A DNA stretch of 64,000 bases from positions 17,708 through 81,707 of the forward strand of contig CAVVMQ010000007.1 of NCBI GenBank assembly GCA_963749295.1, given 5' to 3'. The position numbers and the translations under genes are program-made. Under the pieces are notes generated by a model, which saw only the letters and a program-made list of their open reading frames with translations, had not been told where the DNA came from and searched no databases. Each line of letters starts with the position of its first letter. Within the stretch, counting starts at the first letter, position 1. Source of the stretch: an uncultured Acidobacteriaceae bacterium (GTDB lineage Bacteria; Acidobacteriota; Terriglobia; Terriglobales; Acidobacteriaceae). This document shows, piece by piece, positions 1 through 64,000 of the stretch.

Positions 1-1
1 G

Positions 2-820
2 CGGGCGCCCACGGAGGCCAAGACAGAAAAGACCGCACCGGCCGAAACGGTGGCAAGTGGCGCTCAGCCTCCGCCAGAGAAGGAGAAGGAGAAAGAGAAG
101 CCGCAGCCTCCTCCGTCAAATCCGGCACCGACAGTAGACCCCGAAGCCCAGGATTGGAACCGGGCCAGCGGCGCTGCCGATCCGTTGCAACTCGAAGAGT
201 ACCTCAAGAAATATCCGACCGGCCCTCACAAGGCGGACGCGGAGTCAAAATTGGAAGATCTGGTTTGGGCGCGCACCAGCCGGGACGACGTTGCGGCTCT
301 GCAGAGCTACCTAAATCGCTTTCCCAAGAGCGCGCATGCGGGCGAAGCGTCCGCCCAAATTGAGGCCACTCGCTGGAAGAACCTGGACAAGAATGATCGC
401 CGGGCTTTGAGCGACTTCATGGGTAAATATCCCAATAGCACCCACCGCAACGAGGCTCAATCGTTCCTGAATGAAATGGATTCGCGAGACGCCGATACGA
501 AAGGCATACAAGCTGCCTTGGATAAGTTCAACGCTGCTTTCGAACATCAGCAAACGCGCGAGTTGAAGGACATTTGGCCGGGCGCTACCAGCAAATACCT
601 CGAACAGCTTCGTCCTCCCGGGGGATACAAGGTTCTCTTCATCCTGAAACCAAGGACGCAAGAACCCGTCATTCAAGCCGGCACAGCAGCGATTTCATGT
701 GATCTAACGACTTCGACAACCCCGCCCGGAGGCCAGGCGAAAACGAATCGAACCGTGGTCACCGTTCGCCTCCGCAAGAATGGAGATCGGTGGCTTATTA
801 CCGACCCGTTCGGGAAGTAA
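2..820 (+). CDS. hypothetical protein, C-terminal part (5' end lies upstream of the window)
   Basis: The frame is open from base 2 with no stop, so the GTG at 50 in the ORF track is probably internal. It has an EKEKEKEK/Pro-rich linker, repeated helical 'Y(L/M)xx(Y/F)Pxxxh' motifs, and a SnoaL/DUF4440-like tail (DKFNAAFEHQQTRELKDIWPG). Confidence 0.6.
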   Translation, partial: RAPTEAKTEKTAPAETVASGAQPPPEKEKEKEKPQPPPSNPAPTVDPEAQDWNRASGAADPLQLEEYLKKYPTGPHKADAESKLEDLVWARTSRDDVAALQSYLNRFPKSAHAGEASAQIEATRWKNLDKNDRRALSDFMGKYPNSTHRNEAQSFLNEMDSRDADTKGIQAALDKFNAAFEHQQTRELKDIWPGATSKYLEQLRPPGGYKVLFILKPRTQEPVIQAGTAAISCDLTTSTTPPGGQAKTNRTVVTVRLRKNGDRWLITDPFGK

Positions 821-862
821 TCGCCGGCCGAAATTAGTAACTCAAAATCCCGAGGCCGCGGC

Positions 863-2404
863 TCAGAACGTGTAGCTTAACCCGTAAAGCGGCGTGGCGC
901 GTGCGGTGAGACCGTTATTGTCGAACCGAACCAGCATGTTGAATGTACCCACCAAATTACCCACGATGCGTGCCTTATAGCCGAACGCGCCGCTGTACTG
1001 CCCGAACGAGGTGTGACCGCCGTCCGTGAACCCCGTCGCCGTTACGACCGGAGCACTCGAAGTCTTGGTGGTTTGCGGGAGCGGGACATTCGCGACCGAT
1101 CCAGTTGTCAGGTTTTCAATGCCGTGAATCCAACCGATCTGGTTCCCAAGGATGTCAACGACGACTGTATTATGTCGTCCCAGGGCTACTTCCGACCCCA
1201 CGGCCCACGAGAAAACGTCGGGCAGGTAGTCCTTAGTGGAACTGAGTGGTGGTGCCAGGGCAGAGACCCCATCGGGCAGCGTCACGGTCGTACCTCCGTT
1301 GATCCCTCCTCCCAAAATGCTCTTTCCAGCGAACTGCCATCCTACATTGATATGGGGCGAGAAAACGATGCCATTGCTCCACGGTTTTGTGTACAGCGAG
1401 AGGGCGGCAAAGGGTTTGAAGGCGACCGCGCCGGTTCCCAGGAAGTTGCGTTCGTCCCCTGTCGGCAACCGCAAGTCGCCTCCCACGGCGAGCGCCAATT
1501 TGCTCCCTTCGATTACGTTCCCTTTGAATCTCAGCAACATGTCCCCAAACCCGGTCTTAGAGAAACTGGAGAAGCCGATCTGCGAAAGTATCAGGCCACT
1601 CCCGGTAACCCCGTCAGGCGGCGCGCCAGGCGTGAATGTGTCTAGACACCAGCAATTCGGTTGCGAGGAACCCGCTTGATCGCCAAATCCATCCCCAACA
1701 TAAATAAGCCCATTGTAGGTCTGCGACGAAAAAGCCGCGTGAACCACCGGCAGCCCGACGGACACATCGATACGATTGGTGACCCCGTAGGTGAGGAACG
1801 CCACATTCTGTGAGAGCCGAAGATCCATCTTGACATTGACCGTGGCCGGAAACGTCACAAGGGTCTGTCCGTTGGCCTGAAGTGTAGTTGCAACACCACC
1901 CTTATCCAGCATCGTAACCGGATTGAGAGACTGCCCATTCAGCGAAGTGAAATGAAAGTTCTGGCTCGAAACTCCAATGTAGAGCTTGTGCTTGCCGATC
2001 GTCTCGGCACGTTCGGTGAAGATGGGACCCAACGAGATGCTTGAGGGCAGTTCGGCTCCCGTCACTGGGTCCGTCTTGGTAATCACTCCAGAAGCGGGAG
2101 ATGCAAGCGGCAATACCGATAACGCCGTCGCAATGCTGCCGTTAAGGCTGCCAGCCAATCCGAAGATGCCCGGCTGAGCCTTGAAGTTGCTCGAATTCTT
2201 GAGGGGACACAGACCTGACGGCAGATTGCACGGCGGCATCCCGTTGTAGCTCGTGACACTCGCAATTGTCCCCGCGAGAGGCGAGGGCGGCTGAACTATG
2301 GCGGAATAGGGCAAGACGTCGAAAACATCGGGGGGTATCGATTGTGCCTTGGCAAATCCCGCAAGCGATATAGACAGAAGCAGAAGCGCAACTCTTTTCG
2401 TCAA
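863..2404 (-). CDS. outer-membrane beta-barrel protein (family not assigned)
   Basis: Signal peptide MTKRVALLLLSISLAGFAKAQ, a Gly/Ser/Thr-rich alternating strand pattern, and a C-terminal ...YGLSYTF ending in Phe, as in BAM substrates. Confidence 0.7.
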   Translation of the reverse strand: MTKRVALLLLSISLAGFAKAQSIPPDVFDVLPYSAIVQPPSPLAGTIASVTSYNGMPPCNLPSGLCPLKNSSNFKAQPGIFGLAGSLNGSIATALSVLPLASPASGVITKTDPVTGAELPSSISLGPIFTERAETIGKHKLYIGVSSQNFHFTSLNGQSLNPVTMLDKGGVATTLQANGQTLVTFPATVNVKMDLRLSQNVAFLTYGVTNRIDVSVGLPVVHAAFSSQTYNGLIYVGDGFGDQAGSSQPNCWCLDTFTPGAPPDGVTGSGLILSQIGFSSFSKTGFGDMLLRFKGNVIEGSKLALAVGGDLRLPTGDERNFLGTGAVAFKPFAALSLYTKPWSNGIVFSPHINVGWQFAGKSILGGGINGGTTVTLPDGVSALAPPLSSTKDYLPDVFSWAVGSEVALGRHNTVVVDILGNQIGWIHGIENLTTGSVANVPLPQTTKTSSAPVVTATGFTDGGHTSFGQYSGAFGYKARIVGNLVGTFNMLVRFDNNGLTARATPLYGLSYTF

Positions 2405-2561
2405 GAGCCACCTCGCAGATTGGCAGGGTTAGAGGGCTGAATTATACAACATCAATCCTGAGTACTTGCAAGAGTCTGCGATTTCATCGCCCGTTTCGAT
2501 CCGTGCGGTCTCCACTCCTGCGGGATAGAATGGTTTGATCTTTTATACTCGGGGGAGAACG

Positions 2562-3953
2562 ATGCACTTCGAACAGTTTTATCTGGGCTGTCTGGCGCAT
2601 GCCTCCTACATGCTGGCCTCGGAGGGTGAAGCCGTTGTGGTCGATCCGCAGCGTGACGTGGAAATTTACCTGCAGGCTGCCGAGACGAATCGGGTTTCCA
2701 TCCGCCATATCTTCGAGACTCACCTGCACGCCGACTTTGTTTCCGGGCACAGAGAGCTGGCGGCCAGAACCGGCGCGCGCATCTACATTGGCGCACAGGC
2801 AGGGGCGACGTTCCCTCACGTAGCGATCGAGGACGGTTTCCAACTGCGGGTTGGGAAGATGCGCCTCACAGCTCTGGAAACGCCGGGGCACACCCCGGAG
2901 AGCATGTGCTTCGTAATTACAGATGAGGAAAAGTCTCCCGCGCCCTGGGCGGTTCTGACTGGCGACACGCTCTTCCTCGGAGACGTGGGCCGTCCCGATC
3001 TTTCCAAGCGCTATACTCCGGTGCAACTTGCAGGCATGCTCTATGACAGCCTGCACGGGAAGTTACTCACGCTAGCCGATAATGTTTTGGTTTATCCGGC
3101 GCACGGGGCTGGTTCACTTTGTGGGCGCAACATGCGCGCCGAGCGTGTCTCTACCGTCGGCACCGAGCGGCTCACCAATTACGCCTTGCAGATCAAGAGC
3201 AGGGAAGAGTTCGTTCAACAGTTGACCAGCAAGCTGCCGGCGCGTCCGGCATATTTCGCCCAGGACGCGGAAATCAATCGCACTGGAGCCTCGGCGCTGT
3301 CAGACCTCCCGGCCTTGCCACCGGTTGAACCTGCCGAACTGAAAACTCTCTTGGCGGAAGGTGCAATCGGGTTGGACGTTCGTTCAGGCGATCAGTTCGC
3401 CGCTGGGCACGTGCCGGGGTCGGTGAATATTGCGTTGTCAGGACAGTTCGCCTCGTGGGCGGGAGCGCTGCTGGGTCTGGCGGCGTGCCCCGTCTTGATT
3501 GCCGATTCGCAAGAAGCAGTGTCGGAAGCCCGCATGAGACTGGCCCGTATCGGCCTCGAAGATGCCCGGGGATACCTCAAGGGAGGCGTCGAAGCCTGGA
3601 AACAAGCGGGATTTCCCGTGGCCACACTTCCACAAATTAGCGTGGAAGCTCTCAGCGGCCGCTTGCAAGAATCAGACGTGCAGGTGCTCGATGTCCGCCG
3701 CGAGCCTGAGTGGGAAGCCGGGCACATCGAAGGCGCAACCTGGTGGCCGCTCGATAACTTCAAAGTAGCGCCCCCCGAAATCGATCGCAATCTTCCCATC
3801 GCCGTTCACTGCAAGGGAGGCTACCGCAGCATGATCGCCTGCAGCCTGCTCCAGCGAGCCGGTTTTCAGAATGTGGTGAATGTAGTGGGAGGGTTCGACG
3901 CCTGGCATCACGCGAAGCTTCCGATGGTCATCGAAAAGCCGGTCGGGGCCTGA
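2562..3953 (+). CDS. CstB-like persulfide dioxygenase: MBL-fold domain fused to two rhodanese domains
   Basis: ATG at 2562 follows SD GGGGGAG (2551-2557). Metal motif HLHADFVSGH; the middle rhodanese lacks the catalytic Cys; the C-terminal rhodanese has the active-site loop HCKGGYRS. Confidence 0.85.
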   Translation: MHFEQFYLGCLAHASYMLASEGEAVVVDPQRDVEIYLQAAETNRVSIRHIFETHLHADFVSGHRELAARTGARIYIGAQAGATFPHVAIEDGFQLRVGKMRLTALETPGHTPESMCFVITDEEKSPAPWAVLTGDTLFLGDVGRPDLSKRYTPVQLAGMLYDSLHGKLLTLADNVLVYPAHGAGSLCGRNMRAERVSTVGTERLTNYALQIKSREEFVQQLTSKLPARPAYFAQDAEINRTGASALSDLPALPPVEPAELKTLLAEGAIGLDVRSGDQFAAGHVPGSVNIALSGQFASWAGALLGLAACPVLIADSQEAVSEARMRLARIGLEDARGYLKGGVEAWKQAGFPVATLPQISVEALSGRLQESDVQVLDVRREPEWEAGHIEGATWWPLDNFKVAPPEIDRNLPIAVHCKGGYRSMIACSLLQRAGFQNVVNVVGGFDAWHHAKLPMVIEKPVGA

Positions 3954-4052
3954 GTTGGTCGCAACCTACACGAATCACGCCTGCTGAACCCCCAACCGAC
4001 ACGTCGGCCACCGGCTACCTACTGCGGCTGTCCGGGAGACACTAATCAGAAA

Positions 4053-4409
4053 TCACATGCCTTCAAAATAGTTTTCCCCATGCCCTTTGAACACCGAACC
4101 CAATCCGCTGCGGCCGAACAGGTCTTTGATCCGCGCCTTAGGATTCGCTATCTCCAGAACGCAATTGGCCCTTGTCGCGTGCATATAAACAGCCACCAGC
4201 GCTCCCAAACCGGAACTGTCAATGTAGTCTACATTCGTCAGATCTAAGATCACGCGCTTGTTATGCGAGATCAGATCGCGAAGCGTGTTCTCCAGCATGG
4301 TCGAGGTAGATGAGGTGATCCGGCCTGTCGCTCGGACAGTGGTTTCGGATTCTGTCCTCTCTGGTTCGAGTCTTAATTCGGTGGGGCGAATAACCGGGTT
4401 AGCAGCCAT
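4053..4409 (-). CDS. STAS-domain anti-sigma-factor antagonist (SpoIIAA/RsbV-like)
   Basis: LDLTNVDYIDSSGLGALV motif containing the conserved phosphorylatable Ser; about 118 aa, typical size. Confidence 0.8.
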   Translation of the reverse strand: MAANPVIRPTELRLEPERTESETTVRATGRITSSTSTMLENTLRDLISHNKRVILDLTNVDYIDSSGLGALVAVYMHATRANCVLEIANPKARIKDLFGRSGLGSVFKGHGENYFEGM

Positions 4410-4838
4410 GGCGAAGCTCCTTTGTTATTAAATGCGAGGTCGGCCCTTTCTCCGAGAGCCAAAGTCTGCGCCAACCTCGTAAACTTCAATGCTGCGAGAT
4501 TGCCTTCCAGGTTCGACTAGGCAGCCAAAGATATACGAAATCAACACAAAGTCAAGACTAATCAGAGGATGCCCCTTGCAGCTTCAGGGCGATGAAGGAC
4601 CGCCATGCCTGCTGACCGGAGATAGTTTGGCCGATCACGGAGTCGGGCAATGGCAGGCGTGATGCGAGGACAAGTCAGTGAAGGCGATGGAGATGGCGGC
4701 GCTCGCTCAAAGCACGGTTGAGCGTACTATCGCCGCACCACGCATTGGCTGCTACCTTAAAGTGAATTGACCTAAGAGAACCCTTCTTTTCTCCTTAACG
4801 CGGTAGACTTGCAACAAGGCCTTGGGAAGCGACCGACC

Positions 4839-5705
4839 ATGAAAACCACCAAACTAGCGAAGTGCTACCGCGTCGACGACGGCAAGCATTTCCGCCTGAA
4901 AGACTTCGATCCCGCCGACACCGGAGATTGGCATTCGGAAGACGAAGCCAAAGAGCGCTTGCAAGAAGACATCGAACGCATGCGGAAGTTGCAGGACAAG
5001 CTTTACGCGCAGGATTGCTGGTCTGTGCTGCTCATCATTCAGGCCATGGACGCTGCCGGCAAAGACAGCACCATCAAGCACGTCATGTCTGGCGTGAATC
5101 CGGAGGGCGTCCAGGTGCGCTCGTTTAAACAGCCGTCAAGCACGGAGCTGCAACATGATTTCCTTTGGCGCACCACGCAGCATCTACCGGAACGCGGGCA
5201 CATCGGGATCTTCAATCGTTCTTATTATGAAGAGGTGCTGATCGTGCGCGTGCATCCCAAGGTGCTCGCGGGCGAGAACCTTCCGCCAACGCTCGTGACC
5301 AAGAACATCTGGGAAGAACGCTTCGAAAGCATCCGCAACTTCGAGAGGCACCTGGCGCGCAACGGCACGGTGATCCGCAAGTTCTTCCTGCACCTCTCGA
5401 AGAAGGAGCAGAAGCGCCGCTTCCTGGCGCGCCTCGACGAACCGGAGAAAAACTGGAAGTTCTCCGCCGCCGACATTCACGAACGCAAGTATTGGGACGA
5501 GTATCAGAACGCCTACGAAGACATGATTCGCAACACTGCAACAAAGCACGCCCCATGGTGCGTCATTCCCGCCGACAATAAATGGTTCACGCACCTGGCA
5601 GTCGCCGCAGCAATCGTAGAAACGCTGGAAGAACTCGACCTATCCTACCCAAAGGTCGATGCCGCGAAACGTAAAGAGCTTCAGGCGGCTCGGCGACTGC
5701 TGTGA
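4839..5705 (+). CDS. ppk2: polyphosphate kinase 2 (PPK2) family polyphosphate:nucleotide phosphotransferase
   Basis: Walker-A-like DAAGKDSTIKH, plus FLWRTTQHLPERGHIGIFNRSYYEEVLIVRVH, typical of PPK2. The in-frame ATG at 4839 is preferred to the TTG at 4809. Confidence 0.85.
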   Translation: MKTTKLAKCYRVDDGKHFRLKDFDPADTGDWHSEDEAKERLQEDIERMRKLQDKLYAQDCWSVLLIIQAMDAAGKDSTIKHVMSGVNPEGVQVRSFKQPSSTELQHDFLWRTTQHLPERGHIGIFNRSYYEEVLIVRVHPKVLAGENLPPTLVTKNIWEERFESIRNFERHLARNGTVIRKFFLHLSKKEQKRRFLARLDEPEKNWKFSAADIHERKYWDEYQNAYEDMIRNTATKHAPWCVIPADNKWFTHLAVAAAIVETLEELDLSYPKVDAAKRKELQAARRLL

Positions 5706-5716
5706 AGGTTTAGGGG

Positions 5717-5797
5717 CAAGTGGTAAGTGGCCAGTGGTCAGTGTTCAGAAAACCTCTTTCTTACTGGCCACCGACCACTGGCCACCGACCACTTGCT
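5717..5797. repeat. heptamer-periodic imperfect hairpin (NNAGTGG x4 / CCACTGG-CCACCGA x5)
   Basis: Left arm caagtgg taagtgg ccagtgg tcagtgt (5717-5744). The reverse complement of the right arm (5761-5797) is caagtgg tcggtgg ccagtgg tcggtgg. It lies directly after the ppk2 stop. Confidence 0.8.
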
Positions 5798-5918
5798 TTC
5801 CATTATGTTGCCATCGCAGTACCATAGGGACGATTATCTCTTCTCTCTATCCACCTCTCTAAACTGGGGGCACGCGAACATGGCCGGTCGAAACACGTTT
5901 TGCAAGATCAACTCCGAA

Positions 5919-8900
5919 ATGATTCAGATAGTCTGGTTGCCCCTTCTTCTCGCCGCACTCACCCTGTGGGGTCAGACCGCGGCTCTTGCCCAGACCAAGC
6001 CTGAGCGTCAATCGAAGGCTGCCAAGGCCGCGGAGTCCACGCCAACAAAAGCGACCAACACTGATCAGAAAACAACTCCGGAAGACGAATCCGGCAAGCC
6101 GGAAGACAAACTGTTCAAGGGCATGAAGTATCGCTTGATCGGTCCGTTCCGCGGCGGACGTTCCCTGACCGCCGCCGGAATTCCGGGCGATCCCACGACC
6201 TACTATTTCGGCGCGACGGGCGGCGGAGTCTGGAAGTCCACCGACGGGGCCATGACCTGGTCACCAATTTTCGATAAAGAGGGAACGGGATCGATCGGCA
6301 GCCTGGCCGTGGCCACTTCCGATCACAACATTATTTACGTAGGCACAGGCGAAGCTTGTATACGCGGCAACATTTCTCAAGGCGATGGAGTCTACAAGTC
6401 TCTCGACGCGGGCAAGACCTGGAAGAACGTTGGTCTCGGCGACACTCGCGCCATCGGCAAAATCATTATCAATCCGGATAATCCCGACATCGTTTTCGTG
6501 GCGGCTCTCGGCCATCCCTATGGACCCAACGCCGAACGCGGCGTCTTCCGCACGGTCGATGGCGGCAAGACATGGGAAAAGGTTCTCTACAAAGATGACA
6601 ACACCGGAGGCATCGACGTGGCCTTCGATCCCCGCAACCCCCACATCTTGTTTGCCGCGCTCTGGCAGGCGCGGCGCACCCCGTGGAGTCTTACCGACGG
6701 CGGTCCGGGCAGCGGCCTCTACCGCTCGAACGACGGGGGCGCAACCTGGAAGCGGCTCGAAGAACATGGCCTGCCCAAAGGCCCCTACGGACGCATCGGC
6801 GTCGCCGTCGCGGCCAACTCTGATCGCGTCTACGCCCTCATCGAAGCGCGCAATCCCGATGGCGGCCTTTACCGCTCCGAAGATGGCGGCGAGACCTGGG
6901 AGTCCGTCAATTCCAGTCACAGTCTGTGGCAGCGGCCCTGGTATTACATGCACATCTTCGCTGACCCGAAAGACGAAAACGTCGTCTACATATTAGATGT
7001 GGACGCGTACAAATCCACCGACGGCGGTCACCTCTTCAACAAGATCAAGATTCCGCACGGCGACAACCACGGCCTCTGGATTGATCCCAAAGACCCCCGC
7101 CGCATGATCGCATCGAACGACGGTGGCGTTACAGTGACGTTGGATGGCGGCAAGAACTGGACGCGCGAAGACAACCAACCCACGGCGCAGTTCTACCACG
7201 TCACCACCGACTCAGCCGTGCCGTATCGCGTTTACGGCGCTCAGCAAGACAGCGGCACTGTGGCCATCGTCAGCCGCAGCGACGACGGCGCCATCGATCG
7301 CTCCGACTGGTACGACGTGGGTGGAGGCGAGGCGGGCTACATCGCGCCCTTTCCGCCCGACCCGAATATTGTCTACGCCGCCGACTATCAGGGAAACATC
7401 ACGCGCTTCGACAAGCGCATCGGGCAGGTGAGAGCCATCACCGAGCAGCCTGTGATTTCCGACGGTAACGGCGCCGCAACCCTAGAGCATCGTTTCCAGT
7501 GGACCGCCCCCGTGCTCATTTCTCCGCACGATCCGAACACGCTCTACCACGGCGGCGAACGTCTGTTCAAAACCACGGACGGCGGCGTGCACTGGCAGGC
7601 GATGAGCCCCGATCTCACGCGCAACGACAAGAGCAAGCAGCAAGCTTCAGGCGGCGAGATCACTCTCGACGACACCGGTACCGAATACTACGACACGATC
7701 TTTGCCGTCGCCGAGTCGCCCATCACGAAAGGTTTAATCTGGGTTGGTACCGACGACGGTCTGATCCAAATTACGCGCGACGCTGGCAAGAACTGGGCGA
7801 ACATTACGCCCCACAACAAAGCTCTGCCTGACAAAGACCTGCCGGAATTTAGCCGAGTAAGCCAGGTGGAGGCTTCGCCTCACGATGCAGGCACGGCCTA
7901 CATTGCTGTGGACCGCCATCAGAACGACGACCTTCGCCCCTACATCTTTAAGACGAGCGATTACGGCCAGACCTGGACGAAACTAACCAACGGGATTCCC
8001 GAGGGCAGTTTCGTACGCGCCGTCCGCGAAGACCCGAAGAAGCGCGGGTTGCTCTATGCGGGAACCGAGAACGGCGTCTACGTTTCGTTCAACGATGGCG
8101 CGGATTGGCGCGCGCTCAAACTGAATCTGCCGACCACTCCCATACACGACCTCGTGGTGAAGGGCAACGATCTTGTGGTCGCGACCCACGGGCGCGCGTT
8201 CTGGATTCTCGATGACGTCAGTCCGCTCCGCCAGTTTGATGACGACGTGGCAAAGCAGGATGCTCATCTCTACACCCCGGGGCCGGCGTACCGCATTCAG
8301 GCCGGCGAAGGCGGCGAGCAGCATCCCTCCAAGCGTACGGGGCAGAATCCCGCTGCGGGCGCATTGATTTATTACTACCTGAAGGATGCGCCGAAAGCGC
8401 CGACAGAAGTTAAGCTGGAAATTCTGGACGCCTCCGGTAAGCTGGTACGCAAGTATTCCAGTGTCGAGACCAAGCGCCTCGACGAACCTCCAGATCCCGA
8501 TGACAAGAAGCCGGAAAAAGAGATCAAGCCAGAGGCTGGCTTAAATCACTTCGTGTGGGATTTGCGCTATGAAGAAGCGCATCGCGTTCCCGGCTACTAC
8601 CTGTGGGAATACGGCGGCGGCGCGCGCGGCCCGGTGGCTGTGCCCGGCCAGTATCAGGTGCGGTTGACGGTTGGCGGCGCAAGCCAGGTCGCGCCGCTGG
8701 AAGTGAAGTTGGATCCCCGGGTGAACGTCGGTCAGGCGGACCTGGCCCAGCAGTTCAACATGCTGATGCAGATTCATGAGGAACTGAACCTGGTGTACGA
8801 CGCGGTCAACCAGATTCAGGACGTGCGGTCTCAAGTTGCCGGTCTCAAACGCCGTCTGCCGGAGAACGCCAGCACGAAGCCGATCGCATCCTCGGCCGAC

Positions 8901-9038
8901 GATCTCGAGAAAAAACTGGTCGGAATGCGCGATCAACTCATCAACCTGACCATCAGCGCGAACGAGGATTCGCTCGCCTACCCGCCGCAGATCGACGCCA
9001 AGCTGGCCTTCCTTGCCATGAACGTGGGCAGCAGCTGA
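5919..9038 (+). CDS. BNR/Asp-box repeat (sortilin/VPS10-like) secreted protein; the last ~66 aa are encoded in the +1 frame (9034-9237)
   Basis: Signal peptide MIQIVWLPLLLAALTLWGQTAALAQ from the ATG at 5919. There are at least 10 Asp-boxes (STDGAMTW, SLDAGKTW, TVDGGKTW, SNDGGATW, SEDGGETW, TLDGGKNW, TTDGGVHW, TRDAGKNW, TSDYGQTW...). Confidence 0.8.
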   Translation: MIQIVWLPLLLAALTLWGQTAALAQTKPERQSKAAKAAESTPTKATNTDQKTTPEDESGKPEDKLFKGMKYRLIGPFRGGRSLTAAGIPGDPTTYYFGATGGGVWKSTDGAMTWSPIFDKEGTGSIGSLAVATSDHNIIYVGTGEACIRGNISQGDGVYKSLDAGKTWKNVGLGDTRAIGKIIINPDNPDIVFVAALGHPYGPNAERGVFRTVDGGKTWEKVLYKDDNTGGIDVAFDPRNPHILFAALWQARRTPWSLTDGGPGSGLYRSNDGGATWKRLEEHGLPKGPYGRIGVAVAANSDRVYALIEARNPDGGLYRSEDGGETWESVNSSHSLWQRPWYYMHIFADPKDENVVYILDVDAYKSTDGGHLFNKIKIPHGDNHGLWIDPKDPRRMIASNDGGVTVTLDGGKNWTREDNQPTAQFYHVTTDSAVPYRVYGAQQDSGTVAIVSRSDDGAIDRSDWYDVGGGEAGYIAPFPPDPNIVYAADYQGNITRFDKRIGQVRAITEQPVISDGNGAATLEHRFQWTAPVLISPHDPNTLYHGGERLFKTTDGGVHWQAMSPDLTRNDKSKQQASGGEITLDDTGTEYYDTIFAVAESPITKGLIWVGTDDGLIQITRDAGKNWANITPHNKALPDKDLPEFSRVSQVEASPHDAGTAYIAVDRHQNDDLRPYIFKTSDYGQTWTKLTNGIPEGSFVRAVREDPKKRGLLYAGTENGVYVSFNDGADWRALKLNLPTTPIHDLVVKGNDLVVATHGRAFWILDDVSPLRQFDDDVAKQDAHLYTPGPAYRIQAGEGGEQHPSKRTGQNPAAGALIYYYLKDAPKAPTEVKLEILDASGKLVRKYSSVETKRLDEPPDPDDKKPEKEIKPEAGLNHFVWDLRYEEAHRVPGYYLWEYGGGARGPVAVPGQYQVRLTVGGASQVAPLEVKLDPRVNVGQADLAQQFNMLMQIHEELNLVYDAVNQIQDVRSQVAGLKRRLPENASTKPIASSADDLEKKLVGMRDQLINLTISANEDSLAYPPQIDAKLAFLAMNVGSS

Positions 9039-9225
9039 CGCGGCTCCCACCGAAGCCGAGCAGTTGCAGTTTGAGAAAATGAGGCGGCAAGGCGGCGAGT
9101 TGCTTAGCCGCTGGCAGGACTTGCAGCGCCACGATCTGTCGGACTTCCGAAAGCTCACCGCCGACAGCAATCTTTCCACCGTGGTAGTTCCGCCGGCAGG
9201 TCGAGCCGGAGAGCCTGAAAATACG

Positions 9226-9256
9226 GAAGCGCACTAACAACGAAGCGCACTAACAA
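9226..9256. repeat. tandem duplication gaagcgcactaacaa x2 (period 16)
   Basis: Copies at 9226-9240 and 9242-9256. The first copy carries the TAA (9235-9237) that ends the +1-frame tail of the BNR gene. Confidence 0.9.
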
Positions 9257-9764
9257 ATGACCAAGAAGATCCGCTAAACGGCTGCGCTTGCCGCAATTGA
9301 CCCGTGGGCTAGGCCTGTTACTTTCGTGCTACAGCTATGGCACGGACGGGCCTTGTCCGGCCGTTATTCCACTGCTATTTTTCCGATAGTGATGCTGATC
9401 CTCCCCTGAGGTGAATGGCTGATTCGGATCGTTGAGGGCATCTATGAGGTTCATGCATCTGTGTTATGCAGCTTTGGGCTTCGCGGTGGCTCGCTGGGTA
9501 TTCCGGCGGGAACCGGTGGCCGATCCGGTTTCGCGTTTGCGGGCTTCGGGTCTTCTTTAGAGAGTTTGGGGCCAGGTTTGGGCGCGCGCTCCGTTGCGCC
9601 TCCATTTCGTCCGCGCGCGCCCAGTCTACTTCTTCCACCCCTGCCTTCTAGTACTAAAGTTTGCCAGGGTAACCTGCGCTTCTCGCTTCGCTCTCACTAC
9701 AATCCCCATAGGACATTTGTTTGTCATCCTGAGGCGGGCGCTTTTGTCCGCTTCCTTATTCGTT

Positions 9765-10352
9765 GTGCTGACACCTACCCCAAACCGCCTGAAGTTGGCT
9801 TTGCTGGTTTCAGCAATGTTTCTCTTGGCTCTGCCCTCGTGCCTTACCGCACAGGACGCGGATGAAGCTCCACTGGGAGACGTGGCGCGCAGTTTTCGCA
9901 AGAAACCGGCTGCGTCGGAAGTTGTCATCGATAACGACAATCTGTCGAAGGTAGTGGACGACGCTGAAAGCCGCCACGCGGCTGGCTCGTCACCAGTATT
10001 CTCGCTCGATCCCGCAGGCAAGAGTTTTCGCGTTTCATCTCCCGATGTGGTTTGCAGTCTTTCGTTCAGCTCCAAGACCAGTTCGCTGCTCTCCGATCCG
10101 CTGATGATGGACGAGTTGCCGCGCACCGAACTCGCGAAGCTGGACGGACCGGCAACGATTGACGGAGATTCGCTGCAGGTTTCGATGCACAACGGAACCG
10201 CGTGGGAACTGCGCGAGGTAGTGATCGGCCTGACCATCGTGAAACGCCTCGAGCCCGGAAGCGCAAGCAATTTTGGACAGGCACGGATTGTTCCCGCGGT
10301 CGCGAGTCGGTTCCCCGCAGCAAGCGCAGGACTCGCTCCAGAAGCAACCTGA
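9765..10352 (+). CDS. hypothetical secreted protein; start uncertain and the 3' end possibly frameshifted
   Basis: Starting at the GTG at 9765 gives signal peptide MLTPTPNRLKLALLVSAMFLLALPSCLTAQD. The composition is protein-like, unlike the Ser/Arg-rich antisense ORF 9626-10456. Downstream, the coding-like signal continues in other frames. Confidence 0.45.
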   Translation: MLTPTPNRLKLALLVSAMFLLALPSCLTAQDADEAPLGDVARSFRKKPAASEVVIDNDNLSKVVDDAESRHAAGSSPVFSLDPAGKSFRVSSPDVVCSLSFSSKTSSLLSDPLMMDELPRTELAKLDGPATIDGDSLQVSMHNGTAWELREVVIGLTIVKRLEPGSASNFGQARIVPAVASRFPAASAGLAPEAT

Positions 10353-10922
10353 CGTAACTCTGCTGTTGCGCGTAAAGGGATCGGCCGCTCCATCGACGAC
10401 CGCAATCTTTCGCACGTCTCTTGAATTTCGCTCTCTTTCCCGACCAGGATTGGCACTGGGCAATCGTCAAGGCCAAAGGGATTCCGCCTCAGACTTCGCC
10501 CGAGGCAACGATGACGCCCAACCCGGAGACCCGGACCAGCCTGCCGCTGCAGTACCCGACACGAACACGAACACCGCAGCGCCGACTCAGTCCCCGCCGA
10601 AAGAGCTCGTGTGGGTCGGACACTCTTGTTCCGACTGCCTTTGACCTTGATCTTGATTTCCGCCTGCAGCTGCCCAACTCATGTCGATCGACGCCGACGC
10701 GGCCGTCAGCGGAGCGAAGGGACGCGCGTAGTGGACGGAACCTGCTGTCCGTTGCCTTTGAAGATGATCCCGAACCCGCAGGTGTCACACCCATGCGCGT
10801 ACTTTGCGCAGCGCTGGGGACTTTGATTGGAGTTAGCCCTACTTAGGCACGACAGATTCAGCGGCGGAAATACATATTTAGCGCCATTGTCAACATCAAT
10901 AGTCTCGTGGAACTCACCCGCA

Positions 10923-11273
10923 TCATAGTTCTTCGACATCATTCGGGCTGACTCGGATTTGCACTCCCGCAAGGCGATACGTACTGGTCGCAACGTTTCC
11001 CGGAATTTCCCCCTCCACCTCAAACTTCCCCGGAGCGGCCTTCCTAAAGCGCGTTACGCTAAAACCGTTCGTAAGCCCTGATTGATCCGGCGGCACCTCT
11101 CCGCCTTGAAAGTAGACACCGACGCTATCGAAATTGGGATCACCATCGAATGTGACGGTATAGTGAAGCGTGTCACCGGGGTTGTAGTGGCGCCTGATAG
11201 CCGTGGGACCCTGAGCAGTTTGGGCGATCAACGAGGTTGTAGCCAACGCCAGCAGTGCTAGATTACGCAACAT
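10923..11273 (-). CDS. small secreted hypothetical protein (possibly truncated by a frameshift near 10920-10935)
   Basis: Signal peptide MLRNLALLALATTSLIAQTAQG and a beta-rich body. Its start overlaps the end of the upstream minus-strand ORF by 16 nt. Confidence 0.5.
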   Translation of the reverse strand: MLRNLALLALATTSLIAQTAQGPTAIRRHYNPGDTLHYTVTFDGDPNFDSVGVYFQGGEVPPDQSGLTNGFSVTRFRKAAPGKFEVEGEIPGNVATSTYRLAGVQIRVSPNDVEEL

Positions 11274-12005
11274 TTGTTTCCTCGTGAACTACGAATTCGG
11301 GCAACTTCAAAATCATGGACGAGCTCGCCGAGACGTTTTCTCCCCTCGCCGCTCGAATCAATAGGTGCAGCGGCAATAGGATCACAAAGCTTTTGCTGGC
11401 GTTCCGTGGGTTCTCTGAAAATGGAGTTCCCATACGAAAGATATATCTGGTGACTGAACGTGACCCCGCTAGCCACAGAATGGCCGATGTTCTTTATGTG
11501 GGGACGGATGTTTATTCGAGATTCGCCAGTCTTCGGAAAGATGAATCCTGGTGGATCAACAGTAAGTGTGACCGTCAACCAAGGCCGCTCTACTTGTTCA
11601 AGTTGTTTGCGGGCAATTCCAGAGCGGTCGTGGCGGCATAAGAGGCTTTGATCATTTCCTTCCACTGGTTGATAGTAGTAAGTGTGTAGGCCAAGATGAC
11701 GAGGAATGTGCCGAGGGTAATCCAAAATCCCCAGCCTTCCGAAGCCGCCTTATTGCTTGTCGCCTCTTTTTGGCACCCTCCTCCTTGGTCTTGGTTTCTG
11801 GTATCTGAACTACGGCGATGACCCCGGTGGGAACGTTGTTTTCATTCTTGCCAATGCCGCTATTCCTATCGGTGCTACCTTGTGCTTGTATCGGCTCAAT
11901 GGCCGGTTGAATTGGAGTGTTAGATTTTGAGCGAAACCACGAAACTACACCCAGAATACCGAGAACGGCCAAAGGCCACAGTGAAGGTTTGTCGTCAGAT
12001 GCCAA
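11258..12005 (-). pseudogene. membrane protein split over three reading frames as sequenced
   Basis: Frame 1 (11652-12005) encodes MASDDKPSLWPLAVLGILGVVSWF (TM1). Frame 2 (about 11590-11760) encodes WGFWITLGTFLVILAYTLTTINQWKEMIKAS (TM2; found by manual translation, not in the ORF track). Frame 3 (11258-~11600) encodes a beta-rich soluble domain, ERPWLTVTLTVDPPGFIFP... Confidence 0.4.
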
Positions 12006-12015
12006 ACGTCACCCC

Positions 12016-12167
12016 ATGAAACAACCTGAATACAGAGAAGGCCCGGTAGAACTGGAGAACTTAAGCGGCTGGCGAGCGCGATTCTACAAGCTCCGGCAAA
12101 AAAGAAAAAGAGGCAAACTGAGAAGTCTGCCTCTGTAAGAAAGCCGAAGAAATCCGACGGCGACTAG
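12016..12167 (+). pseudogene. small Lys-rich protein (about 50 aa) interrupted by a 1-nt deletion near 12060
   Basis: ATG at 12016 gives MKQPEYREGPVELEN. After one missing T in gagaacTTaag, the text reads FKRLASAILQAPAKKKKRQTEKSASVRKPKKSDGD and stops at TAG 12165-12167. Confidence 0.4.
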
Positions 12168-12765
12168 AGGGGGACTCGCGTCTCCCCGCCTCTGTCGGCG
12201 CGTGATGTGGCGAATCGCTGTTTCCCGCTAGATCGGTGTAAGTGAAGCGGCCAGCGAGCACACGACGGGCGACGGTGGCGAAGCGGTCAGCATTGTAACT
12301 TACGGTCGGCGTCCTTGCGACGTAAGGAAGCCGCCCCTATGGAAGCTCCTAAAACCGCCATAGGATTTCCACAGGCCAACCCTGTGACATCTGACCTTGC
12401 GCACAGCCCACAATTCGTCGCATCATTGCCCAAGCAAAGGCAGTAGAGTCAGTTGCGCCACCCGAGAAGGAATCGGAACGCAACTCCTTTATCCCCAAGA
12501 TTTTACCCGTAAGTGATTGATTCCAATATATTATTTCGCGTTTTTCCGCTAACTCAAAGATTCCAATAGACCGAGGGGGGAGGGGGTAGCGGGTAGTAAA
12601 CTCCCTCCCCAAAAAAGAACCATCCACACGCCTTGACAGCACTCTTAATTGCTTTGTTCTTTCTGCTTTTTTCTCTGTGTCTCTATGGTGAAAGCTCTTT
12701 GTAAGGCGCTAATGCTGCCGTGCTAAACTGGCCTCAAATCCCACATCAAGGACAGGCGACAGGCG

Positions 12766-13464
12766 ATGAAATTTGGAGTCATCATCTTTCCCGGCTCGAA
12801 CTGCGATCACGATGCGTTCTGGACGATTCAGCAAGTCGCGCGGCAGCCCGTGACTTTTCTGTGGCATGAATCGCATGATCTGGAGAATTGCGATGCCATC
12901 ATCGTCCCCGGAGGGTTTGCCTTTGGCGACTACCTGCGCACTGGCGCGATTGCGAAGTTCTCTCCGGTGATGGAGTCGGTGCGCCGCTTTGCCGACGACG
13001 GCGGACTGGTGCTCGGAATCTGCAACGGTTTTCAGATCCTGTGCGAGGCAGGGCTTTTGCCGGGGGCGCTCATGCGCAACACCGGATTGAAATACGTCTG
13101 CAAGCCGGTGCAGGTGCGAGTGGAGAATGCTTCCACTCCTTTCACCAACGCCTGTTCGCAGGGAGAAGTGTTGACCATCCCCATCGGCCACATGGAAGGG
13201 AACTACTTCTGCGATCAGGCGACGTTGCACGAGTTGCATCGCGACAACCGCATCGTATTTCGCTATTCCACGCCGGCCGGTGAGATTTCGCCCTCCGCCA
13301 ATCCGAACGGTTCTCTGGACAACATCGCCGGCATCTGCAACGCGGGCGGCAACGTGGTCGGGATGATGCCTCATCCCGAACGGTCATCCGAACCCGCACT
13401 CGGCGGTACTGACGGGATGAAGGTTTTCCATTCCATGGTGGGGGCAGCAGTACCTAGTACCTAG
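12766..13464 (+). CDS. purQ: phosphoribosylformylglycinamidine synthase subunit PurQ (glutaminase)
   Basis: [16 protein letters not shown]..., nucleophile elbow GICNGFQIL, and MPHPER at the C-terminus. The stop codon lies inside the AGTACCT heptamer array. Confidence 0.95.
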
Positions 13465-13640
13465 TACCTAGTACCTGGTACCGAGTACCGAGACCTCGGG
13501 CTCGCGGCTGCTGCTCCTGTTCCAGGGAACAGCGCAAGACCAAGATTCCTCAGCCCCTCGCTTTCGCTCGGGGGTGGGAACGACAATGATTCGCGGAGAG
13601 TCGAGCACTGGGTGCTAGGTACTGGCTACTGGGTACTCAG
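13449..13640. repeat. heptamer-periodic inverted repeat (AGTACCT x7 left arm, GTACTGG-type x5 right arm) enclosing a REP-like core
   Basis: Left arm 13449-13497 and right arm 13605-13640. The interior contains cccctcgctttcgctcggggg, related to the arm sequence of the palindrome at 27.1 kb. Confidence 0.85.
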
Positions 13641-13777
13641 GCCGCGTTTTCCACTCCATGCACATAAATACTGTTTGATAATTTGCAAGCTTGGTGCTAG
13701 TGTCTCGCCGAAGCGGCTTCCTCCCTTCGCCCCCGGAACTAAAACGTGCATGCAAGTGCAAGGGAGGAGTGTGCCCG

Positions 13778-14368
13778 ATGACGGCGAAGCAGATTCTCGA
13801 TGCCTTTTCTGAAACGTTAATGCAGGATGAACGGATTCTCAGCCCGCGAGAGCGGGAGTTGTTGATGAGTCTCCTGCAAACCTCCAGGGCGGTCTCCAGC
13901 AGCAATCCAGAAACACAATCGGCGGTAAACGCAACCATAGCTCGCTCGGTGGGTGAAACCGTAGCGCAACGCGCTTTTGCGTTGTTAGGCGGCAGCATTG
14001 TGGAGCAGATCCTGGCTAGCTCGGGAATCCCTGCCGGGACAGAAGAGACGATGCCGGCCACGGTTCCGTTCGCTGGATCGCCGGGCGCCCCGCAGCCGCC
14101 ACAAGGGCCGGGGCCGCACGTCCGAACGCCGCAGCCTCCAGGAACGACTCCGGGTCCGGGCGCTCCGCAGCCTCCGCAAGGACCGGGGCCGCACATCAGC
14201 GCCTTCCGGCCATCAAGCGTACCTGTGCAATTCCTGTTCAACAAGGAGCACAGCAAAGCCACGCTGACTCAGGCAACGGCGTGGGAGTTTTGGATGCGCC
14301 CGCGATCGTGCGAGCGCAATGCGTTGTCCTGGACGAGTTCCTGGCGCCGCAAGAACTCGACGAACTGA
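13778..14368 (+). CDS. hypothetical protein with a helical N-terminus and a duplicated GAPQPPQGPGPH proline-rich repeat
   Basis: SD AGGGAGGAG (13761-13769) lies 8 nt before the ATG at 13778. Two 37-nt near-identical DNA repeats (14083-14119 and 14158-14194). The 3' end overlaps the next gene by 88 nt, so the true stop, or a fusion with the next gene, is uncertain. Confidence 0.55.
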   Translation: MTAKQILDAFSETLMQDERILSPRERELLMSLLQTSRAVSSSNPETQSAVNATIARSVGETVAQRAFALLGGSIVEQILASSGIPAGTEETMPATVPFAGSPGAPQPPQGPGPHVRTPQPPGTTPGPGAPQPPQGPGPHISAFRPSSVPVQFLFNKEHSKATLTQATAWEFWMRPRSCERNALSWTSSWRRKNSTN

Positions 14369-14937
14369 TTAGCTTTGCACTGCAGCAAGAGGCAGAGTTT
14401 GAAAGCAGCGGCGTAGTTTCGCCCAGCGGAGATCCAGGAGTAATCGATTACAACCATCGTCGCTCCCGGGTGCTGATGGATTTGGGAAAGCATGAGCAAG
14501 TCATGCTGGAGCGAATCCGCGGCGTGCTGCCTAGAGTGCTGGAGCAGCTGGGAATGGAAGAGTTTCCGGTCACGCGCGTGGAGGCTCAGATCACGGCCAG
14601 CAATGACGGCGACTTTTTCGGGGCGCACAGCGACGCTTCGCACGAACTGATTGCGTCTCGGCGCCTTACGTTCGTTTACTTTTTCCATCGCGCACCACGC
14701 CAGTTCGAAGGCGGGGAGTTGCGCTTGCACGATTCGCGAGGGAGCGAGCGGCCTGCCGGTTCGGGCAGTTATCAGACGGGCGGTTACCAGACGGGCGGTT
14801 ATCAAAGGATCGTGCCGCAGCAAAACCAAATCGTGTTTTTCCCGTGCTCGCTGTTGCACGAGATTACCCCAGTGGAATGCCCGTCGCGGGCTTTCGCTGA
14901 CAGCCGCTTCACCTTGAACGGATGGCTACACAACTAA
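14281..14937 (+). CDS. 2OG-Fe(II) oxygenase, prolyl-4-hydroxylase-like (PF13640-type)
   Basis: HxD in GAHSDAS, distal His in LLHEITPV, 2OG-binding Arg in SRFTLNGW, and the N-terminal VVLDEFLAPQELDELI motif typical of this family. Confidence 0.8.
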   Translation: MGVLDAPAIVRAQCVVLDEFLAPQELDELISFALQQEAEFESSGVVSPSGDPGVIDYNHRRSRVLMDLGKHEQVMLERIRGVLPRVLEQLGMEEFPVTRVEAQITASNDGDFFGAHSDASHELIASRRLTFVYFFHRAPRQFEGGELRLHDSRGSERPAGSGSYQTGGYQTGGYQRIVPQQNQIVFFPCSLLHEITPVECPSRAFADSRFTLNGWLHN

Positions 14938-15971
14938 GAGACACGGCATGGCTTGAATGGATCGCAGGCCTGATGGGGGTGGGGTCGCGGCAAACCCTTA
15001 CCGCGACGCTGCCCCCCGGGCAATTTCATTGCCTGCTCGACGAGTTGCCGTTGCACTTGATTCCGCAGCGGCAGCTTCAGTCACAATGCTGGTGGCTGAA
15101 CTTCTCTCCTCGGCAGTTGTTCTTCAATCCGCAGTGTTCGGTCCTGCCCGCGGGGCGGCTGCCGGCGGAACTCGAATCACATCCGCATTTAGTAAAACAT
15201 TTCAATTTGCAGGGAACTGTGGCTTGGGTGCGCGACCCGGCAAATGGTTCGCTGAATCCATTTTGGCTGGGTCCGCGCCTGGAAGCGGCGGTTGCGCGTA
15301 TTCGGGCAGGGGAATCTGTGCCCGCGTCCACTCCGGCAGACGTGTGCAGGTTGCTGGCTGGCGCCGGCATTCTGACTCCGGAGGGTCATGCCGAGCGGCG
15401 TCTCGCAGAGTGGGCGGAGATCGTCAGCAAAGGCTCCCCTTACTTTCGAGAAAACGGATACGTGCCTGTCGGGCGGTTGATTCACCCTTTCAATCTCGCG
15501 GCTCTACGCCGGTACTACCGGCATGCCATCCGGCGAAGGGCGATTCGACTCGGAGATGAGCAGAGTTCGCGGCGATACGTAGCCCACAATGAGGCTGTCG
15601 CACGCTTCTTCCATCACCAGATTGCGAACGCCGTCAGCGCCATTGTGGGAGAAGCGATCAAGCCGTCGTATGTTTATTTCGGGTCGTACTTGAGCGGCGC
15701 CGAACTGAAGAAGCATACCGATCGGCAACAGTGTGAGTTCAGCGTTACGTTATGTTTGGATTTTTCTCCCGAACCGGAGCTGGCAACATCGTGGCCCATA
15801 CTTCTGGATACTCCGGAAGGCACGGTCAAGGTTTATCAGGCGCTGGGCGATGGCCTGGTCTACCGCGGAACGAAGGTTCCTCATTACCGGCATGTGCTGG
15901 CCGAAGGACTTAATTCGACATCCATTTTCTTTCATTACGTGCCGGCGGATTTCGCGGGTTCGTTGGAATGA
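14922..15971 (+). CDS. hypothetical protein with a C-terminal HxD...H double-stranded beta-helix (dioxygenase-like) domain
   Basis: The ATG at 14922 overlaps the upstream stop (ATGGCTACACAACTAA). KKHTDRQQ (HxD), PHYRH (distal His) and TSIFFHYV are present. The N-terminal ~210 aa have no recognisable motif. Confidence 0.7.
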   Translation: MATQLRDTAWLEWIAGLMGVGSRQTLTATLPPGQFHCLLDELPLHLIPQRQLQSQCWWLNFSPRQLFFNPQCSVLPAGRLPAELESHPHLVKHFNLQGTVAWVRDPANGSLNPFWLGPRLEAAVARIRAGESVPASTPADVCRLLAGAGILTPEGHAERRLAEWAEIVSKGSPYFRENGYVPVGRLIHPFNLAALRRYYRHAIRRRAIRLGDEQSSRRYVAHNEAVARFFHHQIANAVSAIVGEAIKPSYVYFGSYLSGAELKKHTDRQQCEFSVTLCLDFSPEPELATSWPILLDTPEGTVKVYQALGDGLVYRGTKVPHYRHVLAEGLNSTSIFFHYVPADFAGSLE

Positions 15972-16008
15972 GTAGAGCTGGTCCGTGGCGAAAGTACGGC
16001 CCGGAAAG

Positions 16009-16076
16009 CCAGCGCCTAAAGGCGCGTTCACAGTGGTGCGTTTGCGGCACGCATGAATGCGTGCCCTGATACGAGG
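16009..16076 (-). repeat. double-hairpin REP-like element (tcgtatcagggc family), inverted copy
   Basis: The reverse complement reads ctcgtatcagggcacgcattcatgcgtgccgcaaacgcacc...gcgcctttaggcgctggc, the same architecture as the copies at 35289 and 37894. Confidence 0.7.
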
Positions 16077-16093
16077 CTTGCTTGCACGGGCTG

Positions 16094-18650
16094 CTAGTGT
16101 AAGCCCGAGATCAAATAGAGAACGGAGGAAACCTGGTAGTAGCTGTAGGCGAAGCGCGAAGCGTCGCGAGTCACTACCACGGGAGCTATGTTGACCACGC
16201 CTACGGTGGTGTCGGGCTGCAACTCCTTAAGGAGAGTTTTATCGCCGGAAACGAGGTTTACCTTGTACACACTGGTTGGAACCTGGCCGGGAAGATATCC
16301 ATAGACAGAAGAACCGTCTTCTGACCACTGGACTGGAATAAAACTGGGTTCAAGGCCGGGTATGGGACGGGGAGTGCCAGCGCCGGCAGAAGTAGGATAG
16401 ACCGCGATTCCTCTCGCATGGTCGACATGAAGAATGTACTGGCCGTCAGGTGAAATTAAGCTGCCCGTCATGCCTTCCGGCGTAATCGGCGTTGGTTTGC
16501 CTCCGTCTAAGCTCACAAGATAGGTGCGCACAGCGTGGCCGGGTTCGTTGGCGTTGAGTGTGATGTGCTTTCCGTCTCCCAGGAAATGAGCAACACCATT
16601 GTCAATGTGCTCAAGGCCGGTTATGGCGATCGCGCGGGCTTGACCGGGACCGAGGGGGACGAGCGTCACCCGGCCTGGGGTTCCCGGGGAAATGGAAATC
16701 GCCCATTTGCCGTCGGGGGAAAGCTTACCGGCGCTTCCTACGCCCAGTTGCACGGGCGGCGTTCCGTCGATTTTGCGGATGACGAGTGAATAGTTGGCCC
16801 CCGCCGCTTCGCTGGAATCCTCAAACAAGACTGACTGTCCATCCGGCGAAATGTCCTTGGCAAGGTTCCAATCGTGCCAGGAAAGATCCACGTTCTTGCC
16901 GTCCCGAGCGGTTGTGGCCAGGGCAAGACGTTCGGAATCCAGGCTCACCAATACTCTGCCGTCCGGCGCCATATCTTCCAAGGTCATGCCCGTGGGCAAG
17001 GCGAGGATCTTGCGAAGCCGTCCGGAAAGATTGACTGCCATTAGTTCGCGGTTGAGACCCTTTCCGGCGCCTGTAAACCAGATTTCTTTCCCATCGGGAC
17101 TCCAGGTCAGGCCGTCCTCAGACTCCCACTCGGTCGAAAGCACAGTGACGTGTCCGCCGAGGTCCACGAAAGAAAGGTGCCCGCGGTCATCCCACGGTGC
17201 AGAGTGGTCCATAAAGGCAATTTTGTCTCCTTGAGGAGAAAACCGAAGATGGCTGATCCAGCCGCTGTTTTGGTATAGGGCATGGCCAATCGGATACTCA
17301 ATTTGATCACGGCCCTGGGTATGGTGGACCACCGCTAGTTCACCGTTTGCATCCCAGTCTGCCCATCGAACATCTTCGAGGACCTCTCGGGGAGAACCTC
17401 CGGCAAGGGGTGTGCGGGCGAGCATGCCTCCTTCTGTCTCGAGGTGCGCCCCCCGGTGACTCCCGTGGAGAGCAACCGCGAGTTCGCCAGTGCGAGACAT
17501 CGCGAGCAGCTTTGCATCCGCGAGGTTTAGTGGCTGACTCAACAGGGAATCGCCGACGGTTGAGAAGAGCTGCAGCGGCTTGCCATTCCATGCCGCACCG
17601 TAAACGATCGACCGAAAGTCGGGCGAGAAGCGCGCCGAATACACTGTGCCTGCTTCATAGGTTAAACGCCGATAAGAGGGAGTTTGGCTGCGCTGTTGCC
17701 ACACATTGCCCAGTAGGAGCAATGTTGCAACCAGAAAAACTGCCGCTCACCGCCCATGGAACGATTTTCGTTTGCTGCCTGGGGGGCCTTAGACGGATTG
17801 GGCCAGAAGCGTTGGCCAGAGTATCCAGCGCAAACGCCAGATCGCGTGCCGATTGAAAGCGATTCTCCGGTTCCTTCTCCAGGCAGTGGCGCACAATTTG
17901 CTGAAACGCTACTGGAACGCTGGCCTGCTCGAGATTGATTTCCGGAGGATTCTCGAGCAGCACTGCGGTCATGGTGTCGACCTCGGTTTCGCCCCGAAAG
18001 GCCCGGCGCGCGGTCAACATTTCGTAGAGAATCGCGCCCACGCTGAAGATGTCGCTGCGGTGGTCCACGGCCTTGGCCCGCAGTTGCTCGGGTGACATAT
18101 AGGCGACGGTGCCGACGACAACGCCGCTCCGGGTCACCGTGGTCAGATCCTCAACGGAACGTCCGGATTCCCCCGGCGCAGGTTGCAGTTTTGCCACTCC
18201 GAAGTCGAGAATCTTCACCCGGCCTTCGGTCGTTACGAACAGGTTTTCAGGTTTCAGATCCCGATGAACGATGCGGCGATCATGCGCCGCGATCAGGCCC
18301 TGGACGATTTGCAGCGCGTAGTCGAGGGCGAGACGAACTGGCAGGGGTCCTTCTGCCAGGCGTTTGCGCAGGGTCTTGCCTTGGAGCAATTCGCAAACGA
18401 TATAGGGAGATCCGTCGGCAAAGCCCACGTCGTAAATGGCTACGATATTGGGATGATTGAGCGCGGCCGCGGCGCGGGCTTCCTGTTCGAAGCGGCGGAG
18501 ATGGTCGGGATTTTCGCTGGAAGCCGGCCGGATCATCTTCAGGGCTACGTCGCGCCCCAGCCTTTCATCGCGCGCGCGAAAGACTTCGCCCATGGCTCCG
18601 GAGCCAATTTTTTCGATAATCCGGTAATGACCTATGACCTTGCCAGTCAT
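16094..18650 (-). pseudogene. Ser/Thr protein kinase with a TM segment and a C-terminal TolB-like beta-propeller, frameshifted at ~17747 as sequenced
   Basis: Fragments 17655-18650 (kinase: GSGAMGEVF, HRDLKPEN, DFG, SPE) and 16094-17722 (WD40-like propeller). Removing one base at 17747 yields WAVAAVFLVATLLLLGNVWQQ, a TM helix joining the two. Confidence 0.85.
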
Positions 18651-18765
18651 GGCGAGAACGCACCCGCTGGCATGTTAGGTGGCATGTTCATTGCAGTCAA
18701 TCACCTAATAGAGCTACTGAACCTACCCGATGGGGGAGTATTGACGCGACTGGACGCATCCATCG

Positions 18766-18774
18766 TGCTATAAT
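18766..18774 (+). promoter_or_regulatory. possible extended -10 promoter element TGcTATAAT upstream of yebC
   Basis: TGCTATAAT lies 92 nt upstream of the yebC ATG. No well-spaced -35 is present (TTGACG sits 22 nt away). Confidence 0.25.
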
Positions 18775-18865
18775 CCATTTTCGCCTGCACACTTTCGAGG
18801 CAGCCTGTGAGCTTTCTACGGGCGAATCCCGCGTCAACTAAGATCATTAGATCCGAGGTCTAGCC

Positions 18866-19615
18866 ATGTCTGGCCATTCAAAGTGGGCCACAATCAAGCA
18901 CAAGAAGGGCGCGCTGGACGCCAAGCGCGGCAAGATTTTTACCCGCCTCATCAAGGAAATCAGCATTGCCGCGAAGAATGGCGGCGGCGATCCGGATTCC
19001 AACCCGCGTTTACGCGGCGCCATCGTTGCCGCCAAAGCCGAAAACATGCCTGCCGATAACATTAAGCGGGCGATTCAGCGGGGCACGGGTGAACTGCCGG
19101 GGGCGACCTACGAGGAGTTTTCTCTCGAGGGCTATGGTCCCGGTGGGGTCGCGATTCTGCTCGACATCAATACCGACAATCGCAACCGCACGGTCAGCGA
19201 AATCCGCCACTGCTTTGGCAAGAATGGCGGCAATATGGCCGAGGCTGGCGCCGTTTCCTGGATGTTCCACAAGAAGGGCGACATCATCATTCCCAAGAAC
19301 GCCGCGAAAGAGGACGACTTGATGAACATCGTGCTCGAAGCCGGCGGCGAAGATCTGAACGATGATGGCGAGAATTGGGAGATACTGACCGAGCCCTCCG
19401 CCTTCGAAACTGTGCTCGAAGCGGTGAAGAAAGCTGGAATCGAGCCGGCATCGTCGAGCGTGGCGATGATTCCTCAAAACTACATCAAGTTGGAAGGTCA
19501 GGCGGCCAGCACCATGATCCGGCTTATGGAGGCGCTGGAAGATCAGGACGATGTGCAGAACGTTCACTCCAACTTCGACATCGATCAGAAGCTGCTTGAA
19601 GAAGTCGCCGGGTAA
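18866..19615 (+). CDS. yebC: YebC/PmpR family DNA-binding transcriptional regulator
   Basis: [32 protein letters not shown] is the signature N-terminus of this family. Confidence 0.95.
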
Positions 19616-19636
19616 CGTCGCATCTGGATTTGCCGC

Positions 19637-19666
19637 AGCCGCCCCTTGCGGGCGGCTTTATTTCTT
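19637..19666 (+). terminator. rho-independent terminator after yebC
   Basis: agccgccc-cttgc-gggcggct stem (8 bp) followed by ttatttctt. Confidence 0.7.
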
Positions 19667-19850
19667 GCAGGAAACGTTAGGGCGAAAAAGTTTTCAACAC
19701 AACCGTGGATAATTCTGTGGAAAAGCGCGAATGTATCTTTGTAAGTGATGCAACGAGAGATGGTTCAGCATTTTGCACTGGAGCAAGTGCTGGCACTCTT
19801 GTGCTGCAACCTTCGGCGCGCAGCGCACGATTCTTGATCCAGAGCGCAGA

Positions 19851-20600
19851 TTGAAACTCCGACTCGACAAACTTCTGGTGGACCGAGGCCTGGCTGCTTC
19901 ACGCGAACGCGCCCAGGCGCTGATTCTCGCGGGGAAAGTGTTGGTCAACGAGCAGAAACTCGAGAAGGCTGGAGCGCAGGTGGAAGCGAAGGCGGCGGTC
20001 CGCCTGCTTGGCGAGGATCTAAAATACGTCAGTCGTGGCGGACTCAAACTGGAGCGCGCGCTCGAACATTGGCACATTCATGTCGAAGGCAAGGTTTGTC
20101 TCGATGTCGGCGCTTCCACCGGCGGTTTCACCGATTGCTTGCTGCAACATGGCGCAGCACGGGTGATCGCGGTTGACACCGGTTACGGACAGATGGATTT
20201 CAAGCTCCGCCAGGATCCGCGGGTTCGACTCCTGGAGAAGACCAATGCCCGGTACGTGACGGCTGAAGTCATCGCCGAGAAAGTAGACGTTATCGTGATC
20301 GACGTTGCCTTCATTTCGGCGACGCTGGTCCTGCCTCCTGTAGTCAACGCTGCCTTCCCGACAACTCCACAGGAACGCCGCGGGCGGCAGGTGATCGTCC
20401 TGGTCAAACCGCAATTCGAGGCGGGAAGGGAATTCGTGAGCAAGGGAGGGATTGTGCGCGACGAGGCGGCTCAGTTGGCAGCCGTCGACAAGGTGAAGGA
20501 AAAGTTGCTGGAGCTGCGTTGCTCGAGCACGGATGTAATCGAATCACCAATTCTCGGCGCCGAAGGGAACCGCGAATTCCTTCTGCGAGGATTGTTCTAA
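19851..20600 (+). CDS. tlyA: TlyA family rRNA (cytidine-2'-O)-methyltransferase
   Basis: S4-like RLDKLLVDRGLAASRERAQALI plus SAM motif LDVGASTGGFTDCLLQHGA. The TTG at 19851 (MKLRLDKLL) is preferred; the ORF track opens at 19773. Confidence 0.8.
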   Translation: MKLRLDKLLVDRGLAASRERAQALILAGKVLVNEQKLEKAGAQVEAKAAVRLLGEDLKYVSRGGLKLERALEHWHIHVEGKVCLDVGASTGGFTDCLLQHGAARVIAVDTGYGQMDFKLRQDPRVRLLEKTNARYVTAEVIAEKVDVIVIDVAFISATLVLPPVVNAAFPTTPQERRGRQVIVLVKPQFEAGREFVSKGGIVRDEAAQLAAVDKVKEKLLELRCSSTDVIESPILGAEGNREFLLRGLF

Positions 20601-20614
20601 CGAGATTGTTCTAA
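20587..20614. repeat. tandem duplication gag(g)attgttctaa x2 spanning the tlyA stop codon
   Basis: Copies at 20587-20600 and 20602-20614. The first TAA (20598-20600) is the tlyA stop. Confidence 0.9.
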
Positions 20615-20677
20615 GATGGCGAGGCTCGGTTAAGGTTTCGCGTCGAATTCGGTACAATCTTCTTTCTGTCCTCCAAC

Positions 20678-21559
20678 ATGCCAAGCTCGCCGTCATCTTC
20701 TAAATCGAAAGTAGCGGCCATCATCTCGCGTCCGGAGCGCGCTGAGGTTTCGCGAACCGTTCCCGAACTGCTGGCGTGGCTGCAGGCGCACGGCTATAAG
20801 GTTATAGTCGATCCGGAGACCGCCAAATATTCCAGTGGCCACGAGGAAGTGGATCGCTCGCAAATGTCTTCGCGGCCTCTGGATCTGGTTATCGTGTTGG
20901 GCGGCGACGGCACTCTGCTCTCGGCGGTTCGCGACACGGCTGCCACCGACGCGCCGCTGCTCGGCGTGAATCTGGGTTCGCTCGGCTTCCTCACGGACGT
21001 TCCGCTTTCGTCTCTGTTCTCCGTGCTTGATCAAATCGCGCAGGGCCGCGCGACCGTGGAACAGCGTTCCCTGATGCAATGTGATCTGCTGCGCGGGTCA
21101 GAAATATTGGGACGTTACAACGCATTTAACGACGTCGTGGTCAACAAAACCGCTTTGGCTCGCCTCAATAATTACGACCTCTTTATCAACCAGGCGTTCG
21201 TCTCCAGCTACCGTGCCGATGGAATGATCGTGGCCACTCCCACAGGATCGACTGCTTACTCCCTCTCCGCGGGTGGCCCCGTGCTGATGCCCTCGGTCAA
21301 TGCGTTTGTGATCACGCCGGTGGCGCCTCATTCGCTCACGCACCGCCCGCTGGTTGTGCCCGATTCGGCCTTGGTCGAACTTCGGCTGCGCAGCGACGAA
21401 GACGTAGCGTATGTCAGCCTGGATGGGCAGCCGGGGCTCGATTTGAAGGATGGAGACCGGGTCCGGTGTTGCCGCTCAGAACACAAAATCAGCCTGTTCC
21501 GCACCGATGCTGATTTCTTCCATGTGCTTCGCAATAAACTCAAGTGGGGAGAGGGATAG
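20678..21559 (+). CDS. nadK: NAD+ kinase
   Basis: GGDGTLL, NLGSLGFLT and ATPTGSTAYSLSAGGP motifs. Confidence 0.95.
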   Translation: MPSSPSSSKSKVAAIISRPERAEVSRTVPELLAWLQAHGYKVIVDPETAKYSSGHEEVDRSQMSSRPLDLVIVLGGDGTLLSAVRDTAATDAPLLGVNLGSLGFLTDVPLSSLFSVLDQIAQGRATVEQRSLMQCDLLRGSEILGRYNAFNDVVVNKTALARLNNYDLFINQAFVSSYRADGMIVATPTGSTAYSLSAGGPVLMPSVNAFVITPVAPHSLTHRPLVVPDSALVELRLRSDEDVAYVSLDGQPGLDLKDGDRVRCCRSEHKISLFRTDADFFHVLRNKLKWGEG

Positions 21560-21561
21560 GC

Positions 21562-21646
21562 GATTGTTGAGTTGGTGATTGATGATTGATGATTGAAACT
21601 TTGATCCGAGGGATTTTGCAATCAGCAATCAGCATTCAGCAATTTA
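21562..21646. repeat. heptamer-periodic imperfect hairpin (TGATTGA x3+ / CAATCAG x3+)
   Basis: Left arm 21562-21596 and right arm 21619-21646. The arms pair with one A/C mismatch per heptamer. It lies between the convergent nadK and lysA stops, and the lysA TAA (21644-21646) abuts the array. Confidence 0.8.
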
Positions 21647-22992
21647 CAACTCCGCAGAATAAAGTTCCCGCATTTTTTCCCGCTGCCGGATGAGTTTGAC
21701 TGACTTTCGACTCACCAGCACCTCGGCTGGCCGGGGACGTGTGTTGTAGTTCGAGGCCAGCGCCATTCCGTAAGCTCCGGCATCAAGAATCGCAAGCAGA
21801 TCGCCTTCTTCCACGCGAGATAACTCTCGATCGCGTGCAAAGAAATCTCCGGACTCGCACACCGGCCCCACCACATCGACAATCTCTTTCCTGGTGGACG
21901 CATCCTTGTGCTGGGCGTCTTTGCGCAGCACCACGGGAACGATCTCGTGGTAAGCGCTATAGAGCGCGGGCCGGATCAAATCGTTCATGGCGGCATCCAC
22001 CACGAGAAATCGTTTGCCGTCGTTTTGTTTTCTGTAGACGACGGATGTCAGCAGGACGCCGGCAGGCCCCACAATCGCCCGTCCCGGTTCGAGCAAGAGA
22101 TGGACATTCAGACCGCGCAGGGGATTAGTTACTGCGCGCGCATAACTCGCAACATACTCGGCAAACGCCACTCCCGGCTCCTGATAAGCAATCCCGAGGC
22201 CGCCTCCGGTGTCGACGTACTCCACCTGATGCCCGTCAGCGCGCAACTCGCGAACAAAGTCAGCGACTCGAGCCACCGCCTCCGCGAAAGGCGCGACATC
22301 GGTGATCTGCGAGCCGATGTGAACGCTCACTCCCGCGACTTTCAGATATCGCTCTTTGGAGGCCTCGCCATAGAGAGCGCGAGCGCTGCCGATGGGCACT
22401 CCGAACTTGTGCTTGTGCAAACCCGTGGAAATGTAAGGATGAGTATCGGCAGCGACGTCAGGATTCACCCGCAAAGCCACGCGAGCAACCTTGCGCAATC
22501 GAGCGGCGCACTCGGCCAGGGCTCCGAGTTCCGATTCGCTCTCGACATTGAACAGCAAGATCCCGGCTTTCAACGCCGCCTTCATCTCGTCGCGGGACTT
22601 TCCCACGCCGGAGAACACGATCTTCTCGCTGCTCGCCGGTCGGCTGCCAGCACACGATCCAACTCTCCGCCGGAAACTACGTCAAATCCGCACCCTTGGC
22701 GCGCCAGCAGACGGAGAATACTCAGATTGGAATTAGCTTTGACGGAATAGCAGATCGTGTGGGGGACATCGATATTGCGAAACGGATGCTCAAAAGCCGC
22801 CAACCGCTCGTGAATCGTGGTTGCCGAATAAACGTAGAGCGGCGTTCCGTAACGCTTCGCCAATTTGGTAAGCGGGACATCGTCGCAGTGCAGCACTGGG
22901 TCTGCTCCGCGAAAAAGAAATCCCGGCGGCCGCTCGGAGCAAGCCTCGGAATTGAAACGGAGAGGTCCCGTGACTTCGTTACGCCGGGTCAT
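21644..22992 (-). pseudogene. lysA: diaminopimelate decarboxylase, frameshifted between 22626 and 22645 as sequenced
   Basis: The N-terminal fragment 22582-22992 (YSVKANSNLSILRLL, the PLP-Lys region, ...SGGELDRVLAA) continues in another frame as SRPASSEKIVFSGVGKSRDEM... (21644-22618). Confidence 0.9.
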
Positions 22993-24761
22993 TTTCGCTT
23001 GGAGGAACTATGCGCAGCGGCGCCTTTGACCTTGATCGCCACTACGGTCTGATCGTCGAAGGTCTCGACTCCGGCAGAGTGCTCGGCTGCAGCTTTGAAG
23101 AGAGAATCCACCACGCAATCCGCCGACGTGGCCCCGCATTCGGCAATGATCTTCTCGACCCGGCCGCGGCCAAATAGTTCTCCGTTCCGGTTGCGCGCGT
23201 CCAGAATGCCGTCGCTGAAAAACACAAACATGTCTCCGGGCTTCATCTTGAACCGGAACTCGTCGTAGCTGGCATCGTCAAAAAGTCCCAGCGGCAGACC
23301 GGTCGCCTCGATCACGGTGTTTTTTCCATCGTGTACGTAGACGGGGCGTGGCAAGCCCGAGTTGGATACCAGAAGCGTGCGATGTTCGTCGTCCCAGACC
23401 GCATAGATCAGCGACACAAATTGCGCTTCGATGCGCCGCTCTGCCAGCGACAGATTCACCGCGGAAAGCATCTCGGCGGGACCCGGTTCAATGGGCGCGT
23501 GCGAGCGCAGGATTCCGCTTACCAGCGCAGCATAAATGGCGGCGGGCGCTCCCTTTCCGCTGACATCCCCAATCACAATTCCCAGCCGCGAAAGGGAATA
23601 CGGAATGAAGTCGTAAAGATCTCCGCCGATGGCTCGCGCCGGAACAAACTTCGCGGCTAACTCCAGATGATCCGGCTTCGGCAGCGTCTGGGGAAGCAAG
23701 CGCATCTGCAATTCCCGGGCCAGCGCCAGATCCCGCTCCAGCCGGCGTTCCTGCCGCGCAATTTCCTCATATAGGCGGGCGTTCTCGAGGGCAATCGCGA
23801 CTTGTGCGGCCAGCGTCATCATGGTGCGCCGGTGATCTTCGGTAAAGAATCCGCGCCGCGTGTGCTCTAGATCGAGCACCCCGACCACTTTGTCTTTGTA
23901 GATCAGCGGGACGGCCAATTCCGAGCGCGTTTCCGGGTTGCCCTCGATGTAGCGTGGATCTTTGCTCACGTCGGGCACCAGCACCGCCTGCCTGGTCTGC
24001 GCCGCGTGTCCAACCAATCCCCGACCGAGCGGGATGTCGTTCTTCAGGTGAACATTTTCTTTGAAGCGCAATGAGAAACGATGCTGCAACTTCTCTCCGG
24101 AGGAATCGAGCAGCAGAATGCTGAACATTTGAAAATCGATCAGCCGTTGCAGAAGTTCGGCGATCCGGCCCAACAGTTCGTCCACATTCAGAATTGACGA
24201 TAACTCGCGCGCGATCTCGTTGAGCAGCAACAGAATTCGCGCTTGCTTTGTGGTGCGCGTGTAGAGCTGAGCGTTTTCAATGCCCGCCGCCATGCGCGAC
24301 GCGATCAGGCTCAACAGCCGGCTGTGCTCTTCGTTGAAATAGCCCGCATCCCGGGCCTCGAGGTCAATTACTCCAACCACGCGGTTCTTGTAGATGAGGG
24401 GCACAGCCAGTTCCGAGCGCACGTTAGGTACGGCGGCAATATAGGCGGGGTCTTGCGTCACGTCATCGATCAGAATTGTCTGGCGCAATTGCGCTGCCCG
24501 TCCGGTTACTCCGACGCCCACCTTGATCCGGGCGCGCTCGGCGAACTCCGGGGGATACCCCACCTGGAACCGCATCCGGAGTTCCTGAGTTTTCTCGTTT
24601 AGAAGAAGGATGGCGAAGATTTCATAGTCGATGACTTTACGGACCACCTCCGCGACCCGGCGCAGAGTCGTATCCAGGTCGAGCGACGTTGCCATGACGT
24701 CGGCGACTTCCAGCAACAACGGCTCAACGTGAAGATGGTGCTTGCTCAGAACAGACCCCAT
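22989..24761 (-). CDS. GAF-GAF-PP2C (SpoIIE/RsbU-type) protein serine phosphatase
   Basis: Two GAF domains followed by PP2C motifs (GGDLYDF, VIGDVSGKG, FFSDGILD). Its stop overlaps the lysA start by 4 nt. Confidence 0.9.
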   Translation of the reverse strand: MGSVLSKHHLHVEPLLLEVADVMATSLDLDTTLRRVAEVVRKVIDYEIFAILLLNEKTQELRMRFQVGYPPEFAERARIKVGVGVTGRAAQLRQTILIDDVTQDPAYIAAVPNVRSELAVPLIYKNRVVGVIDLEARDAGYFNEEHSRLLSLIASRMAAGIENAQLYTRTTKQARILLLLNEIARELSSILNVDELLGRIAELLQRLIDFQMFSILLLDSSGEKLQHRFSLRFKENVHLKNDIPLGRGLVGHAAQTRQAVLVPDVSKDPRYIEGNPETRSELAVPLIYKDKVVGVLDLEHTRRGFFTEDHRRTMMTLAAQVAIALENARLYEEIARQERRLERDLALARELQMRLLPQTLPKPDHLELAAKFVPARAIGGDLYDFIPYSLSRLGIVIGDVSGKGAPAAIYAALVSGILRSHAPIEPGPAEMLSAVNLSLAERRIEAQFVSLIYAVWDDEHRTLLVSNSGLPRPVYVHDGKNTVIEATGLPLGLFDDASYDEFRFKMKPGDMFVFFSDGILDARNRNGELFGRGRVEKIIAECGATSADCVVDSLFKAAAEHSAGVETFDDQTVVAIKVKGAAAHSSSKRK

Positions 24762-24789
24762 TGGTTTTTCTATGATAGCAGTCGCTGTC

Positions 24790-24905
24790 AGTACCTAGTA
24801 TCTGGTACCTAGTACCGAGAAAACGGAACGACTACGACAAGACAGGTTCGATTGATGGAGAGAATGCGGTTGCTCGGTACCAGGTACTCGGTACTGGGTA
24901 CTAGC
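24790..24905. repeat. heptamer-periodic inverted repeat (AGTACCT family), second locus
   Basis: Left arm agtacct agtatct ggtacct agtaccg (24790-24819); right arm ctcggtacc aggtact cggtact gggtact (24873-24905). It lies 4 nt from the hpt stop. Confidence 0.85.
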
Positions 24906-24908
24906 GGT

Positions 24909-25460
24909 TCATTCCCGCGGAACGATGCAGACGTTGGCTAAATTGCGGTAGCGCTCGGCGTAGTCGAGTCCGTAGCCCACGACGAATTCATCGGGAATGG
25001 TGAAGCCGACATAGTCGCCTTGCAGAGGCAGTTTGCGACGCGAGGGTTTATCGAGCAGGGCCGCAATCTTCAGCGATCGAGGCTGATGCGCTAGCAGCAG
25101 CTTCTTGAGAACCGTGAGCGTCAGTCCAGTGTCCAGAATGTCTTCCACGACGATTACGTTCTTATCCTTCATCGACTGGTCCACATCTTTGGTCAGTTTC
25201 ACTTCGCCCGTGGAATCCCACCCGCTCTTGAGTTCCTGGGTGGGGCTGGGACGGTTGCCGTAACTGGAGACGCCGATGAAATCGAAGGTTGCATCAAGCT
25301 TTACCTCGCGCGCCAGGTCGGCTAGAAAAATTGCCGAGCCTTTCAAGACGCCGACCAGGATCACAGGCTGGCCCGTGAAGTCGCGCGTAATCTCTGCGCC
25401 AAGTTCGGCAACACGTTTCGCAATCTCGTCCCTGGAAATCAGCACCTTGAGTGCGGTCAT
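24909..25460 (-). CDS. hpt: hypoxanthine phosphoribosyltransferase
   Basis: VLKGSAIFLADL and the PRPP loop VIVVEDILDTGLTL. Confidence 0.95.
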   Translation of the reverse strand: MTALKVLISRDEIAKRVAELGAEITRDFTGQPVILVGVLKGSAIFLADLAREVKLDATFDFIGVSSYGNRPSPTQELKSGWDSTGEVKLTKDVDQSMKDKNVIVVEDILDTGLTLTVLKKLLLAHQPRSLKIAALLDKPSRRKLPLQGDYVGFTIPDEFVVGYGLDYAERYRNLANVCIVPRE

Positions 25461-25533
25461 GGCGTTTCATATTAAACTAAACCCGGCCCACGTTGGGCTG
25501 GATCTCACAGCGAGTAAGCCGGAGCTCTCATTT

Positions 25534-26238
25534 ATGAATCTCAAAGGCATTCAACTTACCTGGCTGGGCCACGCGACGTTTCGCATCGTGACGCCCGGTG
25601 GCCGCACGGTCATCATCGATCCCTGGATCATGAACAATCCTGCGTGCCCTCCGTCGGAAAAGAAGGTGAAGCACGTCGATGTTCTGCTGTGTACGCACGG
25701 CCACGGCGACCATATTGGCGATGCTGTCGAAATCATCCGGGAGCACAATCCCCAGGTCGTCGGCATCCCGGAGTTGTGCGGATGGCTAGAGAAAAAGGGC
25801 GCCAAACAAATCGCCATGATGAACAAAGGCGGCACGCAAAAGATCGGCGACATCAAAGTCACCATGGTGCATGCCGATCACTCCTGCGGGATACAGGACG
25901 GCGACCAGCTTATTTATGGCGGTGAAGCCTGCGGCTACGTGGTGGAATTCGAAAACGGAATCAAGATTTATCACGCTGGCGACACCAATGTTTTCGGAGA
26001 CATGGCAATCATCCGCGAGCTTTACGCGCCTGAAATCGTCATGCTGCCCATCGGCGACCACTTCACCATGGGACCGCGCGAGGCTGCCTACGCCTGCAAC
26101 CTGCTCAAGCCGAAGACGGTGATCCCCATGCATTTCGGTACGTTCCCGGTGTTGACGGGAAGTCCCGCTGAGTTGCAGAAGTTGGTGCCCGGCGTCGAAA
26201 TCGCTACCATGAAGCCCGGCGTCACCGTCGGTGCGTGA
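25534..26238 (+). CDS. UPF0173-type metal-dependent hydrolase (MBL fold)
   Basis: Starts at the ATG at 25534 (MNLKGIQLTWLGHATFRI). HGHGDH motif. The upstream part of ORF 25276-26238 overlaps hpt on the other strand. Confidence 0.85.
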   Translation: MNLKGIQLTWLGHATFRIVTPGGRTVIIDPWIMNNPACPPSEKKVKHVDVLLCTHGHGDHIGDAVEIIREHNPQVVGIPELCGWLEKKGAKQIAMMNKGGTQKIGDIKVTMVHADHSCGIQDGDQLIYGGEACGYVVEFENGIKIYHAGDTNVFGDMAIIRELYAPEIVMLPIGDHFTMGPREAAYACNLLKPKTVIPMHFGTFPVLTGSPAELQKLVPGVEIATMKPGVTVGA

Positions 26239-26312
26239 AGTCGAGAAGCGTGTGGAGCACGGTCTTCGAGGCCTGCGTTCAAGCGAAGTGTTAAAAAGTT
26301 TAATTGCGAGGG

Positions 26313-27000
26313 ATGCAAGTGACCCCAAACAAACCGAAAAAAGACCTCAAGCCCAACTGGCGGCACTACAACTTTACAACTGCGGGCCCGGTCGACGACT
26401 ACCTGTACTCGATGCTTCCCAAGCGCGATGAGGTGCTGGCGGAGATGGAAGGCTACGCCAGCGAGCACAATATTCCGATCGTCGGCCCGGCCGTGGCGCG
26501 CGTGCTGCAAGCAACTCGCCCTGACGATCAATGCCCAGACCGTGTTCGAGTTGGGCTCAGCCATCGGATACTCGACCATCTGGTGGGCGCAGGCGGTCGG
26601 CGAAAAAGGCCGGGTCATCTACACGGATGGCGATCCCAAGAACGCTCAACGTGCCCGGGGCTACTTCGAGCGGGCCGGCGTTTCGAAACGCATCACGCTC
26701 CATACTGGAGATGCGCTCGAAGTTCTTTCTGAGCAGAAGCAGCAGTACGACATCATTTTTAACGACGTTGACAAAGAGGATTATCCGCGCGTGCTGCGCC
26801 TGGTCGCTCCGCGACTGCGCAAGGGTGGACTGTTCATCACCGACAATGTTTTGTGGAGCGGCCGGGTCGCAGAAAAGAATCCTAAGGAGCCGCGGACCAA
26901 GGCGATCCTCGAGTTCAACCGCTTGCTTTACGATTCTGCGGATTTCTTCACGACGATTCTGCCCATTCGCGACGGGCTGGCGGTGGCATTAAAGAAGTGA
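26313..27000 (+). pseudogene. class I SAM-dependent O-methyltransferase (caffeoyl-CoA OMT/YrrM-like), 1-nt insertion at ~26511 as sequenced
   Basis: Fragment 26304-26732 ends usefully at ...GPAVARVLQ. Fragment 26428-27000 continues QLALTINAQTVFELGSAIGYST...FNDVDKEDY. Dropping the G at 26511 joins them. Confidence 0.85.
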
Positions 27001-27022
27001 CAGTCGTGGTTTACAAGCGTTT

Positions 27023-27121
27023 GTCATCCCGAGCGAAGCGAGGGATCTTGGTGTTTGCCCCGCACCAGCGGTGTTGCCACCGCAGCCAAGAACCAAGATC
27101 CCTCGCTTTGCTCGGGATGAC
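27023..27121. repeat. REP/MITE-like palindrome with 29-nt arms gtcatcccgagcgaagcgagggatcttgg
   Basis: Arms at 27023-27051 and 27093-27121 are complementary with one mismatch. It lies between convergent gene ends (27000 and 27135). Confidence 0.9.
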
Positions 27122-27134
27122 GCATCAACTACGA

Positions 27135-27860
27135 TCAGATTGACTTGACGGGAATTGCCAGCAAGTCGTCTACCAGCCCGACTTCCTTCTGCAAGAACGG
27201 CTCGGCGTAAGTTACTCCGCCCAACATGCCGTAGTACCGCGCCATCGCATCCACTCGCGCGCGAATTTCGTCGTGGGCAGGGAAGAGGTCCTTGCCGGCA
27301 TCTTGATCGCTGAACTGCGACTTGTAAGCCAGGATGGAGGCGAACTTCAGATCGAACTGCGCGCTGATGTCGACGACAAATGTAGGCCGCACGTCGTAGT
27401 AAAGCGTGGCGTAGATAATTTTGAACGGGCGATGCGGCAGAGTTTTCGGATCCAGCTTCGCCAGCCCTGCCAGAAAGCAAGCCTCGTATCCCAGCACGGA
27501 CGCAGTGTAGTGATCCGGATGCCGTCCCTTCCAATACGGCAGAATCACTACGCACGGCCGAGTCTCGCGGATCACGCTCGCCACCTTCAGCCGATTTTCC
27601 CAGGTATTTTCGACGCGGCCGTCGGGAATATCGAGCGCCCGCCTCCAGCTCACGCCGAGAATTCTTGCCGCGTCTGCCGCTTCGCTCGCGCGATCTTCGG
27701 CGGTACCGCGCGTGCCCATTTCGCCTTGGGTCAGATCGAGAATGCCCGTCCGCTGCCCGCGCTGCGCCGCCTTCAGCAGCGTGCCGCCGCAGGTCTGCTC
27801 CACATCGTCGCGGTGCGCCGCAATCGCAAGAATGTCGAGGCCGGGAGAAGTCGGGGGCAT
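27135..27860 (-). CDS. PIG-L family deacetylase (BshB1-like)
   Basis: ILAIAAHRDDVEQTCGGTLLK and LDLTQGEMGTRGT resemble the bacillithiol deacetylase BshB1 subgroup. The start lies 1 nt after the DUF190 stop. Confidence 0.75.
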   Translation of the reverse strand: MPPTSPGLDILAIAAHRDDVEQTCGGTLLKAAQRGQRTGILDLTQGEMGTRGTAEDRASEAADAARILGVSWRRALDIPDGRVENTWENRLKVASVIRETRPCVVILPYWKGRHPDHYTASVLGYEACFLAGLAKLDPKTLPHRPFKIIYATLYYDVRPTFVVDISAQFDLKFASILAYKSQFSDQDAGKDLFPAHDEIRARVDAMARYYGMLGGVTYAEPFLQKEVGLVDDLLAIPVKSI

Positions 27861-27861
27861 G

Positions 27862-28191
27862 TTAGTCGAGGTTGCCCTGTTCGAGCACCACAGTCTCGCG
27901 CACGATCAGCCGGTGCGCTGCCATCTCCTTCAGGGTGGGCAACACGCGGCTTACATGTTCATCAGTATCCACGAAGATGATGACGACCGGCAGCTTGCCG
28001 CCCGCCTCGACCAGGTGCGCCGTTTCCACGCGATGCCGTCCCAGAAAGCCCGCCACGGCATGCAGGGCGGTCGCACCATAGACATTCTCTTTGCGCAGGT
28101 AGTTGAGAATCTCCAGATGCAGCGGCCTGTGGCGCAACTGGTCGGCTTCATTCAGATAGATTGTGACTTGCATTGCCATCGCGCCCGCCAT
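27862..28191 (-). CDS. DUF190 (UPF0166) protein, crcB-associated
   Basis: About 109 aa with the typical LHxxLxxxLRxxxxxGATV-like core; packed 1 nt after crcB. Confidence 0.75.
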   Translation of the reverse strand: MAGAMAMQVTIYLNEADQLRHRPLHLEILNYLRKENVYGATALHAVAGFLGRHRVETAHLVEAGGKLPVVIIFVDTDEHVSRVLPTLKEMAAHRLIVRETVVLEQGNLD

Positions 28192-28192
28192 T

Positions 28193-28570
28193 CTACAGCA
28201 CTCGCGCCAGCGCCATGCCCGCCAAAGCTCCGCCGAGGCAAAGAAGGTTGTTTGTGAGCACGTTGGCGAGCATCAATCCCCACTGACCGTGTTCAAAGTA
28301 GGACATGGTTTCGAAAGCGTAGCTGGAAAAAGTTGTGAATGAACCGCAAAAACCGACAACCACCAGCAGCCGCCAGCGCGGATCGACCAGCGCGCGCTCG
28401 GTGGTCCAGATGACGAAGAAGCCTACGATGAAGCTGCCCACGATGTTGATGAAGAGAGTTCCGTAAGGGAAGACGGAGCCCAGTTCGATGGCGGCGAGTC
28501 GGCTGAGCAGGTAACGAAGGTTGGCACCGACGATGGCGGCGACAGAGATGGCGAGAAAGTCTTTCAGCAT
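28193..28570 (-). CDS. crcB: fluoride ion channel CrcB/FluC
   Basis: Four TM segments, the GSFTTFSSYAFE motif, and a fluoride riboswitch immediately upstream. Confidence 0.9.
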   Translation of the reverse strand: MLKDFLAISVAAIVGANLRYLLSRLAAIELGSVFPYGTLFINIVGSFIVGFFVIWTTERALVDPRWRLLVVVGFCGSFTTFSSYAFETMSYFEHGQWGLMLANVLTNNLLCLGGALAGMALARVL

Positions 28571-28578
28571 GGAGTTTG

Positions 28579-28668
28579 CTCCTACAAATAAGGCTTTAAG
28601 TTTGTAGGAGTTATCAGCCTTAAGTGCGTGCGCAACTTGAGGCGGTTATGGCGAACTCCATCGCCGTA
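28579..28668 (-). promoter_or_regulatory. fluoride riboswitch (crcB RNA motif) with an SD-sequestering expression platform
   Basis: Minus-strand RNA: ACGGCGAUGGAGUUCGCCAUAACCGCCUCAAGUUGCGCACGCACUUAAGGCUGAUAACUCCUACAAA. This matches the crcB-motif consensus as I recall it (GGCGAUGGnGUUCGCCAUAAnCGCC...GGCUGAUnAnUCCUAC). It is followed by CUUAAAGCCUUA-UUUGUAGGAG, which pairs with CUCCUACAAA and covers the AGGAG SD 8 nt before the AUG. Confidence 0.85.
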
Positions 28669-28769
28669 AACCATTAAACCACAAAGCGCCGGAGGAACCG
28701 TTGTTACTCCTGTTACTCCGGGCAGGACGATTACCCAGAGCTTCCGCGGTCAGATGGAGAACCGCGAGA

Positions 28770-30026
28770 TCACGCCAAGGCGCGAATCAACAGAATAGTT
28801 TGATCATCCGCGCGGTGGCCGAATTTTTCCAGTTCGCTCATGAGCCGGTTCATGATTTCCTTCAGCGGATCCGCCCCGTGGCGAACCACTACCCGTTCCA
28901 CACCGTCGAATCCGAATTCCGCGCCTTCCGAATTTTCCGTCTCGAGCACGCCGTCGCTAAGCAGCACAAACAGGTCGCCCGGATCGTAGGATGCGACCGA
29001 TGAATCGTAAGCGCAGTCGCCCGTCAACCCCAGCGGAAACTGCTCCATGGCACGGCGCTCCGCCTTCTTGTTCGCTGCGTGATAGTGAAGAATGGCAGGA
29101 TGGCCGGCAATCAAGTACTCCACCCGGCCCTCACCGGCGAAGCGCAATCCCGCAAACGTGGCATACATCTCAGTTGGCTTCACCTCCGGCAGGACTTTGC
29201 AGACGGATGCGATCACAACGGGGAGCGATTGCCCTTGCGCAAATCCATAACGTAACGCGGTCTTCAGATTTCCCATCAAAAGGCTGGCCTGTATGCCATG
29301 ACCCGAAACGTCGGCCAGACAGGCGATCCAGCCCGCGTCCGTTGGAATCAGATCGACCAGGTCGCCGCCAACTTCTTCGCTGGGCAGGCTGAGTCCGTAT
29401 GCCTCGAAAGAGTCCGTGCGATAGGTAATCGGGGGAACCAGCATCTGCTGCATGTGGTAGGCCAGATCCAACTCGGTCCGCGTCCGCACCTGTTCCAAGC
29501 CCTGGGTATTGATGAAAAGAAGGAACGACCAGTATCCCAGCATGGTGGCTGACATGATGCAGATCGCATCGAGCGCGATCCGCTGATGGGCGGGGTCGGA
29601 AAGCGGAATGTGCGGCCCGCGGGGCAGCCAATCGGGGACATAGCCTGCCGCGACTCCCAGGATGATCAACACTGGAATTAACTTGAATACGCGCCGGCGC
29701 ACGATCACAAAGGATACGACGCCAGTCACACCGAACAATGAGGCCGAGATCAATAGAGCCCAGAAGGGAAGTATTCTCCATCCTACGAGGTCTTGGAAAA
29801 AACCCCACGCGCCCACCGTGAAAAACAATGCCATCAAAACTCCGGCCATGCTGCGGACAGGCAGGGCTTGCCAATAGCGAGCCTGTTTCCGCTCGAAAAT
29901 AATGGCGCTCATCGGGAGCACGGTGCTCAATATGGCAAGCGCAGTTGTCGCAATTTTGCGCGAGGCCGACTGGCGCGAATCCGGTGTAGTCATCAGCTTA
30001 TCCCCAGGATGCCGAATGCCTGCCAC
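28770..30026 (-). CDS. membrane-anchored PP2C (SpoIIE/RsbU-type) phosphatase
   Basis: An N-terminal polytopic region (about 5 TM) followed by GGDLVDL, LADVSGHG and LLSDGVLE motifs. Confidence 0.85.
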   Translation of the reverse strand: MAGIRHPGDKLMTTPDSRQSASRKIATTALAILSTVLPMSAIIFERKQARYWQALPVRSMAGVLMALFFTVGAWGFFQDLVGWRILPFWALLISASLFGVTGVVSFVIVRRRVFKLIPVLIILGVAAGYVPDWLPRGPHIPLSDPAHQRIALDAICIMSATMLGYWSFLLFINTQGLEQVRTRTELDLAYHMQQMLVPPITYRTDSFEAYGLSLPSEEVGGDLVDLIPTDAGWIACLADVSGHGIQASLLMGNLKTALRYGFAQGQSLPVVIASVCKVLPEVKPTEMYATFAGLRFAGEGRVEYLIAGHPAILHYHAANKKAERRAMEQFPLGLTGDCAYDSSVASYDPGDLFVLLSDGVLETENSEGAEFGFDGVERVVVRHGADPLKEIMNRLMSELEKFGHRADDQTILLIRALA

Positions 30027-30033
30027 TCTGCGT

Positions 30034-30915
30034 TCACTTCTTCCGCTCCACCAGGAACCGTGCCAACTCCTTCAGCGTCTCCGCTCGTTCACCGAAGCTT
30101 TCCAACTCTGCAAAGGCCGCGCTCACCAGCGAATCCGCCTTGCGCAGGGACTCATCAATCCCGAACAGCGCGGGGTAAGTCACTTTCTGTGCGGCCGTAT
30201 CTTTACCCGCGGTCTTGCCCAGCTGCTCCGAGGTTTGGGTTACGTCGAGCACGTCATCCACAATCTGAAAGGCCAGGCCAATCGAGTGCCCAAAGGCCCG
30301 CAGCTTTCTAACCTCGTTGTCCTTGGCTCCGGCATAAAGGCCGCCACTTACCAGGCTGGCCGTGATCAGCGCCGCGGTCTTCGCGCGATGAATATATTCC
30401 AGCATCTCCGCCGTGGGCTGGGTATGCTCGGCCTCCAGATCCACGACCTGCCCACCAATCATGCCATCCAGCGTGCCGGTGCCGCGCGCGATCTCTTCGA
30501 TAATCTTTACGCGCGCTTCCGCCGGACATTCCAGCCGCGCCAGCACTTCATAGGCCTGCGTCTGCAGCGCGTCTCCCGCAAGGATCGCCAGCGCCTCGCC
30601 GAACACCTTGTGGCATGTGGGACGTCCGCGCCGCAGATCGTCGTTGTCCAGCGCCGGCAGGTCGTCGTGAATCAGCGAGTAAGTGTGCAGCATCTCCAGT
30701 GCTGCGCCGAGTTCCTCGATTTTCTTCGGGAACGATCCTGCAATCATTCGTCCGGCCTCGATGCAGAGCACCGGGCGCAGCCGCTTGCCTCCGGCGAAGA
30801 CACTGTGCCGCATGGCCTTGTGAATAGACGTTGGATGCTGGGTTTCAAGCGGAATCAGCCGGTCCAGGGCCGCGTCCGTTAAAGCCCGTCCTTGCTCGAG
30901 GGTCTCTTGCAGCAT
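30034..30915 (-). CDS. ispA: polyprenyl (farnesyl/geranylgeranyl) diphosphate synthase
   Basis: First DDxxD in LIHDDLPALDNDDLRRGRPT and second in FQIVDDVLD. The ATG at 30915 (MLQETLEQ) is preferred to the ORF-track start at 31005. Confidence 0.9.
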   Translation of the reverse strand: MLQETLEQGRALTDAALDRLIPLETQHPTSIHKAMRHSVFAGGKRLRPVLCIEAGRMIAGSFPKKIEELGAALEMLHTYSLIHDDLPALDNDDLRRGRPTCHKVFGEALAILAGDALQTQAYEVLARLECPAEARVKIIEEIARGTGTLDGMIGGQVVDLEAEHTQPTAEMLEYIHRAKTAALITASLVSGGLYAGAKDNEVRKLRAFGHSIGLAFQIVDDVLDVTQTSEQLGKTAGKDTAAQKVTYPALFGIDESLRKADSLVSAAFAELESFGERAETLKELARFLVERKK

Positions 30916-31019
30916 GGAGCAGTGAGTATAACAAGGGGGCGGCGGAAGGTGAAAAAGCAAGGACGCCTTTCGGCGTCCTCGCTGTGCAAGACTTTGCCGC
31001 TGCAAGACTTAGAATGACG

Positions 31020-31388
31020 CTACGCGGCGGCGCTCTTTGCGAATGCGACGCTGCGCACGGCGGAACTCACGACATTCTGCACGTCATCGACCGGGCACAC
31101 GTCGCTGGCGCCAGCCTCCATGGCGGCAATCCACAACTCCTCATCCGGTATGCGATAGGTGCACACAATCGGCAATGAGGGGAAATCGTGGTGCAAGTTC
31201 CGCACATCCGTCAGACGAGAATACTCCATATCGAGAATTACGACTTCAGGCCGCTTCCCTGCGACCTGCTCGCGGAGTTCGTCCCGGGAGCGTGTCAAGT
31301 GTATGGGATTGAAATGAGAAGAAAGCCCACCGGCCAGAGACCGAGCGAGCCGGGAATCGCTTTCAAGAACTACTGCACAAAAGCCCAT
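31020..31388 (-). CDS. single-domain response-regulator receiver (REC)-like protein
   Basis: (beta-alpha)5-like pattern with VVLESD, VVILDME (candidate acceptor Asp) and PIVCTY. The conserved Lys region is atypical. Confidence 0.65.
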   Translation of the reverse strand: MGFCAVVLESDSRLARSLAGGLSSHFNPIHLTRSRDELREQVAGKRPEVVILDMEYSRLTDVRNLHHDFPSLPIVCTYRIPDEELWIAAMEAGASDVCPVDDVQNVVSSAVRSVAFAKSAAA

Positions 31389-31508
31389 AGATCCTCCTGA
31401 CTTACAACCGTCAGCTACGGCGGACTAGGGCTGCGGGGAAGGGTTTCGGGACCGCCACTCCACAGCATTACAACAGCGAGCCCGGCAGTCATTCCCTGCC
31501 AGCAGCAT

Positions 31509-31748
31509 CTATCTGCGGGCGGGCGCCTTTTCCACCAAGGGCTCGAACGGTTCAGCCTGGAGCTTCCCGTTTTTCTTCAGCAGGATCTCCACCTTGCCTT
31601 CAGCCTGTTCCAGTTCCTTGCGGCAAGTGGAGGAGAGGTGCATGCCTTCTTCGAAAAGCGTCAGAGACTTTTCCAGCGGCACGTCTCCCTTTTCCAGTTC
31701 CTGAACAATTGTTTCCAAGCGCTGAAGGCACTCTTCAAACTTGGCCAA
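31509..31748 (-). CDS. xseB: exodeoxyribonuclease VII small subunit
   Basis: FEECLQRLETIVQELEKGDVPLEKSLTLFEEGMHLSSTCRKEL is the canonical XseB core. Confidence 0.9.
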   Translation of the reverse strand: MAKFEECLQRLETIVQELEKGDVPLEKSLTLFEEGMHLSSTCRKELEQAEGKVEILLKKNGKLQAEPFEPLVEKAPARR

Positions 31749-31855
31749 CGGGATTTAGCTCCTTCCTATTGTATGCAACTTTCTGCGCAGGGTGTCCAGT
31801 CTTTTCTTGTAAATAATCTGTGAATAAACACCCCGCCGCTCCGAAAAACGGAACG

Positions 31856-33718
31856 CTAGGCCGGGGCGGGACTCTTGGTACCCAGCGCCTCGAGCACGTC
31901 CACCGCCGAGCTGTAACGCCCCTGGGGCGCGCTGATTTGCGCCCCCTGCACGGTGTGCCGAACCGCAACCAGCATCTCCCGCGCGATGGCCACGCCCTCT
32001 TCCCTGGCCGCTTGCGGTGTGGGAGCCCTCTGCATACGCTCCAGAATCGAGTCCGGGACCGAAACCCGAAGCTCGTTTTTCATGAACTCGGCATTGCGCA
32101 CGCTCACCAGCGGCCAAATCCCAGCCACCACCGGGATGCGAAACTGCTCAATCCTCTTCAGGAAGTTCTCCAGCAAGCGGATGTCGAAAACCGGTTGGGT
32201 TACGGCGTATTCAGCCCCGGCCTGCACTTTGAACTCGAACCTCCGAATCTCCTCGTCCAGGTCGGTAAGGCCTGGGTTCGCCCCCACGCCGATCACAAAG
32301 CCCGTGCCTGCTCCGATGGGATTTCCCCCCAAGTCGAGCCCACGGTTCAAGTTATGGACAATGTTGACCAACCCGATGGCATCCACATCGAACACCGCCG
32401 TCGCATCCGGATAGTTGCCCATCTTCGGGGGATCGCCCGTGATGCAGATCAGGTTCTTGATCCCTACCGCTGCCGCTCCCAAAAGGTCACTCTGGATGCA
32501 CAGCACATTGCGGTCGCGGCAGGTGTAGTGGAGGATGGCATCGATTCCCGCCTCCCGCTGCACCAGCAACGACAGCGCCTGGTTACTCATGCGCGCCGAA
32601 GCCCGCGGACTGTCCGGAATGTTGACCGCATCCACCCCCATCGACTTCAGGAACCGTGAACCTTCCAGTTCTTTTTGGATATCGGTTCCTTTGGGAGGAA
32701 CCACCTCCACCATGGTGACGAATTCTCCCCGGGCCAGCTTTGCCCCTAAAACCGATCGTTCTGCTAAAGGTTGAACCGGCGCAGCCATCGGAGCGGCGGC
32801 ACTTCCGCCAACCTGCACTGAAGCCGTCTTCCCCCTGGCTTCTCCAACCCGCAGAGCGGACTTCATGACACGGATGTGGTCGGGAGTGGTTCCGCAACAT
32901 CCCCCGACGATCCGCGCGCCGGCAGCAACGAACTTCCGCGCATAGCTCGCCATGTATTCCGGAGAGCACAGATAGATATTCCTGCCTTCCACCGAGCGCG
33001 GAATGCCTGCATTCGGTTGCGCGGAAAGCGGCAGAGAAGTGACGGCTCGCACCCGCTCGATGGCATCCAGCATAGCCACCGGGCCCACACTACAGTTGCA
33101 ACCGATGACATGGGCGCCCCACTCTTCGAGCCGGGGCGCAAAAGTCTCCGGATCGGAACCGTCCAGGCAGTTGCCGTCTTCGTCGATCGTAACCTGCACG
33201 ACCAAAGGCAATTTTGCCCCTACGTCTTTGGCCGCCAGAACGGCCTGATGAACTTCCTCGAGGTAGCCAAAGGTTTCAAGCATCAGCAGATCGACGCCGC
33301 CTTCCACCAAGGCACCGATCTGCTCGCGGAACGCTTGCCGGGCCTCCTCAAAAGAGGTTTTTCCCAGGGGCTCGATTCTGGTTCCCAGTGGGCCAACCGA
33401 TCCTGCCACCCACACATCGAAGCTCTTGGCGGCTTCCCGGGCCAGCCGCGCGCCTGCCAGGTTAATGTCGCGCACTTTGTCGGCGATACTGTGCCGCGCC
33501 AGACGGAAGGCATTGGCCCCAAAGGTATTGGTTTCGATGATTTCGGCCCCAGCCTGCAAATAGTCGTGGTGAATCGCACGAATCAGGTCGGGCTGGGAGA
33601 GATTCAGCTCGTCGTAGCAGCGGTTAATAAACACGCCCTTGGCATAAAGCAAGGTTCCCATGGCCCCGTCGCAGAGAACCGGGGATTGCTTGATCCGGGT
33701 AAGAAGGTCAGCCGCCAT
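31856..33718 (-). CDS. bifunctional homocysteine S-methyltransferase / 5,10-methylenetetrahydrofolate reductase (YitJ-type)
   Basis: The N-terminal Hcy-binding domain ends in the GGCCGTTPDHI zinc site; the C-terminal MTHFR domain contains HYTCRDRN. Confidence 0.9.
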   Translation of the reverse strand: MAADLLTRIKQSPVLCDGAMGTLLYAKGVFINRCYDELNLSQPDLIRAIHHDYLQAGAEIIETNTFGANAFRLARHSIADKVRDINLAGARLAREAAKSFDVWVAGSVGPLGTRIEPLGKTSFEEARQAFREQIGALVEGGVDLLMLETFGYLEEVHQAVLAAKDVGAKLPLVVQVTIDEDGNCLDGSDPETFAPRLEEWGAHVIGCNCSVGPVAMLDAIERVRAVTSLPLSAQPNAGIPRSVEGRNIYLCSPEYMASYARKFVAAGARIVGGCCGTTPDHIRVMKSALRVGEARGKTASVQVGGSAAAPMAAPVQPLAERSVLGAKLARGEFVTMVEVVPPKGTDIQKELEGSRFLKSMGVDAVNIPDSPRASARMSNQALSLLVQREAGIDAILHYTCRDRNVLCIQSDLLGAAAVGIKNLICITGDPPKMGNYPDATAVFDVDAIGLVNIVHNLNRGLDLGGNPIGAGTGFVIGVGANPGLTDLDEEIRRFEFKVQAGAEYAVTQPVFDIRLLENFLKRIEQFRIPVVAGIWPLVSVRNAEFMKNELRVSVPDSILERMQRAPTPQAAREEGVAIAREMLVAVRHTVQGAQISAPQGRYSSAVDVLEALGTKSPAPA

Positions 33719-33898
33719 ATACTTGCTCAGAATACAGGATCATCCGGGGTCGTGCATCTATGGTTCACGCTCGGGCGACGGGTTCCAATGCGTCGCCATC
33801 CCCGAGTTGCGAAGGCAGTTGCGCAAAATCAAGTGCGAATGATGCGAACTCTGAGGTCTGCTATAATCCGCTCTTTCGCACCTAAATCTTCATCTTTC

Positions 33899-35251
33899 AT
33901 GTTGTTAGGAGCCTGCCGTTTGAAGTTTGATGGGAAGAGATTCGCGCTTCTGCCTGCCCTGCTTCTGGTTGCCATTCCTCTTGTCTCCTGCGGCGGCGGT
34001 GGACCGACCATTGCCAGGCCGCCCAGCGGAGTAACCACTCGGGTTCTGGCATCGCAGAGTGTCGCAAGCGCGACAGCGGCAGCCGGCCTGGTGATCGTTG
34101 ACGGTCAGATCGACACGCTGGTGAGGGGTGGTGAAGTCAGCGCCGGCAATTCTCCTGGCCTCATGGCAATATCGCCCGACAGAAAGACCGTGCTCGCGTT
34201 TAATTCGGTGGTCAATAATTGGGGAGTGGAATTCATCAGCACCGCCACCGAGACTCAACTCGGCGGCTTGCAACTGCCGGGACCCTCTACCAGTATGGTT
34301 GCCCTGGACACTGGTTTCGGCTATGTGGCAGTGCCATCGGCTCCATTTGTAACTGGCCCGTCCCCCGGAGCAGTTGAGGTATTGAACCTTGCGACCGGCA
34401 CTCTCACGGCTACGATCAGCATCCCCAATGCACAAACGTTGGTTTCGAGTCCGGATGGAACCAAACTGCTGGTTTTCAACAATTCAAACTCCGTGACCGT
34501 GATGTCGCAACTTCTCGTGAACACTGGGAACCCGGTCATCGTCACCGTCCCGGGTTTCGACATGCCCGTATATGGGGTCTTTAGCGCGGACGGCGGAACG
34601 GCCTACATCCTGAATTGCGGCGCCCAGTGCGGAGGCACGCAGGCCAGCGTACAGATTCTGAACATGACTACGACTCCGCCGACAGTCGGTGCGGTCATCC
34701 CGGTGAACGGCGCAACCATCGGTTTCCTTTCCGGATCGACGCTCTATGTGGCTGGGAAAGGAACGCCCACCGGCCCCCTCTGTGCCTCGATTCCCTCCGC
34801 AGCTCCCACAGCCGCGACGTTTTGCGGCACCCTCGATCTCGTCGACCTGACCACAATGCAGGATCCGTATTTCAACAATCCGGTCACGGAAATCGCCATC
34901 ACCGACGGCTACCACGACCGCATCGATATGAGCGTCAACGGTCAGCTCTTCGTCGGCTCGTACGGCTGCACCAATATCGGCGACGTGAATAACATACAGA
35001 GCGAAGTGCGCGGCTGCCTCTCCATCTTCAATACCGCGAACGGCGCAGTCGTAATTCCGCCGGATAACGGCGATGTCACCGGCCTGCAGAGCTTCACCAC
35101 CCGCGATGTGGAGTACGTCGTCGAAGGCGGCAACCTGCGCGTCTACGACACGCTCCTCGATAAGTTGCTGGCTCCCAACAGCTATATTGAAACCGGAACT
35201 ATCCTCATCACCGGCTATATCATCGACGTGAAAGCCATCGACTTTTTCTGA
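33899..35251 (+). CDS. lipoprotein with a beta-propeller-like (YVTN/NHL-type) body
   Basis: Lipobox LVSC after a hydrophobic segment (alternative TTG start at 33920). Repeated 'SPDG.../V...G' strand motifs. The part of ORF 32876-35251 before 33899 is antisense to the previous gene. Confidence 0.7.
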   Translation: MLLGACRLKFDGKRFALLPALLLVAIPLVSCGGGGPTIARPPSGVTTRVLASQSVASATAAAGLVIVDGQIDTLVRGGEVSAGNSPGLMAISPDRKTVLAFNSVVNNWGVEFISTATETQLGGLQLPGPSTSMVALDTGFGYVAVPSAPFVTGPSPGAVEVLNLATGTLTATISIPNAQTLVSSPDGTKLLVFNNSNSVTVMSQLLVNTGNPVIVTVPGFDMPVYGVFSADGGTAYILNCGAQCGGTQASVQILNMTTTPPTVGAVIPVNGATIGFLSGSTLYVAGKGTPTGPLCASIPSAAPTAATFCGTLDLVDLTTMQDPYFNNPVTEIAITDGYHDRIDMSVNGQLFVGSYGCTNIGDVNNIQSEVRGCLSIFNTANGAVVIPPDNGDVTGLQSFTTRDVEYVVEGGNLRVYDTLLDKLLAPNSYIETGTILITGYIIDVKAIDFF

Positions 35252-35288
35252 TCTTTTTTGATCCCTGGGTAGGAAAAAGTTTCGCGAT

Positions 35289-35360
35289 GAGATTCGTATC
35301 AGGGCGCGCATTTATGCGTGCTGCAAGCGCCTCATTATGAGCCGCCTTCAGGCGCTGATT
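35289..35360 (+). repeat. double-hairpin REP-like element (gattcgtatcagggc family)
   Basis: gagattcgtatcagggcgcgcatttatgcgtgctgcaagcgcc...ccgccttcaggcgctg; hairpins gcgcat-tt-atgcgtgc and gcgcc...ggcgc. Confidence 0.7.
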
Positions 35361-35379
35361 GCGGAATACGTGCGTAACA

Positions 35380-37859
35380 CTATCTACCCTGTTCCAGCAC
35401 CAGCCGGTGCGCTGCAGTCGTCTCCACCGCTTGCTGGGTAAAAGGCAACGCGAACGTCGAGCCTTCGTACCAGGCTTTCCATTGATCCATATAGTGCGGG
35501 CTTAGAAAGTTTCCACCCTGACCAGTGACCGTGTTCAAGGTCGATTGATCCAGGTCCGCAAGGTTTGCAGTGAAACGTTCGGAAGGCCCTTCATGGTGTG
35601 TTACAGCTTTTACCGTGTATTTGCTGCCCGATTGCTCCCTGACGCCCGGCCCGGACCAGCGCCGAACCAACGGAATCTTGCCCAGCACCGGGTGGTCGAT
35701 TTCCACCGCGTTAACACTGCCCCAATGCCATGAAGCCAGATCTTTTGGAACTCCCGGCCCGCTCAGAGCGGCCTCTACCGCGGCGGTCAGCAGTTCATCG
35801 TAATTCGGATATTTTTCCGGCAGCCAGCGCTTGGGCTGATGCAGCAGAACATTCTGCAGCCACACCGTTTGCATCTGCCAATGGTAGGTCTCCCACCTCA
35901 AGGTTTCTGCCTGTTGCTCCGGATCTTCCATGGCAGGTCCCAGTGCAGGTCCCAGGCGGGGCTCGAGCAGCAGGCGCGTCAGCTCTTCCCCCGAACGCAC
36001 AGCGATGGTTGCAGCCGTAGAAGAGGCCAGCATGCGACCATCCCAGCTGCGCATGAGATCGGCAGCCTGTTTTGCGCGTGCGGAGGGTTGCGCGGCGTGA
36101 TCGATCGCGTAGACAAAGCGTTCGGCCGCGAACAGGTCATTTTCCGAGTGAACGTCGTTCTGGAGCGCCAGCATGTCCGCGGCCGAAAACTTGCGCCCGG
36201 ATTCCAGCACGTGATAAATGCGCTCCGTGCGCCACGGCGCCTCCCACTCCGTGCTGACGGAATAACGATAGCCATCCGGCGTGATGCGCCCATTGGCAGT
36301 TGCGATCACTCCCGAAGGAGGATTGTAGATACTCGGCAGCTTTTCAAAAGGGATGTAGCCTGTCCATTCGTGGGAATCGTCGGCGCCGCTGACCGGCAAA
36401 CTGCCGTCGCCTGCGGCGCGAATTGGAACGTGCCCCGTAGCCTGGTAACCGATGTTGCCGTCCACGTCGGCGTAAACCACATTCTGCCCCGGCGCATCGA
36501 ACTGCGAAAACGCCTTGCGGAATTCCTCCCAGTTCTGTGCGCTGTTGACATCGAAAAGCGGCATGCGCAGGCCGTCATACAACGTCCACCGCAGCGCCAG
36601 TTGCCGCGTTTCTCCCGGCAATGTGTCCGTGACGATGGGCCCGTGCCGCGTGATCCTTACATCCACCGTGACGTCCGGCTTGCCCTTGACGTGGATCACC
36701 TCCGCGCGGTGCTCTGGCTGCTGCCAGCCCTGCGGCGTCTGGTAGGCTCCCTGCCCATTGAAGTTCTCGATAAATGCATCCGTTACCGTCGGCCCGACGT
36801 TGGTGAATCCCCATGCGATTCGTTGATTGTGGCCAACGATCACGTACGGCATTCCCGGCAGCGTCACTCCCGCCACATCCAGACTGCCCGATTTAAGATG
36901 CGCCTCGTACCAAAGGTTCGGCATCTGGTGCCCGAGATGCATGTCATTGGACAACAGAGGCTTCCCGTGACCGTGTGCGCTCCTGAAACCACCCAGTCGT
37001 TCGATCCCTTGACGGCTTCCGGGACGCGCTGTGCCCAGAATTCTGTCCCTGTACTTCTCAACTGCGTCACCGAGTTGTCCGGCCCCTCGTCGTCATCCTC
37101 ATCGTCGTCGTTGGAGTCGCCCTGATTTTCTTGATCGGTGAGGTCTTCCCGCATGACTGTCGGCGGACGATCATGCCACGAGCGGTTCACGTAGAGATCG
37201 GCGGTCAACTCCGGCCCCAGCCTGGCCAGAATCTTCTCGCGCGCCAGCATGTCACCGAAGGTGAAGTAGTTGAGATCCTTCACCATCTGGTTCGCAATGA
37301 CAATGGAATCTTCCGCCTGCCACGGTTTCGGCCGGTAGTGCAAGATGCGGAACTCGATGGGTAGGCCGCTGCCATGAGTCTCGATGAACGCATTCACCCC
37401 GCGCGCAAAGGCATCAAAATAAGAACGATCACGGGGACTCGCCATCTGCAAAGACTTCCTGGCCGCCGCCCGCAGTCCCAGGATGCGATGCTCGCGGTCG
37501 ATCTTGAGTGTATCCTCGCCCAGAATCTCGGAGAGTTCCCCCGCCCCGACGCGCCGCATCACGTCCATCTGCCAAAGCCGGTCCTGCGCGGTGACGTAGC
37601 CTTGGGCAAGAAACAGATCCTCCAGCGTCGCAGCCTCGATGGCGGGCACTCCGTGGCTGTCACGCGTGACTTTCACTGCTGCGGAGAGCCCTTTCACCTG
37701 GAGCCTTCCATCAAGCTGAGGCAGAGCCGAGCGGGCGATGAAGTACGCATAAGCGGCCACGCCCGCCGCCAGCAGCAGAATCAAGATCAGGCATAGGAGA
37801 ATGCGTCGCCCGCTCGAAAGCCGCGCAACAGGAACGCCAGTCACAGTAAGAGTGCTCAT
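35380..37859 (-). pseudogene. penicillin/AHL acylase family Ntn-hydrolase, 1-nt deletion at ~36961-36966 as sequenced
   Basis: Fragment 36864-37859 holds the TM anchor, alpha subunit, acidic spacer DSNDDDEDDDE and nucleophile GSNDWVVSGAHTVTG. Fragment 35380-36954 continues (K)PLLSNDMHLGHQMPNLWYE... Confidence 0.9.
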
Positions 37860-37893
37860 GAAGAATTCAATTCTAGCAGCCCGAGTCGCGACC

Positions 37894-37985
37894 GAGATTC
37901 GTATCAGGGCGACTTCAGTTGTGCGATAGGCTCGCCTTATTCATACTGCCGGCTTTGGCCGCTGAGGCCGCATTGGCGCAGCGCA
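37894..37985 (+). repeat. double-hairpin REP-like element, diverged copy
   Basis: Shares cgcga..gagattcgtatcagggcg with the copy at 35283-35305, then gacttcagttgtgcg and ggccgctgaggccgcattggcgc. Confidence 0.65.
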
Positions 37986-38172
37986 AGTACTTTTCCGCAG
38001 CCGCTCGCGAGTTGGGGCCTAAAGACTCTTGTCATCATTCTGCATCGCAGCTTAAATATGCGGTTCCGCCATCGGTTCACGCAAACCTCGATTCCCCCGA
38101 AAGGATCACAGGAGTCAAGGCTTCTAGCCTTTTTCTTATGCAGATCTCGATCCCATTCGCTGCCCATTCTGC

Positions 38173-38373
38173 GTGGAAGGGAACCACTTCCAAAGTGATG
38201 ACGGAAGTGGAGAGCGGCCTGCGCTCAAATGTGGTCATTGTGGCCATCGGGTTGCGCCGGCGAATCCGTTCTTCAGATGCACCTGCGTCAAATGCTTTGC
38301 GCTTGATCACTCCGTCCGTGGGAGCGTCCGGCAAAGGCCATCTGCTGCATTGGCAGGACACCGGTCCCGCTGA
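38173..38373 (+). CDS. possible small zinc-ribbon protein (N-terminus unresolved)
   Basis: The frame is open from 38128 and encodes ...DPIRCPFCVEGNHF...LKCGHCGHRV...FRCTCVKC (CxxC x2 plus CxCxxC). The only in-frame start (GTG 38173) would remove the first CPFC. The ATG at 38138 is in another frame. Confidence 0.3.
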   Translation: MEGNHFQSDDGSGERPALKCGHCGHRVAPANPFFRCTCVKCFALDHSVRGSVRQRPSAALAGHRSR

Positions 38374-38390
38374 AAATGAATTTCATTTTC
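38372..38390. promoter_or_regulatory. Fur-box-like operator, perfect 9-1-9 palindrome GAAAATGAAtTTCATTTTC
   Basis: Lies 29 nt upstream of the fur start. It matches the classical GATAATGATAATCATTATC consensus at 15 of 19 positions. Confidence 0.6.
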
Positions 38391-38418
38391 AAGATGCCCG
38401 GTGCTATCCTGACGCTTC

Positions 38419-38934
38419 ATGCTCCAGAAGCGAATCCCCCAGAATCGGATCGACGACCAGCCCTCGATTTCCCGCGAGATGGTGCGCGAGGCCCAGGAAA
38501 TCCTCCACCAGCACCTCAAGCGGGTCGGCCTGAAGCAGACGGCGCAGCGTGACACCATTCTGCGCTCGTTCCTTGAAACCCGCGACCATCTCTCCACCGA
38601 CGAACTGCACCGCCTCGTCCAGAGGAAGGACGCCGGCATCGGCTACACTACCGTCTACCGCACTCTCAAACTGCTGGCCGAGTGCGGACTGGCCAGCGAG
38701 GTCGCTTTCCACGATGGCATCGCCCGTTACGAGCACCAATACAACCGGCGCAGCCATCACCATATGGTCTGCACCGAGTGCGGCAGTTCGGTGGAATTCT
38801 TTTCCCGTGAAGTCGACCAGTTGGAACAGGAAATCGGGCGCAGACACCACTACAGTACGACCCGTCATACCTTCCAGATTTATGGAGTTTGCGAAGACTG
38901 CCGCAAGAAGAATCCGGCAGCGCGCGCCGTCTGA
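38419..38934 (+). CDS. fur: Fur family transcriptional regulator
   Basis: TAQRDTILRSFL...STDELHRLV winged helix, HHHMVCTECG and CEDC metal sites. Confidence 0.9.
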   Translation: MLQKRIPQNRIDDQPSISREMVREAQEILHQHLKRVGLKQTAQRDTILRSFLETRDHLSTDELHRLVQRKDAGIGYTTVYRTLKLLAECGLASEVAFHDGIARYEHQYNRRSHHHMVCTECGSSVEFFSREVDQLEQEIGRRHHYSTTRHTFQIYGVCEDCRKKNPAARAV

Positions 38935-38942
38935 AGGAATCC

Positions 38943-39404
38943 ATGTCCATCTCTTGCCCAGACTGCGCCGCGCAGATGCCTGACGCTGCGGCTTACTGCC
39001 CCGGATGTGGCCGCGCCATGCGTCCGGTCGAGCGCGCTCGCGGCACCGTCGGCGCCCTCCCTGAGAATCTGGCCGGGGCCTTGGCTTACTGCACAATTAT
39101 CCCGGCCATAGTCTTTCTCTTGGTCGAGCCCTACAGTAAAAATCGCTTCGTGCGCTTTCATTCCTTTCAATGCCTCGCAGTGAGTTTGGTGACGTTGATA
39201 GTTGGAGCGCTGCTTAGGGTCGTTGGGTTCATGCTGCTTTTTGTTCCGGTGCTCGGCCACCTCCTGATCTGGTTGCTGTCCATGGTGGTTACCCTCGCGT
39301 TTTTCGCGGTCTGGGTGGTACTCATCGTGAAGGCTCTGCAAGGCGAGACCTTCAAGGTCCCCGTATTGGGCGACTTCGCAGAACAGCAAGCAACTGTCAC
39401 GTGA
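38943..39404 (+). CDS. zinc-ribbon + DUF4870 membrane protein (paralog 1)
   Basis: The ATG at 38943 lies 8 nt after the fur stop. CPDC...CPGC ribbon, then LAYCTIIPAIVFLLVEPYSKNRFVRFHSFQCL and 3 TM segments. Confidence 0.8.
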   Translation: MSISCPDCAAQMPDAAAYCPGCGRAMRPVERARGTVGALPENLAGALAYCTIIPAIVFLLVEPYSKNRFVRFHSFQCLAVSLVTLIVGALLRVVGFMLLFVPVLGHLLIWLLSMVVTLAFFAVWVVLIVKALQGETFKVPVLGDFAEQQATVT

Positions 39405-39536
39405 GTCTCACTTCGTTCGCGCCAGTTGAAGTTTGCTTCCCCTGCGGTTTTCTGGTATTTTGCCGCATCGTCTCTCGGGACCGTACAAGTGCGGTCTAAC
39501 TGCCCGCCTAGGTTTCGACCGAACAAGGGGGTTCCA

Positions 39537-39968
39537 ATGGCATTTTGCAATAGTTGTGGTGCACAGATCGCCGATGGCACGACCACGTGCGCAGCCTGCG
39601 CCGGTCGGGCTGGGGCCGCGCCCTCCGCCGCGGCGTCTGGAATGACCGACAACGTAGCCGGAATGCTGGCCTATGTCACCTTCATTCCAGCCATCATTTT
39701 TCTCGTGACCGCGCCCTACAACCAGAGCCGGTTCGTTCGTTTCCATTCCTACCAGAGTATTTTCTTCAGCATCGCCATCTTCGCCATCCAGGTCATACTG
39801 TCGATGTTGACCGTCGTCCCGTTCCTGATTCTCGTCACCGGACCTCTGCACCTGCTGGTCTTCCTGGGAGCGGTGATCGTCTGGATCATCCTGCTGCTGA
39901 AGGCGAACCAGGGCCAGATGTTCAAGCTGCCCATAATCGGAGACCTCGCGGAAAAACAGGCGGGCTAG
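39537..39968 (+). CDS. zinc-ribbon + DUF4870 membrane protein (paralog 2)
   Basis: CNSC...CAAC ribbon, then LAYVTFIPAIIFLVTAPYNQSRFVRFHSYQSI; C-terminal ...FKLPIIGDLAEKQ parallels FKVPVLGDFAEQQ in paralog 1. Confidence 0.8.
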   Translation: MAFCNSCGAQIADGTTTCAACAGRAGAAPSAAASGMTDNVAGMLAYVTFIPAIIFLVTAPYNQSRFVRFHSYQSIFFSIAIFAIQVILSMLTVVPFLILVTGPLHLLVFLGAVIVWIILLLKANQGQMFKLPIIGDLAEKQAG

Positions 39969-40117
39969 GTCTCGGTCAGCTGGCAGAAAAAGATCCGGAA
40001 ACTTGCTGTCTCCCGCGCACTCCGCGTTTTGAGCTTTTCTTAGGCCATGGCAAACTCCAATCGCAAACTCGAACTGCCGCCCTTGGCTTTCTTCGGGCTA
40101 ACTGGGAGTTGACTCGC

Positions 40118-40133
40118 TCCCATAAATATGGGA
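40118..40133. promoter_or_regulatory. inverted repeat TCCCATA-aa-TATGGGA upstream of vapB (candidate antitoxin operator)
   Basis: A 7-2-7 palindrome ending 10 nt before the vapB ATG. TTGACT (40109-40114) and GAACAT (40132-40137) are spaced 17 nt apart. Confidence 0.35.
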
Positions 40134-40143
40134 ACATCACTTC

Positions 40144-40395
40144 ATGAAGACCACGCTGGAAATTCCAGATGCCATCTTTCGTCGCGCCAAGTCCGTCGCC
40201 GCCGAGCGCGGGATTCCTTTTCGGGCGCTTGTCTCGGAAGCGCTGGCGGACAAGCTGCGCGCCCAGGGCGAAAGAGACGCCAAGCCGTGGATGAAGACCT
40301 TCGGCAAACTCCGTCGCCTGCGTAAGGAAACGGCCAGAATTAACCTGATCATCGAAGAGGAGTTCGACCGGATCGAGACCGAGGATCGACAGTGA
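40144..40395 (+). CDS. vapB: type II antitoxin (VapB-like; partner of the PIN toxin)
   Basis: 83 aa; MKTTLEIPDAIFRRAKSVAAERGIPFRALVSEAL is a typical antitoxin N-terminal DNA-binding segment; immediately upstream of a PIN gene. Confidence 0.75.
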   Translation: MKTTLEIPDAIFRRAKSVAAERGIPFRALVSEALADKLRAQGERDAKPWMKTFGKLRRLRKETARINLIIEEEFDRIETEDRQ

Positions 40396-40419
40396 GGATC
40401 AACAGTGAGGCTCGACAGT
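40381..40419. repeat. 3 x 13-nt tandem repeat gaggatcgacagt / gaggatcaacagt / gaggctcgacagt at the vapB-vapC junction
   Basis: Copy 1 carries the vapB TGA (40393-40395). Copy 3 carries the vapC GTG (40418-40420). Every copy contains GAGG plus GTGA. Confidence 0.95.
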
Positions 40420-40795
40420 GATTCTGGACACCAATGGGTTGTCAGCCGTCGCAGACGGGGATGCGGCGTTGGAGCCGATTGTTCGCAGCGCTGTCGAGCT
40501 CGCCGTTCCGGTGGTTGTGTTAGGCGAATACCGGTATGGAATTCAGCAATCACGCGACCGGCAGCGCTACGAACAATGGCTGACAGAAACGGTTTGCAAC
40601 TACCGCGTACTCGATGTGGATGAAGATACGGCCATCTCTTATGCTGCGATCCGAACCGAACTCAAGCGAGCCGGAACCCCAATTCCTTCCAACGATGTTT
40701 GGATTGCCGCACTCTGCCGCCAGCATTCCCTCTCCCTCATAAGCCGTGACCAGCACTTCGATCTTGTTCGCGGAATCAAGCGGATAAATTGGTAG
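40418..40795 (+). CDS. vapC: PIN-domain ribonuclease toxin VapC
   Basis: MILDTNGLSAV (first acidic residue), later D/E residues (LDVDED, SNDVWIAA) and ISRDQHF, as in PIN toxins. Confidence 0.85.
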   Translation: MILDTNGLSAVADGDAALEPIVRSAVELAVPVVVLGEYRYGIQQSRDRQRYEQWLTETVCNYRVLDVDEDTAISYAAIRTELKRAGTPIPSNDVWIAALCRQHSLSLISRDQHFDLVRGIKRINW

Positions 40796-40898
40796 TGGGT
40801 CAAAGTAGACCACTACCGGCCAGTGATCGCCCTTGACTTTCTTTCTCTAAGCTGTCATTCCTATTAGCTTTTACCTCGCGCCCGAAAATGTACCGCAT

Positions 40899-41915
40899 GT
40901 GTCTTTTTCGGCGGCGGGAATCCTTGGCCGACTGGGGTATCGCTTGAAAGTCAGAGTTTTCTATCACGACAAGTGTTTCGACGGAGCTTCTTCCGCCGCG
41001 CTCTTCTCCCGTTTCTATCGCGAGCGCATTCGCGAAGATGCCAGCTTCGTCTTCTCCGGCCTCCTGCATCGCGCGGGATCGCTCTTTGACGAATCTCATT
41101 TCGACGGAGACGAAAACGCCATCGTCGATTTCAAGTATTCCCCTTCGCCCAAAATCACCTGGTGGTTCGACCATCATCAGAGCGCGTTTCTGTCGCCTGA
41201 GGATGCGGCCCACTTCGAGCGCGACCAGAGCAATCGAAAGTTCTACGATCCAGATTTCAAGTCCTGCACCAGTTTTATTGCCATGATCGCGCAGCAGCGC
41301 TTCGGCTTCGATCCCGCTCCCGTGGCCGACCTTGTACATTGGACTGACGTCATCGACGGCGCTCTTTATCCCGATGCCAAAACCGCCGTCGAAGTGCAGG
41401 CGCCTGCCATGAAGTTAACCATGGTCATCGAATCCGCGCCCGACCGGTTCGTGCCCAACCTGATTCCGCTGCTCGCCACCAAGCCCCTGAGCGAGATTCT
41501 GGAAGAGCCGTTCGTGGCCCCGCTCTTGCCCCCGCTGCTCCGCCGCCACGAGCTTTCCATCGAAATTCTCAAGCAGCGGACTGAGTGCATCGACGGAACA
41601 ATTTTCTTCGACGTCACCGATCACGATCTCGAAGGCTATAACAAGTTCGTTCCTTACTATCTGCATCCCGAATCCATCTATAGCGTGGGACTCAGCAAGA
41701 GCAGCTTCCGCGTGAAGGTTTCGGTAGGATCGAATCCCTGGGCTCCGCAAGAGCCAGTGGTGAACCTGGCCAAGATTTGCGAGCGCTACGGCGGAGGCGG
41801 ACACGCCCGCGTGGGCGCCATCTCCTTCAACGTGAACCAGCACGCGGCGGCGATCAGGGCTTCCCGCGAGATCGTGAACGAACTTCGCGCCGCGGTCCGC
41901 CAACAAAGGAGTTGA
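40899..41915 (+). CDS. DHH/DHHA1 family phosphoesterase
   Basis: YHDKCFDGASSAAL (DHH motif I-like), WFDHHQS (DHH) and GGGGHARVGA (DHHA1 GGGH). Confidence 0.8.
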   Translation: MSFSAAGILGRLGYRLKVRVFYHDKCFDGASSAALFSRFYRERIREDASFVFSGLLHRAGSLFDESHFDGDENAIVDFKYSPSPKITWWFDHHQSAFLSPEDAAHFERDQSNRKFYDPDFKSCTSFIAMIAQQRFGFDPAPVADLVHWTDVIDGALYPDAKTAVEVQAPAMKLTMVIESAPDRFVPNLIPLLATKPLSEILEEPFVAPLLPPLLRRHELSIEILKQRTECIDGTIFFDVTDHDLEGYNKFVPYYLHPESIYSVGLSKSSFRVKVSVGSNPWAPQEPVVNLAKICERYGGGGHARVGAISFNVNQHAAAIRASREIVNELRAAVRQQRS

Positions 41916-41995
41916 GGGAGAGAAACGCTTCCTGTTGTGTTCGGGAAGAGAACGATCAGGCAGCCGTGGTACTCTGAACGTTCCTTGCGCGCCGC

Positions 41996-42532
41996 ATGCT
42001 TTCGCCGGCAACGAAAATCGACTTGCAAAACGCCCAGAGAAATCTGCTGCGGGCGGTTGCTTCCTTCGAGTTCATCAAGGGCATTTTTGTTTTGTTGATC
42101 GGACTGAGCGCCATTCTGCTCGTCCACAAGGACGCCTGGGTGATTGCCGAAAGCCTGCTGGCTCTGTTGCACATCAGTACCGACCGGCACTCAGCTCAGG
42201 TGTTCCTCGATTTTGCCGACAACCTGACCGACGCCCGCCTGTGGGCCGCTGCGCAACTCGCATTCACTTACTCCGCCTTGCGTTTTGCAGAGGCTTACGG
42301 CCTGTGGAAGCAACGCACCTGGGCGGAATGGCTTGCCTTCGGCTCTGGAACTCTGCTTCTTCCGCTCGAGGTCCGGGAGCTCATGCGCGGCATCACGCTC
42401 GTGCGCTCGACGATGTTTGTAGCCAATCTTGCCATCGTTTTCTACATGTTCTTCCTGCTGCGCGCCGGCCGCCGCCGCCGGCGCGAGTTACAGTCGATTG
42501 ACCCCGAAATCCCCGACCAGAGCGGCAAGTAG
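41996..42532 (+). CDS. DUF2127 family membrane protein
   Basis: LRAVASFEFIKGIFVLLIGL..., RFAEAYGLWKQRTWAEWLA and LPLEVRELM are typical of DUF2127; 4 TM segments. Confidence 0.75.
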   Translation: MLSPATKIDLQNAQRNLLRAVASFEFIKGIFVLLIGLSAILLVHKDAWVIAESLLALLHISTDRHSAQVFLDFADNLTDARLWAAAQLAFTYSALRFAEAYGLWKQRTWAEWLAFGSGTLLLPLEVRELMRGITLVRSTMFVANLAIVFYMFFLLRAGRRRRRELQSIDPEIPDQSGK

Positions 42533-42603
42533 GGACCAACGACTCTGGCGGCGCCCGCTCCCTCTGCTTCATAATTTACGATTATCGCAACGCGGAGGCT
42601 CCC

Positions 42604-43134
42604 ATGCGCGTTTCTTCTTGCTGTTTGTTCGTCGTGCTTTCCACCCTTGGAGTGGCTTTTGGTCAGGACACAAATTTTCCCACCGGCCCGCAGTACCTGA
42701 TGAACTCAGACTCAGTGAGAAACGGGTCGCCCTTGTTCTTGCATCCCATCTCCACGCCTACGATGTCGCTGACCGACCCGCCTCTTGAAGTCGGCGCCAG
42801 CAATGCCACCGGCGTCCTCATTGCCGGAGCCGATAATCAGACTGTCGTGCCGTCAAGTTCAGACGCTCTACCCAGCATAGATTTGTTTCCCATCTTCTAC
42901 GGCGAGCCCACGGCCAGCACGATCGAGATCAGTTTTCCCTCTGAACCGTCCGCCAATCTTCCGGAGGGCTTTCTCGATGCGGGAGTCTGGCAGATGACCA
43001 CCGCTGAGGCATTGCGCGAGCGTGGCTACGGAGTTTCTCTGGTGGAAGGGGCGGCTTACGGCAGGACGCATACGCGCCACGCGACTCGGGTCTACACCAA
43101 CGCCGACATCGATCGACTGCATAGCGGCAGTTAG
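42604..43134 (+). CDS. secreted hypothetical protein
   Basis: Signal peptide MRVSSCCLFVVLSTLGVAFGQD; no recognisable domain. Confidence 0.6.
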   Translation: MRVSSCCLFVVLSTLGVAFGQDTNFPTGPQYLMNSDSVRNGSPLFLHPISTPTMSLTDPPLEVGASNATGVLIAGADNQTVVPSSSDALPSIDLFPIFYGEPTASTIEISFPSEPSANLPEGFLDAGVWQMTTAEALRERGYGVSLVEGAAYGRTHTRHATRVYTNADIDRLHSGS

Positions 43135-43157
43135 CGAAATGCCGTGTGGATGCGGCC

Positions 43158-43829
43158 CTACGGTTTCTCAGGGCTGACGGGTTCGTTCCCGCGGCATAGG
43201 GCCCAACACGTGAGTACACTGATCGCCACGATCCCGGTTCCCCTGGCCCAGGTGCTGTTCAGGATCGCTCCGTTGGCGTCGAGTATCTGGGCAGGCTTGG
43301 CTCTTGCACCGCATCGTTCGTCTCGAGTGACCTGCTCCCCGCGATGTACCGTTACGTCCGGCGATCCGGTGTCTTTTGATCGCTGCGACGCCACATGCCG
43401 GTAGTGAATCTTGACATCGTTCTCGTACGCGGCCACCACCACTTTTCCACCTGCATCGATGACGGTATAACGCGTCCATTCTTGCGTTAGCGGAACGACT
43501 GTCATACAGTTCACGCGCACTCTCATTCCTCGCGCGCTGTTCAGTTGCAGGCTGCCGTGGTCGAGGACCAGTTCGTCTCCCTCAAACTGCACGAGAGTGT
43601 CAGGTTGAATCGTGACCGTGGAGCCGTCAATGTCGACTTTCGCGGTACTCTCCGGGCGCGTCTGTACCAGGTCGTGGGGAAAAATCGCGGAGGAATTGGG
43701 CGCAGGCTGCCCGTTCAGCCAGACGCCTCCATCGCTGTGGAGCATCGCCCGCCCGAAATCCTGCGCGATCAGCGACGCCGGCAGAACCATCACCATCGCG
43801 CCGCAAACCAGCTTGCGCCATTCAGCCAA
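43158..43829 (-). CDS. FecR-domain-like secreted protein with a C-terminal anchor (paralog A)
   Basis: Signal peptide, GGVWLNGQPAPNSSAIFPHDLVQTRPESTAKVDIDGSTVTIQPDTLVQF (FecR-like pattern), conserved VRVNC, and a C-terminal hydrophobic segment plus CRGNEPVSPEKP tail. Confidence 0.65.
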   Translation of the reverse strand: MAEWRKLVCGAMVMVLPASLIAQDFGRAMLHSDGGVWLNGQPAPNSSAIFPHDLVQTRPESTAKVDIDGSTVTIQPDTLVQFEGDELVLDHGSLQLNSARGMRVRVNCMTVVPLTQEWTRYTVIDAGGKVVVAAYENDVKIHYRHVASQRSKDTGSPDVTVHRGEQVTRDERCGARAKPAQILDANGAILNSTWARGTGIVAISVLTCWALCRGNEPVSPEKP

Positions 43830-43983
43830 ACAGACTCCCGCCTTTTTCCCGCATCAACTGCTTTCTGCAAGGGTAACCTGCCCTCTTTTTGCTGGCTATT
43901 GCCTCGCGTGATTCCCGCTGCCAGCTTGGTGCCCGGTGAGAAATGACAGGATCTCTTAGGGGAAATGACGAGGCCGATATTCT

Positions 43984-44018
43984 GGAAACTAGAAACCGGA
44001 AACTAGGAACTGCTAACC
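43984..44018. repeat. solo heptamer array ggaaact agaaacc ggaaact aggaact gctaacc
   Basis: Five 7-nt units. The stop codon (44003-44005) of the minus-strand RNB gene lies inside it. Confidence 0.8.
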
Positions 44019-45475
44019 CTTGCGAAGTCGATAAAGCCGCGCTGGACGTCGACGCGAATCAGTTTGACGCGCAACTTGTCGCCGACGTCCACCCCCTGCT
44101 GCCCCTGAGCCAGCAATCCCTCGACGGGCGGTTGCGCGACGCGGACGAACGTTCCCTTGGGAGTTGCGCCGGTGACGATGGCGTCGAAGATGGCGCCGAT
44201 GCGATTCTGCATCGCGACCGCCGCCAGGCGTTTCGACATCTCACGCTCGACCTTTCGCGCGGCGTCTCCACGCTCGGTGCAGTTGGCGGCGATCAGGGTA
44301 AGTTCGTTATCCGAGTAAGGATTAGGCTGGCCCCCGAGCATAGCTTTCAGAATTCTTTGCGTCACCATGTCAGCGAAGCGGCGGTTGGGAGCGGTGGAGT
44401 GCGTGTAATCCTGAACCGCCAGGCCGAAGTGTCCGGGTGCAGGCTCACCAGGGCGCTCGAGCACGTATTCCCCCGGGCCAATCAACTTAATCACGGCCAG
44501 GGAAAGGTCGGCAAAATGATCCGGATCGGTCGTTTTGCGGTTGATTAGAAAATCGTTGAGGGCTTTAGAATCGGGATCGGCTGGAAGCTTCTCACTATAG
44601 GTCGCGGCCAGTTGGACGATGCGGTCCCAGCGTTCTGGCTGTTTTACGATGCGTCGCAAAGAAGAAACCTTTTCGAGCATCCGCGCCACCACGCCATTGG
44701 CGGCAATCATGAAGTCTTCAATCAACTCGGTGGCCCGGTTTTTCTGCTGCTTCACCACGTCAACCACCTGCGCATTCAGCACCATGGGAAGAGTTTCTTC
44801 GGTTTCGAGGCTGAGCGCTCCATTTTCATAGCGCCGGGCCTTCAGTTTCTGCGCCACCACGTCCTGCAAGCGCAGTTGCGCCTGCAGATCGGCGGAGGCG
44901 GCCACCTTCGGCGGTGCCGCTGCCGTGCCCTCCAGCCACGCTCCCAGCGAGTTGTATTGAAGTTGCGCCTGGTTGCGAACCAGGGCGCGATAGACGTCGC
45001 TGGAAGTGACGTGGCCACCGCTATCCACCACAAATTCGGTGACCACGCTCAGGCAGTCTTGCTGTTCCAGCAGGGAAGTCTTGCCCGTGGAAAGCTCCTC
45101 CGGCAGCATGGGGAAGTTTCGGATTCCAGTGTAGACCGTCGTCGTTTCGCGAGCGGCATGCTGGTCAATGGCGCTCTGCTTGGGGACGAATGCGTCTACA
45201 TCGGCAATACCGATCAGAACTCTGGTGTCGCCGTTCGACAAGCGTTCGGCAACCTCGATCTGATCCAAATCGCGGGACGTGTCGTTGTCGATGGACGACC
45301 ACAATTGGCTCCGCAGATCGCGAACCGTTCCCGCAGCAGCGATGGCGGGAGGATTCGCCCGCAATTGTTGCAGTTGCTGCTGGACCGCAGGTGAGAAGTC
45401 CGGTTGAAATCCGTGTTGTTGCACGACGGTTTTTGCGACGGCCTGCAGGTCGATGTGAGAGGAGTTGGCCGTCAC
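44003..45475 (-). CDS. RNB-domain exoribonuclease (RNase II/R family) with a C-terminal S1 domain
   Basis: HFGLAVQDYTHSTAPNRRFADMVTQR (RNB motif) and an S1-like FDAIVTGATPKGTFVRV...VKLIRVDVQRGFIDF. Confidence 0.85.
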   Translation of the reverse strand: MTANSSHIDLQAVAKTVVQQHGFQPDFSPAVQQQLQQLRANPPAIAAAGTVRDLRSQLWSSIDNDTSRDLDQIEVAERLSNGDTRVLIGIADVDAFVPKQSAIDQHAARETTTVYTGIRNFPMLPEELSTGKTSLLEQQDCLSVVTEFVVDSGGHVTSSDVYRALVRNQAQLQYNSLGAWLEGTAAAPPKVAASADLQAQLRLQDVVAQKLKARRYENGALSLETEETLPMVLNAQVVDVVKQQKNRATELIEDFMIAANGVVARMLEKVSSLRRIVKQPERWDRIVQLAATYSEKLPADPDSKALNDFLINRKTTDPDHFADLSLAVIKLIGPGEYVLERPGEPAPGHFGLAVQDYTHSTAPNRRFADMVTQRILKAMLGGQPNPYSDNELTLIAANCTERGDAARKVEREMSKRLAAVAMQNRIGAIFDAIVTGATPKGTFVRVAQPPVEGLLAQGQQGVDVGDKLRVKLIRVDVQRGFIDFARVSSS

Positions 45476-46647
45476 TCGGTGACCACAGCTTTCACCAGAT
45501 TTCGTGGGCGGTCTACGTTGTATCCTTTTTTCGTAGCCACATGGTAGGCGAACAGTTGTAGGGGGATCACTTCGACAATCGGCAGCAATAGTTCGGGCGC
45601 GGCCGCAACGAAAAATACATCATCGGCAATGTCGGTGACCTCGTGATCCCCTTCGGTGGCGACCGTCACCAGCCGTCCGTGCCGTGACTTTACCTCCTTC
45701 ATCACCTCGAGGGTGCGCCGGTAGCGCAGAACCGAATCCGGATCATGCCGGTCGCAGGTCGCCAGCACCACCACCGGCAGGTGCTCGTCGACCAGCGCAT
45801 TCGGACCGTGTTTAAGTTCGCCCGCGGGATAGCCTTCCGCATGGGCATAGGAAATTTCCTTGAGTTTGAGCGCGCCCTCGCGCGCAATGGCATAATGCAC
45901 GCCTCTTCCGAGGTACAAAAACTTTTCCGCATGAAAATGCTTCTGAGCGAATTGCTCCGCGAGATCGTCCCAGGCCCGGAGACTGCTCTCGATCGCCTCC
46001 GGCAGGCGCAACAGCCGCTGCAGGTAAGAGCGTGTGACCTCCGAGGTCATGCGGCCACGCTTTCGCGCGAGGAATAACGCCATCAGATAAAGGACAGTGA
46101 CCTGCGTGGTGAAACTCTTGGTTGCGGGCACAGCCAGTTCCGGTCCGGCGCCTGTAATCAACGCGGCACTAGCCTCGCAAGGAATCGTCGCGTCGGCCAC
46201 GTTCGAAACTGCGATCGTTTTCACGCCGCGGGTCAGCGCTTCGCGTTGCGCGGCAATGGTGTCGGCAGTTTCACCGGACTGCGTGACCACCATCACGATG
46301 GGGTCGACGGCGGCGTGCGTGGAGCGATAACAATACTCGCTGGCGTATTCCACATCGACGGCGACGCCGGAAAGATCTTCGATCATAATTTCGCCAGCCA
46401 GGCCGGCATGGCGGCTCGAGCCGCTGGCGGCGATGATCAGCTTCTCAAAGGTCAACAGCGCACTTTCGATCGCGTGCAACTCGCCGGGGAAAAGAATGTC
46501 GTTTTGCAGATGCTTCTCAACAGTTTTGGCGATGGCCTGGGGCTGTTCGTAGATCTCCCGGCGCATGGCATGGGTAAAACCGGCAGCCGCAAGGTTGGAA
46601 TTGGGTTTGCTTGGATTCATGGTCGACTGCGGCTGAGGGTAAATCAT
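45472..46647 (-). CDS. tandem-SIS-domain protein (GlmS isomerase-half-like, no glutaminase domain)
   Basis: MRREIYEQPQAI..., two SIS domains (ASGSSRHAG; VSNVADA), and a GlmS-like C-terminus DRPRNLVKAVVTE. Start uncertain (46647, 46620 or 46692). The stop overlaps the RNB start by 4 nt. Confidence 0.8.
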   Translation of the reverse strand: MIYPQPQSTMNPSKPNSNLAAAGFTHAMRREIYEQPQAIAKTVEKHLQNDILFPGELHAIESALLTFEKLIIAASGSSRHAGLAGEIMIEDLSGVAVDVEYASEYCYRSTHAAVDPIVMVVTQSGETADTIAAQREALTRGVKTIAVSNVADATIPCEASAALITGAGPELAVPATKSFTTQVTVLYLMALFLARKRGRMTSEVTRSYLQRLLRLPEAIESSLRAWDDLAEQFAQKHFHAEKFLYLGRGVHYAIAREGALKLKEISYAHAEGYPAGELKHGPNALVDEHLPVVVLATCDRHDPDSVLRYRRTLEVMKEVKSRHGRLVTVATEGDHEVTDIADDVFFVAAAPELLLPIVEVIPLQLFAYHVATKKGYNVDRPRNLVKAVVTE

Positions 46648-46833
46648 TTGCCGCGATCGGAGCAAACCGGCTCCGGGAACAAAACCACCCACGTTCTCAG
46701 TGAAACGGATGGCGAGGCAAACAAATCCGCCTTACCTCGCAGGGCACAAAACTATCGCTGGCTGCCTTTCGTAACTTTCACTTTCCGGCAATTGTTCTCA
46801 CACTAGATCTCTCCACGTTAGTAGTGTGTCCGG

Positions 46834-48864
46834 ATGGCAATGAATAACGAACAGGACAAGCGACGCCGCGCGAAGCAGGTGGAAGCCCGCGAGTGGTGGC
46901 TGTGGGGATTTGCCGTCACAGTTACATTAGTGCTGACGGCCGGCATCGTGTCTCTCACCTTTTCCGGCACGCATCTCCTGAAGAACGCCGAGTGGTTGGA
47001 TCTCAAAGAATGGGTACGCGGGCTGGCATGTCTTGTTCTTCTCTTCGACGTCTACACGGTCTACCAGCAATTGCAGCTTCAACGAATGCGTCGCGAACTG
47101 ACCCAGCGCAATCAGCTTTTTGAAGTCATTACCGAGAATGCCGCCGACATGATCGCGGTCATCGATGCCGCCGGCAATCGGCTCTATAACAGCCCTGCGT
47201 ATCAGAAAGTTCTCGGGTATTCTTCGGAGGAGTTGAAGGCGACTTCGTCAGTAGATCAAATTCATCCCGAGGATCGGCAGCGGGTGATGGAAGCGGCGGA
47301 GAAAGCTCGGCTCACTGGGCGAGGAGAGCGGCTGGAATACCGCATTCATCACAAGGATGGAACGTGGCGCATTCTCGAATCGCTAGCGACTGCGATTCCA
47401 AATGAAAAGGGTGAGACCGAGAAACTGGTCATCGTTAATCGTGATATCACGGACCGCAAGCGGGCGGAAGAGGCGCTCGCCCACAATGCTTTGCATGATA
47501 CTCTGACCAACCTGCCGAACCGCAGCCTGTTTCTGGATCGCGTGCGGCATGTACTTGCGCTTTCCCAGAGGCACACCAGCTACAAATTCGCTGTGCTGTT
47601 CATCGATCTCGATGAATTCAAGGTTTTTAACGACAGCCTGGGCCACGCCGCAGGAGACGCCCTTCTTTTGCAGGTTGCCCGCCGATTGAGCGTTTCCATT
47701 CGCGGCGTGGATACGATTTCGCGCCCGGGATTAGCCGGAGGCACAACCACTTTCGCCAGCGAAGAGACTCTGGCCAGACTGGGCGGCGATGAATTCACCA
47801 TTCTGTTGGAGGACATCAGAGATTGCGGCGACGCCATCCGCGTAGCCGAGCGCATTCAGGAGCGGTTGGCTATTCCCCTTGTTCTGCAGGGACAAGAGGT
47901 CGTGACCAGCGCCAGTATCGGAATTGCCTTTTGCTCAACTTCCTACATCAATTCGGAAGATTTGGTGCGCGATGCCGAAATAGCAATGTACCGGGCCAAG
48001 CGGGAAGGTAAGGCACGCTGTCAGGTTTTCGATAATGCGATGCACACTTCCGCCGTCAAGCGATTGAGCCTGGAAACTGATTTACGCCGGGCTCTGGAAA
48101 TGGGCGAATTCCGCGTGCACTATCAGCCCATTGTTTCGTTGCAGAGCGGAAAGATTGCCGGCTTCGAGGCACTCAGCAGATGGCAGCGGCCTGAAGGCCT
48201 CCTGTCGCCTGCGCACTTCATCCAGATCGCTGAGGAAACCGGAATTATCCTGCCCATGAACCGTCTGTTGCTGCGCGAAGCCTGCCTCCAGCTTCGTGCG
48301 TGGCACGCTCAGTTTCCTTGCGATCCGCCGCTGACCATGAGCGTGAACGTCACCCCCAGAGAATTTGCCCAGCCGGACTTGGCGGCTCAGATGGGAACGA
48401 TTCTGGCCGAGGTTGGGATCGACCCAGGCTGTATCAACGTGGAGATCACGGAAACCATCGCCATGGCCGACCCGGCACGATCAAATATCGTTCTCTCGGA
48501 ACTGAAGGCCTTGGGAGTTCACCTGAGTATCGACGACTTCGGCACCGGCTACTCTTCACTGAGCCGATTGCAAGGATTGCCGGTGGATACCTTGAAGATT
48601 GATCGCGCCTTCATTTCCAAGATGGAAACCGACAGCGAAACCGGCGAGATCGTGCGCATCATCATTATGCTGGCGAAAAGCCTTGGACTGAAGGTCGTTG
48701 CCGAGGGCGCCGAAAATGCGGAGCAGGTCAACCTGCTCAAGCAGTTGAAGTGCGAACTCGTGCAAGGATACTTCTTCGCCCGCCCCGGAGACCACAACGC
48801 GGCCGAGGCACTTTTAATGAAAAGCGCCTGGGTAGAAGCCCTGCCGTCACCCCCAGTCATTTAG
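46834..48864 (+). CDS. membrane-anchored PAS-GGDEF-EAL cyclic-di-GMP signalling protein
   Basis: 2 TM segments, a PAS domain (ITENAADMIAVID...), RLGGDEFTILL, and the EAL motifs EALSRW and DDFGTGYSSLS. Confidence 0.9.
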   Translation: MAMNNEQDKRRRAKQVEAREWWLWGFAVTVTLVLTAGIVSLTFSGTHLLKNAEWLDLKEWVRGLACLVLLFDVYTVYQQLQLQRMRRELTQRNQLFEVITENAADMIAVIDAAGNRLYNSPAYQKVLGYSSEELKATSSVDQIHPEDRQRVMEAAEKARLTGRGERLEYRIHHKDGTWRILESLATAIPNEKGETEKLVIVNRDITDRKRAEEALAHNALHDTLTNLPNRSLFLDRVRHVLALSQRHTSYKFAVLFIDLDEFKVFNDSLGHAAGDALLLQVARRLSVSIRGVDTISRPGLAGGTTTFASEETLARLGGDEFTILLEDIRDCGDAIRVAERIQERLAIPLVLQGQEVVTSASIGIAFCSTSYINSEDLVRDAEIAMYRAKREGKARCQVFDNAMHTSAVKRLSLETDLRRALEMGEFRVHYQPIVSLQSGKIAGFEALSRWQRPEGLLSPAHFIQIAEETGIILPMNRLLLREACLQLRAWHAQFPCDPPLTMSVNVTPREFAQPDLAAQMGTILAEVGIDPGCINVEITETIAMADPARSNIVLSELKALGVHLSIDDFGTGYSSLSRLQGLPVDTLKIDRAFISKMETDSETGEIVRIIIMLAKSLGLKVVAEGAENAEQVNLLKQLKCELVQGYFFARPGDHNAAEALLMKSAWVEALPSPPVI

Positions 48865-48995
48865 TGGCCGTCGCCGTCCGCGGCAGCTGGAAAACTTAAA
48901 CAGAAGACGCACTCGCGCCGCCTCAGGACACACACCAATCAGAACTCGCGTTGCTCTGCCTCGCTAACCAGCGTGAGATAATGACGCTACATCGC

Positions 48996-49072
48996 GGCCC
49001 CGTAGCTCAGTTGGATAGAGCAGCGGTTTCCTAAACCGTTGGTCGGCGGTTCGACTCCGCCCGGGGCCCCCA
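48996..49072 (+). tRNA. tRNA-Arg (anticodon CCU), CCA encoded
   Basis: Manual cloverleaf: acceptor GGCCCCG/CGGGGCC, D arm GCTC-AGTTGGATA-GAGC, anticodon arm GCGGT-TTCCTAA-ACCGT, T arm GGCGG-TTCGACT-CCGCC, discriminator C, then CCA. Confidence 0.9.
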
Positions 49073-49322
49073 CGATCTCAGTCACATGCGTGGTTACTAT
49101 CGATTGGCTTGCTCTCGATTTCAAGTGGCTGCACCGATTGTTGTGCTATAATGATTCTCAACGCTACTGCCACGGTTTGCTCGTGACGCGGTGATCCTGT
49201 TGGATCAAGATTCATCTCCGCCTTCCTGCCCGCCGTTTATTCAGCGTAAATCAAAACATAAGAGCGGCATAGGAACTCACTACACGTGTACACATCAGGC
49301 CCCTCCAGAAAGACAATTACGA

Positions 49323-50519
49323 ATGACAAGCTTTACAGATCTACCGTTATCTTCTGCTTTGCAGCAGAGGCTGGCGACGGCTCAATTCATTATCCCTACG
49401 CCCATTCAGGCGCAGGCTATTCCTTACGCCCTTGAGGGCAAGGACGTGCTGGCTACGGCGCAGACCGGAACCGGCAAGACGCTGGCGTTTCTGATTCCGA
49501 TCATCGAAATGCTGCAGCGCGAACCTTCGCAGAAAGTCCGCGTGCTGGTTTTACTGCCCACTCGCGAGCTGGCGATTCAGGTCAACGAAGAATACGAAAA
49601 ACTGCGCGGCCGGGAACTATCGAAGGCGGCGCTGGTAATCGGCGGTGTCTCCGAGAAGGCGCAGATTCAGGCGGTGCGCGGCGGGTCAAGCCTGGTGGTT
49701 GCAACTCCGGGCCGCTTGCAGGATTTCATCAGCCGCAAACTGATTGACCTGCGCGAAGTCAAAATCCTGGTGCTTGACGAAGCCGACCGGATGCTCGACA
49801 TGGGCTTTCTGCCCGCGATCCGGCGGATTCTGGCGATCCTGCCGCAACGCCGGCAGACGCTGTGCTTCTCGGCCACCATGGAGCAATCGGTCGCCGGCCT
49901 GGTGAACGATTCCATGCGCGATCCCGTGCGCGTGGCGGTTGGTTCGGTGCTGAAGCCGGTGGAGAGCGTCCGCCTGCAAGCTTACGAAGTGCGTCCCGCG
50001 GAGAAGCCCGATGTGCTGCGGCAGTTGCTCTATGCCGAAAAAGGACAGACGCTGATCTTTGCCCGCACCAAGCGCGGCACCGAACGACTGGCCCAAGAAT
50101 TGGTCCGCGAAGGCTTCTCCGCGGCGATGATTCACGGCGACCGCTCGCAGTCGCAACGCAACGGGGCACTCAGTGGATTTCAGCAGGGACGCTTCCAAAT
50201 ACTGGTCGCAACCGACGTGGCCGCGCGTGGTTTGCACATTGATGACGTGGCGCATGTGATCAACTACGACCTGCCCAAGATGGCGGAGGATTTCATCCAT
50301 CGCGTGGGACGCACGGGGCGCGCTGGGTCGGAAGGGCTGGCTACAAGTTTAGTGGCGGGCGGCGAAGTCATCGAATTGCGGCACATCGAGCGCACGCTAA
50401 AGTTGAAAATCGAACGCAAGCAGGTAGATTGGGCCAATGCGGAGCGGTCCGAGCATGTTGTCCAAAACACGCTGGCCAGCCGAACGCTAACGAAATTACC
50501 GGGCGAAGTATTCGCCTAA
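49323..50519 (+). CDS. DEAD-box ATP-dependent RNA helicase (RhlE-like)
   Basis: Q motif, AQTGTGKT, VLDEADRMLD, SAT, HRVGRTGRAG. The ATG at 49323 is preferred to the upstream ORF-track start. Confidence 0.9.
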   Translation: MTSFTDLPLSSALQQRLATAQFIIPTPIQAQAIPYALEGKDVLATAQTGTGKTLAFLIPIIEMLQREPSQKVRVLVLLPTRELAIQVNEEYEKLRGRELSKAALVIGGVSEKAQIQAVRGGSSLVVATPGRLQDFISRKLIDLREVKILVLDEADRMLDMGFLPAIRRILAILPQRRQTLCFSATMEQSVAGLVNDSMRDPVRVAVGSVLKPVESVRLQAYEVRPAEKPDVLRQLLYAEKGQTLIFARTKRGTERLAQELVREGFSAAMIHGDRSQSQRNGALSGFQQGRFQILVATDVAARGLHIDDVAHVINYDLPKMAEDFIHRVGRTGRAGSEGLATSLVAGGEVIELRHIERTLKLKIERKQVDWANAERSEHVVQNTLASRTLTKLPGEVFA

Positions 50520-50546
50520 CGCCGCAGTGGATTCGTTAAAGCTGAA

Positions 50547-50571
50547 GGGGCGCGTCATAGCGACGCGCCCC
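50547..50571. terminator. GC-rich hairpin between convergent genes (likely bidirectional terminator)
   Basis: ggggcgcgtc-atagc-gacgcgcccc, a perfect 10-bp stem, followed by aacatttt on the plus strand. Confidence 0.6.
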
Positions 50572-50617
50572 AACATTTTGGATCGATTTAATTGTTATAT
50601 CGATCTAGGTTGAAGGT

Positions 50618-50872
50618 TTACGGTTCGGTCTTCTCCGGCTCGCGCTCCCGCGGAATACTGGAAATATCGGCATCGTCCCCCAGTTGAAACAGCGCCGCTT
50701 GCTCGGCGGCGTGCCTTTGCAATTCATCCAAATCCAGTTCGTTCGAATCGCCCGGAGTCCCTAAGGGCTCGTCTTTGCGCTGGATACGGCGTTCGGCCTT
50801 GTCGCGCTGCTTCTGCTGGCGCGTGTGTTCCTTCTGGCGCTTGGTAAAACTTGATCGACCTCGTCCTGGCAT
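50618..50872 (-). CDS. small charged hypothetical protein (basic N-terminal half, acidic C-terminal half)
   Basis: The ATG at 50872 gives MPGRGRSSFTKRQKEHTRQQKQRDKAERR...; 84 aa. The upstream part of ORF 50618-51013 is not needed. Confidence 0.5.
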   Translation of the reverse strand: MPGRGRSSFTKRQKEHTRQQKQRDKAERRIQRKDEPLGTPGDSNELDLDELQRHAAEQAALFQLGDDADISSIPREREPEKTEP

Positions 50873-51031
50873 AGCAATCTCCAATCGTTTCTTGCTGATC
50901 GAACGTCCGCTCAGCGACGCAAAGCCGCTGTTGATTTTGCGGAGTTCGCGGCGCCCTTCGGCGCGCTTCGCTTGCTCAGGGCAGGCTAAGAACTGGAAGC
51001 CGCGCCCTTTCAAAACCCGTCGCAGGTCGAG

Positions 51032-51394
51032 CTACCAGCGGGGTTCCCGGGGCTGGCGTGCATGCCCCTGATAATCGTCGCGGCTGCCGCCGCCTCCGCC
51101 ACCGAAGCGCTTTCCACCTCCACCCGCGCCGCCGCCGCGCGGCGCATCGGTCTTCGGCTTCGCCTCGTTGATCTTCAGGGCGCGGCCGCCGAGTTCGGTC
51201 CCATTCAATGCGGCTACGGCCTTATCGGCTTCCGCCGCATTGGTCATTTCGACGAAGCCGAAGCCGCGGGCGCGCCCGGTCTCGCGGTCCGTGACAATGC
51301 TGACTTTCTCGACTGCGCCATGCGCCTCAAACAAGCCGCGCAGCTCTGGTTCGGTGGTGCTGTGAGGTAAGTTGCCGACGTAAAGATTCTTCAT
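51032..51394 (-). CDS. RRM-type RNA-binding protein with a Gly-rich tail
   Basis: RNP2 LYVGNL, RNP1 RGFGFVEM, and a GGGAGGGGKRFGGGGGG tail. The ATG overlaps the upstream stop (ATGA). Confidence 0.9.
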   Translation of the reverse strand: MKNLYVGNLPHSTTEPELRGLFEAHGAVEKVSIVTDRETGRARGFGFVEMTNAAEADKAVAALNGTELGGRALKINEAKPKTDAPRGGGAGGGGKRFGGGGGGSRDDYQGHARQPREPRW

Positions 51395-52095
51395 AGGAGT
51401 TCTTCTCTTTCTGTTTCGACTGCGCCTGTTTCCCCGGCAGCTGTTTCCGCGGCAGCTGTTTCTGCCGCAGCTATTGCTGCTGAGAATGTTTCTGCCGCGA
51501 CTGCTTCGGTTGCAAATAAGGGTTGAGGGGTGATGGGCGCCGGTGCGGAGTGCTGCTCGATGGCTTCGGCCCAGCGGGAAGGTCTCGGCGCTTCCCGAAG
51601 CGCGCGCGAACGAGCCTCGCTGACCGCGCGGACGCTGGAAATTTTCCGGCAAGCTTCCATGATTCCCCAGCGCTGCGAGGTAGCCGCCGCAGCCTGAGCG
51701 AGCAGGGCTGCGATCAACTCCTTGTGCAGGGCATCTGCGTCCGGCTCCGGCGGCGCTTCGTCAGAATGCGGCGCGGCCGCAAGGTACTCGGGACCGCCCA
51801 CGAAGAAAGCAATTCTCTGCGGAGGAGTGGCGCTGCGAAGGTCCGTGCAGAACTGATCGCGGCTGGCAGTTTCGCCGGCTGCGCTGATGAGCACCAGATT
51901 GTACAAATCCGCCCTCCACCAACAGCGCGCCTCGAGAACATCGGCCGCGCAATCCACGTCGATGCCAAGTCTTCGCATCACGTCGGCCCGCAGATCGCGT
52001 TTCGTCTGCGAGGTATCGAGCAGCAATACGCGCTTCCTTTTAGCCCCAATGCCATGCGGATTCGGCTCCGGCAATGCGACGACAGGTGTGGTCAT
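51391..52095 (-). CDS. REC-like (probable pseudo-receiver) protein with an Ala/Glu-rich repeat tail
   Basis: N-terminal KRVLLLDTS...YNLVLIS receiver-like fold, with Ser where the acceptor Asp is expected. The tail AAETFSAAIAAAETAAAETAAGETGAVETE is encoded by 3 x 15-nt repeats (51436-51480). Confidence 0.6.
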   Translation of the reverse strand: MTTPVVALPEPNPHGIGAKRKRVLLLDTSQTKRDLRADVMRRLGIDVDCAADVLEARCWWRADLYNLVLISAAGETASRDQFCTDLRSATPPQRIAFFVGGPEYLAAAPHSDEAPPEPDADALHKELIAALLAQAAAATSQRWGIMEACRKISSVRAVSEARSRALREAPRPSRWAEAIEQHSAPAPITPQPLFATEAVAAETFSAAIAAAETAAAETAAGETGAVETEREELL

Positions 52096-52247
52096 GCTAC
52101 CTTCTCTTTGGCGTTGCCTTGCGCTGCCGGGGCCACCAGGTTTTTCTCAGCCAGCGCCTTCAACATTTTCTGATTGCTCTGGCGGCGGCTGATCTTCTGC
52201 CTGCGCCGCCGGTTAAATCTGGCTTTGTCGCCGTTGACTCCGGACAT
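52092..52247 (-). CDS. 51-aa basic micro-protein (below the ORF-track size cutoff)
   Basis: Manual translation: MSGVNGDKARFNRRRRQKISRRQSNQKMLKALAEKNLVAPAAQGNAKEKVA. SD AGGAG lies 7 nt upstream of the ATG at 52247. Its TGA overlaps the next ATG (gcATGAcc). Confidence 0.5.
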   Translation of the reverse strand: MSGVNGDKARFNRRRRQKISRRQSNQKMLKALAEKNLVAPAAQGNAKEKVA

Positions 52248-52613
52248 GTTTATCTCCTGCCTTGTGGGCTGATTATCGTAGACGCCTGGCTGTCGCGATG
52301 TTCTTGTTGCGCCCAGGCGTCGCAGTTACGAGCATCCCGCGTTCCCGCTACGAGCGAGCCGCAGCATCGGCCAGACCGCATGGCCGTTCCTTGAAGCCGA
52401 TGCTTTGGGATTGCAGGGTCTGGCTTTCGCAGGTTCTCAGATTCGACACGTCGTTCGCCTTTCAGGGAATTTCTCAATCGCGAAGGCGCAACGTGCTGTC
52501 AGGGTGTCTTCGAGGTCAAGGTCTTCAGTATACGCTGCATCCGCCGATATTGCTCGGGTTTTGCCTGACTGCAAAGCACCGAAGGTCAGGCAATCCACGA
52601 ACCCGGATGAAAC

Positions 52614-53303
52614 TCAGGGCTGCGAAGGGCTGACGCTGCCGGGCTTGGAACCTTTGCACAGCAGCAGGCAGAGCGCCACCGCTCCTCCGGCTGCGCCGCC
52701 AATCTCGAGCCACTTGGTATTCAGCCCGTTGCCTGCCCCTGCGGGCCGCGACTCCGCTCCGCAAGTCGCCGCCACGTCGCGGGTTGCCTGCTCTCCTTCA
52801 TGCACCACGGCGGATTGAGCAGAGTTGCTCGCCGGCATTGCTTTTCGCCATGCACCTATTTGCGTGATTTTCACATCGTCCTTTTGAACTGCAACTTTCA
52901 CTGTGCCGCTGAGGTTGGTCGTGTCGTACTGCGTCCGCTCGTTCCCAGCGGGCTCGACCTTGATGCAGTTCACGCGCACGCTCATCGCCGTGGAAGTGCC
53001 CACGGATACGCCTCCGTGCTCCAGGCTCAGCGAGTTGCCCCGGAACTTCACCACCGACTCCGGCTGAATAAGAACCGACGACCCTTCCGCATCGAGGTTG
53101 GCGACGGAGCCGGGTTTGGTCTCCAGCAAATCGCCAGGAAAGATGGCTGTGGCGTCCGCCACTTCAGCGCCGTTCACCCATACTCCACCCTTGCTATGCA
53201 CAACTGCAGCGCTGGTGGTGGTCGCGTCCCCTGCCAGCAGCGACAGCGGGCACAACACAACCATCACCCAGCAAATAGAATTGTATGAAACAGGCACGCG
53301 CAT
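52614..53303 (-). CDS. FecR-domain-like secreted protein with a C-terminal anchor (paralog B)
   Basis: Same architecture as 43158-43829: GGVWVNG...AIFPGDLLETKPGSVANLDAEGSSVLIQPESVVKF, VRVNC, HEGEQATRD, and a hydrophobic segment plus CKGSKPGSVSPSQP tail. Confidence 0.65.
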   Translation of the reverse strand: MRVPVSYNSICWVMVVLCPLSLLAGDATTTSAAVVHSKGGVWVNGAEVADATAIFPGDLLETKPGSVANLDAEGSSVLIQPESVVKFRGNSLSLEHGGVSVGTSTAMSVRVNCIKVEPAGNERTQYDTTNLSGTVKVAVQKDDVKITQIGAWRKAMPASNSAQSAVVHEGEQATRDVAATCGAESRPAGAGNGLNTKWLEIGGAAGGAVALCLLLCKGSKPGSVSPSQP

Positions 53304-53483
53304 AACCGAACCGAATTTCCACAGCAGACTTCAACCTGATCGTAGTGGCAGGGAGTGAGGTCGTCTATTAGCTCTCTGGATGCCGGTTGAGCAACAATAT
53401 TTGCTCAGGTTGCCGGGCTGGGCTGCGCCCTGCTTGCGAACTCCGGTATGCTGGGCGGACACGATTTGATGAAGCTCCAAACG

Positions 53484-53511
53484 TGGGTTGCAGAAGATGG
53501 GTTGCAGAAAA
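53484..53511. repeat. tandem duplication tgggttgcagaa(ga/aa) x2 spanning the ABC ATPase start codon
   Basis: Period 14. Copy 1 begins (g)TGGGTTGCAGAA and copy 2 begins (a)TGGGTTGCAGAA, so a GTG/ATG start context is duplicated. Confidence 0.9.
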
Positions 53512-54291
53512 GAACCAAATCTCGCCGGGGGTCCGGTGATCGAATTTTGCGACGTGGTCTACGCGCTGCCCGGCGGTCAGCAGCTGCTTTCTGGGCTGAA
53601 TCTGCAGGTGCAACGCGGCGAGACTTTGGTCTTGCTGGGGCGCAGTGGTTCGGGAAAAACTACCACGCTGAAACTGATCAACCGGCTGTTAGCTCCCTCG
53701 GGCGGGGAAGTGCGCGTGAATGGCGCGCCCACTGCGGGGGGCGACGTCATTCGCTTGCGTCGCAGCATCGGGTATGTCATCCAGGATGTAGGCTTGTTCC
53801 CGCATTACAACGTGGAACGAAATATTGGCCTTGTTCCGCGCATCGAAGGCTGGCCCCCCGAACGGATCCATCGCCGCGTCGAGGAATTGTTGCAGATGGT
53901 TGGGCTGGAGGCGAACTTGGCTTCGCGCTATCCCCACCAGCTTTCGGGCGGGCAGCGGCAACGCGTGGGAGTGGCTCGGGCGCTGGCCGCCGATCCCGCG
54001 ATCCTGCTGATGGATGAGCCCTTCGGCGCGCTCGACGCCATCACACGCGACGAACTCCAGCGCGAGTTTCTTTCGCTTCAACAGCGGCTGGGCAAGACCG
54101 TGGTCTTCGTCACGCACGACCTGCGCGAGGCATTGCTGCTCGGTTCGCGCGTCGCTCTGATGGAAACCGGAAGGCTGGTCACGGTTCTTTCTCCAAAGGA
54201 TTTCTTGCAATCAACTGATCCGTTAGCCTCTGCCTATGTGCGGGCTTTCGGAGGCGGACTGGACTCGGCACTAAATCGAGGCGCCTCATGA
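53497..54291 (+). CDS. osmoprotectant (glycine betaine/choline-type) ABC transporter ATP-binding protein
   Basis: Walker A GRSGSGKTT, signature LSGGQRQR, Walker B LLMDEPF. ATGA overlap with the permease gene. Confidence 0.9.
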   Translation: MGCRKEPNLAGGPVIEFCDVVYALPGGQQLLSGLNLQVQRGETLVLLGRSGSGKTTTLKLINRLLAPSGGEVRVNGAPTAGGDVIRLRRSIGYVIQDVGLFPHYNVERNIGLVPRIEGWPPERIHRRVEELLQMVGLEANLASRYPHQLSGGQRQRVGVARALAADPAILLMDEPFGALDAITRDELQREFLSLQQRLGKTVVFVTHDLREALLLGSRVALMETGRLVTVLSPKDFLQSTDPLASAYVRAFGGGLDSALNRGAS

Positions 54292-54920
54292 ACCTCTTTC
54301 ACTTCCTGTTGCAAAACCGTGAACAGGTGCTGGAACTCACACTGGAACACCTCTGGCTGGTCGGCGTCTCGACGCTGCTCGCGGTGCTGATCGGTATACC
54401 TCTGGGCATAGTAAGCGCGCACTGGCCGTTATGGAACAAGCCGGTGCTGGGAACAGCGAACATTATTCAGACGATTCCAAGTCTCGCCCTCTTTGGATTT
54501 TTGCTGCCGGTGCCATGGCTCGGCGATCGTGCCGATCGCCTGGCGATTCTCGCGCTGACTCTGTACGCGCTGCTGCCCGTAATACGGAACACCTACACTG
54601 GCATCCGCGGAGTCGATCCCGCCATAGTCGAAGCTGGGCGCGGGATGGGACTCACCGACCGCCAGCTCCTGTTTCAAGTAGAGCTGCCGCTGGCTGTGAG
54701 CGTGATCCTCTCCGGCGTACGCGTGGCGGTCGTCGTCTCCGTAGGACTCGCGACCATCGCTGCCGCGATCGGCGCCGGAGGCCTTGGCGAATTTATTTTT
54801 CGCGGTCTTGCCATGGTGAACAACCAGCTAATTCTCGCGGGAGCGATTCCCGCCGCGGTTCTGGCGCTGTCGGCGGATTTCGGATTGGGATGGCTGGAGA
54901 AGCGTTTGCGCCCACGATGA
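54288..54920 (+). CDS. osmoprotectant ABC transporter permease
   Basis: BPD-type permease with about 5 TM segments and an EAGRGMGLTDRQLLFQVELP (EAA loop). Confidence 0.9.
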   Translation: MNLFHFLLQNREQVLELTLEHLWLVGVSTLLAVLIGIPLGIVSAHWPLWNKPVLGTANIIQTIPSLALFGFLLPVPWLGDRADRLAILALTLYALLPVIRNTYTGIRGVDPAIVEAGRGMGLTDRQLLFQVELPLAVSVILSGVRVAVVVSVGLATIAAAIGAGGLGEFIFRGLAMVNNQLILAGAIPAAVLALSADFGLGWLEKRLRPR

Positions 54921-55846
54921 AACGGGATGGGCAAAGAGATCGTCGCGGTCGTTTCCAAGCAGGGCAGTGCAGTTTGGTCTGCGTCATTCTCATGGCCCTG
55001 CTGTTGTCCTCGTGTGCGTCTTCTCATTCCGATCGCATTGTAATCGGCTCCAAAAACTTTACCGAGTCGCTGATCCTCGGTGAACTCCTGGCCCAGCAGA
55101 TTGAAGCGCACACGCATTTGAAAGTGGAGCGCCGCTTCTATCTCGCCGGAACTTACATTTGCCAGCAGTCGCTGCTGGCCGGGCGCATCGACATCTATCC
55201 CGAATACACCGGAACTGCGTTGACCGCGATCCTCAAGCAGAAAGTTGGCGGCGATAAGGCCGATGTCTACCAGCGGGTCAAGAATGAATATGAAGCGCGC
55301 CTCGGCCTTACACTCGGCCCGCCGTTCGGTTTCAACGACACCTTTGCCATGGAAATTCGTGGCGACGATGCGCGCCGCCTGGGCATCAAAACTTTATCGC
55401 AGGCCGCGGCATTCGCTCCGCAATGGCGAGCCGGCTTCGGCTACGAATTCATGGAAAGGCCAGACGGTTACGCCGGACTGGCTACCGCTTATGGCTTGCA
55501 CTTCACCGCTGCGCCCCGAGTCATGGACCTGGGCCTGCTCGCCCCTGCGTTGAAGGATCGTCAGATTGACATAGCTGCCGGCAATACTACCGACGGACTA
55601 ATTCCGGCGCTGGATTTGTTCGTGCTCGAAGACGACCGCCACTATTTTCCTCCTTACGAAGCGGTCGCGGTTGTCCGCCAGCAGACCGAGCAGCAGCATC
55701 CCGAAGTTGCCCAAGCCATTGCCGAGTTAGGCAGCAAGATTTCCGATCAGGAAATGCAGCAACTCAATTACGCTCTCGATGGCCAGCGCCGCGACGTGAA
55801 AGATGTAGCGCACGAATTCCTGAGAAGCAAGGGGCTGGTCCACTGA
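54917..55846 (+). CDS. glycine betaine/choline-type ABC substrate-binding lipoprotein (OpuAC-fold)
   Basis: The ATG at 54917 overlaps the permease stop (ATGA). Lipobox LLSSC. IVIGSKNFTESLILGEL...IDIYPEYTGT is typical of OpuBC/OsmX binders. Confidence 0.9.
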   Translation: MKRDGQRDRRGRFQAGQCSLVCVILMALLLSSCASSHSDRIVIGSKNFTESLILGELLAQQIEAHTHLKVERRFYLAGTYICQQSLLAGRIDIYPEYTGTALTAILKQKVGGDKADVYQRVKNEYEARLGLTLGPPFGFNDTFAMEIRGDDARRLGIKTLSQAAAFAPQWRAGFGYEFMERPDGYAGLATAYGLHFTAAPRVMDLGLLAPALKDRQIDIAAGNTTDGLIPALDLFVLEDDRHYFPPYEAVAVVRQQTEQQHPEVAQAIAELGSKISDQEMQQLNYALDGQRRDVKDVAHEFLRSKGLVH

Positions 55847-55852
55847 GGTCGT

Positions 55853-55925
55853 GTGGGGACAGCATTTGAGTTTGCGTAGGGACAGCCGCCTCGGCTGTCC
55901 AGCCCAGCGCAGCGAGGCGTCCTGC
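55853..55925. repeat. REP-like element gtggggac...gggacagccgcctcggctgtcc agcccagcgcagcgaggcg
   Basis: Hairpin ggacagccg-cc-tcggctgtcc. Related to the copy at 59378. Confidence 0.5.
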
Positions 55926-56027
55926 GACGAGACGGAGGGTGGAGCAGGCCTTCCAAGACCTGCGTCAAATGCGGTGATACTGGATCGGGCTTCAGCCCCC
56001 AAGTATCAAAGTTCAACCGTAAATAAT

Positions 56028-56822
56028 TCAAATCAGCAACTCACCCCGCAGAGTAAGCACCGCATTCCCCTTGAGAATCACGCGCCCGGCTGCGACCTCG
56101 CACCAGATTTCGCCGCCACGCTCCGAGACCTGGCGCGCGTGCAGGCTCGATTTGCCCAGCCGCTGCGCCCAATACGGCGCCAATGAGCAGTGAGTCGAGC
56201 CGGTCACGGGATCTTCCGGAATGCCATAGCTAGGGGCAAAGTAGCGAGAGACAAAATCGGCATCGTCGCCCGGAGCCGTGATCGCAACTCCCGCGGGATG
56301 AAGTTTTTCGAGCAAATGGAAGTCAGGACGAACCCGCCTCACATCCTCCTCGCGCTCATACACCGCGAAGTAGTTGTCTTCGATCTGCATCACCGCACCG
56401 GAAGTTTTGCCCAAACCCTCGATCAACGCCGCAGGCGGACTTGCGCAGGTCCACGGCGCAAGCAAGGGAAAGTCCATAGACAGCATGTCGCCGTCACGGG
56501 AAACGGTAAGTGCGCCACTGAAACGAGTTTCAAAGCGCACCGAATCGCGGCCAGCCTCCAGAATTTGCAACACCACAAATCCGGAAGCCAGGGTCGCATG
56601 TCCACATAGCTTCACCTCGCAACGCGGCGTGAACCAGCGCAATTCGTAATCGCGATGATCGCCGAGAGGCACGAAAAATGCCGTCTCCGAAAGATTATTT
56701 TCGGCTGCGACCGCTTGCAGCAAGCTGTCATCTAACCACCCTGCAAGCGGACAAACCGCGGCCGGGTTTCCGCCGAAAGGCCTGCCGGTGAAAGCGTCAA
56801 CGTGAAACATCTGTAGGGACAT
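56028..56822 (-). CDS. PhzF family isomerase
   Basis: The ATG at 56822 gives MSLQMFHVDAFTGRPFGGNPAAV..., then ETAF, CGHATLA and TGSTHC motifs. The remainder of ORF 56028-57374 is antisense to egtB. Confidence 0.9.
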   Translation of the reverse strand: MSLQMFHVDAFTGRPFGGNPAAVCPLAGWLDDSLLQAVAAENNLSETAFFVPLGDHRDYELRWFTPRCEVKLCGHATLASGFVVLQILEAGRDSVRFETRFSGALTVSRDGDMLSMDFPLLAPWTCASPPAALIEGLGKTSGAVMQIEDNYFAVYEREEDVRRVRPDFHLLEKLHPAGVAITAPGDDADFVSRYFAPSYGIPEDPVTGSTHCSLAPYWAQRLGKSSLHARQVSERGGEIWCEVAAGRVILKGNAVLTLRGELLI

Positions 56823-56930
56823 CACCCTATGGTACTCGGGCGGCCAAGGGGGATAGAATCCTACGCACCTGCGCCAGCCACCGCCAGGACGGTCCGGTTG
56901 CCGCCAACTTATTCGTAGCTCACCACGAGC

Positions 56931-58324
56931 TTGGAGATGGGAATGCCAGCCACGCAGACCGATTCCGTCATCCGCAAAGATAAAGATAAAGATAACGACG
57001 TGATCGAGCAACTCGCCGACGCGCGTCAACGCACCGACGACCTGTTCGCAGTGATCAACCCTGATGCCCTGTACGAACGCCCGATCGCCGAGCGTCACCG
57101 CATCATCTTCTATATCGGACATCTCGAAGCCTTCGATTGGAACCTGTTCCACGAACGCGCGCTTGGACTGAAGAGCTTTCATCCCGAGTTTGACCGGCTC
57201 TTCGCCTTCGGCATCGACCCGCTTGGCGGGGGGCTGCCCACCGATCAGCCTTCGGACTGGCCCAGGATCTCCGCGGTACAAGACTACGTCGCAAAAATCC
57301 GCGCAGTCCTCGAACGTCAAGCTTGCCGACGCACTCACCGATTCCAGTGTTTCCAACCAGCGACGGATTTCCACTAACCACTCTGCTCAACGTGGCCATC
57401 GAGCATCGCCTCATGCACGCGGAAACGCTGGCCTACATGCTGCATCAGTTGCCGCCGGATCGCAAAGTGAGGCAGTCCGAAATCCTGACCAGCGTTACTT
57501 CGCCTTCGGGTCACAACAATGTGGATCACGGCAACGTTGAGATTCCCGCGGGCACGGCCACGCTCGGACTCGCGCGCGACGGCGGCGTGTTCGGCTGGGA
57601 CAACGAGTTTGAAGCTCACACCGTCGATGTCCCCGCATTTGCCATGGATCGCTACAAAGTGACGAACCAGCAGTATCTCGAATTCATGAATGCAGGCGGG
57701 TACGAAACCCGCGCTCTCTGGGGCGACGGTGACAAGCATGAAGACTGGCAGTGGATATCCGCCCATGGAATTTCGCACCCGGCTTTCTGGAAGCGCACGA
57801 ACTACCAGTGGCTGTATCGCACGATGTTCGACGACGTCCCGCTGCCGCTGGATTGGCCAGTCTACGTAAGTCAGGCAGAAGCGAAAGCCTACGCCCGCTG
57901 GGCAGGGAAGTCGTTGCCCACCGAAGCCGAGTGGCAGCGTGCGGCATACGCCACGAATTACAGCGGCGAGCGAGCATATCCCTGGGGAGAAAAAACTCCA
58001 GACGCCACACGCGGCAATTTTGATTTCGCCCGCTGGAGCCCCATGCCGGTGAATGCGTTTCCTGAAGGCCGCAGCGCCTTCGGCGTTCACGGCATGTTGG
58101 GCAATGGCTGGGAGTGGACGTCCACCGAGTTCGCTCCTTTCCCGGGATTCGAACCGTTTCCGTTCTACCGCGGTTACTCCGCCGATTTCTTCGACGGCAA
58201 ACACTTCGTTCTGAAAGGCGGATCGGCGCGCACCGCGGCCTGCATGTTGCGGCGCACATTCCGCAACTGGTTCCAGGCGCACTACCAGTTTGCCTACACC
58301 GGCTTTCGTTGCGTAAGCCGCTGA
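56931..58324 (+). pseudogene. egtB: ergothioneine biosynthesis sulfoxide synthase EgtB (DinB_2 + FGE-sulfatase domains), frameshifted at 57310-57375 as sequenced
   Basis: Fragment 56931-57377 has the DinB-like IFYIGHLEAFDW. Fragment 57323-58324 has IEHRLMHAETLAYML and the FGE-type GNGWEWTS...GGS. Confidence 0.85.
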
Positions 58325-58388
58325 TCGTCTAACAAAGATCGTCTAACGAAGATCACTGAACGGCAATCGTCAGCAAGGAGATGTCAAC

Positions 58389-59357
58389 ATGCTGGTTCAA
58401 ACTATCACTCCAAACACGACCTATGAATTCGCAGCCGATGTACACGCTGGGCTCACCAAGCCGGGCCAGAAGGAACTGCTATCGAAATATCTGTACGACG
58501 ACGTAGGTTCCGCCCTGTTCGAAGTGATCAGCCACCTGCCCGAGTACGGACTTACCCGCGCCGATGAGCGCCTGCTGCGGCGGCACAGTCATGACATCGT
58601 CGATCGGTTGGCCACTCCGGTTTCCGTGGCCGAACTCGGCAGCGGCAGCGGCCGAAAAACTCGCCACATCCTCGAAGCGCTCTGCCGCCGCCAGCGCACC
58701 GCCTACTATCCTATCGAGATTTCCCCGTCCGCTCTCGCCATGTGCGAACGCGAACTCCGCGACATCGAGTCCATCAGCATTCTGGGCTTCGAGCGCGAAT
58801 ATCTCGACGGACTGCTGGAAGTGGCGGCGCACCGCTCGAACGGCCAGCATCTTCTTGTGTTGTTCCTCGGAAGCACGATTGGGAATTTCGATCGCCCCGC
58901 CGGCATTCAGTTTCTTGCCGAAGTTCGCCGCATTCTCCTCCCCGGAGATTCACTTCTCCTCGGCACCGATCTGGAGAAATCGAGCTCTCAGTTGCTGGGG
59001 GCCTATGACGACGAACTGGGAGTGACCGCAGCCTTTAACTTGAATCTGCTGGCGCGCATCAATCGCGAACTCGATGCCGATTTCAACCTTGCGCAGTTTG
59101 AGCACGTCGCCAGAATCAATCACGAAGCCCGCAGCGTCGAGATGCATGTGCGGTCCAAGTGCCGCCAGAGGGTGCATGTTCCCGCCGCCGAGCTTCTCGT
59201 CGAGTTTATCGAGGGCGAAACCATCTGGACCGAAAGCAGCCACAAATATTCGCCGGAAGAAATTTCTCCCATGGCCCGCACCGCCGGCTTCTGCTGCGCA
59301 GCCCAATGGATCGATGAACAGTGGCCCTTCGCGGAAAACCTGCTAATAGCACAATAG
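58389..59357 (+). CDS. egtD: L-histidine N-alpha-methyltransferase EgtD
   Basis: YLYDDVGSALFEVISHLPEYGLTRAE-like motif and ELGSGSGRKT; SD AAGGAG lies 8 nt upstream. Confidence 0.9.
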   Translation: MLVQTITPNTTYEFAADVHAGLTKPGQKELLSKYLYDDVGSALFEVISHLPEYGLTRADERLLRRHSHDIVDRLATPVSVAELGSGSGRKTRHILEALCRRQRTAYYPIEISPSALAMCERELRDIESISILGFEREYLDGLLEVAAHRSNGQHLLVLFLGSTIGNFDRPAGIQFLAEVRRILLPGDSLLLGTDLEKSSSQLLGAYDDELGVTAAFNLNLLARINRELDADFNLAQFEHVARINHEARSVEMHVRSKCRQRVHVPAAELLVEFIEGETIWTESSHKYSPEEISPMARTAGFCCAAQWIDEQWPFAENLLIAQ

Positions 59358-59377
59358 CTGCTCGCAGCTCCGGCTGA

Positions 59378-59425
59378 TGTGGGGACGGGCGCATTCGCCC
59401 GTCCGCGAGCGAAGCGAGCGCGCCT
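59378..59425. repeat. REP-like element gtggggacgggcgcattcgcccgtcc gcgagcgaagcgagcgcg
   Basis: Hairpin ggacgggcg-cat-tcgcccgtcc. Same family as 55853. Confidence 0.45.
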
Positions 59426-59607
59426 TCTTCTGCGCAACGCCAACTATCGGTTACTCGAGCGCGATCCATGTGTTCTCCGCTGAAATAAGAATTCCCACAT
59501 TCTCTCAAGCAGAAGTAAAACTTTGTAAATCCTGCGGTTTTGTGCGATGGCCCATGTACATTAATAAATGGATGAATGAGCAGATGAACAAAGGGTATTT
59601 GAGCGCG

Positions 59608-60882
59608 ATGACGCACCGGCTTCTGGCCATCGCGCTCTGTGCCGCATGTGCAGGCGGCTTTTGTGCGGCTCCCTTCTGCTACGCGATGCCGTCCAGTCAG
59701 CAAACTCAGGGAACGGCCGCGCCCCGGGCCGTCGCCAAGCGCATCGGCGTGATCAAAGCCATCAATGGAACCGAGATCACGTTGACCCCGGATTCTGGCC
59801 CGGACGTCAAAATTATTGTTCAGGCCGCAACGCAAATCGTCCGCTTTGCACCAGGCGAGACGAATGTGAACAACGCCACGCCCATCCAATTGCAGGATTT
59901 GCAGGTTGGGGACCACATCCGTGCCACGGGCTGGGCCGCTGACGATAACCTGCCCCTTCCCGTTTTGAAGGTTGTAGTGATGAAGCACTCCGACCTGGAA
60001 GCACGTCATCAGCAGGATTTGCAAGACTGGCAGAAGCGTGGAGTGGGTGGGTTGGTCAGTGCCGTGGATCCCGCGGCGGGAACTGTCACCATCTCTATCG
60101 CCAGCTTCACCGCAAGAAAGAACATCGTCATTCATGCCTCTAAGACCACGGTGATTCGCCGCTACCCTCCCGACTCCTGGCAGTTTGACGATGCCAAGGA
60201 TAGCACCCTTCAGCAGATACATCCCGACGACCAGCTGAGTGCTCGTGGCGATCGCAATGCCGATGGCACTGAGTTGACAGCCGAGGAAATTGTTTCGGGA
60301 GAATTTCGCAACGTTGCCGGCACCGTCAGCTCCGTCGATGCAAGTTCGTCGACGCTCAGCGTTCAGGATTTGTTGTCGAAAAAAACAGTGCTAGTTAAGA
60401 TTGCGCGGGATTCTCTACTTCGCCAGGTGCCCCCGGAGATGGCGCTGCAGATTGCAACGCGCTGGAAGACGGCGGCCGCCGGAGGTACAGCCGCCGCGTC
60501 GGGAGGAACGCGTAACCTAGGTTCCGGCCAACCTGCGGCGACGGGCCAGAATGCGAGTCCAACGGCTTCTGCCGGAGGAACCTCTGAAGGCGGGACGGGC
60601 GCTAGAGCGAGTGGCATGGGCGGGCGTTCCGGCGGCGCTCCGGATTTTCAGCAGATGATCAACCGCATGCCAGCTTTCTCTCTAGCCGAACTGCATAAAG
60701 GCGATGCGGTGATGATTGTCGCGACGGAGGGTACATCCTCGGAGGCAGGCACCGCGATCAAGCTCATCAGTGGCGTTGAACCGATTTTGCGCGCCGCACC
60801 CAGTGCCATCGCCGCTCAGTCCATGATGCTTGGCTCTTGGAGCCTTGGTGGCGCTCCCGCCGGTGACTCTGGGGGTCCTTAA
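59608..60882 (+). CDS. secreted hypothetical protein with repeated small beta domains and a Gly/Ala/Ser-rich linker
   Basis: The ATG at 59608 gives signal peptide MTHRLLAIALCAACAGGFCAAPFCYA (earlier in-frame ATGs exist). Repeated 'G.V..VD....T.TV' modules. Confidence 0.6.
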   Translation: MTHRLLAIALCAACAGGFCAAPFCYAMPSSQQTQGTAAPRAVAKRIGVIKAINGTEITLTPDSGPDVKIIVQAATQIVRFAPGETNVNNATPIQLQDLQVGDHIRATGWAADDNLPLPVLKVVVMKHSDLEARHQQDLQDWQKRGVGGLVSAVDPAAGTVTISIASFTARKNIVIHASKTTVIRRYPPDSWQFDDAKDSTLQQIHPDDQLSARGDRNADGTELTAEEIVSGEFRNVAGTVSSVDASSSTLSVQDLLSKKTVLVKIARDSLLRQVPPEMALQIATRWKTAAAGGTAAASGGTRNLGSGQPAATGQNASPTASAGGTSEGGTGARASGMGGRSGGAPDFQQMINRMPAFSLAELHKGDAVMIVATEGTSSEAGTAIKLISGVEPILRAAPSAIAAQSMMLGSWSLGGAPAGDSGGP

Positions 60883-60959
60883 GTTTTGTTTTTCTCGCAA
60901 TCCGAGTGCCGCGTCCGAGATTTATACCGAAGCCTCATATCATGGAATGGAATCGTAGA

Positions 60960-63900
60960 ATGAATCGTAGCTGTCTTTATTGCGCGCTCTGTCTCGCACT
61001 CATTTTCTCGCTGCAGTTTTGCGCCATACCAGCTGTATCGCAAACCGCCGCGCCCCAGGCCGCCGCTCCCGGCATCTTACGCGGTCAAGTAACCGACCCC
61101 TCCGGGGCCGCCATCGCCAAAGCCGATGTCATCATGACGCCGGCGGCCACGTCTTCGACTCCCATCAAAACGCAAACCGACGGGCAGGGCGCGTATGAAT
61201 TCAAAACGCTGGCCGCCGGTCAGTACTCGTTGACCGTTGTCGCTCAGGGATTCGCCCTCTATGAAAACGACAACGTGGTCATCACCAGCGGTCAGCCCCT
61301 GCGCCTCAACGTCGCGATGACCATCCAGGTCGAGGAGCAGAAGATCCAGGTGTCCGATACCGTGCCGACCGTAGATGTGAATCCCGCAAACAACGCCGGG
61401 GCCATAATCATCTCGGGTAAAGAACTCGACGCGCTGCCCGACGATCCCGACGAATTGCTGACTGACTTGCAGGCGCTGGCCGGGCCTTCCGCGGGACCGA
61501 ACGGCGGTCAGCTCTACATCGACGGTTTCACGGCCGGTCAGCTTCCTCCGAAGTCGTCGATTCGCGAGATTCGCATCAATCAGAATCCGTTCTCGGCGGA
61601 ATACGACAAGCTCGGCTACGGCCGGATTGAAATCTTTACCAAGCCGGGCACGGACAAATTTCATGGCCAGTTCATGGTCAACGGGAACGATTCGGCATTC
61701 AATTCCTCCGACCCGTTTGCCGGGGCTGAGCCAAACTATGACTCTGTGCAGTACAGCGGAAACATTGGCGGCCCGATCAATAAGAAGTCGTCCTTCTTTG
61801 TCAACGTCGATCACAGAAATATCAACGACATCGCCGCCATCGATGCCCAGACTCTCGATCAGAACCTGAGTCCTGTTCAGACCCTCGAGTCCATACCCAC
61901 CCCCCGCCAGCGCACTAACATCAGCGGGCGCCTGGACTATGGGTTCACCAAGAACAACACGCTGACCGCGCGATACCAATACTACCGCGACACGCAGACG
62001 AATAACGGCATTGGCCAAACCACCTTGCCCACGCAGGCATACGACTCCACGTCCACCGAGCACACGCTGCAGATCGGTGACACCCAGGTCTTCGGCGCGA
62101 AAGTGGTCAACGAAACGCGCTTTCAGTATCTCCGCGACAACAGCGGCTTAACATCATTGGATACGAATCCGCAGGTCACCGTACCCGGCGCATTTACCGG
62201 CGGCGGCAACGGCACCATCAGCGCCGACCACCAGGATCACTACGAACTGCAGAACTATACCTCCGTGATTCACGGCAATCACACCATCAAGTTTGGAGTC
62301 CGTCTGCGCGCCTTGCGCGATGACAGCAATTCGAACGCGGGCTTCAACGGAACATTCACATTCTCGTCCCTGAACCGGACAACAGATACTCCGGCCAATT
62401 GCGCGACTGATCTTCAAACCAACCCTAACCCCGACCCACCCTGTCCCATCTCTCTTGCATTTGCCCTGGCGCAGATACAGAACTCCGGCGGGCAACGGTG
62501 GCGCGCCTCCGTTCGCAACCCAATTGACGTTCACCCAAGGCTCTCCCCTTGCCAGCGTCACAACCTACGACGCCGGCCTCTATGTGCAGGATGATTGGAA
62601 AGTCCGGTCAAACCTCACGGTCAGCTTTGGTCTGCGCTACGAAACCCAAAACCATATCCGTGATCATGTAGATCTAGCGCCGCGGTTGGGCGTCGCGTGG
62701 GGCGTCGGCGGAAAGAGTGGTCCCCCCATCGTGGTGATTCGCGGCGGAGCGGGCATCTTCTATGACCGGTTCCAATCGATGCAGATCCTGCAGGCCGAGC
62801 GGCTGAACGGCATCACCCAGCAGCAGTTCGTCATCAACAATCCCACCTGTTTTACCGGAGTCGACACCGCGCCTCTCAACCCCTCTTTTTCGAACTGTGG
62901 AACGGTGAGTTCCAGCACTTCCACCATCTATCAGATAAATCCCTCACTCTACGCGCCCTACACGCTGCAATCCGCCATCAGCGTCGAGCGGCAACTCACC
63001 AAGTCTGCCACTCTCTCCGTCACGTATCTGAATTCGCGCGGCTTCGATCAACTGCTCAGCATCAATGCCAACGCGCCCCTCCCGGGCACACCCTGCAGTC
63101 CCTGCCTGCGGCCCAACCCAAACGGCGGCAACATCTACCAGTACGTCTCCGAAGGAGTGTTCCGCCAGAACCAGCTCATCGTGAACACTAATATTCGCGC
63201 CAGCACCAAGCTGCAGCTGTTTGGCTACTACACGCTCAACTACGCCAACAGCGATACTTCCGGGGTCTCAAGTTTTGCGTCAAACTCTTACGACATCAGC
63301 CAGGACTACGGCCGGGCATCGTTCGACACCCGCCACCGCCTGTTTCTAGGCGGCTCCATCGCCATGCCTTACGCCCTTCGTCTCAGCCCATTCCTGGTGG
63401 CGAGTTCCGGCTCACCCTTCAACATTCTCACCAGCACCGACTTGAACGGTGACTCGATTTTCAACGACCGGCCCGGCCTGCTCTCCACGGCTACCTGTCC
63501 CACCACCGTATCTCCGGGGGCAGGATCGTCGGTTTATTGCACGCCCTTGGGAACGTTCGACGCTTCACCAACGGCAGGCGAAAAGCTGGTCCCGATTAAC
63601 TACGGCACCGGCCCGGCGCATGTCAGCCTTAACCTGCGGCTAAGCAAGACGTTCGGCTTTGGCCCCAAAGTAAAAGGCACGGGCAACCGGGGCGACCAGG
63701 GTAATCAGGGTAACCAGGGTAACCAGGGTGGCCCGGGCGGCGGTGGTGGCGGCGGCGGTCGAGGTGGGGGTGGTCCGCGCGGTCCGCTGTTCGGCGGCGG
63801 GGGCGGCCCCATGATGGGAGGCGGCGGTTCCGATCGCCGTTACAGCTTCACGCTGAGTGCTTCAGCCCGCAACGTGTTCAACAAGGTGAACCTTGCCAAT

Positions 63901-64000
63901 CCGGGCGGCGTCCTGGGATCGCCTTTCTTCGACAAATACAATGGTCTTTTCGGCGGGCCCTTCTCCACCGGAGTAGCCGTTCGCCGCATCGATCTGCAGG
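60960..64000 (+). pseudogene. CarboxypepD_reg-domain TonB-dependent receptor-like outer-membrane protein, +1 frameshift at 62487-62493 as sequenced; 3' end beyond the window
   Basis: Signal peptide from the ATG at 60960, then GILRGQVTDPSGAAIAKADV. The frame-0 ORF ends at 62594, but from 62491 the next frame reads GNGGAPPFATQLTFTQGSPLASVTTYDAGLYVQDDWKV...LRYETQ... with no stop through 64000. Confidence 0.85.

Follow-up and report, generated by a model that had tools for sequence, protein, structure and literature searches.

The window analysed here, a stretch of 64,000 nucleotides, belongs to a 5-Mb acidobacterial (Terriglobia) MAG (coded G000; 95%-complete assembly), and relatives of its purQ are found in MAGs of the Terriglobia/Acidobacteriaceae. 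Five intergenic loci in the window carry tandem heptanucleotide arrays, all of them, as the first-pass annotation had stated, near the 3' ends of coding sequences, namely those of PPK2, purQ, NAD kinase and the convergent lysA-like gene, hpt, and an RNase II-family gene (Table 1). Hairpin 4 separates the 3' end of hpt from the 5' end of a GAF-SpoIIE phosphatase gene, both of which are encoded on the minus strand; the array at 43984 contains the TAG (44003-44005) with which the RNB/S1 (RNase II-family) gene terminates. The C-terminus of purQ is unlike that of all 12 relatives examined, and the C-termini of both purQ and the RNB-family gene have been replaced by arrays; an array can take the place of a gene's final codons and provide the stop.

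Table 1. Heptamer arms and associated features in the window (positions count from the first nucleotide of the window)
Feature	Position	Strand	Description
Hairpin 1, 5' arm	5716..5751		AGT-type heptamers AGTGGTA/AGTGGCC/AGTGGTC; PPK2 stop codon 11 nt upstream
Hairpin 1, 3' arm	5761..5796		ACT-type heptamers ACTGGCC/ACCGACC
Hairpin 2, 5' arm	13449..13498		(AGTACCT)n, then AGTACCG; covers the last purQ codons and provides the purQ TAG stop
Hairpin 2 loop, small dispersed repeat (~44-68 nt)	13524..13591	+	AGATTCCTC.GCCCCTCGCTTTCGCTCGGGGGT.GGAA.GACAA
Hairpin 2, 3' arm	13602..13637		Units AGGTACT/GGGTACT
Hairpin 3, 5' arm	21562..21598		TGATTGA units; NAD kinase stop 3 nt upstream
Hairpin 3, 3' arm	21616..21652		GCAATCA units; overlaps the lysA-like stop codon (convergent gene)
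Hairpin 4, 5' arm	24790..24819		Units AGTACCT/AGTATCT/GGTACCT
Hairpin 4, 3' arm	24873..24904		Units CGGTACC/AGGTACT/GGGTACT; hpt stop ~4 nt from the arm end
Lone arm	43984..44018	-	Minus-strand reading AGTTCCT AGTTTCC GGTTTCT AGTTTCC

The heptamer arrays are real at all five loci, and Tandem Repeats Finder located them at each, calling them at period 7 or period 14: 4.3 copies at 5719-5748 and 4.4 at 5763-5793; 5.9 copies at 13449-13489 and 2.2 copies of a period-14 unit at 13607-13637; 4.9 copies at 21562-21596 and 3.7 at 21618-21643; 3.9 copies at 24790-24816 and 4.3 at 24873-24902; and 1.9 copies of a period-14 unit at 43984-44010. At the first four loci two arrays face each other in inverted orientation, as had been noted at first sight, and an inverted-repeat search delimited arms of 27-36 nt with 75-88% complementarity, or about 1-1.7 mismatches in every 7 nt (earlier estimate: about one); for the array at 43984, a lone arm, the same search returned no inverted partner, and none downstream. 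Predicted RNA folds reach -54.3 kcal/mol for 5706-5806 (z -8.0), -104.1 kcal/mol for 13440-13650 (z -4.6), -33.0 kcal/mol for 21556-21656 (z -3.7) and -56.3 kcal/mol for 24780-24912 (z -5.4), and the lone arm has no stable fold (z +0.8). The loops measure 9-103 nt and contain neither an ORF nor a remnant of a PF05635 gene. The dispersed repeat in the loop of hairpin 2 has at least five further copies in the genome, mostly within or beside arms of the AGTACC type.

The first-pass annotation had called for a comparison of orthologous intergenic regions, which revealed filled and empty sites as well as variation in copy number. Hairpin 1 is absent at the orthologous site of G003, G007, G010, G025, G022 and G030, and hairpin 2 is absent in 12 same-genus relatives. 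Hairpin 3 is kept in G007, with the units TGATTGC/TGATTGT, and absent in G003, G030, G012 and G022; G003, G007 and G030 have hairpin 4 at the orthologous site, but its copy numbers, unit variants and loops differ, and plain hairpins occupy its site at the hpt locus in G010 and G012. The copy number of the arrays thus changes between species, and each arm is homogenised independently, which accounts for the periodic mismatch within the stems; in hairpin 3, the periodic A.G mismatch arose because homogenisation to TGATTGA struck the left arm only. Some elements appear whole where relatives have an unrelated short spacer.

The window loci belong to a large genomic population. A genome-wide search for period-7 arrays, likewise suggested by the first-pass annotation, found them enriched, including at gene ends. 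Seven is the commonest tandem period in the genome (463 arrays, about 60% with an inverted partner); Tandem Repeats Finder returned 611 period-7 rows for the whole genome, 454 of them with at least three copies, against 106 such rows at period 6 and 74 at period 8, and a stricter detector of our own counted 83 lag-7 arrays, against 21 for lag 6 and 3 for lag 8. Runs of four successive AGT triplets number 199 at a spacing of 7 nt and 0 at a spacing of 6 or 8; the period-7 excess is far above chance. A cyanobacterial origin of the DNA, which the likeness to STRR had suggested, was rejected in view of the Terriglobia/Acidobacteriaceae relatives of purQ and of the HIP1 motif (GCGATCGC), which is not enriched in this genome. 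With 101 adjacent inverted pairs (Tandem Repeats Finder) and 80 further arrays with a significant inverted match nearby, the population comprises some 180 hairpins alongside some 185 lone arms; the arms average 32 nt each, and the mean fold energy of the genome's hairpins is -54 kcal/mol. Hallmarks of intergenic heptamer SSRs are present: arrays of at least three copies, a period excess, intergenic position, convergent pairs, and locus variation between species.

The architecture is shared and the 7-nt units differ between loci, as the first-pass annotation had stated; the units are nevertheless not independent of one another, since an AGT/ACT core recurs in 65% of the arrays (14% expected), with the consensus AGT[G/T/A][G/C/T][T/C]C. 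The top units are AGTGGTC, AGTGGCC, AGTTCTC, AGTTTCC and AGTACCG; none of these contains a G3 run, and the G-quadruplex feature of the GGGAATC/GGGGAYT subclass was not found. Polarity is fixed as well: with few exceptions, the AGT strand forms the 5' arm (AGTGGTC followed by ACCACTG outnumbers the reverse order 28:1), and the sequence just outside the arms is rich in purines at the 5' flank and in pyrimidines at the 3' flank (RRRRG-C-AGT... / ...ACT-G-CYYYY). The lengths of left and right arms, compared as a possible sign of selection for pairing, are not correlated (rho 0.06).

With gene positions and distances taken from a crude caller of longest ORFs, some 38 of the 366 elements fall inside ORF calls, though ORFs cover 87% of the genome, and in co-directional gaps 96 of 162 elements begin at most 15 nt from the upstream stop codon (median 6 nt). 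Lone arrays beside 3' ends are of the AGT type on the sense strand of the gene in 26 of 32 cases, and those beside 5' ends are of the ACT type in 19 of 22. The association with gene ends that had been read from the window therefore holds as an enrichment but not as a rule, since divergent gaps and positions directly before start codons are also occupied. Such placement tight against stop codons, the very stable stems, the different kind of hairpin that some relatives carry at the same site, and the ACT-type lone arrays right before start codons, comparable to those in Beggiatoaceae (PMC4679880), could suggest selected host regulatory elements, whether bidirectional terminators, 3'-end mRNA stabilisers, or arrays bound by a Csp/S1-type protein that reads 7-nt units in single-stranded form, a role already suggested for the TAACTGA repeats. 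We regard this explanation as improbable. Canonical intrinsic terminators are ruled out by the missing U tracts (TTTT within 12 nt downstream in only 3 of 56 cases), by stems of about 30 bp or longer, atypical for this class, and by the lack of strand bias; fold stability, compared between sense and antisense in search of a G.U asymmetry, is not biased toward the transcribed strand (29 vs. 27), and therefore nothing so far indicates that selection acts on the RNA. Of the four paired hairpins in the window, two are missing at the orthologous site in all relatives examined, and are therefore not conserved functions of those genes; the occupation of divergent gaps, and the damage to gene ends at purQ and the RNB-family gene, also speak against host regulation.

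The assertion that these repeats differ from an ordinary REP family has proved correct, as the loops are unique and the arrays have no tie to the RAYT-like genes of the genome. Non-autonomous doublets mobilised by a RAYT (Y1) transposase, or MITEs derived from an insertion sequence, would resemble the present elements in being inverted hairpin doublets that are extragenic, abundant and lineage-specific, as REPINs are (PMC3116915), and the genome does contain six PF01797 (Y1 transposase) matches. However, the Y1 genes have palindromes of their own, of a different kind, on their flanks, and around five of the six a distance of 1.2 kb is free of heptamer arrays; the arms are built periodically, from many types of unit instead of one conserved REP, and neither a conserved interior nor a target-site duplication was recognised. 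A REPIN-like origin is therefore very hard to credit, and a RAYT/REPIN system proper was rejected, as the Y1 genes of this genome carry other REPs. Copy-and-paste of whole hairpins in the manner of MITEs was also rejected: the loops are unique, with a separate small dispersed repeat only in the loop at 13449, comparison of filled and empty sites revealed no duplication, and no transposase lies between the arms.

A different connection emerges from two PF05635 genes of the genome, one between tldD and pmbA and the other between nuoD and nuoE. Both genes run in the same direction as the genes next to them and have inverted heptamer arrays on either side; both proteins match TIGR02436, and the closest solved relative of the tldD-pmbA protein is PDB 2GSC (Xanthomonas S23p pentamer; XCC0516). 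Relatives contributed 31 PF05635 loci, one from each genome, and at about 24 of these the gene lies between inverted lag-7 arms, with units that include AGTGGTC, AGTTCTC, CGGGCTT, AGTACCG and AGCTTCT; these are the unit families of the gene-less hairpins in G000. The G000 hairpin C13:139398-139559 has arms identical in type to those of the nuoD-nuoE cassette. At C13:101954-102062, G000 has the arms only, and the ortholog in G025 is a full cassette with AGTGGTC arms; at C17:14919-15256, G000 retains a 5'-truncated gene remnant (63% identity over 35 aa), and the gene is present in G002 and G004. Orthologous sites thus exist as full cassette, truncated remnant, arms only, and empty, and from the empty sites it follows that the cassette occupies exactly the gap between stop codon and ATG. 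The cassette is present in G000 and in its relatives, and its arm types, polarity and position are those of the hairpins.

In an HMM search of the G000 hairpin loops for PF05635 remnants, only the two intact genes scored; one gene remnant in G000 was detected solely by comparison with orthologous cassettes. The dominant family, AGTGGTC, has no gene-bearing copy in the 95%-complete G000 assembly. The window hairpins share with the cassette a long inverted stem (about 28 bp or more) and tandem heptamers within the stem, the latter by construction at these loci; a PF05635 ORF between the arms is found at two other G000 loci and at none of the five in the window. In the absence of an ORF or remnant, the window loci warrant only the designation of gene-less relatives, and since their loops are short and unique, descent from cassettes is argued by analogy with the other loci. 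All loci studied lie between protein-coding genes, and none is an insertion in helix 25 or 45 of 23S rRNA.

Array counts and PF05635 gene counts covary across genomes. For AGT-phased arrays only, and with kinship ignored (no phylogenetic correction), rho is 0.65 for 41 relatives, reaches 0.90 when the sister family is taken by itself, and stands at 0.73 over 151 Acidobacteriota genomes; inside the window's own genus, no correlation was found (rho 0.14). By the same counts, 59 of 64 genomes without PF05635 are also without arrays (Fisher p 1e-13), and the remaining five have a few.

These few arrays in PF05635-less genomes would fit the view that the repeats are autonomous SSRs, that is, 3' hairpins or short palindromes grown in 7-nt steps by polymerase slippage, with no mobile element involved and PF05635 as unrelated cargo that chances to insert into such hairpins or to be retained there. 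The idea of expansion by slippage is reportedly due to Mrazek, in 2007. It would account for the differing copy numbers at orthologous loci and the separate homogenisation of the arms, and for the unique loops, which argue against copying of whole hairpins; the plain hairpins at the hpt locus in the two relatives that lack the heptamer hairpin also fit, as does the excess of heptamer SSRs reported from many phyla (PMC4692102). Yet slippage alone leaves unexplained the common AGT core, the fixed arm polarity and the conserved purine/pyrimidine foot, as well as the whole elements opposite unrelated short spacers of relatives, the strong genome-level dependence on PF05635, and the truncated-gene intermediate; this explanation appears unlikely.

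The reading that best accommodates these observations, to which we assign a probability of roughly 60%, is that the loci belong to the heptanucleotide-repeat class (STRR, and the paired type of Xanthomonas) and are gene-less or decayed relatives of IVS-like cassettes. In such a cassette, two inverted arrays of 4-5 heptamers, with the AGT-strand arm first, bracket a small PF05635/TIGR02436 gene for a four-helix-bundle protein (S23p, Avd-like), and the whole fills the stop-to-start gap between two genes. Loss of the gene would leave behind a stem of about 32 bp with its short purine/pyrimidine foot, and changes in array length would come from replication slippage. In read-through transcripts, the stem would be a substrate for RNase III, as in the intervening sequences of 23S rRNA, and cleavage would split the transcript between the neighbouring cistrons and leave half-stems on their ends; G000 encodes an ORF with an RNase III signature. 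The elements would be mostly selfish or neutral, and tolerated only at gene boundaries. The order of events could also be reversed, with PF05635 genes landing preferentially in pre-existing hairpins. Mobility by a resident reverse transcriptase, which the Avd homology brought to mind, is not supported, as no PF00078 match was found in the 95%-complete genome; such an enzyme may still have been active in the past or have escaped detection. A bolder proposal, which we offer tentatively and would not bet on, is that heptamer-array hairpins and the PF05635/Avd-like gene form a single undescribed, very widespread self-propagating element, whose protein would act in trans on 7-nt arrays as RAYTs do on REPINs; STRR, GGGAATC pairs, TAACTGA arrays, the present hairpins and the protein-coding 23S IVS would then be states of this element.

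Heptamer repeats have served as fingerprinting targets in cyanobacteria since 1990, and were noted in 2007 as an over-represented SSR class in many bacteria. The first-pass annotation, which could match the hairpins to no known repeat class, needs correction on this point, as heptamer SSRs, STRR and the Xanthomonas GGGAATC pairs had already been described, and its interpretation is partly supported overall; it had held that its view would fall if the arms belonged to one known REP/MITE family once full copies were aligned, and in spirit this has come about through the PF05635-gene cassette family. The hairpins belong to an abundant, already reported repeat type, to which the link with an IVS-like PF05635 cassette is the added reading. 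Should this link be real, the puzzle of heptamer repeats, their origin and role, and that of the 23S rRNA intervening sequences with their S23p ORF would merge into one that is testable, with a candidate protein partner that has solved pentameric structures and a DGR-Avd relative, a defined nucleic-acid target, a predicted RNase III processing step, and naturally occurring sites in the full, truncated, gene-less and empty state at hand. For annotation, the elements matter as they rewrite gene 3' ends (purQ, the RNB-family gene) and replace the spacers before downstream genes; they probably cut operon transcripts, and they break soil MAG assemblies.

Among known systems, the heptamer arrays of Nostoc are said by Elhai et al. 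(2008) to contain small dispersed repeats, and Mazel et al. reportedly described in 1990 the STRR (short tandemly repeated repetitive) units CCCCAGT and CAACAGT of heterocystous cyanobacteria, which contain AGT/ACT. STRR and the TAACTGA arrays that precede start codons in members of the Beggiatoaceae, Cyanobacteria and Bacteroidetes (PMC4679880) resemble the present arrays as tandem, mostly intergenic heptamers; the TAACTGA unit likewise contains AGT/ACT (PMC4679880), and its arrays, in "forward" orientation, stop 1 nt short of start codons, matching the ACT-type arms and lone arrays at 5' ends in G000. In contrast to the present arrays, STRR and TAACTGA occur in other taxa, have one dominant unit per genome, and are described mainly as direct arrays, with a single inverted set in the Beggiatoa genome. 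REPINs and RAYTs (PMC3116915) are also abundant extragenic doublets that form hairpins, and their population depends on the presence of a single small partner gene, which also has the repeats on its flanks; here, however, the gene encodes a four-helix-bundle protein without known catalytic activity instead of a Y1 transposase, the arms are periodic arrays, and the RAYT-like genes of the genome carry other repeats.

Close counterparts of the paired arrays are the 70-75 convergent inverted GGGAATC pairs per genome in Xanthomonas campestris and X. axonopodis, described by Rehm et al. (2015, PMC4692102) in a paper that also cites the over-representation of heptamer SSRs and the heptamers of Calothrix. 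Like the present elements, they are intergenic arrays of about four heptamers in inverted pairs able to form stem-loops, are rarer between divergent genes, and vary in length and sequence among related species, usually with the singular or paired type preserved; Xanthomonas also encodes a PF05635 protein (XCC0516, PDB 2GSC). Unlike the GGGAATC pairs, the present units are not G-tracts and cannot form G-quadruplexes, and many unit families coexist in the present genome; the Xanthomonas paper reports no link to a PF05635 cassette, no AGT core and no fixed arm polarity (PMC4692102). The 23S rRNA intervening sequences with an S23p ORF in Coxiella burnetii and Leptospira (PMC4990558) differ in position, being located in helix 45 or 25 of 23S rRNA whereas the present elements lie between protein-coding genes, and in their ORF, which the five window loci lack. 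The Coxiella IVS nevertheless combines an S23p ORF with a 28-bp stem, strain-variable heptamer repeats within that stem and RNase III cleavage at the first repeat (PMC4990558); its 5' side carries 2-3 tandem GACAGAT heptamers, the heptamer copy number differs between strains, and in such intervening sequences the ORF decays while the stem persists. The IVS stem is cut by RNase III, and the present stems would probably be cut in the same way.

A tandem-repeat (TRF) and inverted-repeat search of the window bore out the heptamer arrays at all five loci that the first-pass annotation had noted, and their placement at CDS 3′ ends was likewise upheld by the sequence and the Pfam assignments of the neighbors: every element borders on a stop codon or overlaps it (Table). 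The four paired loci carry 3.7-5.9 heptamers per array (TRF), with inverted arms of 27-36 nt and 75-88% complementarity (inverted-repeat search); RNA folding gave no fold for the lone arm at 43984. Since heptamer arrays supply the last few codons and the stop of purQ (12766-13464) and of the RNB/S1 ribonuclease gene (44003-45475), the C-terminal residues of both are unlike those of relatives; the purQ end in the source genome, G000, is replaced (...MVGAAVPST*), and its TAG comes from the 13449 array. The nearest purQ relatives are Terriglobia/Acidobacteriaceae MAGs. Other tandem repeats in the window fall mostly within ORF-covered sequence and seem to have no connection with the heptamer elements.

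Table. Repeat elements, cassette sites and transposase matches in the window (bare positions; the window is C7:17708-81707) and on other contigs of G000.
Feature	Location	Detail
Hairpin 5717	arrays 5719-5748 / 5763-5793 (TRF)	stop of PPK2; RNA fold -54.3 kcal/mol, z -8.0
Hairpin 13449	arrays 13449-13489 / 13607-13637 (TRF)	stop of purQ; -104.1 kcal/mol, z -4.6
Hairpin 21562	arrays 21562-21596 / 21618-21643 (TRF)	stops of NAD kinase and convergent lysA-like gene; -33.0 kcal/mol, z -3.7
Hairpin 24790	arrays 24790-24816 / 24873-24902 (TRF)	stop of hpt; -56.3 kcal/mol, z -5.4
Lone array	43984-44018	stop of RNB/S1 ribonuclease gene
Other tandem repeat (TRF)	14762-14804	15-nt unit x2.9
Other tandem repeat (TRF)	40370-40421	13-nt unit x4
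Other tandem repeat (TRF)	51426-51498	15/30-nt unit x4.9
Other tandem repeat (TRF)	63695-63729	9-nt unit x3.9
~44-nt dispersed hairpin repeat	13524-13591	AGATTCCTC.GCCCCTCGCTTTCGCTCGGGGGT.GGAATGACAA
Its other copies	C10:68140-68192; C3:720326-720393; C3:727424-727467; C14:149333-149376; C8:76822-76861	
99-nt palindromic element	27023-27121	between convergent ORFs; gtcatcccgagcgaagcgagggatcttgg ... ccaagatccctcgctttgctcgggatgac
Empty site (example)	C13:146574-146752	stop, 21 nt, ATG
Arms-only site	C13:101954-102062	full cassette with AGTGGTC arms in relative G025
Gene-less hairpin	C13:139398-139559	arms match G000's own nuoD-nuoE cassette
5′-truncated PF05635 remnant	C17:14919-15256	period-8 arms; whole gene in relatives G002, G004
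Y1-transposase matches (RAYT-like, PF01797)	C6:245895-246410; C13:158999-159553; C3:586746-587489; C14:128101-128862; C14:51184-51537; C13:119651-119932	

Across the G000 assembly (4.99 Mb, 58% GC, 18 contigs), 7 is the commonest tandem-repeat period, with 611 TRF rows, 454 of them with at least 3 copies; a stricter detector counted 83 lag-7 arrays against 21 for lag 6 and 3 for lag 8. G000 shows no enrichment of HIP1, the cyanobacterial octamer. Merging yielded 463 period-7 arrays; 101 inverted neighboring pairs whose units match, together with another 80 arrays that have a significant inverted counterpart no more than 300 nt away, therefore place ~60% of arrays in hairpin architecture. By a crude longest-ORF call (87% coverage), only ~10% of elements lie inside ORFs, and 162 occupy tandem, 57 convergent and 46 divergent gaps, a mild depletion of divergent gaps with no exclusion; in co-directional gaps the upstream stop is at most 15 nt from the element start in 96/162 cases (median 6 nt, same ORF call).

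The units, although they differ between loci, share a core: AGT or ACT occurs in 301 of the 463 arrays (14% expected), within the consensus AGT[G/T/A][G/C/T][T/C]C, the most frequent units being AGTGGTC (115), AGTGGCC, AGTTCTC, AGTTTCC, AGTACCG and AGTACCT. Four AGT in phase at 7 nt occur 199 times in G000; spacings of 6 or 8 give none. Arm polarity is fixed, with the AGT-strand array as 5′ arm and the ACT-strand array as 3′ arm (AGTGGTC to ACCACTG, 28:1); because a hairpin reads identically on either strand, this polarity is a real structural property. The stem extends past the arms on the outer side, as a 5′ foot rich in purines and a 3′ foot rich in pyrimidines (RRRRG-C-AGT... / ...ACT-G-CYYYY), and frequently on the inner side as well (AAAAC...GTTTT); arms average ~32 nt, left and right lengths are uncorrelated, and each loop sequence is unique. 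Lone arrays retain the arm geometry of hairpins, the sense strand being AGT-type in 26/32 beside gene 3′ ends and ACT-type in 19/22 beside 5′ ends. Most copies of a ~44-nt dispersed repeat lie inside or beside AGTACC-type arms, which recalls the small dispersed repeats that reportedly sit within heptamer arrays of Nostoc.

Most species of the genus carry AGT-phased arrays (0-133 matches per genome), as do some of the sister family. Individual elements turn over between species: the 13449 element is absent from 12/12 relatives examined, and the 5717 element is confined to G000 among the relatives compared. The 24790 hairpin is common to G000, G003, G007 and G030, with differing copy numbers, unit variants and loops, and plain hairpins occupy its position in G010 and G012; copy number thus changes between orthologous loci. 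The 21562 hairpin is common to G000 and G007, where the units are TGATTGC/TGATTGT; in G000 the left arm alone changed to TGATTGA, which accounts for the about one mismatch per 7 nt of the first-pass annotation; each arm is homogenised separately.

Identity as canonical terminators was ruled out, since just 3 of the 56 co-directional-gap hairpins have TTTT within 12 nt downstream and the transcribed strand has no advantage in fold stability (29 vs. 27); the same sense/antisense comparison gave no G.U signature of RNA-level selection. A RAYT/REP origin was rejected as well: the six Y1-transposase matches are flanked by other palindromes, and several of these genes, with their own palindromes on both sides (e.g., gccccacttctcgcaaagaacgcgagaaatggggc, gtaggaccgggtctctgacccggtc), appear to be ordinary REP-RAYT systems beside the heptamer hairpins. 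The 99-nt palindrome of the window looks like a separate REP-like family, with a similar one nested in another hairpin (C17:41857-42257).

G000 has two PF05635/TIGR02436 genes, in the tldD-pmbA and nuoD-nuoE gaps, both co-directional with their neighbors and bracketed by inverted heptamer arrays; the nearest solved structure is Xanthomonas XCC0516 (2GSC). In 31 related genomes, ~24 of 31 PF05635 loci are flanked by inverted arms of lag-7 periodicity, in units that match gene-less hairpin families of G000, and 26/31 genes are co-directional with the upstream neighbor. Mapping the flanks of relatives' cassettes onto G000 revealed four site states, empty, arms-only, gene-less hairpin and truncated remnant, the last a decay intermediate; the empty sites show the cassette to occupy precisely the stretch from stop to start codon. 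At the remnant, the cassette interior of G004 (locus L149) runs in the opposite orientation to that of G000 and of G002 (locus L145), with flank orientation unchanged, the product that recombination between inverted arms would be expected to yield. Period-8 arrays (e.g., AAGTTTCA/AGGTTTCA), present at the C17 remnant and genome-wide, also serve as inverted arms of PF05635 genes or remnants, as at two or three of the relatives' 31 loci, so that the 7-nt step is not absolute; ATT recurs in phase at lag 8 in 87 occurrences in G000. Counts of AGT-type arrays and PF05635 genes, with kinship ignored, correlate across 41 relatives (rho 0.65, rising to 0.90 for the sister family and falling to just 0.14 inside the genus) and across 151 Acidobacteriota genomes of 107 genera (rho 0.73), where arrays are absent from 59/64 PF05635-less genomes and the gene is present in 57/62 array-bearing ones (Fisher p 1e-13).

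Hairpins and cassettes have architecture, polarity and position in common, and the interest of the hairpins lies in this link to PF05635 IVS-like cassettes, which is well supported and not yet proven. The window hairpins may descend from such cassettes or arise by the same process; their ~32-bp stems would be RNase III substrates in read-through transcripts (G000 has an RNase III gene), and they may persist because an insertion would be tolerated nowhere but at a gene boundary.

The first reading is supported in part: the loci, gene-end position and shared architecture stand, and the class, which it could not match to a described one, is already known, as heptamer arrays and inverted pairs are published (PMC4692102, PMC4679880), in papers that do not mention Acidobacteria. 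Heptamer SSRs are over-represented in bacteria; Xanthomonas has ~185 GGGAATC arrays, of differing length across species, with 70-75 cases per genome forming convergent inverted pairs with stem-loop potential (PMC4692102), and in Beggiatoaceae, Cyanobacteria and Bacteroidetes start codons are directly preceded by TAACTGA arrays (PMC4679880). PF05635 and DGR Avd are homologs (PMC10053308); G000 has no reverse transcriptase match. Our literature search found no publication tying intergenic heptamer hairpins to PF05635. The Coxiella 23S IVS is an S23p ORF in a 28-bp stem with strain-variable GACAGAT heptamers, and its RNase III cleavage falls at the first repeat (PMC4990558). The Acidobacteria elements are a described class, new here in their many unit families, AGT core and fixed polarity.

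What the first reader, a model, noticed from the sequence alone, without database searches (positions are those of the whole stretch)
13778..15971. Proline-rich repeat protein coupled to two HxD...H dioxygenase-like genes
Three same-strand genes overlap: by 88 nt at 14281-14368, and by 16 nt (ATGGCTACACAACTAA) at 14922-14937. Gene 1 has a strong SD, a helical N-terminus, and two near-identical 37-nt DNA repeats 75 nt apart (14083-14119 and 14158-14194) that encode GAPQPPQGPGPH twice. Gene 2 has the full P4H/PF13640-type signature (GAHSDAS, LLHEITPV, SRFTLNGW). Gene 3 carries a second HTD...H..H beta-helix-like domain behind an unassigned ~210-aa N-terminal domain. Bacterial P4H-type enzymes hydroxylate Pro in Pro/Gly-rich repeats, so gene 1 could be a dedicated substrate of one or both oxygenases; this is inference. 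An alternative is that genes 1 and 2 form one protein with a Pro-rich linker, because this sequence is rich in single-base frameshifts.
Basis: partly seen in the sequence, partly recalled or inferred. Interest (0 to 1): 0.7.

Follow-up and report, generated by a model that had tools for sequence, protein, structure and literature searches.

The report
Paired prolyl-hydroxylase-like genes, one frameshifted
What looked like three overlapping genes is really two: a hydroxylase gene with a built-in proline-rich repeat, broken here by a one-base deletion, and a second, unannotated hydroxylase-like gene that always sits beside it in soil Acidobacteria.

Summary
More than 100 homologues (365-460 aa) cover an artificial gene1+gene2 fusion end to end. 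In 75 of 78 species genomes both halves share a frame. A 99%-identical contig (L168) has an intact 386-aa gene, and the window lacks one C after 14230. Neighbouring genes carry similar frame breaks, so a sequence error is most likely.

The real unit is a two-gene operon, translationally coupled by a conserved 16-nt overlap.
- Protein 1: a conserved N-domain, a PxPP-repeat linker and a P4H/PHD-type 2OG oxygenase (PF13640).
- Protein 2 (gene 3): no Pfam or NCBIfam match. It models (pLDDT 93) as an unassigned N-domain plus a PHD-like double-stranded beta-helix with an invariant HxD...H triad. The best structural match is Pseudomonas prolyl hydroxylase PPHD.

Its family (about 2,800 clusters) lies next to a PF13640 oxygenase in 156 of 157 assessable loci. 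In other lineages it is joined to hydroxyproline-arabinosyltransferase-like, GT8 or sulfotransferase modules.

Protein prolyl hydroxylation is inferred. The substrate is unknown, and self-modification of the tethered repeats is speculative.

The parts
13762..13769 (+). Shine-Dalgarno-like GGGAGGAG, 8 nt upstream of the ATG at 13778
   Evidence: Read directly from the sequence. The same sequence is present in the 98-99% identical contigs L001 and L168.
13778..14937 (+). One gene ('gene 1' + 'gene 2') for a 386-aa protein: conserved N-domain, Pro-rich PxPP linker and P4H/PHD-type 2OG-Fe(II) oxygenase. In this window a 1-nt deletion breaks the frame.
   Evidence: More than 100 homologues of 365-460 aa cover an artificial fusion at 100% (alignment A1). 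The N and C parts share a frame in 75 of 78 species genomes. L168 has an intact 386-aa gene. Restoring one C gives an ORF that differs from it at 3 residues.
14230..14231 (+). Frameshift site: one C is missing between these two bases (window CAA-TTCCTG, L168 CAACTTCCTG). Upstream the gene reads in frame 2, downstream in frame 1.
   Evidence: DNA alignment to L168, 99.0% identity over 6 kb. Corrected translation. Frame-1 translation ...PVQQGAQQSHADSGNGVGVLDAP matches the homologues.
13778..14032 (+). Conserved N-terminal domain (residues 1-85) with no Pfam, NCBIfam or PDB sequence match
   Evidence: Nearly invariant in A1. Still detectable at 32-47% identity in distant orthologues. No family hits.
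14033..14290 (+). Pro-rich linker carrying PQPP/PxPP short repeats. Its length and repeat number vary between orthologues.
   Evidence: In 88 homologues the linker is 79-175 aa, 27% Pro, with 0-9 PQPP motifs. More distant orthologues carry related repeats: GPRPPQP, SPEPPSP, PRPPSPSPPG, (GPGPKSG)n.
14081..14122 (+). Repeat copy 1, encoding GAPQPPQGPGPH
14156..14197 (+). Repeat copy 2, encoding GAPQPPQGPGPH. It differs from copy 1 by 4 synonymous and 0 non-synonymous changes in the 12 codons.
14587..14934 (+). PF13640 (2OG-FeII_Oxy_3) core. Fe ligands are His 14626-14628, Asp 14632-14634 and His 14857-14859. The 2OG-binding Arg is at 14905-14907 (H284, D286, H361, R377 of the corrected protein).
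   Evidence: Pfam E = 1.3e-16, 61.7 bits against a cut-off of 27. All four residues are invariant in A1. Best PDB sequence match is DdPhyA 6t8m, E = 1.6e-7.
14762..14806 (+). Three tandem 15-nt units encoding (YQTGG)n in a surface loop of the oxygenase domain. Copy number varies between strains.
   Evidence: L001 has one unit fewer. The region is variable in A1.
14922..15971 (+). Gene 3: 349-aa protein with an unassigned alpha/beta N-domain (about residues 30-153) and a divergent PHD/P4H-like DSBH oxygenase domain (about residues 155-349). Its start codon overlaps the upstream stop by 16 nt.
   Evidence: AlphaFold2 model, pLDDT 93, pTM 0.90. Foldseek top hit PPHD 4iw3_A, E = 1.2e-9; 628 PDB matches at E <= 0.001, and all of the top 50 listed are 2OG oxygenases. 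The ATG is conserved in 63 of 63 loci and the 17-aa N-extension shows coding-type variation.
15714..15890 (+). Predicted metal-binding residues of gene 3: His265 (15714-15716), Asp267 (15720-15722), His321 (15882-15884), plus invariant Arg323 (15888-15890)
   Evidence: H265, H321 and R323 are invariant in a 51-member alignment at 30-62% identity, and D267 is conserved in at least 90%. D is invariant in A5 and A6.

Best explanation
The locus is a two-gene operon of an Acidobacteriaceae / Ca. Sulfotelmatobacter-like bacterium, not three genes.

Gene A (13778-14937) encodes one 386-aa cytoplasmic protein. It has a conserved 85-aa N-domain, an 80-170-aa Pro-rich linker made of PxPP short repeats, and a P4H/PHD-type Fe(II)/2-oxoglutarate oxygenase domain. 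In this window gene A is split into two overlapping ORFs because one C is missing after 14230. This is most probably a sequencing or assembly error.

Gene B (14922-15971) starts 16 nt before gene A's stop, so the two are translationally coupled. It encodes a second, very divergent PHD-like oxygenase with an intact HxD...H triad behind an unassigned N-domain.

Inferred mechanism: the two proteins act together, probably as a complex or in sequence, as protein prolyl hydroxylases using Fe(II), 2OG and O2. The target is a Pro-rich (polyproline-II-like) sequence. The most economical candidate is the PxPP repeat array tethered to gene A's own catalytic domain, but another cellular protein is about equally possible.

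Shown: gene structure, the frameshift, folds, conserved catalytic residues and conserved pairing.
Inferred: catalytic activity, prolyl specificity, cooperation between the two proteins and the substrate.
For: One gene:
- More than 100 homologues at 100% coverage of the fusion, some named 2OG-Fe(II) oxygenase of Ca. Sulfotelmatobacter (alignment).
- Same frame in 75 of 78 GTDB species genomes.
- L168 (99.0% identity) has an intact 386-aa gene, and the window lacks one C.

Error rather than biology:
- tblastn shows frame changes in 6 of about 14 neighbouring genes.
- The breaks inspected at DNA level are 1-nt indels at non-homopolymer sites.
- The adjacent kinase is broken here and intact in L168.

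Gene A is an oxygenase: PF13640 E = 1.3e-16, H/D/H/R invariant, DdPhyA best PDB match.

Gene B is an oxygenase:
- Model pLDDT 93.
- Foldseek hits PPHD, DdPhyA and PHD2 at E = 1e-9 to 1e-7.
- H265, H321 and R323 invariant, D267 conserved in at least 90%.
- Sub-threshold Pfam 2OG-oxygenase hits in family members.

Coupling: the overlapping ATG is present in 63 of 63 loci, and the N-extension is under coding constraint.

Pairing: a PF13640 gene is adjacent in 80 of 80 genome loci and in 76 of 77 assessable metagenome loci.

Prolyl / hydroxyl-decorating context in the gene B family:
- Hydroxyproline O-arabinosyltransferase-like gene (PF23452, above its cut-off) between the two oxygenases in 5 loci.
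- FkbM methyltransferase in L140.
- Fusions to GT8 and Sulfotransfer_3.

Repeats are constrained:
- 4 synonymous and 0 non-synonymous differences between the two copies.
- The PQPP core is kept while spacers vary.
- This gene holds the only open stretch of 80 or more codons in the 64-kb window with at least 2 P[QREK]PP motifs.
Against: - There is no biochemical evidence for activity, specificity or substrate.
- Gene B has no basic residue at the canonical 2OG-binding position about 9-10 residues after the distal His (that stretch reads STS). R323 at +2 and R268 are only candidates.
- Foldseek matches to small-molecule oxygenases (SnoN/SnoK, HalD, EctD, free-proline hydroxylase H11) score nearly as well as the protein prolyl hydroxylases.
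- The repeat motif drifts in distant orthologues, for example (GPGPKSG)n without PxPP in L099.
- The most distant PF13640 partners lack both the N-domain and the linker, so self-modification cannot be the general function of the pair.
- Reads were not available, so a real strain-specific frameshift cannot be excluded.
Confidence: 0.6

Rival explanations
1. One reading: three separate genes, with gene 1 a stand-alone Pro-rich substrate protein for one or both oxygenases.
For: ORF geometry in this window: a strong SD before gene 1 and a GTG at 14281 for gene 2.
Against: - Homologues are single 365-460-aa proteins covering both parts.
- 75 of 78 genomes have the two parts in one frame.
- The 99%-identical L168 has one gene.
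- The last 46 codons of 'gene 1' (FLFNKEHSKATLTQATAWEFW...) match nothing in the homologues, whereas the other frame does.
- No SD lies at a usable distance before GTG 14281.
Confidence: 0.03
2. The frameshift is real: a strain-specific pseudogene or a slippage-prone on/off switch. It sits right next to a 12-nt LPVQ duplication polymorphism.
For: - The break lies inside a short imperfect tandem duplication (CCTGTGCAA / CTTCCTGTTCAA) that is polymorphic between near-identical contigs L001 and L168.
- Reads could not be inspected.
Against: - Six of about 14 nearby genes carry frame breaks, including the adjacent kinase, which is intact in L168.
- The missing base is not in a homopolymer or a simple repeat tract.
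- The junction sequence was not found in JGI metagenome contigs.
- Gene B downstream is intact and identical to that of L168.
Confidence: 0.07
3. The Pro-rich segment is only a flexible polyproline-II spacer or docking arm. The pair hydroxylates another protein, for example a translation factor or ribosomal protein (as PPHD and Tpa1/OGFOD1 do), or the convergently encoded Ser/Thr kinase that stays next to the pair.
For: - The closest structures act on folded proteins: PPHD on EF-Tu, DdPhyA on Skp1 (PMC7864055).
- Distant partner oxygenases lack the linker.
- The repeat sequence drifts between orthologues.
- The 850-aa kinase with a beta-propeller is convergent downstream in nearly all acidobacterial-type loci. 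This holds even where purQ is absent and the oxygenase order differs (L097, L113).
Against: - The repeat peptide is under purifying selection (4 synonymous, 0 non-synonymous changes).
- A PxPP core persists down to about 50% identity, which is more than a pure spacer needs.
- There is no direct evidence for any external substrate.
Confidence: 0.3
4. One or both enzymes act on a small molecule (a free amino acid or metabolite) rather than on a protein.
For: Foldseek hits for gene B include SnoN/SnoK, HalD/HalB, BesD-like hydroxylase, EctD and free-proline hydroxylase H11 at E = 1e-8 to 1e-7. One family member has a weak Pfam HalD hit.
Against: - The top hits are protein prolyl hydroxylases.
- Gene A is of the PF13640/PF13661 P4H/Tpa1 type.
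- A hydroxyproline-arabinosyltransferase-like neighbour occurs in related loci.
- No biosynthetic or transport genes are conserved around the pair.
Confidence: 0.1

Closest known systems
Pseudomonas putida PPHD, a prolyl-4-hydroxylase acting on EF-Tu (PDB 4iw3, 4j25), and the PHD/EGLN group, including Dictyostelium PhyA acting on Skp1 (6t8m)
   Same: - These are the best structural matches to gene B (E = 1.2e-9, TM-score 0.69-0.74 on the target).
- DdPhyA is the best PDB sequence match to gene A's catalytic domain (E = 1.6e-7).
- All share the cytoplasmic single-DSBH Fe(II)/2OG fold with an HxD...H triad.
   Different: - PPHD and PhyA are single enzymes acting on a folded protein (PMC7864055).
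- Here two different PHD-like proteins are always encoded together.
- One carries an N-domain plus a PxPP repeat array. The other has a 150-aa unassigned N-domain and no Arg at the canonical 2OG position.
- Gene B has 10-16% identity to the PHDs and no sequence-level match.
Tpa1p / Ofd1 / OGFOD1 ribosomal uS12 prolyl hydroxylases (tandem DSBH)
   Same: - Two DSBH modules work as one unit.
- Gene A also matches PF13661, and JGI names its homologues 'Tpa1-like'.
   Different: - In Tpa1/OGFOD1 both DSBH domains are in one chain and the C-terminal one has no metal site. That subfamily is described as eukaryote-only and as the only 2OG oxygenases with tandem DSBH domains (PMC4396695).
- Here there are two polypeptides, both with intact triads, in bacteria.
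- No Tpa1 entry is among the top 50 Foldseek hits for gene B.
Collagen-type, plant, algal and viral prolyl 4-hydroxylases that act on Pro-rich polyproline-II repeats (own knowledge: C-P4H, Chlamydomonas P4H-1, PBCV-1 P4H, Bacillus anthracis P4H)
   Same: - PF13640-type catalytic domain.
- A Pro-rich repeat sequence (PxPP) is at hand as a plausible substrate.
- C-P4H alpha likewise has N-terminal non-catalytic domains ahead of the catalytic domain (PMC9676403 abstract).
   Different: - In those systems the repeats are in separate substrate proteins. Here they are in the same polypeptide as the enzyme.
- There is no PDI-like partner and no signal peptide.
- The obligatory partner is a second oxygenase.
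Hydroxyproline-then-glycosylation pathways (plant HPAT, PF23452; Skp1 PhyA followed by glycosyltransferases)
   Same: In related loci the gene B homologue is followed by an HPAT-like glycosyltransferase and a PF13640 oxygenase. Other family members are fused to GT8 or sulfotransferase domains. This is the logic of hydroxylating and then decorating the hydroxyl group.
   Different: - The window's own operon has no transferase.
- The HPAT match is partial (profile positions 95-221 of 307) and only about 1 bit above the cut-off.
- No bacterial example is described in the literature searched.

Membership tests
Pfam PF13640 2OG-FeII_Oxy_3 (P4H-type 2OG oxygenase): gene A C-domain | Profile match above the curated gathering score | tested here: met
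   61.7 bits against a cut-off of 27, E = 1.3e-16, profile positions 2-98 of 98. PF13661 also matches at 39.8 bits.
Pfam PF13640 2OG-FeII_Oxy_3 (P4H-type 2OG oxygenase): gene A C-domain | HxD...H iron triad and a basic 2OG-binding residue (RxS/T) after the distal His | tested here: met
   H283, D285, H360 and R376 (numbering of the artificial 385-aa fusion query; H284, D286, H361, R377 in the corrected 386-aa protein) are invariant in 19 sequences at 70-94% identity.
Protein prolyl hydroxylase (PHD / PPHD / PhyA type): gene A and gene B | Hydroxylation of a peptidyl proline, dependent on Fe(II), 2OG and O2 | not testable with these tools
   Only fold and sequence resemblance is available. It needs an enzyme assay or mass spectrometry.
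2OG/Fe(II) oxygenase superfamily (DSBH fold): gene B | Double-stranded beta-helix fold | tested here: met
   AlphaFold2 pLDDT 93, pTM 0.90 with a 51-sequence diverse alignment. Foldseek finds 628 PDB matches at E <= 0.001, and all of the top 50 listed are 2OG oxygenases.
2OG/Fe(II) oxygenase superfamily (DSBH fold): gene B | Conserved 2-His-1-carboxylate facial triad | tested here: met
   H265 and H321 are invariant and D267 is conserved in at least 90% at 30-62% identity. D is invariant in A5 and A6.
2OG/Fe(II) oxygenase superfamily (DSBH fold): gene B | Basic residue (Arg/Lys) about 9-10 residues after the distal His that binds the 2OG C5 carboxylate | tested here: inconclusive
   That position holds conserved S/T residues (STS, 332-334). 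Invariant R323 (+2 from H321) and near-invariant R268 are alternative candidates. Model coordinates could not be inspected.
2OG/Fe(II) oxygenase superfamily (DSBH fold): gene B | Match to a curated sequence family (Pfam or NCBIfam) | tested here: not met
   No family matched at E <= 1 for the window protein. Among 51 relatives only sub-threshold hits appear: 2OG-FeII_Oxy_2 in 5 members (best E = 0.0049) and Oxy_3 in 1 member (5.4e-4). No PDB sequence hit. hhalign against gene A gives probability 0.5%.
Tpa1/OGFOD1-type tandem-DSBH prolyl hydroxylase | Two DSBH domains in one polypeptide, with the second lacking a metal site | tested here: not met
   There are two separate polypeptides, with a stop at 14935-14937 and a new start at 14922. 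Both have intact triads. The definition is from PMC4396695.
RiPP-type system (leader peptide plus an enzyme carrying an RRE, the RiPP recognition element) | PqqD-like RRE domain and a short precursor peptide gene | tested here: not met
   No PqqD/RRE Pfam hit in gene B or in 51 relatives. Only a weak TglHI Foldseek hit, and that came from the discarded low-confidence model. The Pro-rich 'peptide' is part of a 386-aa enzyme.

The most novel reading that the evidence does not exclude
Acidobacteria, and related lineages that add HPAT-like, GT8, FkbM or sulfotransferase modules, may possess a bacterial 'hydroxyproline-rich protein' system. In it two distinct prolyl hydroxylases form an obligatory pair. 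One belongs to a fold-only-recognisable family of about 2,800 sequence clusters. In the acidobacterial version the pair modifies a PxPP repeat array tethered to the enzyme itself, for example by 4- and 3-hydroxylation in cis or in trans within an oligomer. This would be a self-modifying, possibly O2-reporting protein. It would also be a split, fully catalytic prokaryotic counterpart of the eukaryote-only tandem-DSBH Tpa1/OGFOD1 enzymes.
Probability: 0.15. Interest if true: 0.75.

Novelty: new variant of a known kind. Interest (0 to 1): 0.45.

Why it matters
As originally framed, a dedicated substrate gene next to its hydroxylases, the finding rests on an artefact, and that is worth knowing. 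A single-base error created a false gene, and the window holds several more such errors.

What lies underneath is still useful.
- Gene B represents a large protein family (2,846 clusters at 50% identity) with no Pfam or NCBIfam model. It can now be assigned, by a confident model and invariant residues, to the PHD/P4H-like 2OG oxygenases.
- It is almost always encoded next to a classical P4H-type oxygenase. Prokaryotic prolyl hydroxylases are regarded as single-domain, single-protein enzymes (PMC4396695), so an obligatory pair would be a new arrangement.
- The enzyme-tethered PxPP repeats, together with the hydroxyproline-arabinosyltransferase-like, GT8 and sulfotransferase associations in sister lineages, give a directly testable hypothesis for protein hydroxyproline formation, and its further decoration, in abundant soil bacteria.

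Tried and rejected
1. The first AlphaFold2 run of gene 3 used 99 close homologues (75-89% identity). The motif-bearing C-terminal part came out at pLDDT < 35, and Foldseek found nothing. I replaced it with a run on a 51-member alignment at 30-62% identity.
2. An early reading of the frame break as an 11-nt insertion relative to L001 was superseded. L168 shows it is a 12-nt in-frame polymorphism minus one base.
3. By eye, gene 3's N-domain looked like a PqqD/RRE peptide-binding domain. No tool supports this, so I dropped it.
4. Profile-profile comparison of gene 3 with gene A found no detectable similarity.
5. PDB sequence searches with gene 3 profiles gave nothing significant.
6. An exact search for the window's junction sequence in JGI metagenome contigs gave 0 hits.
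7. Alignment A5 was too diverse for the search for related loci, so I used a 12-member alignment instead.
8. Rfam and promoter/terminator scans of 12500-16500 and 13300-16300 showed nothing above chance.
9. Literature searches for this architecture, for bacterial HPAT homologues or for prolyl hydroxylase plus glycosyltransferase clusters returned nothing relevant.
Full report
**1. Observation**

The + strand holds three ORFs: 13691/13778-14368, 14281-14937 and 14922-15971. They overlap by 88 nt and by 16 nt. GGGAGGAG lies 8 nt upstream of ATG 13778.

A 42-nt direct repeat (14081-14122 and 14156-14197) is 88% identical, with copies 75 nt apart. Both copies encode GAPQPPQGPGPH. The two 12-codon copies differ by four synonymous and no non-synonymous changes.

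ORF 2 matches PF13640 (E = 1.3e-16, 61.7 bits against a cut-off of 27) and PF13661. ORFs 1 and 3 match nothing in Pfam or NCBIfam.

**2. Genes 1 and 2 are one gene**

I joined the ORF-1 frame to the ORF-2 frame and searched with the 385-aa product. All 120 hits listed were 365-460 aa, and more than 100 of them covered the query at 100%, with up to 93% identity. Several are named 2OG-Fe(II) oxygenase of Candidatus Sulfotelmatobacter.

In the alignment the homologues read ...RPSSVPVQQGAQQSHADSGNGVGVLDAP.... The window gives ...RPSSVPVQ in frame 2 and PVQQGAQQSHADSGNGVGVLDAP in frame 1. The last 46 codons of 'gene 1' have no counterpart in any homologue.

In 80 loci from different GTDB species the oxygenase domain lies directly upstream of gene 3 in all 80. 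Its N-domain shares its frame in 75 of 78 (the other 2 are cut by contig ends).

**3. The break is a single missing base, probably an error**

A Logan contig (L001, 98% identical) has an intact 377-aa gene. Relative to it the window appeared to carry an 11-nt insertion.

An ENA contig (L168, 183 kb, 99.0% identical over window 12464-18472) resolves this.
- L168 reads CCTGTGCAACTTCCTGTTCAACAAGG, an in-frame 12-nt LPVQ duplication.
- The window reads CCTGTGCAA-TTCCTGTTCAACAAGG.

Restoring one C after 14230 gives a 386-aa ORF that differs from the L168 protein at three residues.

The adjacent 851-aa kinase is intact in L168 and carries a 1-nt insertion near 17747 in the window. tblastn with proteins of related genomes shows frame changes in 6 of about 14 genes between 9 and 23 kb. 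The breaks inspected at DNA level are 1-nt indels at non-homopolymer sites.

The junction sequence is absent from JGI metagenome contigs. Reads were not available, so a real mutation is not excluded. An error is far more likely.

**4. Protein A**

- Residues 1-85 are nearly invariant among orthologues and have no known family.
- The linker is 79-175 aa and 27% Pro. It carries 0-9 PQPP motifs, while the spacers and repeat number vary.
- At 50-60% identity the repeats become GPRPPQP, SPEPPSP, PRPPSPSPPG or GPQPPSP. In one lineage they become (GPGPKSG)n.
- The catalytic domain keeps H, D, H and R invariant. Its closest PDB sequence is the Skp1 prolyl hydroxylase DdPhyA, 6t8m (E = 1.6e-7; identity of the entry confirmed in PMC7864055).
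- A (YQTGG)n loop encoded by 15-nt tandem units varies in copy number.
- No other open stretch of 80 or more codons in the 64-kb window has two or more P[QREK]PP motifs.

**5. Protein B (gene 3)**

The ATG that overlaps gene A's stop is present in 63 of 63 loci. The 17-residue extension MA[TS][QP]x[KR]DxAWLEWIAGL varies mostly at third codon positions (0.24, against 0.11 and 0.05 at positions 1 and 2). The 349-aa start and the 16-nt overlap are therefore real and imply translational coupling.

The family is large.
- 334 species genomes carry a relative. The 80 loci fetched are almost all labelled Acidobacteriota, with single contigs labelled Verrucomicrobiia and Ca. Aquilonibacter.
- 2,846 clusters at 50% identity match at E <= 1e-3.
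- Members down to 30% identity align over residues 33-349.

Across 51 diverse members Y256, L262, H265, W291, G309, G316, H321 and R323 are invariant. D267, R268 and Q270 are nearly so.

Structure prediction went in two steps.
- A shallow alignment failed to model the C-terminal half.
- The diverse alignment gave pLDDT 93 and pTM 0.90.

Foldseek then matched Pseudomonas PPHD (4iw3_A, E = 1.2e-9, TM-score 0.69-0.74). It also matched SnoN/SnoK, HalD, DdPhyA and PHD2. In total 628 PDB entries matched at E <= 0.001.

The oxygenase fold occupies about residues 155-349. Residues 30-153 form a confident but unassigned alpha/beta domain.

At sequence level the family is an orphan.
- There are no Pfam, NCBIfam or PDB hits for the window protein.
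- Only sub-threshold 2OG-oxygenase hits appear in a few relatives.
- It shows no profile similarity to protein A.

The canonical Arg about 10 residues after the distal His is replaced by S/T. R323 or R268 may take over its role.

**6. The pair is the conserved unit**

Orthologues at 48% identity keep the order purQ, gene A, gene B and then a convergent Ser/Thr kinase with a PD40/Tricorn propeller, although the outer flanks are rearranged.

In 80 metagenome loci found with distant gene B relatives (41-79% identity to the window), the picture is as follows.
- 71 have a PF13640 gene detectable by tblastn, usually abutting upstream and sometimes just downstream.
- Five more have a divergent PF13640 gene convergent two genes downstream.
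- Three are cut at the contig edge.
- One (L118) has none within its 6.2-kb contig.

Together this makes 156 of 157 assessable loci. The most distant PF13640 partners (246-285 aa) lack the N-domain and the linker. The two oxygenases are therefore the core, and the N-domain with its repeats is an acidobacterial addition.

The kinase stays adjacent even where purQ is absent (L097, L113).

**7. Clues from variants**

- In L097, L113, L121, L158 and L160 the gene between the two oxygenases matches PF23452, the hydroxyproline O-arabinosyltransferase family. L121 and L158 score 24.9-25.1 bits against a cut-off of 23.9; L097 is weaker.
- In L140 an FkbM-type methyltransferase sits there. In L125 there is a weak GT-D-like match.
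- Some family members are fused to Sulfotransfer_3 or to GT8 domains.

All of these enzymes act on hydroxyl groups. One belongs to a family known for acting on hydroxyproline.

**8. Mechanism**

Shown: the gene structure, the coupling, both folds, the conserved metal ligands and the near-universal pairing.

Inferred: both proteins are active Fe(II)/2OG oxygenases that cooperate in protein prolyl hydroxylation.

The substrate is unknown.
- The tethered PxPP repeats are under purifying selection and keep a PxPP core. That makes self-modification, in cis or within an oligomer, an economical hypothesis.
- Against it, the motif drifts, and distant pairs lack the linker altogether.

An external protein substrate is about as likely. 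Candidates are a translation factor, as for PPHD and Tpa1, or the neighbouring kinase. A small-molecule substrate is less likely but not excluded.

**9. Comparison with known systems**

The pair works most like the PHD/PPHD/PhyA protein prolyl hydroxylases and the P4Hs that act on Pro-rich repeats.

It differs in three ways. It is an obligatory pair of two different DSBH proteins. The repeat array is in the enzyme's own chain. The second partner is recognisable only by fold.

Tpa1/OGFOD1 are described as the only 2OG oxygenases with tandem DSBH domains, as eukaryote-only, and as having a metal-free second domain. Prokaryotic prolyl hydroxylases are described as single-domain (PMC4396695). The present pair is a split, doubly catalytic bacterial arrangement and does not meet that family's definition.

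No description of this system was found in the literature searched.

**10. Verdict**

The three-gene, dedicated-substrate reading is an artefact of a one-base deletion. Underneath is a conserved, undescribed pairing of two prolyl-hydroxylase-like oxygenases. This is a new variant of a known kind, of moderate interest, and easy to test.

Noticed in passing
window about 9030-9046, 10288-10421, about 10936, about 17747, about 22640: Frame changes inside otherwise conserved genes: a BNR/sortilin-like protein, two hypothetical proteins, the Ser/Thr kinase (split into 16094-17722 and 17655-18650) and an Orn/DAP decarboxylase. Where checked they are 1-nt indels at non-homopolymer sites. The window looks like an unpolished or error-bearing assembly, so any 'overlapping gene pair' in it deserves suspicion.
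   Followed up: partly
window 16094-18650 (- strand): An 850-aa Ser/Thr protein kinase with a PD40/Tricorn_N beta-propeller lies convergent to gene 3. It stays there in nearly all acidobacterial-type loci, at down to 45% identity, even where purQ is absent and the oxygenase order differs (L097, L113). This may be a functional link (substrate or regulator) or just strong synteny.
   Followed up: partly
L097:6938-7786, L121:5791-6645, L158:6926-7780 (also L113, L160): A 283-285-aa gene between a gene-3 homologue and a PF13640 oxygenase matches the plant hydroxyproline O-arabinosyltransferase family (PF23452). L121 and L158 score 24.9-25.1 bits against a cut-off of 23.9; L097 is weaker at 17.3 bits. 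This may be a bacterial hydroxyproline-glycosylation cassette.
   Followed up: partly
proteins P0352, P0388, P0326 (Sulfotransfer_3) and P0269, P0370 (Glyco_transf_8); L140:6914-7636 (FkbM methyltransferase): Members of the gene-3 family are fused to, or flanked by, enzymes that decorate hydroxyl groups: sulfotransferase, GT8 glycosyltransferase and an O-methyltransferase-type domain.
   Followed up: no
window 14762-14806: Three tandem 15-nt units encode (YQTGG)n in a loop of the oxygenase domain. The 98%-identical contig L001 has one unit fewer, and L168 has the same number as the window. This is strain-level copy-number variation.
   Followed up: partly
window 14219-14242: A 12-nt in-frame duplication (LPVQ) is present in the window and in L168 but absent from L001. 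The window's missing base lies inside it.
   Followed up: yes
window 16046-16065: An 8-bp GC-rich hairpin (GGCACGCA-TGAA-TGCGTGCC) sits in the 122-nt gap between the convergent gene 3 and kinase genes. It may be a bidirectional terminator, but it has no T-run and the consensus scan did not call it.
   Followed up: no
L086:7045-9655: The orthologous kinase is also split into two ORFs (607 + 264 aa) in another long ENA contig. This suggests that similar indel errors occur in related public assemblies.
   Followed up: no

What the first reader, a model, noticed from the sequence alone, without database searches (positions are those of the whole stretch)
50618..52247. ATGA-coupled operon encoding a 51-aa basic micro-ORF, a pseudo-receiver and an RRM RNA-binding protein (with a possible fourth, charged protein)
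On the minus strand, a 51-aa Arg/Lys-rich ORF (52092-52247, good AGGAG SD, absent from the ORF track) overlaps the start of a REC-like protein by ATGA. That protein's stop in turn overlaps the start of an RRM protein by ATGA (ctATGAag at 51391-51394). The REC-like protein seems to lack the acceptor Asp (YNLVLIS) and ends in an Ala/Glu repeat encoded by 3 x 15 nt (51436-51480). An 84-aa protein that is half basic and half acidic follows, before the strong hairpin at 50547-50571. I do not know of tight coupling of a receiver-like domain to a Gly-rich RRM protein as a described module. It suggests regulated RNA binding.
Basis: partly seen in the sequence, partly recalled or inferred. Interest (0 to 1): 0.6.

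Follow-up and report, generated by a model that had tools for sequence, protein, structure and literature searches.

The report
Conserved microprotein, pseudo-receiver, RRM operon
A soil acidobacterium (Candidatus Sulfotelmatobacter) keeps four tightly coupled genes in one operon: a 51-residue basic microprotein, a degenerate receiver-like protein, an RNA-binding RRM protein and an 84-residue basic/acidic protein. This undescribed module is conserved across about a hundred species and probably acts on RNA after transcription.

Summary
The minus strand carries micro-ORF (52092-52247), REC-like gene (51391-52095), RRM gene (51032-51394) and an 84-aa gene (50618-50872). Both ATGA overlaps, the AGGAG Shine-Dalgarno, the 15-nt repeat and the terminal hairpin are present.

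Neither refutation criterion is met:
- Gene order is kept in all 20 same-genus loci and all 80 named-MAG loci examined (the two sets overlap).
- The overlaps were scored in the 20-locus set: 19 ATGA plus 1 GTGA, and 19 ATGA plus 1 TGATG.
- The same operon with both overlaps also occurs in a lineage whose REC-like protein is only 37% identical.
- The micro-ORF is under purifying selection (dN/dS about 0.11).

The 234-aa protein is a truncated pseudo-receiver. The model gives strands 1-4 and helices 1-3 only, and four of the five catalytic residues are missing. The acceptor position varies among S, N, D, A, G, H and E.

It belongs to a class-wide family (59 of 146 genera). That family often sits next to RRM genes, and in one genus it is ATGA-coupled directly to the RRM gene. 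The older core is micro-RRM-p84, and the pseudo-receiver is an added, recurrent partner.

Function is inferred, not shown. I propose a phosphorylation-independent adaptor that modulates an RRM RNA chaperone.

The parts
52456..52532 (-). Conserved promoter-proximal leader. It holds a TATACT -10-like hexamer (52527-52532), box 1 CTTGACCTCGAAGAC (52506-52520), and box 2 TTGCGCCTTCGCGATTGAGA (52472-52491). Box 2 is followed by AAGGCG (52456-52461), which can close a hairpin on GCGCCTT.
   Evidence: Nearly invariant among Sulfotelmatobacter loci. Also present in four other genera (g19, g23, g25, g27). The 18-mer of box 2 occurs once in the 5-Mb genome. There is no Rfam match. RNAalifold pairs box 1 with box 2, but with 0 compensatory changes. 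So the sequence is conserved and the structure is unproven.
52092..52247 (-). Micro-ORF encoding a 51-aa Arg/Lys-rich protein. N-terminal motif MSxxNGDKxRFxRxR[KR]QKIxRRxR. SD AGGAG at 52254-52258.
   Evidence: Present with ATG and SD in 20/20 genus loci. NG86 dN/dS is 0.108; for codons 1-27, pN is 0.05 against pS 0.51. Profile search: 125/401 class genomes, 59/146 genera. 2307 database proteins match, all unnamed. No Pfam, NCBIfam or PDB relative.
51391..52095 (-). REC-like pseudo-receiver, 234 aa. Truncated receiver core (residues about 20-100), an invariant VGxPxYLAxxP loop, two helices (120-139, 145-168), a variable Ala/Glu/Thr tail, and a conserved C-terminal REELL.
   Evidence: Profile against PDB: YycF receiver E=2.1e-7, RR468 E=2.8e-7. 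AlphaFold2 pLDDT is about 93 for residues 20-100, with order b1-a1-b2-a2-b3-a3-b4. Nearly all of the top 50 Foldseek matches are receiver domains, rmsd 2-3 A over about 80 columns. A paralogue passes the Pfam Response_reg gathering score, matching profile positions 1-76 of 111. dN/dS is 0.111.
51426..51498 (-). 15-nt tandem repeat (4.9 copies) encoding the AAET-type low-complexity tail of the REC-like protein.
   Evidence: TRF. This region is an indel-rich, copy-number-variable stretch in alignments A1 and A3.
51032..51394 (-). Single-domain RRM protein, 120 aa. RNP2 is LYVGNL and RNP1 is RGFGFVEM. It has a Gly-rich tail and a conserved C-terminal RDDYQGHARQPREPRW.
   Evidence: Pfam RRM_1 E=1.8e-24. 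NCBIfam NF058537 'RNA-binding regulator' scores 103.1 bits against a cut-off of 100. dN/dS is 0.025. The tail motif is kept across genera.
50618..50872 (-). p84, an 84-aa protein. Basic N-terminal half (MPGRGRSSFTKRQKEHTRQQKQRDKAERR). Acidic C-terminal half with a conserved AEQAALF helix motif.
   Evidence: Follows the RRM gene in all 20 genus loci (frame broken in one, L004) and in 79 of the 80 named-MAG loci. It also follows it in other genera. dN/dS is 0.082. The N-terminal motif is found in 212/401 class genomes. No Pfam or PDB relative.
50547..50571 (.). G+C-rich 10-bp hairpin between the operon end and the convergent DEAD-box helicase gene (49191-50519, +). Probably a bidirectional terminator.
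   Evidence: Fold of the 101-nt stretch 50525-50625: -32.1 kcal/mol, z = -6.1. The simple terminator scan did not list it, because the U-tract is weak.

Best explanation
This is one transcription unit. It is probably started at a conserved TATACT-type promoter about 280 nt upstream and ended at the 50547-50571 hairpin.

Ribosomes load at the strong SD of the micro-ORF. They are handed on by termination-reinitiation at two ATGA junctions, so the microprotein, the pseudo-receiver and the RRM protein are made together. p84 has its own SD (GGAG).

Proposed roles:
- RRM protein: the effector. It is a single-strand RNA binder or RNA chaperone of the bacterial Rbp type, a class shown elsewhere to act in cold and stress adaptation and to feed back on its own expression.
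- 234-aa protein: a receiver-derived adaptor that no longer works by Asp phosphorylation. Its former active-site face and a conserved loop (R33, R36, W60, P91-x-Q93, VGxPxYLAxxP) have been remodelled. I propose that it binds the RRM protein or one of the small basic proteins and modulates RNA binding or targeting.
- Microprotein and p84: Arg/Lys-rich cofactors that bind RNA or the ribosome.
- Conserved leader: a candidate site of autoregulation.

Shown here: the genes, the couplings, their conservation, purifying selection, the receiver homology and loss of catalytic residues, and the recurrent genomic linkage.

Inferred: co-transcription, reinitiation, any physical complex, the RNA-chaperone or stress role, and the function of the leader.
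For: 1. Order micro-REC-RRM-p84 is kept in all 20 genus loci, with both 4-nt overlaps kept there. The same order is kept in all 80 named MAG loci; 79 include p84.
2. The same four genes with both ATGA overlaps occur in L199-L201. There the REC-like protein is only 37% identical.
3. In genus g27 the set is rearranged but complete: micro-ATGA-RRM-p84-REC-like.
4. Other REC-like relatives also sit by RRM genes: REC-like, DUF2934, RRM in L101, L104 and L106; RRM then REC-like in L123; REC-like and RRM in L121.
5. All four ORFs are under purifying selection, dN/dS 0.03-0.11.
6. Outside the genus, 17 of 44 micro-ORF loci have an RRM gene within 1.5-2.5 kb. My rough estimate of the chance expectation is well under 1%, given two RRM genes in this 5-Mb genome.
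7. Receiver homology and fold.
8. Catalytic residues: in the alignment, DD2 is T28, D is S71, T is V99, and K has no counterpart. The D position is S, N, D, A, G, H or E across the family.
9. RRM proteins as cold-adaptation factors with feedback on their own expression: PMC13370968. A Gly-rich Rbp1 needed for cold adaptability: PMC9333190. Rbp3 bound to ribosomes: PMC12232666.
10. The leader is conserved across genera and unique in the genome.
Against: - No expression data.
- No evidence of any kind for a physical complex. No multimer prediction was available.
- REC-like homologues lie without an RRM gene within 1.5 kb in some genera (L116, L118-L120, L122, L124). Most micro and p84 homologues outside family f1 are unlinked to each other. 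So none of the pairings is obligatory.
- The leader pairing has no covariation support. The whole 5' UTR does not fold better than shuffles, z = -1.0.
- The conserved C-terminal REELL of the REC-like protein may be kept only because its purine-rich codons serve as the SD for the RRM gene.
- The convergent DEAD-box helicase is conserved only within the genus and is absent from L199. It does not support an RNA-metabolism island.
Confidence: 0.6

Rival explanations
1. The micro-ORF is chiefly a regulatory upstream ORF. Its translation, not its product, sets expression of the downstream genes by opening structure or delivering ribosomes to the ATGA junction. The peptide itself has no function.
For: It always comes first, with the only strong SD. 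It is overlapped by whichever gene follows: the REC-like gene in the genus, the RRM gene in g27. Its C-terminal half is poorly conserved, pN 0.45 against pS 0.63 across all species.
Against: The first 27 codons are under strong amino-acid constraint, pN 0.05 against pS 0.51. The same N-terminal motif is kept in 59 genera. Many of those loci have the next ORF 30-220 nt away, or have different neighbours. This fits a functional peptide. The two roles are not exclusive.
Confidence: 0.15
2. The REC-like protein is still a phospho-accepting response regulator of an unlinked histidine kinase, at least in species with Asp at the acceptor position. The operon would be the output of a two-component pathway.
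For: Asp occupies the acceptor position in several orthologues and relatives: LVLID in L010, L012, L016, L018 and L020, and DLVLLD in L104. DD1 (D27) is mostly kept.
Against: The window's protein has Ser there, and close relatives have Asn. DD2, T and K are missing family-wide. No b5/a5 is predicted. No kinase gene was seen in the conserved neighbourhood, but no kinase query was run.
Confidence: 0.08
3. The four genes share an operon for expression timing only, for example as a stress or stationary-phase regulon. They act separately. The small basic proteins would be ribosome- or nucleoid-associated factors unrelated to the RRM protein. The REC-like protein would regulate something else.
For: Micro and p84 families are far more widespread than the REC-like family: 125 and 212 of 401 genomes against 48. 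They are often found away from RRM genes.
Against: Linkage recurs in several different gene orders. It also recurs with REC-like paralogues and distant relatives. Two overlapped junctions persist at 37% protein identity. Shared timing alone would not obviously maintain this.
Confidence: 0.17

Closest known systems
Bacterial single-domain RRM proteins (cyanobacterial Rbp1/Rbp3, Bacteroides RbpA/B/C; NCBIfam NF058537)
   Same: One RRM with canonical RNP1 and RNP2 motifs and a Gly-rich C-terminal tail. It passes the NCBIfam cut-off. The family is known for cold adaptation, ribosome association and feedback on its own expression (PMC9333190, PMC12232666, PMC13370968).
   Different: Here the gene is embedded in a translationally coupled operon with a pseudo-receiver and two small basic proteins. 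It also carries a conserved RDDYxGHxRQPREPRW end. I did not find either feature described.
Pseudo-receiver / aspartate-less receiver (ALR) domains as defined in PMC12632262 and PMC4395418
   Same: Receiver-derived fold that lacks catalytic residues. It is presumably regulated without Asp phosphorylation. There are weak hits to the minor pseudo-receiver family GlnR_1st, PF21695.
   Different: Only b1-b4 and a1-a3 are predicted, instead of the (ba)5 topology those families keep. The a4-b5-a5 output face is replaced by a conserved loop plus two long helices. The window's protein is not detected by Pfam Response_reg. It is genomically tied to an RRM protein. The PsR review does not use the term 'RNA' at all.
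ANTAR regulators with receiver or pseudo-receiver inputs (AmiR, EutV, Rv1626)
   Same: A (pseudo-)receiver and a long helical segment are coupled to an RNA-binding output. It is a working analogy for 'receiver-like domain controls RNA binding' (PMC3369931, PMC7496416).
   Different: No ANTAR domain. There is no Pfam hit, and the PDB profile matches Rv1626 (1s8n) only over its receiver part, E=0.094. The RNA-binding module is a separate RRM polypeptide, not a fused domain.
Cyanobacterial rbpA1-rpsU arrangement (Sato et al. 1997, J Bacteriol 179:7063; cited as ref. 32 in PMC6337551)
   Same: An RRM gene is clustered with a gene for a small, very basic protein (ribosomal protein S21). PMC6337551 reports rpsU as strongly cold-induced in a cyanobacterium. 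That the cluster is co-transcribed rests on my memory, because the paper is not held.
   Different: Neither the microprotein nor p84 resembles S21 or any Pfam or PDB family. There is no pseudo-receiver in the cyanobacterial cluster.

Membership tests
Receiver domain (Pfam PF00072 Response_reg; functional response regulator) | (beta-alpha)5 fold | tested here: not met
   AlphaFold2 with two alignments gives b1-a1-b2-a2-b3-a3-b4 at pLDDT about 90, and no a4-b5-a5. Pfam and PDB profile matches stop at profile position about 76-104. This rests on a prediction, not a solved structure.
Receiver domain (Pfam PF00072 Response_reg; functional response regulator) | Five catalytic residues: DD, D, T, K | tested here: not met
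   Alignment to RR468/TrrA: DD1 = D27 is kept. DD2 = T28, D = S71 and T = V99. K has no aligned counterpart. The D position varies among S, N, D, A, G, H and E in the family.
Receiver domain (Pfam PF00072 Response_reg; functional response regulator) | Sequence homology to receivers | tested here: met
   Family profile against PDB: YycF E=2.1e-7 and RR468 E=2.8e-7. The L104 paralogue scores 30.6 bits against a gathering score of 30.2. The window's own protein alone gets no Pfam hit at E<=1.
Pseudo-receiver / ALR (definition of PMC12632262) | Recognisably receiver-derived, lacking at least one of the five residues (PsR) and lacking the acceptor Asp (ALR) | tested here: met
   Homology as in the row above. 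S71 sits at the acceptor position in the window's protein. Orthologues with Asp at that position would be PsR but not ALR.
Bacterial RRM protein (Pfam RRM_1; NCBIfam NF058537 Rbp_regulator) | Model score above the curated cut-off, with RNP2 and RNP1 motifs | tested here: met
   RRM_1 scores 85.8 bits against 20.7. NF058537 scores 103.1 bits against 100. LYVGNL and RGFGFVEM can be read directly from the sequence.
Bacterial RRM protein (Pfam RRM_1; NCBIfam NF058537 Rbp_regulator) | RNA binding and a cold or stress role | not testable with these tools
   No expression or binding data.
ANTAR regulator | ANTAR three-helix RNA-binding domain (PF03861) | tested here: not met
   No Pfam hit at E<=1. 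The PDB profile search matches the ANTAR protein 1s8n only over its receiver part. No ANTAR protein is among the listed top 50 Foldseek matches.
Translationally coupled operon (termination-reinitiation) | Stop/start overlap conserved across species | tested here: met
   20/20 loci at both junctions. Also L199 and micro/RRM in g27.
Translationally coupled operon (termination-reinitiation) | Downstream translation depends on upstream translation | not testable with these tools
   Needs reporter fusions with upstream stop or start mutations.

The most novel reading that the evidence does not exclude
The four products may form a defined ribonucleoprotein regulator new to bacteria. A phosphorylation-independent, truncated pseudo-receiver dimer would use its remodelled active-site face and the VGxPxYLAxxP loop to dock an RRM protein through its invariant RQPREPRW tail. 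Two arginine-rich microproteins would supply additional RNA or ribosome contacts. The complex would autoregulate through the conserved leader and retune translation or mRNA stability under cold or other stress in peat Acidobacteriota. This would be a split, RRM-based counterpart of the ANTAR regulators.
Probability: 0.25. Interest if true: 0.75.

Novelty: new variant of a known kind. Interest (0 to 1): 0.58.

Why it matters
Bacterial RRM proteins are only now being recognised as global post-transcriptional regulators, for example in Bacteroides and cyanobacteria. As far as I know, no protein partner or upstream regulator has been described for them. What activates or silences bacterial pseudo-receivers is also called a mystery in a 2025 review (PMC12632262).

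This locus links the two problems. A pseudo-receiver family is tied to an RRM protein by conserved translational coupling, and it recurs with RRM genes in different gene orders and with diverged relatives. That gives a concrete, testable pairing.

It also puts a genomic context on two unannotated small-protein families. They are present in 59 and 101 of the 146 genera sampled in the class. This class includes abundant soil and peat bacteria that are hard to study by genetics.

Tried and rejected
- **Rfam, 49000-54000, permissive threshold.** Only a tRNA at the window edge. Nothing in the leader or operon.
- **ANTAR / AmiR-like architecture.** Considered because of the pseudo-receiver plus long helix. 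Rejected: no ANTAR signal by Pfam, PDB profile or Foldseek.
- **Microprotein or p84 as a known small ribosomal or hibernation protein (S21, RMF, bS22-like).** No Pfam, NCBIfam or PDB match at E up to 1-10. Any resemblance is compositional only.
- **Leader as a structured RNA.**
  - RNAalifold pairs box 1 with box 2, but with 0 compensatory pairs.
  - The full 5' UTR fold has z = -1.0.
  - It is not repeated elsewhere in the genome, so it is not a regulon-wide motif.
- **DEAD-box helicase neighbour as functional evidence.** It is conserved in 77/80 genus loci but absent from the distant L199 operon. I treat it as plain synteny.
- **The 15-nt repeat as a functional element.** It lies in a variable indel region.
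- **Earlier scan notes.** Nothing relevant to this locus.
- **Promoter and terminator scan.** The simple sigma-70 scan found no promoter on the minus strand and did not list the terminal hairpin.
Full report
**1. What is in the sequence**

On the minus strand, the ORF listing and the raw sequence show four consecutive ORFs:
- a 51-aa ORF (52092-52247), MSGVNGDKARFNRRRRQKISRRQSNQKMLKALAEKNLVAPAAQGNAKEKVA, preceded by AGGAG;
- a 234-aa ORF (51391-52095) whose ATG overlaps the first ORF's TGA (gcATGAcc);
- a 120-aa ORF (51032-51394) whose ATG overlaps the second ORF's TGA (ctATGAag);
- after 159 nt, an 84-aa ORF (50618-50872) with its own GGAG.

A 10-bp G+C-rich hairpin at 50547-50571 lies between this ORF and the end of a convergent DEAD-box helicase gene (49191-50519). 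The 101-nt stretch that holds it folds at -32.1 kcal/mol, z = -6.1. A 15-nt tandem repeat (4.9 copies, 51426-51498) encodes the Ala/Glu/Thr-rich tail of the 234-aa protein. The repeat is somewhat longer than stated.

**2. Family assignments**

Only the 120-aa protein has a library match:
- Pfam RRM_1, E=1.8e-24;
- NCBIfam NF058537 'RNA-binding regulator', 103.1 bits against a cut-off of 100.

Its RNP2 (LYVGNL) and RNP1 (RGFGFVEM) motifs are intact. The microprotein, the 234-aa protein and p84 have no Pfam hit at E<=1. The 234-aa protein has only chance-level NCBIfam hits to receiver-containing models.

**3. The organism and conservation of the operon**

The window lies in a 5-Mb, 18-contig assembly. 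Related named records are MAGs of Candidatus Sulfotelmatobacter / Acidobacteriaceae from peat, palsa, bog and Danish soils.

- The 234-aa protein has a full-length homologue in 27 of 36 other same-genus species genomes. It has none in 24 genomes of a neighbouring family.
- In 20 loci from different species I located all four genes by tblastn and read the junctions. Order is micro-REC-RRM-p84 in 20/20.
- The micro/REC junction is ATGA in 19 and GTGA in 1. The REC/RRM junction is ATGA in 19 and TGATG in 1.
- An AGGAG-type SD precedes the micro-ORF in nearly all of them.
- In the 80 best loci from the species-genome collection, all 80 keep micro-REC-RRM and 79 also have p84. Of these, 77 have the convergent helicase and 71 have the FecR-like gene upstream. 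The 20 loci and these 80 overlap, because they were drawn from the same species genomes.

Nei-Gojobori estimates over nine close species give these dN/dS values:

| Gene | dN/dS |
|---|---|
| micro | 0.108 |
| REC-like | 0.111 |
| RRM | 0.025 |
| p84 | 0.082 |

Synonymous divergence is near saturation (pS about 0.55-0.62). For codons 1-27 of the micro-ORF, pN is 0.05 against pS 0.51. Both are excluded.

**4. The 234-aa protein is a truncated pseudo-receiver**

- A profile of 20 orthologues hits PDB receivers only marginally (RR468/TrrA, E=0.0017). A profile that adds distant relatives hits them clearly: YycF 2.1e-7, RR468 2.8e-7, then CheY, NtrC1 and others. All matches cover profile positions about 16-92.
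- AlphaFold2 with either alignment predicts b1-a1-b2-a2-b3-a3-b4 with pLDDT about 90-93 for residues 20-100.
- After that comes a low-confidence loop. This loop paradoxically holds the family's most invariant motif (F/L-V-G-x-P-x-Y-L-A-x-x-P).
- Then come helices 120-139 and 145-168 (pLDDT 75-92 in the second model), a short helix, and a disordered tail.
- Nearly all of the 50 best Foldseek matches to both models are receiver domains: PhoB, CheY, Spo0F, RR468 and cytokinin-receptor receivers. They align over about 77-90 columns at rmsd 2-3 A. Nothing matches the whole architecture.
- In the HMMER alignment to RR468, the five catalytic positions read: DD1 = D27 (kept), DD2 = T28, D = S71, T = V99, K = no counterpart.
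- Across orthologues and the 50%-identity representatives, the acceptor position is S, N, D, A, G, H or E.
- The invariant or near-invariant residues are a different set: L24, R33, R36, G44, W60, Y65, P91, Q93, V99, G100, P102, E147, A148.

By the definitions of PMC12632262 this is a pseudo-receiver, and in this genome an aspartate-less one. It departs from the described pseudo-receiver families in lacking the a4-b5-a5 third of the fold. A paralogue (L104) just passes the Pfam Response_reg gathering score over profile positions 1-76 of 111.

The exhaustive search found 677 representative clusters at E<=1e-3, and 287 at E<=1e-10. In a sample of the class the family is in 48 of 401 genomes and 12 of 146 genera. 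Full-length matches occur in about seven genera.

**5. The microprotein and p84 are widespread families; the core is older than the receiver**

A profile of the microprotein finds matches that mostly start at residue 1, often in short open frames of about 45-60 codons. These occur in 125 of 401 class genomes, 59 of 146 genera and many families. The protein database holds 2307 homologues, all 'hypothetical protein' or unnamed.

The common motif is MSxRNGDK[AS]RF[GHN]RxR[KR]xK[IL]xRRxRxRELRK. The next gene varies:
- In other genera of the same family it is the RRM gene followed by p84 (L147, L148, L156).
- In genus g27 the micro-ORF is ATGA-coupled directly to the RRM gene. The order there is micro-RRM-p84-REC-like (L117/L145).
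- In other families, micro is followed directly by an RRM gene (L160, L167).
- Elsewhere micro is followed by a conserved ~105-aa 'MYIQY[VR]GF...QDGPxxC' protein, a ~285-aa protein, and then an RRM gene (L162, L205, L216, L218).

Counting all loci examined outside the genus, 17 of 44 have an RRM gene within 1.5-2.5 kb. This genome has two RRM genes in 5 Mb. My rough estimate of the chance expectation is therefore well below 1%.

The N-terminal motif of p84 (SFTKRQKExxRQQKQRDKAERR) is found in 212 of 401 genomes and 101 of 146 genera. Neither small protein has a PDB relative.

**6. The receiver-RRM link recurs**

- L199-L201 are soil contigs and a MAG whose REC-like protein is 37% identical to the window's. 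They carry micro (69 aa, MSKINGDKSRFHRIRKQRIHQRIRNRE...), then ATGA, REC-like, ATGA, RRM (ending RDDYRDHARQPREPRW), then a 73-aa p84-like protein.
- Within the genus, paralogous 125-137-aa REC-like genes (34-41% identical, with the same FLVGPPTYLSP loop) lie in a second cluster: REC-like, a DUF2934 protein, RRM (L101, L104, L106).
- In L123 an RRM gene is immediately followed by a REC-like gene. In L121 the two lie about 570 nt apart.
- In L205 a different, very degenerate receiver-like ORF (Response_reg E=0.055) sits directly upstream of an RRM gene. This last case is weak.
- The link is not universal. In g14, g23 and others the REC-like gene has no RRM gene within 1.5 kb.

**7. The leader**

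Upstream of the micro-ORF lies a 366-nt intergenic region. Alignment of 20, then 96, upstream regions shows a block that is nearly invariant: GTATA[CA]T, then 7-9 nt, then CTT[GA]ACCTCGAAGAC, then 15-20 nt, then TTGCGCCTTCGCGATTGAGA, a variable gap, and [AG]AGGCG.

- In the window this block lies at 52456-52532. The synonymous sites of the coding regions are close to saturated, which makes this invariance notable.
- It is present in four other genera that have the micro-RRM arrangement (g19, g23, g25, g27). It is absent from g15.
- The 18-mer occurs once in the genome.
- There is no Rfam match.
- RNAalifold pairs the two boxes, but no pair shows a compensatory change.
- The whole UTR does not fold better than shuffles.

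I read it as a promoter plus a sequence-specific leader element, at the RNA or the DNA level. Its position, and the reported autoregulation of Bacteroides rbp genes (PMC13370968, section 11 of the outline), make it a candidate autoregulatory site. This is inference.

**8. Mechanism proposed**

Shown:
- four genes under selection;
- conserved double stop/start overlap;
- receiver ancestry with loss of the phosphorylation machinery;
- recurrent linkage of the REC-like, micro and p84 families to RRM genes.

Inferred from established knowledge: 4-nt overlaps support termination-reinitiation and co-production. Bacterial RRM proteins bind single-stranded RNA and act in cold or stress adaptation (PMC9333190, PMC12232666, PMC13370968).

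Hypothesis:
- The pseudo-receiver is a phosphorylation-independent adaptor. It may be dimeric through its long helices. It would contact the RRM protein or the basic microproteins and tune RNA binding or targeting.
- The microprotein and p84 would be arginine-rich RNA or ribosome binders.
- The acidic half of p84 may mask its basic half.

The low-pLDDT yet invariant loop after b4 is the feature I would test first as an interface.

**9. Caveats**

- There are no expression data.
- The conserved REELL or REEMQ end of the REC-like protein may reflect the purine-rich SD of the RRM gene rather than a protein motif.
- The helicase neighbour is genus-level synteny only.

**10. Comparison and novelty**

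The parts belong to known kinds: RRM proteins, pseudo-receivers and translational coupling. The combination seems undescribed. In four searches of the held papers I found no report of a receiver-like protein coupled to an RRM protein, nor of these two small-protein families. The 2025 review of pseudo-receivers does not contain the term 'RNA'.

The nearest functional analogy is the ANTAR regulators, where a (pseudo-)receiver controls a fused RNA-binding domain. Membership is excluded because there is no ANTAR domain.

I rate it a new variant of a known kind, of moderate-to-good interest. It offers a defined partner for a bacterial RRM protein and a defined context for a pseudo-receiver. Both are open questions, but nothing yet shows how it works.

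Noticed in passing
window 52456-52532 (-): Nearly invariant promoter-proximal leader: TATACT, CTTGACCTCGAAGAC, TTGCGCCTTCGCGATTGAGA...AAGGCG. It is conserved across five genera and unique in the genome. There is no Rfam family and no covariation support for the predicted box 1:box 2 pairing.
   Followed up: partly
L161, L162, L164, L205, L216, L218 (other families of the class): A second conserved cluster begins with a micro-ORF homologue. It is followed by a ~105-aa 'MYIQY[VR]GF...QDGPxxC[FY][AT]RL' protein with no Pfam family and a ~285-aa protein (FYNGELFR...ARWEDxQYSFNLF). An RRM gene follows in L162, L205, L216 and L218, but none was found within the flanks of L161 or L164.
   Followed up: partly
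L101 2290-2670, L104 2816-3193 and neighbours; L106: A paralogous cluster in the same genus: a 125-aa REC-like protein (DLVLLD, FLVGPPTYLSP; Pfam Response_reg 30.6 bits), a DUF2934 protein, and an RRM protein without a Gly-rich tail. It is preceded by an ABM-like 107-113-aa ORF.
   Followed up: partly
L205 617-1012 (-): A 132-aa ORF with a very degenerate receiver-like sequence (ILIIRES...VVFCTPLLSDGSW...VILLART; Response_reg E=0.055). It lies directly upstream of an RRM gene in a different family. This may be an independent pseudo-receiver/RRM pairing.
   Followed up: no
window 51032-51085 (-) and orthologues: The RRM protein ends in RDDY[QR]GH[AP]RQPREPRW. This motif is kept almost without change across the genera examined (one orthologue differs). 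The genome's second RRM protein also ends in RW (GGRGRW). I know of no function for this tail.
   Followed up: no
own genome C8:224861-225211 (-): This is the only other RRM gene of the genome (59% identical over the RRM). It lies next to a TypA/BipA-like translational GTPase gene (C8:225626-227449).
   Followed up: no
window 50618-50872 (-) and class-wide homologues: The p84 N-terminal motif SFTKRQKExxRQQKQRDKAERR defines a small-protein family present in 212 of 401 class genomes (101 of 146 genera). Most members are 60-100 aa and most are not next to RRM genes.
   Followed up: partly
window 52614-53303 (-): A 229-aa secreted FecR-like protein lies upstream of the operon. It is syntenic in 71 of 80 genus loci.
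   Followed up: no
window 49000-49069 (+): A tRNA gene (Rfam RF00005, 53.5 bits) was cut by the edge of the stretch I searched. It lies just upstream of the DEAD-box helicase gene.
   Followed up: no
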